A DNA stretch of 13,294 bases from Nitrososphaerota archaeon (GTDB lineage Archaea > Thermoproteota > Nitrososphaeria > Nitrososphaerales > Nitrosopumilaceae), in assembly GCA_002317795.1 (NCBI GenBank), contig NVWC01000001.1:237787-251080 (forward strand), given 5' to 3'. Both the position numbers and the translations under genes were made by a program. Of this stretch, positions 1-13,294 are shown piece after piece (position 1 is the stretch's first letter; every line of letters begins with the position of its first letter). The notes under the pieces are model-generated. The model had not been told where the DNA came from and searched no databases. It worked only from the letters and a program-made list of their open reading frames with translations.

Positions 1-2232
1 TGAGTAAGGGAATCCGTTTGTCAAACCATCGATAGTTGTAGTTAATGCAGGTGCATTGACAGTTACAGTTTGTGTGTCTCCACTTGGGTCATCATATGTG
101 ATTGTGTAAGATACAATATCACCACTGCCAGCTGGATCAGCTGGGGTCCAAGTTAATACAACTTCGCCATCGCCAACTGTAGCTGTTGGTGCTGCCATTT
201 GTGCAGGTGAACCAAGTGGAGTTGCAGTTACTGGTAGTGATGGAGTGGAACCTTCAGCATTAATTGCAGTAAGAGTAAAAGAGTATTCATGACCGTTTAT
301 CAGTGAAGTTGCAGAATAATCAATAGTATCGTCTGCTAAAGATACATCAGGGAAAACATCATCAGAGGTAACATCAGTTATGCTTAAAGTATAACCAGTT
401 AATGAAGAGCCACCATCAAATGGTGCAGTCCATGTAAGGGATACAGTAGAATCACCCACAACAGGAGTATTCAAAATAGGAGCATCAGGAATGGTAATTG
501 GGATTGCAATTTCAACAACAGATGATAAAAGACTATCACCGATAATGTTTGTAGAGAATACTCTAAAGTAGTATGTATCTCCATTAAGTAAACCAGTTAC
601 AGTAAATGTTGTAGTTAGAGATTCATCATCTCCAATAGTTTCAGAACCTAAAATAGTTGAAAAATTGTTTGTAGACCATTCAAGACGATAAGATGTAATT
701 GATTCACCACCATTTTCAACAGTAGTCCAATCTACTTGAACTTGAGAATTACCAGGTGTCAACGGAGTAGTAATTACAGGAGCATCAGGGAATGTAGCAG
801 GAGTTACAGATACCTCATTTGAGGTAGGACCATCGCCTAAATCATTATGAGCATAAACTCTAAATGAATATGGAGTACCATTATCAAGACCAATTACAGG
901 TACATCTGTTGTATCAGTAGATACAGGATCAGTGTAAGGAGCCCAACCAGAACCAGAATTAATTTCTATAATATAATCATCAATTGGGAATCCAAAATTA
1001 GAAGGAGCAGTCCAAGTAAGTAATACTTGAGTATTTCCTCGTACTACTTGCAAGTCATTTATTTGACCAGGAACTGAACCAGGAGTAGCTAAAATAGGAA
1101 TTGATGTGACACCAAATCCATGGATATTGTGAGCTTTTACTCTAAAGGAGTATTCATCACCATTATCTAAACCAGTGACAGATATTGTATTAGATAAATT
1201 ATTTGGAGCATCATTTACTTCAGTCCAAGAACCTAGTGGTGGAAGATATTCTATAACATAATCATCAAGTGTTGTACCACCATCAAATGGAGTAGACCAA
1301 GTTAAGGTTACAAATGAATCACCAGTTATAGTAAGTAAATCATCAATGAGTGGTGCATCTGGAACAGTAGAAGGTGTTGCATCTAATGTGTTTGATGGAG
1401 TACCAGGTCCATTTGCATTGTATGCAGTTACTCTAAAGGTGTATTCCACACCATTACTCAAACCAGTGACAGTAGTTTCAGTAAGTGGAGGAGTGCCAAG
1501 AATATCTTTTGAAGGTGTGTTTATATCAAAAGTTCCATCATCAGAATATTCTACAACATATTTTGTAATACCAGAACCGCCATCATCAGGGGCATCCCAA
1601 TCAACAAAGACTTGAGCATTACCAGGTGTTGCAGTATGCAAGAATGGTGCATCAGCAATAGATGTTGGTGTTGCAGAAATAGAGTTTGAGAATATACCCT
1701 CACCTGCAGAGTTTACAGCTTTAACTTTAAAGGAGTAAGTGACACCATTATCTAAATCATTTACAGGAACATCAGTATTATCATCACTTTCAGCATCAAA
1801 ATATTCAACAAAACCATTACCATAATCTACAAAGATAATATAATCAGTAATTGGTGCGCCATTTGTTGCAGGAATAGTCCATGTAAGTAATACTTGTTGA
1901 TTACCACCAACAGCGCTAGTAATTTCAGGTTGGCCAGGGACTCCTGCAGGGGTTGCAATATCTTCATTTGATGCAGGACTAGTTCCCTCATTGTTTACTG
2001 CAAATACTCTAAATGTATGCTCTACACCATTAACTAAATTAAGAATAGTTGTGGTTGTTCCAGTGCCAGGACCATCACCATATAAAACAAATCCAGCACC
2101 GTCATTGTAATCAACTTCTACAAGATAGTCATCAATTGATTCTCCACCATTACTAGCAGGTGTAGCCCAAGATAGTGAAACTTGTTCATCTCCAGGAGTT
2201 GCAACTAAGTTAATTGGAGCACTAGGAGGACC
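1..2232 (-). repeat. Tandem FN3 stalk (domains 5-12, about 95 aa each, last one partial)
   Basis: Conserved FN3 Trp codons at about 2167, 1879, 1597, 1297, 1012, 727, 430 and 148, spaced about 282-300 nt apart. The units are diverged at DNA level. Confidence 0.9.
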
Positions 2233-5200
2233 TTGCTCTAAGCTAAATGTGATGTATAATTTTGGAGATTTACTTGGGGATTGATCATAAGAGTATGCAT
2301 CTCTATCATTATCATTATTTATTTCCTCAAAAATTAATACAATAGAATTATTAGATTCCCAATTTGCTCTGTCAATAATTTCTTGAAGAATTGTTTTAAG
2401 GTCAGGAGTTCGTGTGTCTTGTCCTACTTCATCTTCAGACCATTCTGAAATACTCCAAATGATAGTTGCATCAGTTGAAACTCTTGAAGAGATATTGTTT
2501 GAAGTATCAGTAAATGTTGGAGCATTATCAATGTCCTGTCCATAAATTGTTACAGAAGCTGAACCAGATTCATTTTCTTCGGAGGTAAACTCTACATATG
2601 CATTTGAAATTGTAGAGCCTGCAGGGATAGTAATTCCATTAAATCGTAAACCTACATGACTTGCATCATCTAAATCAAGATCACTACTATCAAGATCTAT
2701 TTCATTAGATTCATCATCTCCATCAGCTTGTTCTGCATCATCAGAAGAGTGGGTGATTTGTTTAATGAGAATTGTTGATATAGATGGAGTGGCAGTTGCA
2801 ATATTTGATACGGGTCCAATTCCAATAGAGTTTTCAGCAGATACTCTAAACTCATATTCTGAGTCATTAGTTAGACCAGTTACTGTTACAAAAGTGTCAG
2901 TACTTGGATCATGATTAAATGTAGACCAACCTCCAGAAGTTAGACGATATTCTATAAGGTAATCAGTAATTGGTAAGCCGCCATTGTATGGAGCAGTCCA
3001 AGTAAGTGAAACTTCCTGATTACCTGCTGTTACTACCAAGCTAACTGGGGCTGCAGGAGCAGTTATTGGAACAGTGTATGAGATGACAAGTAATGGTGCT
3101 TTGTTTGAATCACCGTCATGTGATTCTGCAGTTCGTTGTCCAGTACCTGAAATAATTATAGAAATAGAATTACCAGAATTCCAACCTGCTCTGTCAATTA
3201 CTTCTTGAATTACAGTTTTCAAGTCAGGAGTCTTTTGATCATCACCTGCAGCACCAACATTATTCCATGCAACTGGATTCCAAGAAACATTAGCTGTAGT
3301 TTTTGTTCTAGATGAAATGTTATCATCATCATCATCAAATCTTAAAGAATTATCAGTATCTTCTGCAAAAATTGTAAGATTTGTTGATTCACTATCAATC
3401 TCATCTACAGTAAATTGTACATGTGCACTAGTAATTATTGCAGTTGAAGGAATTGTGATACCATTAAATCTCATTCCAATTTCTTGTGTACCACCATCTT
3501 CAGTTAATTCTAAATCACTACTATCAAGATACATATCTCCAGTATTGCTACCTTCACGATCTTCTTCTGCATCATCGTCATTATGATTTACTCTAACTTC
3601 AATAACATTAGCAGGATTTGGAGTAGCAAGTATTGGTAGAGTGTATGAACCAGATCCAAGAGAGTTTATTGCAGCAACACGGAAAGAGTATTCTTGATTA
3701 TTTGTAAGACCAGTAACTGTTTGATTAACAGAATCATCACCATGTGCAACTACAATCCAGTTTGAGCCATCAACACTATACTCTACAAGATAATCAGTAA
3801 TTGTAGAACCACCATCAGATGGTGCAGTCCAAGTAAGTAACACTTGAGTATCATCTACAATTGCAGATAAATTAGTTGGAGTTCCAGGGACAGTGACACC
3901 AGCAACAGGGGTTTCAGTTACAGTGCTAGATTCAGTTCCAGAACCAATAGAGTTTACTGCAATTATTCTAAACTCATATTCAACATCATTAGTTAGGCCA
4001 GTAACTGTTTCAGTGGTAGTATTATCACCATGAGAAAATATAATCCATAGATTTGAAGATGCCCCAATTGTAATACTGTTAACTTTGTCAAATTCTCCAT
4101 TATCATCACCGTCATCACCAAATTGGGATTGGTAAACTCCTGCAGAGTTGAAAACTTGAACTCTGTGATTATCAGTATCAGTGACATAGATGTTACCAGA
4201 TGAGTCTACTGCAACATCTCTTGGTTTCTTAAATTCTCCATTATCATCACCGTCATCACCAAATTGGGATTGGTAAACTCCTGCAGAGTTGAAAACTTGA
4301 ACTCTGTGATTATCTTTGTCAGTGACATAGATGGTACCAGAGCCATCAACTACAATACCATGTGGTTTCTTAAATTCTCCATTATCAGTACCTTCATCAC
4401 CAAATTGTGATTCATATGTACCTGCAAGAGAAAATTTTTGTACACGATGATTATATTCTTCAGTGACAAATACACTAGAACCTGAAATAAATAATGCAAT
4501 TGGTTTCTTTAGTTCTCCATTACCACTACCTTCACTACCAAATTGGAATTGATAAACTCCTGCAGAGTTGAAAACTTGAACTCGGTGATTATCAGTATCA
4601 GTGACATAGATGTTACCAGATGAGTCTACTGCAACATCTCTTGGTTTCTTAAATTCCCCATTACCAGTACCTTCATCACCAATTGTCAATAAATGAGTTC
4701 CAGATGATGAGAATTTTTGTACACGATGATTATCATAATCAGCTACAAAGACATTACCTGAATTATCAACAAAGATTCCATGAGGTTTATCAAATTCTCC
4801 ATCACTATCACCTTCATCACCAAATTGGAATTGATAAACTCCTGCAGAGTTGAAAACTTGAACTCTGTGATTATCTTTGTCAGTGACATAGATGTTACCA
4901 GAACTAGATGTACTGGTTTCTCTATATTGAATTGTATAATCAGTGATTGGAGAACCACCATCTGATGGAGCAGTCCAGGATAATGTCACTTGCTCATTGC
5001 CTGCAGTTGCAGTTAATCCAACAGGAATACCAGGTACAGTTGCACTATCTTGAGGGATACTAGTTACAATACTTGATGCATCACTTGTTGCAGCACCATT
5101 AACTGCAAATACTCTAAATTCATACTCTACATCATTTGTAAGATATGTAACAATAGAACTAGGAGTAGTTCCTGCACCATCAGGGAATACAAGCCAATCA

Positions 5201-6486
5201 TTACTAGCACATTCACCAACTGTATCTCCATGTTGAGAAACATGAGTATTAACTGCAGAATCTCCAATTACAATTGTATGTGCATTAGATGGATTTCCAG
5301 GAGGAACATGGCAAACAGCAGTAAAACCAGATGGAGTTGTTGTGGTAGTAGGTCGATATTCTATAATATAATCAGTTAGAGTGCCAGAAGTGGCAGTCCA
5401 AGATAGTGTTACTTGTTCATTTCCTGCAGTTGCAGTTAATCCAGTTGGTGCGTCAGGTACAGATGTGGAAGCAAGTAGATTATTTTGGAATTTGTGGACT
5501 CTATTATTTTTAGTATCAGTTACATAAAATGTACTAGTTCCAGACTCAAATGCTATACCTCTAGGACCATCATTACCAAACTGACTATTTCCTGATCCTT
5601 TTGTTCCATATTTTGTTAAAAAGTTACCAGATGAATCATATGCTACAATTCTCTCATTGTTAGTATCTGCAATCCAAACATTATCAAAAGAATCAATTGT
5701 AATTCCACGAGGACTTTTTAATCTGTCATCACCAGAACCGTTACTACCAAATTTTAACAAAAAGTTACCAGAAGAATCAAATTTTTGAACTCTGTCTTTT
5801 TCAATGTCAGAAACCCAAATATTTCCTGAGGAATCTACTGCAATTCCATATGGACCATCATTACCAAACTGACTATTTCCATTTCCCTTACTGCCAAAGG
5901 TCAGTAAATAATTTCCATTAGAATCATATTTTTTGATTTTTTCATTTTTAGTATCTGCAACATAAACATTATCTGAGGAATCAACTGCAATTCCACTTGG
6001 TTGATTAAATTTAGTATTAGTATCACCAGAACTACTACCAACACTTAGCAAAAAGTTTCCAGAAGAATCAAACTTTTTAATTTTATGAGCTTTAGTGTCA
6101 GTTATCCAAAAGTTATCACCAGAGTCTACTGCAACATCACGTGGCCCATTATTTTTAAACTGACTATCACCATTTCCATTTGAACCAATTAATAAAATGA
6201 AATTTCCAGAAGATGAAAATTTTTGAGCATGTTCATTTTTGTAATCCATCACCCATACATTACCTGAAGAATCAACATCAATTCCCCATGGACCATTATC
6301 TCCAAATTCACCATTCCCATTTCCTTTACTACCAAAAGTATCAAGATATGTTGGAGCCGGATTTGTTTGTGCAAATGCCTGCGGGATTGGTTCTGAAAAA
6401 GGAAGAGCTGCTGGCGGGACTAACAGTATTACAGCTAGCAATACAATTACAAGACGATCTAAAACTACACTCCAATTGTGTCCCAT
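1..6486 (-). CDS. Giant secreted surface protein / putative adhesin (NHL propellers, >=12 FN3 domains, 2 acidic DNRLRE/CBM96-like domains); 3'-truncated by the window, >=2162 aa
   Basis: Manual translation from ATG at 6486 (MGHNWSVVLDRLVIVLLAVILLVPPAALPFSEPIPQAFAQTNP...) finds no in-frame stop down to base 1 (...TTIDGLTNGFPYS). It is probably missing from the ORF track because its stop codon lies outside the window. Contains repeated FN3 signatures (VxLTWxxPxxGGxxITDYxxEY...VTGLxNGxxYxFRVxAxN) and NHL signatures (PxGIAVDSSGNxYVxDxxNxRVQKF). Confidence 0.95.
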   Translation of the reverse strand, partial: MGHNWSVVLDRLVIVLLAVILLVPPAALPFSEPIPQAFAQTNPAPTYLDTFGSKGNGNGEFGDNGPWGIDVDSSGNVWVMDYKNEHAQKFSSSGNFILLIGSNGNGDSQFKNNGPRDVAVDSGDNFWITDTKAHKIKKFDSSGNFLLSVGSSSGDTNTKFNQPSGIAVDSSDNVYVADTKNEKIKKYDSNGNYLLTFGSKGNGNSQFGNDGPYGIAVDSSGNIWVSDIEKDRVQKFDSSGNFLLKFGSNGSGDDRLKSPRGITIDSFDNVWIADTNNERIVAYDSSGNFLTKYGTKGSGNSQFGNDGPRGIAFESGTSTFYVTDTKNNRVHKFQNNLLASTSVPDAPTGLTATAGNEQVTLSWTATSGTLTDYIIEYRPTTTTTPSGFTAVCHVPPGNPSNAHTIVIGDSAVNTHVSQHGDTVGECASNDWLVFPDGAGTTPSSIVTYLTNDVEYEFRVFAVNGAATSDASSIVTSIPQDSATVPGIPVGLTATAGNEQVTLSWTAPSDGGSPITDYTIQYRETSTSSSGNIYVTDKDNHRVQVFNSAGVYQFQFGDEGDSDGEFDKPHGIFVDNSGNVFVADYDNHRVQKFSSSGTHLLTIGDEGTGNGEFKKPRDVAVDSSGNIYVTDTDNHRVQVFNSAGVYQFQFGSEGSGNGELKKPIALFISGSSVFVTEEYNHRVQKFSLAGTYESQFGDEGTDNGEFKKPHGIVVDGSGTIYVTDKDNHRVQVFNSAGVYQSQFGDDGDDNGEFKKPRDVAVDSSGNIYVTDTDNHRVQVFNSAGVYQSQFGDDGDDNGEFDKVNSITIGASSNLWIIFSHGDNTTTETVTGLTNDVEYEFRIIAVNSIGSGTESSTVTETPVAGVTVPGTPTNLSAIVDDTQVLLTWTAPSDGGSTITDYLVEYSVDGSNWIVVAHGDDSVNQTVTGLTNNQEYSFRVAAINSLGSGSYTLPILATPNPANVIEVRVNHNDDDAEEDREGSNTGDMYLDSSDLELTEDGGTQEIGMRFNGITIPSTAIITSAHVQFTVDEIDSESTNLTIFAEDTDNSLRFDDDDDNISSRTKTTANVSWNPVAWNNVGAAGDDQKTPDLKTVIQEVIDRAGWNSGNSISIIISGTGQRTAESHDGDSNKAPLLVISYTVPITAPAAPVSLVVTAGNQEVSLTWTAPYNGGLPITDYLIEYRLTSGGWSTFNHDPSTDTFVTVTGLTNDSEYEFRVSAENSIGIGPVSNIATATPSISTILIKQITHSSDDAEQADGDDESNEIDLDSSDLDLDDASHVGLRFNGITIPAGSTISNAYVEFTSEENESGSASVTIYGQDIDNAPTFTDTSNNISSRVSTDATIIWSISEWSEDEVGQDTRTPDLKTILQEIIDRANWESNNSIVLIFEEINNDNDRDAYSYDQSPSKSPKLYITFSLEQGPPSAPINLVATPGDEQVSLSWATPASNGGESIDDYLVEVDYNDGAGFVLYGDGPGTGTTTTILNLVNGVEHTFRVFAVNNEGTSPASNEDIATPAGVPGQPEITSAVGGNQQVLLTWTIPATNGAPITDYIIFVDYGNGFVEYFDAESDDNTDVPVNDLDNGVTYSFKVKAVNSAGEGIFSNSISATPTSIADAPFLHTATPGNAQVFVDWDAPDDGGSGITKYVVEYSDDGTFDINTPSKDILGTPPLTETTVTGLSNGVEYTFRVTAYNANGPGTPSNTLDATPSTVPDAPLIDDLLTITGDSFVTLTWSTPFDGGTTLDDYVIEYLPPLGSWTEVNDAPNNLSNTISVTGLDNGDEYSFRVKAHNIHGFGVTSIPILATPGSVPGQINDLQVVRGNTQVLLTWTAPSNFGFPIDDYIIEINSGSGWAPYTDPVSTDTTDVPVIGLDNGTPYSFRVYAHNDLGDGPTSNEVSVTPATFPDAPVITTPLTPGNSQVQVDWTTVENGGESITSYRLEWSTNNFSTILGSETIGDDESLTTTFTVTGLLNGDTYYFRVFSTNIIGDSLLSSVVEIAIPITIPDAPILNTPVVGDSTVSLTWTAPFDGGSSLTGYTLSITDVTSDDVFPDVSLADDTIDYSATSLINGHEYSFTLTAINAEGSTPSLPVTATPLGSPAQMAAPTATVGDGEVVLTWTPADPAGSGDIVSYTITYDDPSGDTQTVTVNAPALTTTIDGLTNGFPYS
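2245..2775 (-). other. Acidic beta-sandwich-type domain, copy 2 (DDAEQ..SSDLDL..GLRF..IP..SPKLYITF)
   Basis: About 177 aa. Shares RFNGITIP, NISSR, TPDLKTxxQExIDRAxW and the terminal PxLxIx(Y/F) with copy 1. Confidence 0.6.
3076..3606 (-). other. Acidic beta-sandwich-type domain, copy 1 (DDAEE..SSDLEL..GMRF..IP..APLLVISY; DNRLRE/CBM96-like)
   Basis: About 177 aa and clearly homologous to copy 2. The family assignment is from remembered motif pattern, not from a search. Confidence 0.6.
4063..4905 (-). repeat. NHL-repeat beta-propeller 2 (six units of 138-141 nt), inserted in FN3 domain 2
   Basis: Six NHRVQ(V/K)F cores. DNA repeats: 4090-4173 equals 4231-4314 exactly (84 bp); 4133-4236 matches 4553-4656 at 103/104. 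Confidence 0.92.
5209..5313 (-). other. Cys/His mini-module CHVPPGNPSNAHTIVIGDSAVNTHVSQHGDTVGEC inserted in FN3 domain 1
   Basis: Direct translation. It lies between FN3 strand YIIEYR and the resuming WLVFPDG...YEFRVFAVN. Confidence 0.85.
5488..6351 (-). other. NHL-repeat six-bladed beta-propeller 1 (N-terminal tip)
   Basis: Six units of about 47-49 aa with cores MDYKNEHAQKF, TDTKAHKIKKF, ADTKNEKIKKY, SDIEKDRVQKF, ADTNNERIVAY, TDTKNNRVHKF, each preceded by a PxG/D-I/V-x-V-D-like strand. Confidence 0.9.
6370..6486 (-). other. Sec/SPI signal peptide of the giant protein (about 39 aa)
   Basis: Hydrophobic core LVIVLLAVILLV, a Pro-rich c-region and an A-F-A|Q cleavage motif. Confidence 0.85.
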
Positions 6487-6510
6487 ATGCCTAAAATTAG
6501 AAAATTATTA

Positions 6511-6518
6511 CTTATAAT
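6511..6518 (-). promoter_or_regulatory. Putative archaeal TATA box (ATTATAAG) for the giant gene, near-leaderless transcript
   Basis: TTATAA lies 26-31 nt upstream of the ATG at 6486, and there is no obvious Shine-Dalgarno sequence. Confidence 0.55.
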
Positions 6519-6633
6519 GATAATCCGAATCTTCCAGAAATGGAATTTTCTATCTTTTTCCAGTCAATTGTTGATAATTTTACAGTATTTACTAAGATTT
6601 TTTGCTTTTGTGGATAATCAGGTTCAAATCAGA

Positions 6634-6648
6634 CAAAAAGATTGAAAA
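6634..6648 (-). terminator. Possible oligo-T terminator after the 533-aa gene
   Basis: Minus strand reads GTTTTCAATCTTTTTG directly after the TAG stop. Confidence 0.35.
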
Positions 6649-6649
6649 C

Positions 6650-8251
6650 CTATTCGATAGGATTAATATTTCCACGAATTCTATCACGTGATTCAAATGC
6701 ATCATCAATTGTTTTGGCAGTTGGCTCAATTAACCATACATTTTGAGCATTATCAACTATTAATGCAACATGATTAATTTTAGTGATTTGGAATGGATCG
6801 TCTGAATCATAATAGATAAAGCTAACATCCCATGTCTTTCCTACATCAGAGGACTTTATCATATCAGCCATTAGTATTGCCAAATCTTCATTATCACCCT
6901 CACCTTTGGCAAAAGTATCAAGTGGTTTTTTTGGAGTATCTTGCATTTCAAATGAAGTCAAATGGAATTGAGAAACTATCCACCAAACCTCAAAAATGAA
7001 TTCATCGTCAGTTGGTACATTTGCACGCAAGTCATTCATAGCTGAAGGCATCGAACCTACAACAAATTTTGAAAGATCTCGAATTTCAGTAGTAAGAGAA
7101 GAACCACCAGGACCAACTCCTGAAAGGGTAACAACAAGTGTATCTTGTGGTGGAGGTAGTCGGATTACCTCATCAATAAAATCATCAGTAAGTTTTGAGA
7201 ATTGATATTTGTTGTTTTTGGAATCAACAAAATCCCAAGTTACTGTTTGTTCAGTCATCGTAATAATTGGAACTTTAGGTTTGTCAACTGTTGGAATCTC
7301 ATGAGAGATTCCAGATAATTGATCAAAGATTGAAACAGTTTGGTTTCGTGATTCAAGGTCAATTATTTGGGATTCAAGACTAGCAATTTTTGAAAGTAAA
7401 TCAAATCCCAAGTCTTCTTCTTCATCAGAGTCTTCAAGTATAGCAATCAAAGCTTCAAGTTCTAAAATTCTATCCAAACTATTTTGATCAGTAGTGCCAT
7501 TACCAGATAATGTTTCTAATTTTGATTGTTGTACTGCTAGTTGTTCTTCTAATGAAGTTTTTTCAGTTAGTGCATTTTCTTGCTCTAAAGTTAATGTAAC
7601 ATAAAGGTCAGCTAGTTCTGCTTGTTTTGCATCTAGTTGAGATTCTAGTTCTAGTTTTTCAGCAGCAAGATCACTATCTGAGAGTTGTGCAATCCTATCA
7701 ATCTCATCTTGCTTTTGTAGTAATTGTAATTTGAAATCCTCTTTTTCTTTTACTAATTCTTCTTGGACTTGTTCCAAGTCATCAGATAATTGAGATAATT
7801 CATTTTGTTTTTGAGTTAATTGTAATTCTAGTTCGAGTTTTTCAGCTTGTAAAATTCCTGAATCAGAAGTGGTTGTGGATTTTAAAGCATCAATTTGACT
7901 CTCCAAATTAGTAACTTCATTTATTAATTGAGCAGTAAGTAGTACTGAGAATGATTTTGTATCCTCAATTGTTTTCATTTGCGCTTGTAATACATTAATC
8001 TGTTTTCCAAGCTCAGAGGTTTGATATTCAGATTCAGCTGCAATTAGATTTACACGATCTTGTAATGCACTGTTTTCAGATAAAATTGCATTAGTTTTTT
8101 TTAAAATAATTTCAGTATCAGAGACACCAAGAATTACTGCAGAATATGTTGGAAGAATTTGTTGCTCAAGTGTACTATCACCCAAATAATTTACTAAAAA
8201 TACTCCTGCAACTATGGGTACCGCTGCCAAAAGTAAGAGGTAATTACTCAC
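6650..8251 (-). CDS. Membrane-anchored coiled-coil protein with C-terminal transglutaminase-like (C93/LapG-like) domain, predicted catalytically inactive; 533 aa
   Basis: GTG start; N-terminal hydrophobic segment YLLLLAAVPIVAGVFLVNYL; heptad-rich region at about aa 45-305; C-terminal PLDTFAKGEGDNEDLAILMA...NHVALIVD...WLIEPT fits the GDCED/H/D-E triad pattern with Asn in place of Cys. Confidence 0.88.
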   Translation of the reverse strand: MSNYLLLLAAVPIVAGVFLVNYLGDSTLEQQILPTYSAVILGVSDTEIILKKTNAILSENSALQDRVNLIAAESEYQTSELGKQINVLQAQMKTIEDTKSFSVLLTAQLINEVTNLESQIDALKSTTTSDSGILQAEKLELELQLTQKQNELSQLSDDLEQVQEELVKEKEDFKLQLLQKQDEIDRIAQLSDSDLAAEKLELESQLDAKQAELADLYVTLTLEQENALTEKTSLEEQLAVQQSKLETLSGNGTTDQNSLDRILELEALIAILEDSDEEEDLGFDLLSKIASLESQIIDLESRNQTVSIFDQLSGISHEIPTVDKPKVPIITMTEQTVTWDFVDSKNNKYQFSKLTDDFIDEVIRLPPPQDTLVVTLSGVGPGGSSLTTEIRDLSKFVVGSMPSAMNDLRANVPTDDEFIFEVWWIVSQFHLTSFEMQDTPKKPLDTFAKGEGDNEDLAILMADMIKSSDVGKTWDVSFIYYDSDDPFQITKINHVALIVDNAQNVWLIEPTAKTIDDAFESRDRIRGNINPIE

Positions 8252-8272
8252 TGAGAATAAAAGGTCATTTAC

Positions 8273-8281
8273 GATATATAG
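8273..8281 (-). promoter_or_regulatory. Putative TATA box (CTATATATC) for the 533-aa gene
   Basis: TATATA lies 24-29 nt upstream of the GTG at 8251, inside a 44-nt intergenic gap. Confidence 0.5.
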
Positions 8282-8295
8282 ACTTGTAACATCAA

Positions 8296-11200
8296 TTAAT
8301 TTGTAGAATTTGTTTTACTCTCATCCAAGAGATTTTGCATTTTTATGTTTAATTGGCCTAGTGCAGTAATTACAGATTGCTGGAGTGGTTTCTTTGCGTC
8401 TCTTTTAATTAAATTGTAAATTTGTGCTTCTATCTCCTTTAATTCTTGTTGGACTTCATCAGGATTCTTTGTCATGTGTGTTTTGAGTTGTGCCTGAGTA
8501 TCCAAGAGCTTTCTAATTTGGTCCTTTTCATGTTTTATTTGCTCAATTAGTTTGAGTTCCTCATCACCTACTGCAGTAACTTTGGCTTCACGTTCTAATC
8601 GTGTTTGTTCAAGTTCTACTTTTTGCTGCTCAATCAAATCCATTGTTTTGTTAGTGTTAGATTCAGTTTCTTTTGCGTCTCTAATTTTTGATTCAAGATC
8701 TGCTTTCTTTTGTAGAGCATGTCTTTCTGCTAATTCACTTACATGTGCAAACTTTTCTAATTCATTTTCAAGATAAGAAATTTGTTGCTCTAATGCAGGA
8801 GAGAGAATCTTTGCTTTTCTTTCAGATTCTTCACGCTCACCAATTAATTTTACAAGTTTTACTTGTTGTGCCTTGAGTGTTGAAGATAAGGTATTTTGCA
8901 TTTCACGTTCTTTAATTTGCTCATCAATGATTTGCTCCTCTAGTGTACTAGATTCCACAATATTGATGGGTTTTGATTTGCCAAATAATTTTGAAAAGAC
9001 AGATTTTTTGTGCGTTTGAATACTTGGAGTCTGATATGTGGTTTCAATTGGACGTTGTAGTAATTTCTTTTCAAGTTCCTCGCGCTCAATTGATGCTTGT
9101 TCTAGTTTTGTTTGCTGAACACGTATCTTTGCTTCAAGTGCAAAGATGTTGGAAGATGTGTTTTCTTTAACAGTATCATAATCAGCAGAAAGTTGATCTA
9201 GTTCTGCTTGCTTTGATTGTAATTTTGCTTCAAGTTCTGAGGTTTCAGTAGATAAAGGAGTATCAGAAATTTTTGACATCTGATCTAATTCTGCTTGTTT
9301 TGATTCCAAGTCTAATTTTAATTTCAATTCTACATTAGTTGCTCTTTCTTTGGTCTCACTGTAAGTATAGTTTAGTTCTTTAAGTTCTTCTAATTTCATT
9401 TGATATTGAGATTCTAAAACATATTTTTCAGATTTTAGTAAATTATATGATTTTTGAATTGCTAATAATTTTTCAATTTTTTGATCTTGTGCTTTAATTT
9501 TTTGTCCAAGTGTTGTTTTTATTGTAAAAGAATTAGTTTTGAGGTCGTTGTATTCTCCAACAACTTCTTCTAGTTCTGCTTGGGTTGATTGTAATTTTGC
9601 TTCAAGTTTTGATTTTTGAAGGGTAGAATCAGAAGCAATTTCTTTTTCTTGTAATAATTTTTCAAGTTGCATTTGCTGTTCATGGATTTTCTCCTCAAGT
9701 GAGGATCTGTTTGATGATGCTTTTTCTTTAAGATATGTATAGAAATTTTTAATCTGAGCTAATTCAGTTTCACTGAGTTTTAACTTTGATTCAAGATCTG
9801 TTTTTTCTAAGATCGATTGGGATGATTGGGCATATTCTAATCTCAATTGATCAATTTCTGATTGTTTTGATTCAAGTTTTGATTCAAGTTCTATCTTTTG
9901 AGATTTTATCATAGAAACTGAAACTCTCTCTCGGAGTAATTGATCTAATTTTGTTTGTTGAGATTGAATTTTTTCTTCAAGTGCAGATCTATCTGCAGAT
10001 CTTTTCGCCCTAAGATCATGATAAAAATTTGTAACTTGCTCTAATTCAGTTTGAGTAGATTTCAATTTGGATTCAAGTGATGTTCGTTCTGTTGCAAAGT
10101 TAGGAGAATCTTTTTTCTCTTGGAGTAATCTATCAAGTTCTGCTTGTTGAGAACGAATTTTTGCTTCAAGAGAATAAATATCTGAAGACGTGTTTTCTCT
10201 AACGGTATCGTAGTCTTTAGAAAGTTGATCTAGTTCTGCTTGCTTTGATTGCAGTTTTGATTCTAGTGTAGATTTTTCTTCAGCAAAGTCAGGAGAAATA
10301 CCATCTTCTTGGAGTAATCTATCAAGTTCTGCTTGTTGAGAACGAATTTTTGCTTCAAGTGCAAAGATGTTGGAAGAGGTATTTTCTCTAACGGTATCGT
10401 AGTCTTTAGAAAGTTGATCTAGTTCTGCTTGCTTTGATTGTAATTTTACTTCAAGTATAGTTCTATCTGAAAGGAAATTTGGAGAATCAAATGATAATCT
10501 TAAAGAATCAATCTCAGTTTGCTTTTCTTGTAATTTTGCTTCAAGTGTAGATTTTTCTGCAGCAAAATCAGGAGATGAATCTCTTTGCTGAATGAGTTGG
10601 TCTAACTTTATTTGTTGAGATTTAATTTTTACTTCAAGTGAAATTCTTTCTGTAGAATTATTTTCTAGAATGGATTTATAATCAGCGGTAAGTTGATCTA
10701 GTTCTGCTTGCTTTAATTGCAGTTTTGATTCTAGTGCAGATTTTTCTTCAGCAAAGTCATATGTTTCATCATGTAATTGAGTAAGTACTTCAAGTTTTGT
10801 TTGTAATGTCTGAATCTTTTTCTCTAATTCAACTTTAGTTGATGCTGCTTTTATTTGGACTTCATTGTAATCTTGTGTCACTTTTTCTAGTTCAACGTGT
10901 TTTGATTGTAATTGAGATTCTAATGAAGTTCTTTGATCAGATATTTGTTGAACTAGATCTTGGTTTTCTGCTAAAAGTTCTTGTAATCGTGCATGTTGAG
11001 AAAAAATTTGTTCTCGTAATTCTGCTTGTTGAAATTCATTTTGAGCCTGAGAAGTACCTACTGTTTTTTTATCAGAATCTTGAGTTATTTTTTCAAGACT
11101 TGCTTTTTGAATTCTGATTTGTTCTTCTAAGGATTCTTTTTCTGCTTGTGCAGTTTTAGTTGTTGTATCGAATTTTGATGTTAATTGATTTAATTTAGAT

Positions 11201-12441
11201 TGTTTTTCTTGTAATTTTGATTCTAGCATAGATTTTTCAGATTTAATTAAGGCTCCAGATACTTTGTCAGCTTTTAATTTTTCAAGTTGTACTTGTTGAA
11301 GATTGATTTGTTCTTCTAAGGCAGCTTTTTCACTGGATAAGACTTTTGCAAATCGATCATGTTCTGCAGAAGATTCTTTTAATTCAAGTTGTTGTGTTTT
11401 GATTTGATTTTCAAGAGTCATTTTTTCAGAATATGCTTTTTGTTTTGATGATTCATAGTCATGTGCCATTTGTTCTAATTCTGCCTCTTGAGCTCGAATT
11501 TGTTCTTCTAATCTAGTTTTTTCAAGACCTGATTGTTCAGAATTGTTTTTCTTTTCTAATAATTTTCTATCATGAGCTAAACGTTCAAGTTCTGTTTGCT
11601 GCATTGAAATTTTTTCTTCTAATTTTACTTTCTCTAGTTTTGCTTGCTCTAATAATACACGACGTTGGGATTCATCCCTGTTTCGAGTTAATTGTTCAAG
11701 TTCTGTTTCTTGAATTTTAATTTGCTCTTCTAGTTTTGCTTTATCAAGTGCAGCTTTACGTGTTGCGATATCATAATCTCGAGATAGTTGTCTCAATTCT
11801 TGTTGTTGTTCTCTAATTTGTTCTTCAAGTTTTGTTTGCTCAACTACTTTTTTTGATTCAAAATCAGCTTTCTGTTCAGCTTCTATTTTTTCTGCAGATA
11901 ATCTTTCTAGTGCTGCTTGTTGGGAAAACAATCGCTCTTCTAATGCTTCTTTTTCTTGAATGGATTCATTTTTTAATGCATCATATTCATTTGTGAGATT
12001 TTTGAGTTCAGATTGTTTTTCGTGTAATTGATCACTAAAATTCTCTTTAATATTTTTAGGGGTTTGTATTTGTGCAAGTTGTGAATAATATGATTGAATT
12101 AATTGATTTAAGTAATTTTTATCAGTTGAAAACAAAGATCTTCCTTGCTTTATTGAATGAAGAATATATCGAACACGATTAGAATTACCCATACGTGCTT
12201 CAATAATTTTTTGAATTAGTTCAATGGATTCCTTAGAAGTAAGATCAGTTTTCGGAGTAGGGGTTTCTTTTACTTTAATTCCATCAAGTTGTTTTTGGAG
12301 ATATTTTTGATCAGATTTACCAATCTTTTTGTTATTTTTTAAAGAATTTAAAATATGGTTTAGTCTACCTATGTCGCCCTGATTACTAGAAAGTAAAAAC
12401 ATTATCCTAGTGATAATGTCTTCTGTAGACAGATTATTCAT
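8296..12441 (-). CDS. Very long repetitive coiled-coil protein (1381 aa), no signal peptide or TM segment; candidate cytoplasmic scaffold/filament
   Basis: Rich in E/K/Q/L/S, with recurring EKxxLExKLQxKQAELDQL and EKxxLEEQIxxQQxxLExL units. No Walker A/B or ABC signature, so it is not SMC or Rad50. Confidence 0.92.
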   Translation of the reverse strand: MNNLSTEDIITRIMFLLSSNQGDIGRLNHILNSLKNNKKIGKSDQKYLQKQLDGIKVKETPTPKTDLTSKESIELIQKIIEARMGNSNRVRYILHSIKQGRSLFSTDKNYLNQLIQSYYSQLAQIQTPKNIKENFSDQLHEKQSELKNLTNEYDALKNESIQEKEALEERLFSQQAALERLSAEKIEAEQKADFESKKVVEQTKLEEQIREQQQELRQLSRDYDIATRKAALDKAKLEEQIKIQETELEQLTRNRDESQRRVLLEQAKLEKVKLEEKISMQQTELERLAHDRKLLEKKNNSEQSGLEKTRLEEQIRAQEAELEQMAHDYESSKQKAYSEKMTLENQIKTQQLELKESSAEHDRFAKVLSSEKAALEEQINLQQVQLEKLKADKVSGALIKSEKSMLESKLQEKQSKLNQLTSKFDTTTKTAQAEKESLEEQIRIQKASLEKITQDSDKKTVGTSQAQNEFQQAELREQIFSQHARLQELLAENQDLVQQISDQRTSLESQLQSKHVELEKVTQDYNEVQIKAASTKVELEKKIQTLQTKLEVLTQLHDETYDFAEEKSALESKLQLKQAELDQLTADYKSILENNSTERISLEVKIKSQQIKLDQLIQQRDSSPDFAAEKSTLEAKLQEKQTEIDSLRLSFDSPNFLSDRTILEVKLQSKQAELDQLSKDYDTVRENTSSNIFALEAKIRSQQAELDRLLQEDGISPDFAEEKSTLESKLQSKQAELDQLSKDYDTVRENTSSDIYSLEAKIRSQQAELDRLLQEKKDSPNFATERTSLESKLKSTQTELEQVTNFYHDLRAKRSADRSALEEKIQSQQTKLDQLLRERVSVSMIKSQKIELESKLESKQSEIDQLRLEYAQSSQSILEKTDLESKLKLSETELAQIKNFYTYLKEKASSNRSSLEEKIHEQQMQLEKLLQEKEIASDSTLQKSKLEAKLQSTQAELEEVVGEYNDLKTNSFTIKTTLGQKIKAQDQKIEKLLAIQKSYNLLKSEKYVLESQYQMKLEELKELNYTYSETKERATNVELKLKLDLESKQAELDQMSKISDTPLSTETSELEAKLQSKQAELDQLSADYDTVKENTSSNIFALEAKIRVQQTKLEQASIEREELEKKLLQRPIETTYQTPSIQTHKKSVFSKLFGKSKPINIVESSTLEEQIIDEQIKEREMQNTLSSTLKAQQVKLVKLIGEREESERKAKILSPALEQQISYLENELEKFAHVSELAERHALQKKADLESKIRDAKETESNTNKTMDLIEQQKVELEQTRLEREAKVTAVGDEELKLIEQIKHEKDQIRKLLDTQAQLKTHMTKNPDEVQQELKEIEAQIYNLIKRDAKKPLQQSVITALGQLNIKMQNLLDESKTNSTN
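10118..10440 (-). repeat. Recent 189-bp (63-aa) tandem duplication inside the coiled-coil gene
   Basis: 10118-10170 equals 10307-10359 (53 bp) and 10193-10251 equals 10382-10440 (59 bp), both at offset 189. Confidence 0.93.
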
Positions 12442-12514
12442 GTGTAATTATGTGACCCACAGAAACGTGTTGGATAAAAGTGATCAATAAGGTAAAAGAG
12501 ATCAAATAATTGAG

Positions 12515-12543
12515 TTTAGATATAAAAATTTTAGATATATCTA
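12515..12543. promoter_or_regulatory. Direct repeat TTTAGATATA x2 plus 12-bp palindrome TAGATATATCTA, overlapping a minus-strand TTTTTATA box
   Basis: Repeats at 12515-12524 and 12530-12539; palindrome at 12532-12543; TATA-like sequence at 12521-12528, about 80 nt upstream of ATG 12441. Confidence 0.35.
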
Positions 12544-12646
12544 CAATATCAAGTAAAAAGGACTTTGAAATCAACAAGATCATTAAAACTTAAAAATCTG
12601 TATTTAATCATTTGGTAGAAGTTTCAAAAATAGGATATTCAAATTA

Positions 12647-12702
12647 ATTATTTTCAATTTAATAAAAATATTATTTTCAATTTAATAAAAATATTATTTT
12701 CA
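12647..12702. repeat. Perfect 23-bp tandem repeat ATTATTTTCAATTTAATAAAAAT, about 2.4 copies
   Basis: Units at 12647-12669 and 12670-12692, plus a partial unit at 12693-12702. Confidence 0.9.
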
Positions 12703-12726
12703 CAGTATTTTTCAAATATATTTAAA

Positions 12727-12740
12727 TAAAAAAATAAAAT
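12727..12740 (-). terminator. Oligo-T terminator after the kinase-like gene
   Basis: Minus strand reads TTTTATTTTTTT within about 20 nt of the TAA stop. Confidence 0.45.
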
Positions 12741-12743
12741 GTA

Positions 12744-13294
12744 TTATTTATCCTCAAAAATAGGAAGTTTTATGGAAATAATTAATCCAGTACTACTTTT
12801 CATGATTTCAAAGTCACCAGCATGTTCAGTGATTATGGATTTTGAAAGGATTAAACTAAAATCGTTTTCAGCAGATTTTGGTTGTTTTAGAGGACCAAAC
12901 AAATCATAGAGTTCCCCCTCAATTACTCCCCGAGTATCAGAAATTTTTATCTCAAGATTTTTTTTATCAGGGGTTATAGTCTCAATTTTTACAAATCCAC
13001 TTTTTGTTGATTTTAATGAATTTTCAATAAGACTAGTTAGAACTCGCCGCATTCTTGATGCATCTGCAAATATTTTTACATCAACAGAAAGTTTTGATTC
13101 AAGTTTCACATTTGGTGTAGGAGTTTTTTCAAAGTGACTAACTGTGTCATTAATTATTTTATTAATTGAGACATCAGCCATCTCATATTGAGTTTTATTT
13201 TTTTCTATATTATACAAATCCATAAAGTCATCATATAGCATTTTGAGTTGAGATGTAGTATCCTCAATTAATTGAAGTGCTTCATTTTGAGATA
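12744..13294 (-). CDS. Histidine-kinase-like protein (end of HisKA plus degenerate HATPase_c), 5'-truncated by the window
   Basis: The frame stays open upstream of the listed Met (SQNEALQLIEDTTSQLKMLYDDFMDLYNIE, resembling DHp helix 2). N-box-like IFADASRMRRVLTSLIENSLKST, G1-like IKISDTRGVI, and C-terminal LSKSIITEHAGDFEI...GLIISIKLP. Confidence 0.85.
   Translation of the reverse strand, partial: SQNEALQLIEDTTSQLKMLYDDFMDLYNIEKNKTQYEMADVSINKIINDTVSHFEKTPTPNVKLESKLSVDVKIFADASRMRRVLTSLIENSLKSTKSGFVKIETITPDKKNLEIKISDTRGVIEGELYDLFGPLKQPKSAENDFSLILSKSIITEHAGDFEIMKSSTGLIISIKLPIFEDK

Follow-up and report, generated by a model that had tools for sequence, protein, structure and literature searches.

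The second FN3 domain of a giant secreted FN3-repeat protein from a Nitrosopumilus-like ammonia-oxidising archaeon is predicted to be one normal seven-stranded sandwich, in which the C-C' loop is replaced by a whole, circularly permuted six-bladed NHL propeller. We favour, with a probability of roughly 0.68, the reading that this domain is a socket showing the propeller sideways as an exchangeable binding head at the tip of a fibre. As read from the DNA, the propeller is nested, permuted and conserved among genes, an empty site exists, the passengers vary, and the split domains are confined to the first FN3 domains. The window, that is the whole stretch of DNA analysed here, comprises 13,294 nt (G000:C35:237787-251080, G000 being the NVWC01000001.1 genome, GCA_002317795.1) and holds the following parts of the giant gene:

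1..6486, minus strand: 5' part of the giant secreted FN3-repeat gene, with 2,162 aa inside the window and continuing beyond it
6367..6486, minus strand: probable signal peptide (aa 1-40), the sole clearly hydrophobic stretch in a hydropathy scan, ending in AFA-Q
5479..6357, minus strand: N-terminal six-bladed NHL propeller with canonical closure (strand d first, strand c last)
5353..5457, minus strand: FN3 domain 1, strands A-B-C
5197..5352, minus strand: 52-aa insert in the C-C' loop of FN3 domain 1, a small two-Cys module
5050..5196, minus strand: FN3 domain 1, strands C'-E-F-G
4921..5037, minus strand: FN3 domain 2, strands A-B-C (aa 484-522)
4048..4920, minus strand: nested six-bladed NHL propeller with its linkers (aa 523-813)
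3904..4047, minus strand: FN3 domain 2, strands C'-E-F-G (aa 814-861)
3619..3894, minus strand: FN3 domain 3, intact; in the homologous gene L023, the domain at this position holds the small Cys module
3073..3609, minus strand: in-line non-FN3 domain of about 180 aa, copy 1, with the motif DDAEE...SSDLEL
about 2233-2775, minus strand: in-line non-FN3 domain of about 180 aa, copy 2

The initial annotation had placed a break of 873 nt (4048-4920) in FN3 domain 2, and these coordinates are exact: VPGIPVGL begins at aa 484 (nt 5037), TDYTIQYR ends at aa 522 (nt 4921), and WIIFSHG begins at aa 814 (nt 4047), leaving 291 aa in between. It had also foreseen that standard annotation would report two FN3 fragments. 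Indeed, Pfam gives two fn3 stretches in the 378-aa unit (PF00041, 55.4 bits in total, cut-off 25), and the domain carries the strand-B Trp, the strand-C Tyr and the L-x5-Y-x-F motif expected of PF00041. With an HMM of 101 positions, built solely from the 58 FN3 domains of the downstream ORF, the two halves match positions 3-42 and 58-99 with 50 bits each. Removal of the insert in silico, a check proposed at the outset, turned them into one domain of 94.4 bits (103.2 bits if a 7-aa linker was kept), as compared to 68.5-106.0 bits for nine intact FN3 domains of the same ORF. Joined in reversed order, the halves still gave two matches.

An AlphaFold2 model of the full unit, computed from a four-row alignment, reached a mean pLDDT of 86.5 and a pTM of 0.73. 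Its strand order is A, B, C, 24 propeller strands, C', E, F, G, which puts the insertion into the C-C' loop as originally claimed. The claim that both halves fold into one FN3 sandwich likewise holds in the predictions of two folding programs, which yield B-E and C-F contacts and the sheets A-B-E and C'-C-F-G of a seven-strand sandwich. Folded as separate chains, the halves scored 0.89 versus 0.08 for the best control, with the best contacts joining residues 19-21 to 345-347 (B-E) and 36-40 to 358-363 (C-F); the runs agreed in at least 97% of contacts, and partner pLDDT was at least 94. The mark for pairing is one reached by 116 of 157 solved complexes and by 2 of 215 mismatched pairs, and a pass is to be expected from likeness to solved FN3 structures. 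It is very improbable that the halves are unpaired within one chain, that is, that they represent two broken FN3 pieces or a domain-swapped dimer. Such an arrangement could be upheld on the ground that pairing rests on predictions and that the pairing of isolated halves may reflect memory of solved FN3 structures; however, the halves complement each other exactly, none of the core motifs is lost, both halves are conserved across four genes, and strands C, C' and E are hydrogen-bonded in the full model. The linkers between FN3 and propeller have low pLDDT, so that the model does not fix the angle between the two. Structure searches with the full model returned propellers only (best NHL match 6xg7, Z 40.5, rmsd 1.4, 267 residues aligned) and thus did not test the FN3 part.

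The nested layout is not an artefact of assembly, since both junctions are bridged by contigs from two studies. The junction 4920/4921 is crossed by contigs of runs X1, X4 and X5, and the junction 4047/4048 by contigs of X4 and X5, whereas X6 extends just 29 letters beyond the latter. These contigs, from a comparison covering four of the seven listed runs, differ from the window at 0-7 positions. Runs with the best matches may stem from the source sample; X5 belongs to another study. The seven listed runs, obtained by a search of the DNA kind, include no RNA run with this stretch. Contig joints passing over the insert region were excluded; their short side measured 23-26 letters, and the sequence in between was unknown. 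A chimaera of two repeats might be suspected in a repetitive gene from a fragmented, N-containing assembly, the more so as no single listed contig covers the whole insert. Yet the junctions recur in independent assemblies and the layout in three diverged genes, so that we regard a chimaera as scarcely credible.

The insert itself had been described as a six-bladed NHL propeller of about 290 aa. This description stands: Pfam finds six NHL stretches in it (193.6 bits), and its six units, starting at aa 530, 577, 624, 670, 717 and 764, are repeats of about 47 aa that build a six-bladed propeller, as in PF01436. In all four genes that contain it, however, the nested propeller starts with strand b and ends with strand a in place of the usual 1-3 closure, unlike the N-terminal propeller of the same protein. 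It is thus circularly permuted, opened at the a-b hairpin (3-1 closure), and a permuted member of the family rather than an outsider. Among the best 11 NHL structures, seven align only from model residue 65-70 and four from 42-47, whereas the designed propeller v31Pizza6 (PDB 6i39) aligns over 250 of 251 residues (TM 0.88, rmsd 2.8, versus 0.74-0.82 and rmsd 6-13 for the other Pizza6 permutants listed). Closure of the 3-1 type is unusual for NHL propellers. It is not exotic, since both closures are called common in nature and 3-1 closure is stable in designed propellers, according to the accessible part of one report (PMC8458387). We discarded a motif-based survey of closure in 285 runs, which had given a wrong reading of the propeller in the window itself. 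A profile of NHL-type enzymes (SGL; PAL, SMP-30/gluconolactonase) gave no matches other than overlapping ones to the repeats.

Blades 1, 3, 5 and 6 of the nested propeller share 85-91% DNA identity with one another, as compared to 43-65% between the nested and the N-terminal propeller. By these values, the insert is old and its blades have been homogenised internally, and on account of the latter value we rejected a recent origin from the N-terminal propeller of the same gene. The junctions of the insert are rich in Ser/Gly. Entry by microhomology between an FN3 loop and an NHL a-b turn would be compatible with the sequence; it is just as possible that the donor was a propeller that already had 3-1 closure.

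A search for relatives with the C-terminal half of FN3 domain 2 plus FN3 domain 3 yielded 65 genome and 76 metagenome loci, among them five other copies of the giant gene (L021, L022, L023, L086 and L087). Read from the N-terminal propeller, with F for an intact FN3 domain and brackets for an insert, the six layouts are:

window: F[small] F[NHL] F
L021: F, two other domains, F[NHL] F
L023: F, one other domain, F[NHL] F[small]
L086: F F[NHL] F[small]
L087: F, in-line domain, F[small] F
L022: F, F[about 215 aa in B-C loop], F, F[ricin-B fragment]

Every one of the six genes has at least one split FN3 domain, and each N-terminal layout is unique. The nested propellers of the window, L021, L023 and L086 share both junctions, although the genes are only 51-57% identical. 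The propeller is absent from L087 and L022. An orthologue lacking the insert had been named as a further check, and L087 supplies it: the same FN3 domain has a short loop there and represents an empty site, with 80-84% DNA identity to the window on both sides and a likeness that extends through strand C, breaks off at its end and sets in again at the C' tryptophan. In L022, an FN3 domain carries a RicinB_lectin_2 passenger (E 2.6e-21) in its C-C' loop, which comprises two of the three trefoil subdomains, that is about two thirds of a trefoil; the first half of its host domain is 92% identical to an intact neighbour. The roughly 215-aa insert in the B-C loop of the same gene matched no known family (B-C site at L022:1492-2145, ricin-B site at L022:2779-3024, both plus strand). 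The small Cys module occurs in FN3 domain 1 of the window and in L023, L086 and L087. It has the motifs CH-x-PPGNPSN and HGD-x-x-GEC with two Cys, and gave no Pfam family and only weak ESM Atlas matches (none above 0.79). In a model of FN3 domain 1 it is poorly modelled (pLDDT below 50), whereas FN3 chains align across both halves of the host (residues 1-141, Z 14.8, rmsd 1.9, 92 aligned). The two in-line domains of about 180 aa, without a Pfam family above the cut-off, are well conserved in relatives, including their DDAEE and SSDLEL motifs. L021 and L023 are filed in bacterial MAGs, yet have 36-39% GC and 75-77% DNA identity to the window gene; these contigs are likely misbinned, while a transfer is less probable.

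Relatedness of the host domains was assessed in a tree of 80 FN3 rows and 98 columns, into which 12 rows were entered without their inserts. Here, the split domains need 5 changes, as compared to 11.4 with shuffled labels, a value to be read with the unsettled bootstrap in mind and with the gap common to the insert-free joined rows, which may draw them together. One supported scaffold group (98/91) bears NHL, ricin-B and small-module passengers, and another (99/90) bears NHL and small-module passengers. One host of the small module clusters with intact domains from the window and from L087, and this module is also found on scaffolds in differing groups. The tree would fit an exchange of passengers between repeats; repeated gain and loss would also fit.

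The nested propeller has D/E-rich loops and a net charge of -24 (-24, -31, -17 and -28 in the four genes), and is more acidic than the four complete N-terminal propellers (-6, -7, -14 and -6). This charge could speak for a structural role, in which the propeller links fibres to one another or makes the tip stiffer, as a node for branching, dimerisation or cation binding, and the homogenised blades would argue in the same direction, that is against one finely tuned asymmetric site. However, the stalk is equally acidic (14.3% D+E versus 15.8%), two genes do without the propeller, and in L022 the same loop holds a lectin fragment. We therefore consider a structural node unlikely as compared to the display socket.

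It is also conceivable that the insertion is near-neutral, the C-C' loop taking up any domain with close termini, and that inserts are shuffled without selection for display. In line with this, the gene is rare: among 151 genomes of the genus, many of them incomplete, a close match is present in two, G000 included, and three further genomes gave generic NHL matches only, while at the order level a strong DNA match was obtained in 2 of 401 genomes, again many incomplete. Moreover, split FN3 domains with unrelated inserts occur in unrelated bacterial proteins. In a set of 251 proteins or ORFs with FN3 matches, which is redundant and was chosen by likeness to the query, 1,852 FN3 matches were intact and 20 were flagged, namely 15 split domains (13 without two duplicates) and five short in-loop extensions. 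P0254, outside this gene family, has two C-C' inserts of about 215 aa in its FN3 domains, P0255 and P0307 have FN3 inserts of 130-140 aa, and on a bacterial contig of 60% GC a C-C' loop contains a complete trypsin-like protease (L127:2888-3685, plus strand). Hence, the C-C' loop is not solely for binding domains, which we counted against the display reading. Against neutrality, six blades, the frame and both junctions are kept across the diverged genes, and the splits gather in the first FN3 domains rather than being spread over about 70: in the giant gene, two are split, both at its start. Near-neutral insertion is accordingly quite unlikely in our view. Within the downstream ORF, an acidic, partly repetitive stretch of about 290 aa without Pfam match (aa 4969-5257; L174:8422-9288, minus strand) may sit between two halves of another FN3 domain; aa 5082-5138 match the C-half of the FN3 HMM.

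Searches for homologues of the nested unit, crowded out by proteins with multiple NHL and FN3 domains, gave one nested FN3[NHL] protein among 120 listed; two further searches flagged none among the matches listed, and the ESM Atlas returned generic NHL clusters only. Whole NHL propellers inside Big_12-type Ig-like domains were present in 14 of 20 proteins or ORFs with both domain types, up to six or more per giant protein. These resemble the window in placing a whole propeller in a stalk domain of a giant secreted protein, but the closure is canonical (1-3) in 12 of 12 examples read. As both the host fold and the closure differ, the Big_12 nesting is of independent origin, and propeller nesting arose at least twice. 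The giants concerned are P0082, P0101, P0241, P0245, P0259, P0284, P0289, P0300, P0321, P0349, P0355 and P0360, several of which probably share a genome. The literature searched yielded no described family with NHL in Big_12-type domains.

The protein that carries the unit is probably far longer than the window. The window ORF runs into an N-rich join just outside the window (G000:C35:237740-237786, directly before window base 1), beyond which follows a 7,249-aa FN3-repeat ORF, so that the gene is cut into 2,183 and 7,249 codons. The join is flanked on both sides by a 246-nt repeat (91%), the reading frames differ across it, and it is probably an assembly fault. A homologue in genome G071 is a single open frame of 7,210 aa and shows 63% identity, over its C-terminal 875 aa, to the end of the downstream ORF. 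It is therefore likely that both ORFs form a single gene coding for some 9,400 aa and roughly 70 FN3 domains. The signal peptide would be cleaved after AFA. At the C-terminus we found no membrane anchor; which end of the fibre is distal is therefore a matter of inference. We take the host to be a Nitrosopumilus-like ammonia-oxidising archaeon, since G000 contains an archaeal amoA (378 bits) and, among named loci that share the start of this gene, L022 from a Nitrosopumilus MAG lies closest (79% DNA identity, aa 1-373).

A similar scenario has been described for bacterial RTX adhesins, in which split Ig-like domains project ligand-binding domains (available text of PMC12077191). In adhesins of the AhLap, FrhA and MpIBP type, as here, a complete domain whose termini are adjacent interrupts a beta-sandwich of the stalk, the split units are gathered at one end of a long fibre of repeats, and heads are exchanged among otherwise similar genes (PMC12077191 and bioRxiv 10.1101/2025.09.30.679566, as far as available). 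Their host, however, is a BIg domain in which the opening follows strand 1 or precedes the last two strands (available part of bioRxiv 10.1101/2025.09.30.679566), whereas the FN3 domain of the window is opened at C-C', after strand 3 of 7. Furthermore, the window protein is archaeal and has an N-terminal signal peptide, and it has neither type I secretion parts nor, in Pfam scans of the window ORF and of the C-terminal 875 aa, any RTX family. Its passenger is an NHL propeller; the word 'propeller' is absent from the available main texts of both sources and 'archaea' from that of PMC12077191. By analogy, the FN3[NHL] unit would work like an RTX split domain but is not one. In the material covered, our literature search found neither an account of propellers placed within FN3 or Ig domains nor a description of such proteins in these archaea; a mention may exist in supplements or in Graham et al. 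2024 (Proteins 92:933), reportedly where split domains were defined.

Another FN3 domain with a passenger is FnIII-2 of the insulin receptor, the insert of which lies in the C-C' loop. FnIII-2 of this receptor and of IGF-1R is a natural FN3 domain with a long insert (PMC2577065, in its accessible part). The receptor insert is largely disordered with a cleavage site, whereas that of the window is a confidently modelled, folded propeller in a repeat fibre, and domain scans of the giant gene gave no kinase. The NHL propellers of TRIM71/Lin41, Thin and Brat, as well as v31Pizza6, have the same fold as the nested propeller (Z 37-40) but are free-standing or in-line, while the latter is nested and extracellular. 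For Thaumarchaeota, NHL and FN3 domains have been listed without architecture (PMC7848895, available part), and the accessible text of bioRxiv 10.1101/2023.11.21.568195 mentions neither Nitrosopumilus nor NHL.

How the display socket might operate can be pictured as follows. Because its ends lie at the cut hairpin of the two innermost strands of one blade, the propeller would have them side by side and could replace a short loop. The stalk would continue through FN3 domain 2, with the propeller branching off sideways, as the topology suggests, and its opposite face left free. The face that would be free here is the usual ligand face of NHL propellers. The protein would be secreted by means of its cleaved signal peptide and most likely held at its C-terminal end, with the cluster of variable heads at the far tip, where their ligands may be glycans, particles or other cells. 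As sockets, the initial few FN3 domains would take varied passengers, i.e. a propeller, a ricin-B lectin fragment, a small Cys module or none. The variation is seen among the genes; shuffling by recombination between FN3 repeats is the presumed mechanism. In favour of the display socket we counted the splice score, the complementary halves and their predicted pairing, the model of the full unit, the match to the NHL fold, the mixed passengers within supported tree groups, the shared junctions and the empty site of L087, the confinement of splits to the first FN3 domains together with the differing layouts of all six genes, and one passenger of a recognised sugar-binding family (ricin-B), as well as the precedent of the RTX adhesins (PMC12077191, available text). 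Against it we counted the incompleteness of the ricin-B trefoil, the negative result for a C-terminal membrane anchor and the small module's occurrence on scaffolds of differing tree groups.

A more speculative extension, which we offer tentatively and consider doubtful, is that of a natural cassette system with the FN3 halves as its homology arms. Recombination would carry passengers, flanked by strands C and C', from repeat to repeat, giving each lineage its own head set at the tip of a fibre of about 1 MDa, be it a diversifying adhesin or a locus facing phages or grazers; the 3-1 propeller would have entered as a six-repeat circle, through a single crossover at a Ser/Gly-rich turn resembling the FN3 loop. 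New here are the FN3 C-C' host, the permuted NHL passenger and an archaeal fibre with a variable tip, while the principle itself is known. Under the display socket, the split-domain rule, by which a domain budding from a split stalk module is a likely binding head, would extend from bacterial RTX adhesins to archaeal FN3 fibres and would indicate which parts of this marine nitrifier's very large and so far unstudied surface protein are worth assaying. For protein design, the unit offers a natural example of an NHL propeller permuted to 3-1 closure, as well as an FN3 loop that accepts folded passengers of 50-290 residues in nature. In routine annotation, genes of this kind are mistaken for carriers of fragmented FN3 domains.

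Some further observations concern the surroundings. Within the N-terminal propeller, one contig of run X5 omits 288 nt (5564-5851), equal to two blades, where a 29-nt repeat occurs; this may reflect a strain with a shortened propeller or a collapse in assembly. Upstream of the giant gene and on the same strand lie a gene for a 533-aa protein with an N-terminal hydrophobic stretch and a coiled coil (6650-8251), the end of which resembles a transglutaminase, and a gene for a 1,381-aa repetitive coiled-coil protein (8296-12441), both without Pfam match. They are followed, again on the minus strand, by the C-terminal part of a histidine kinase (12744-13294; HATPase_c, E 3e-9).
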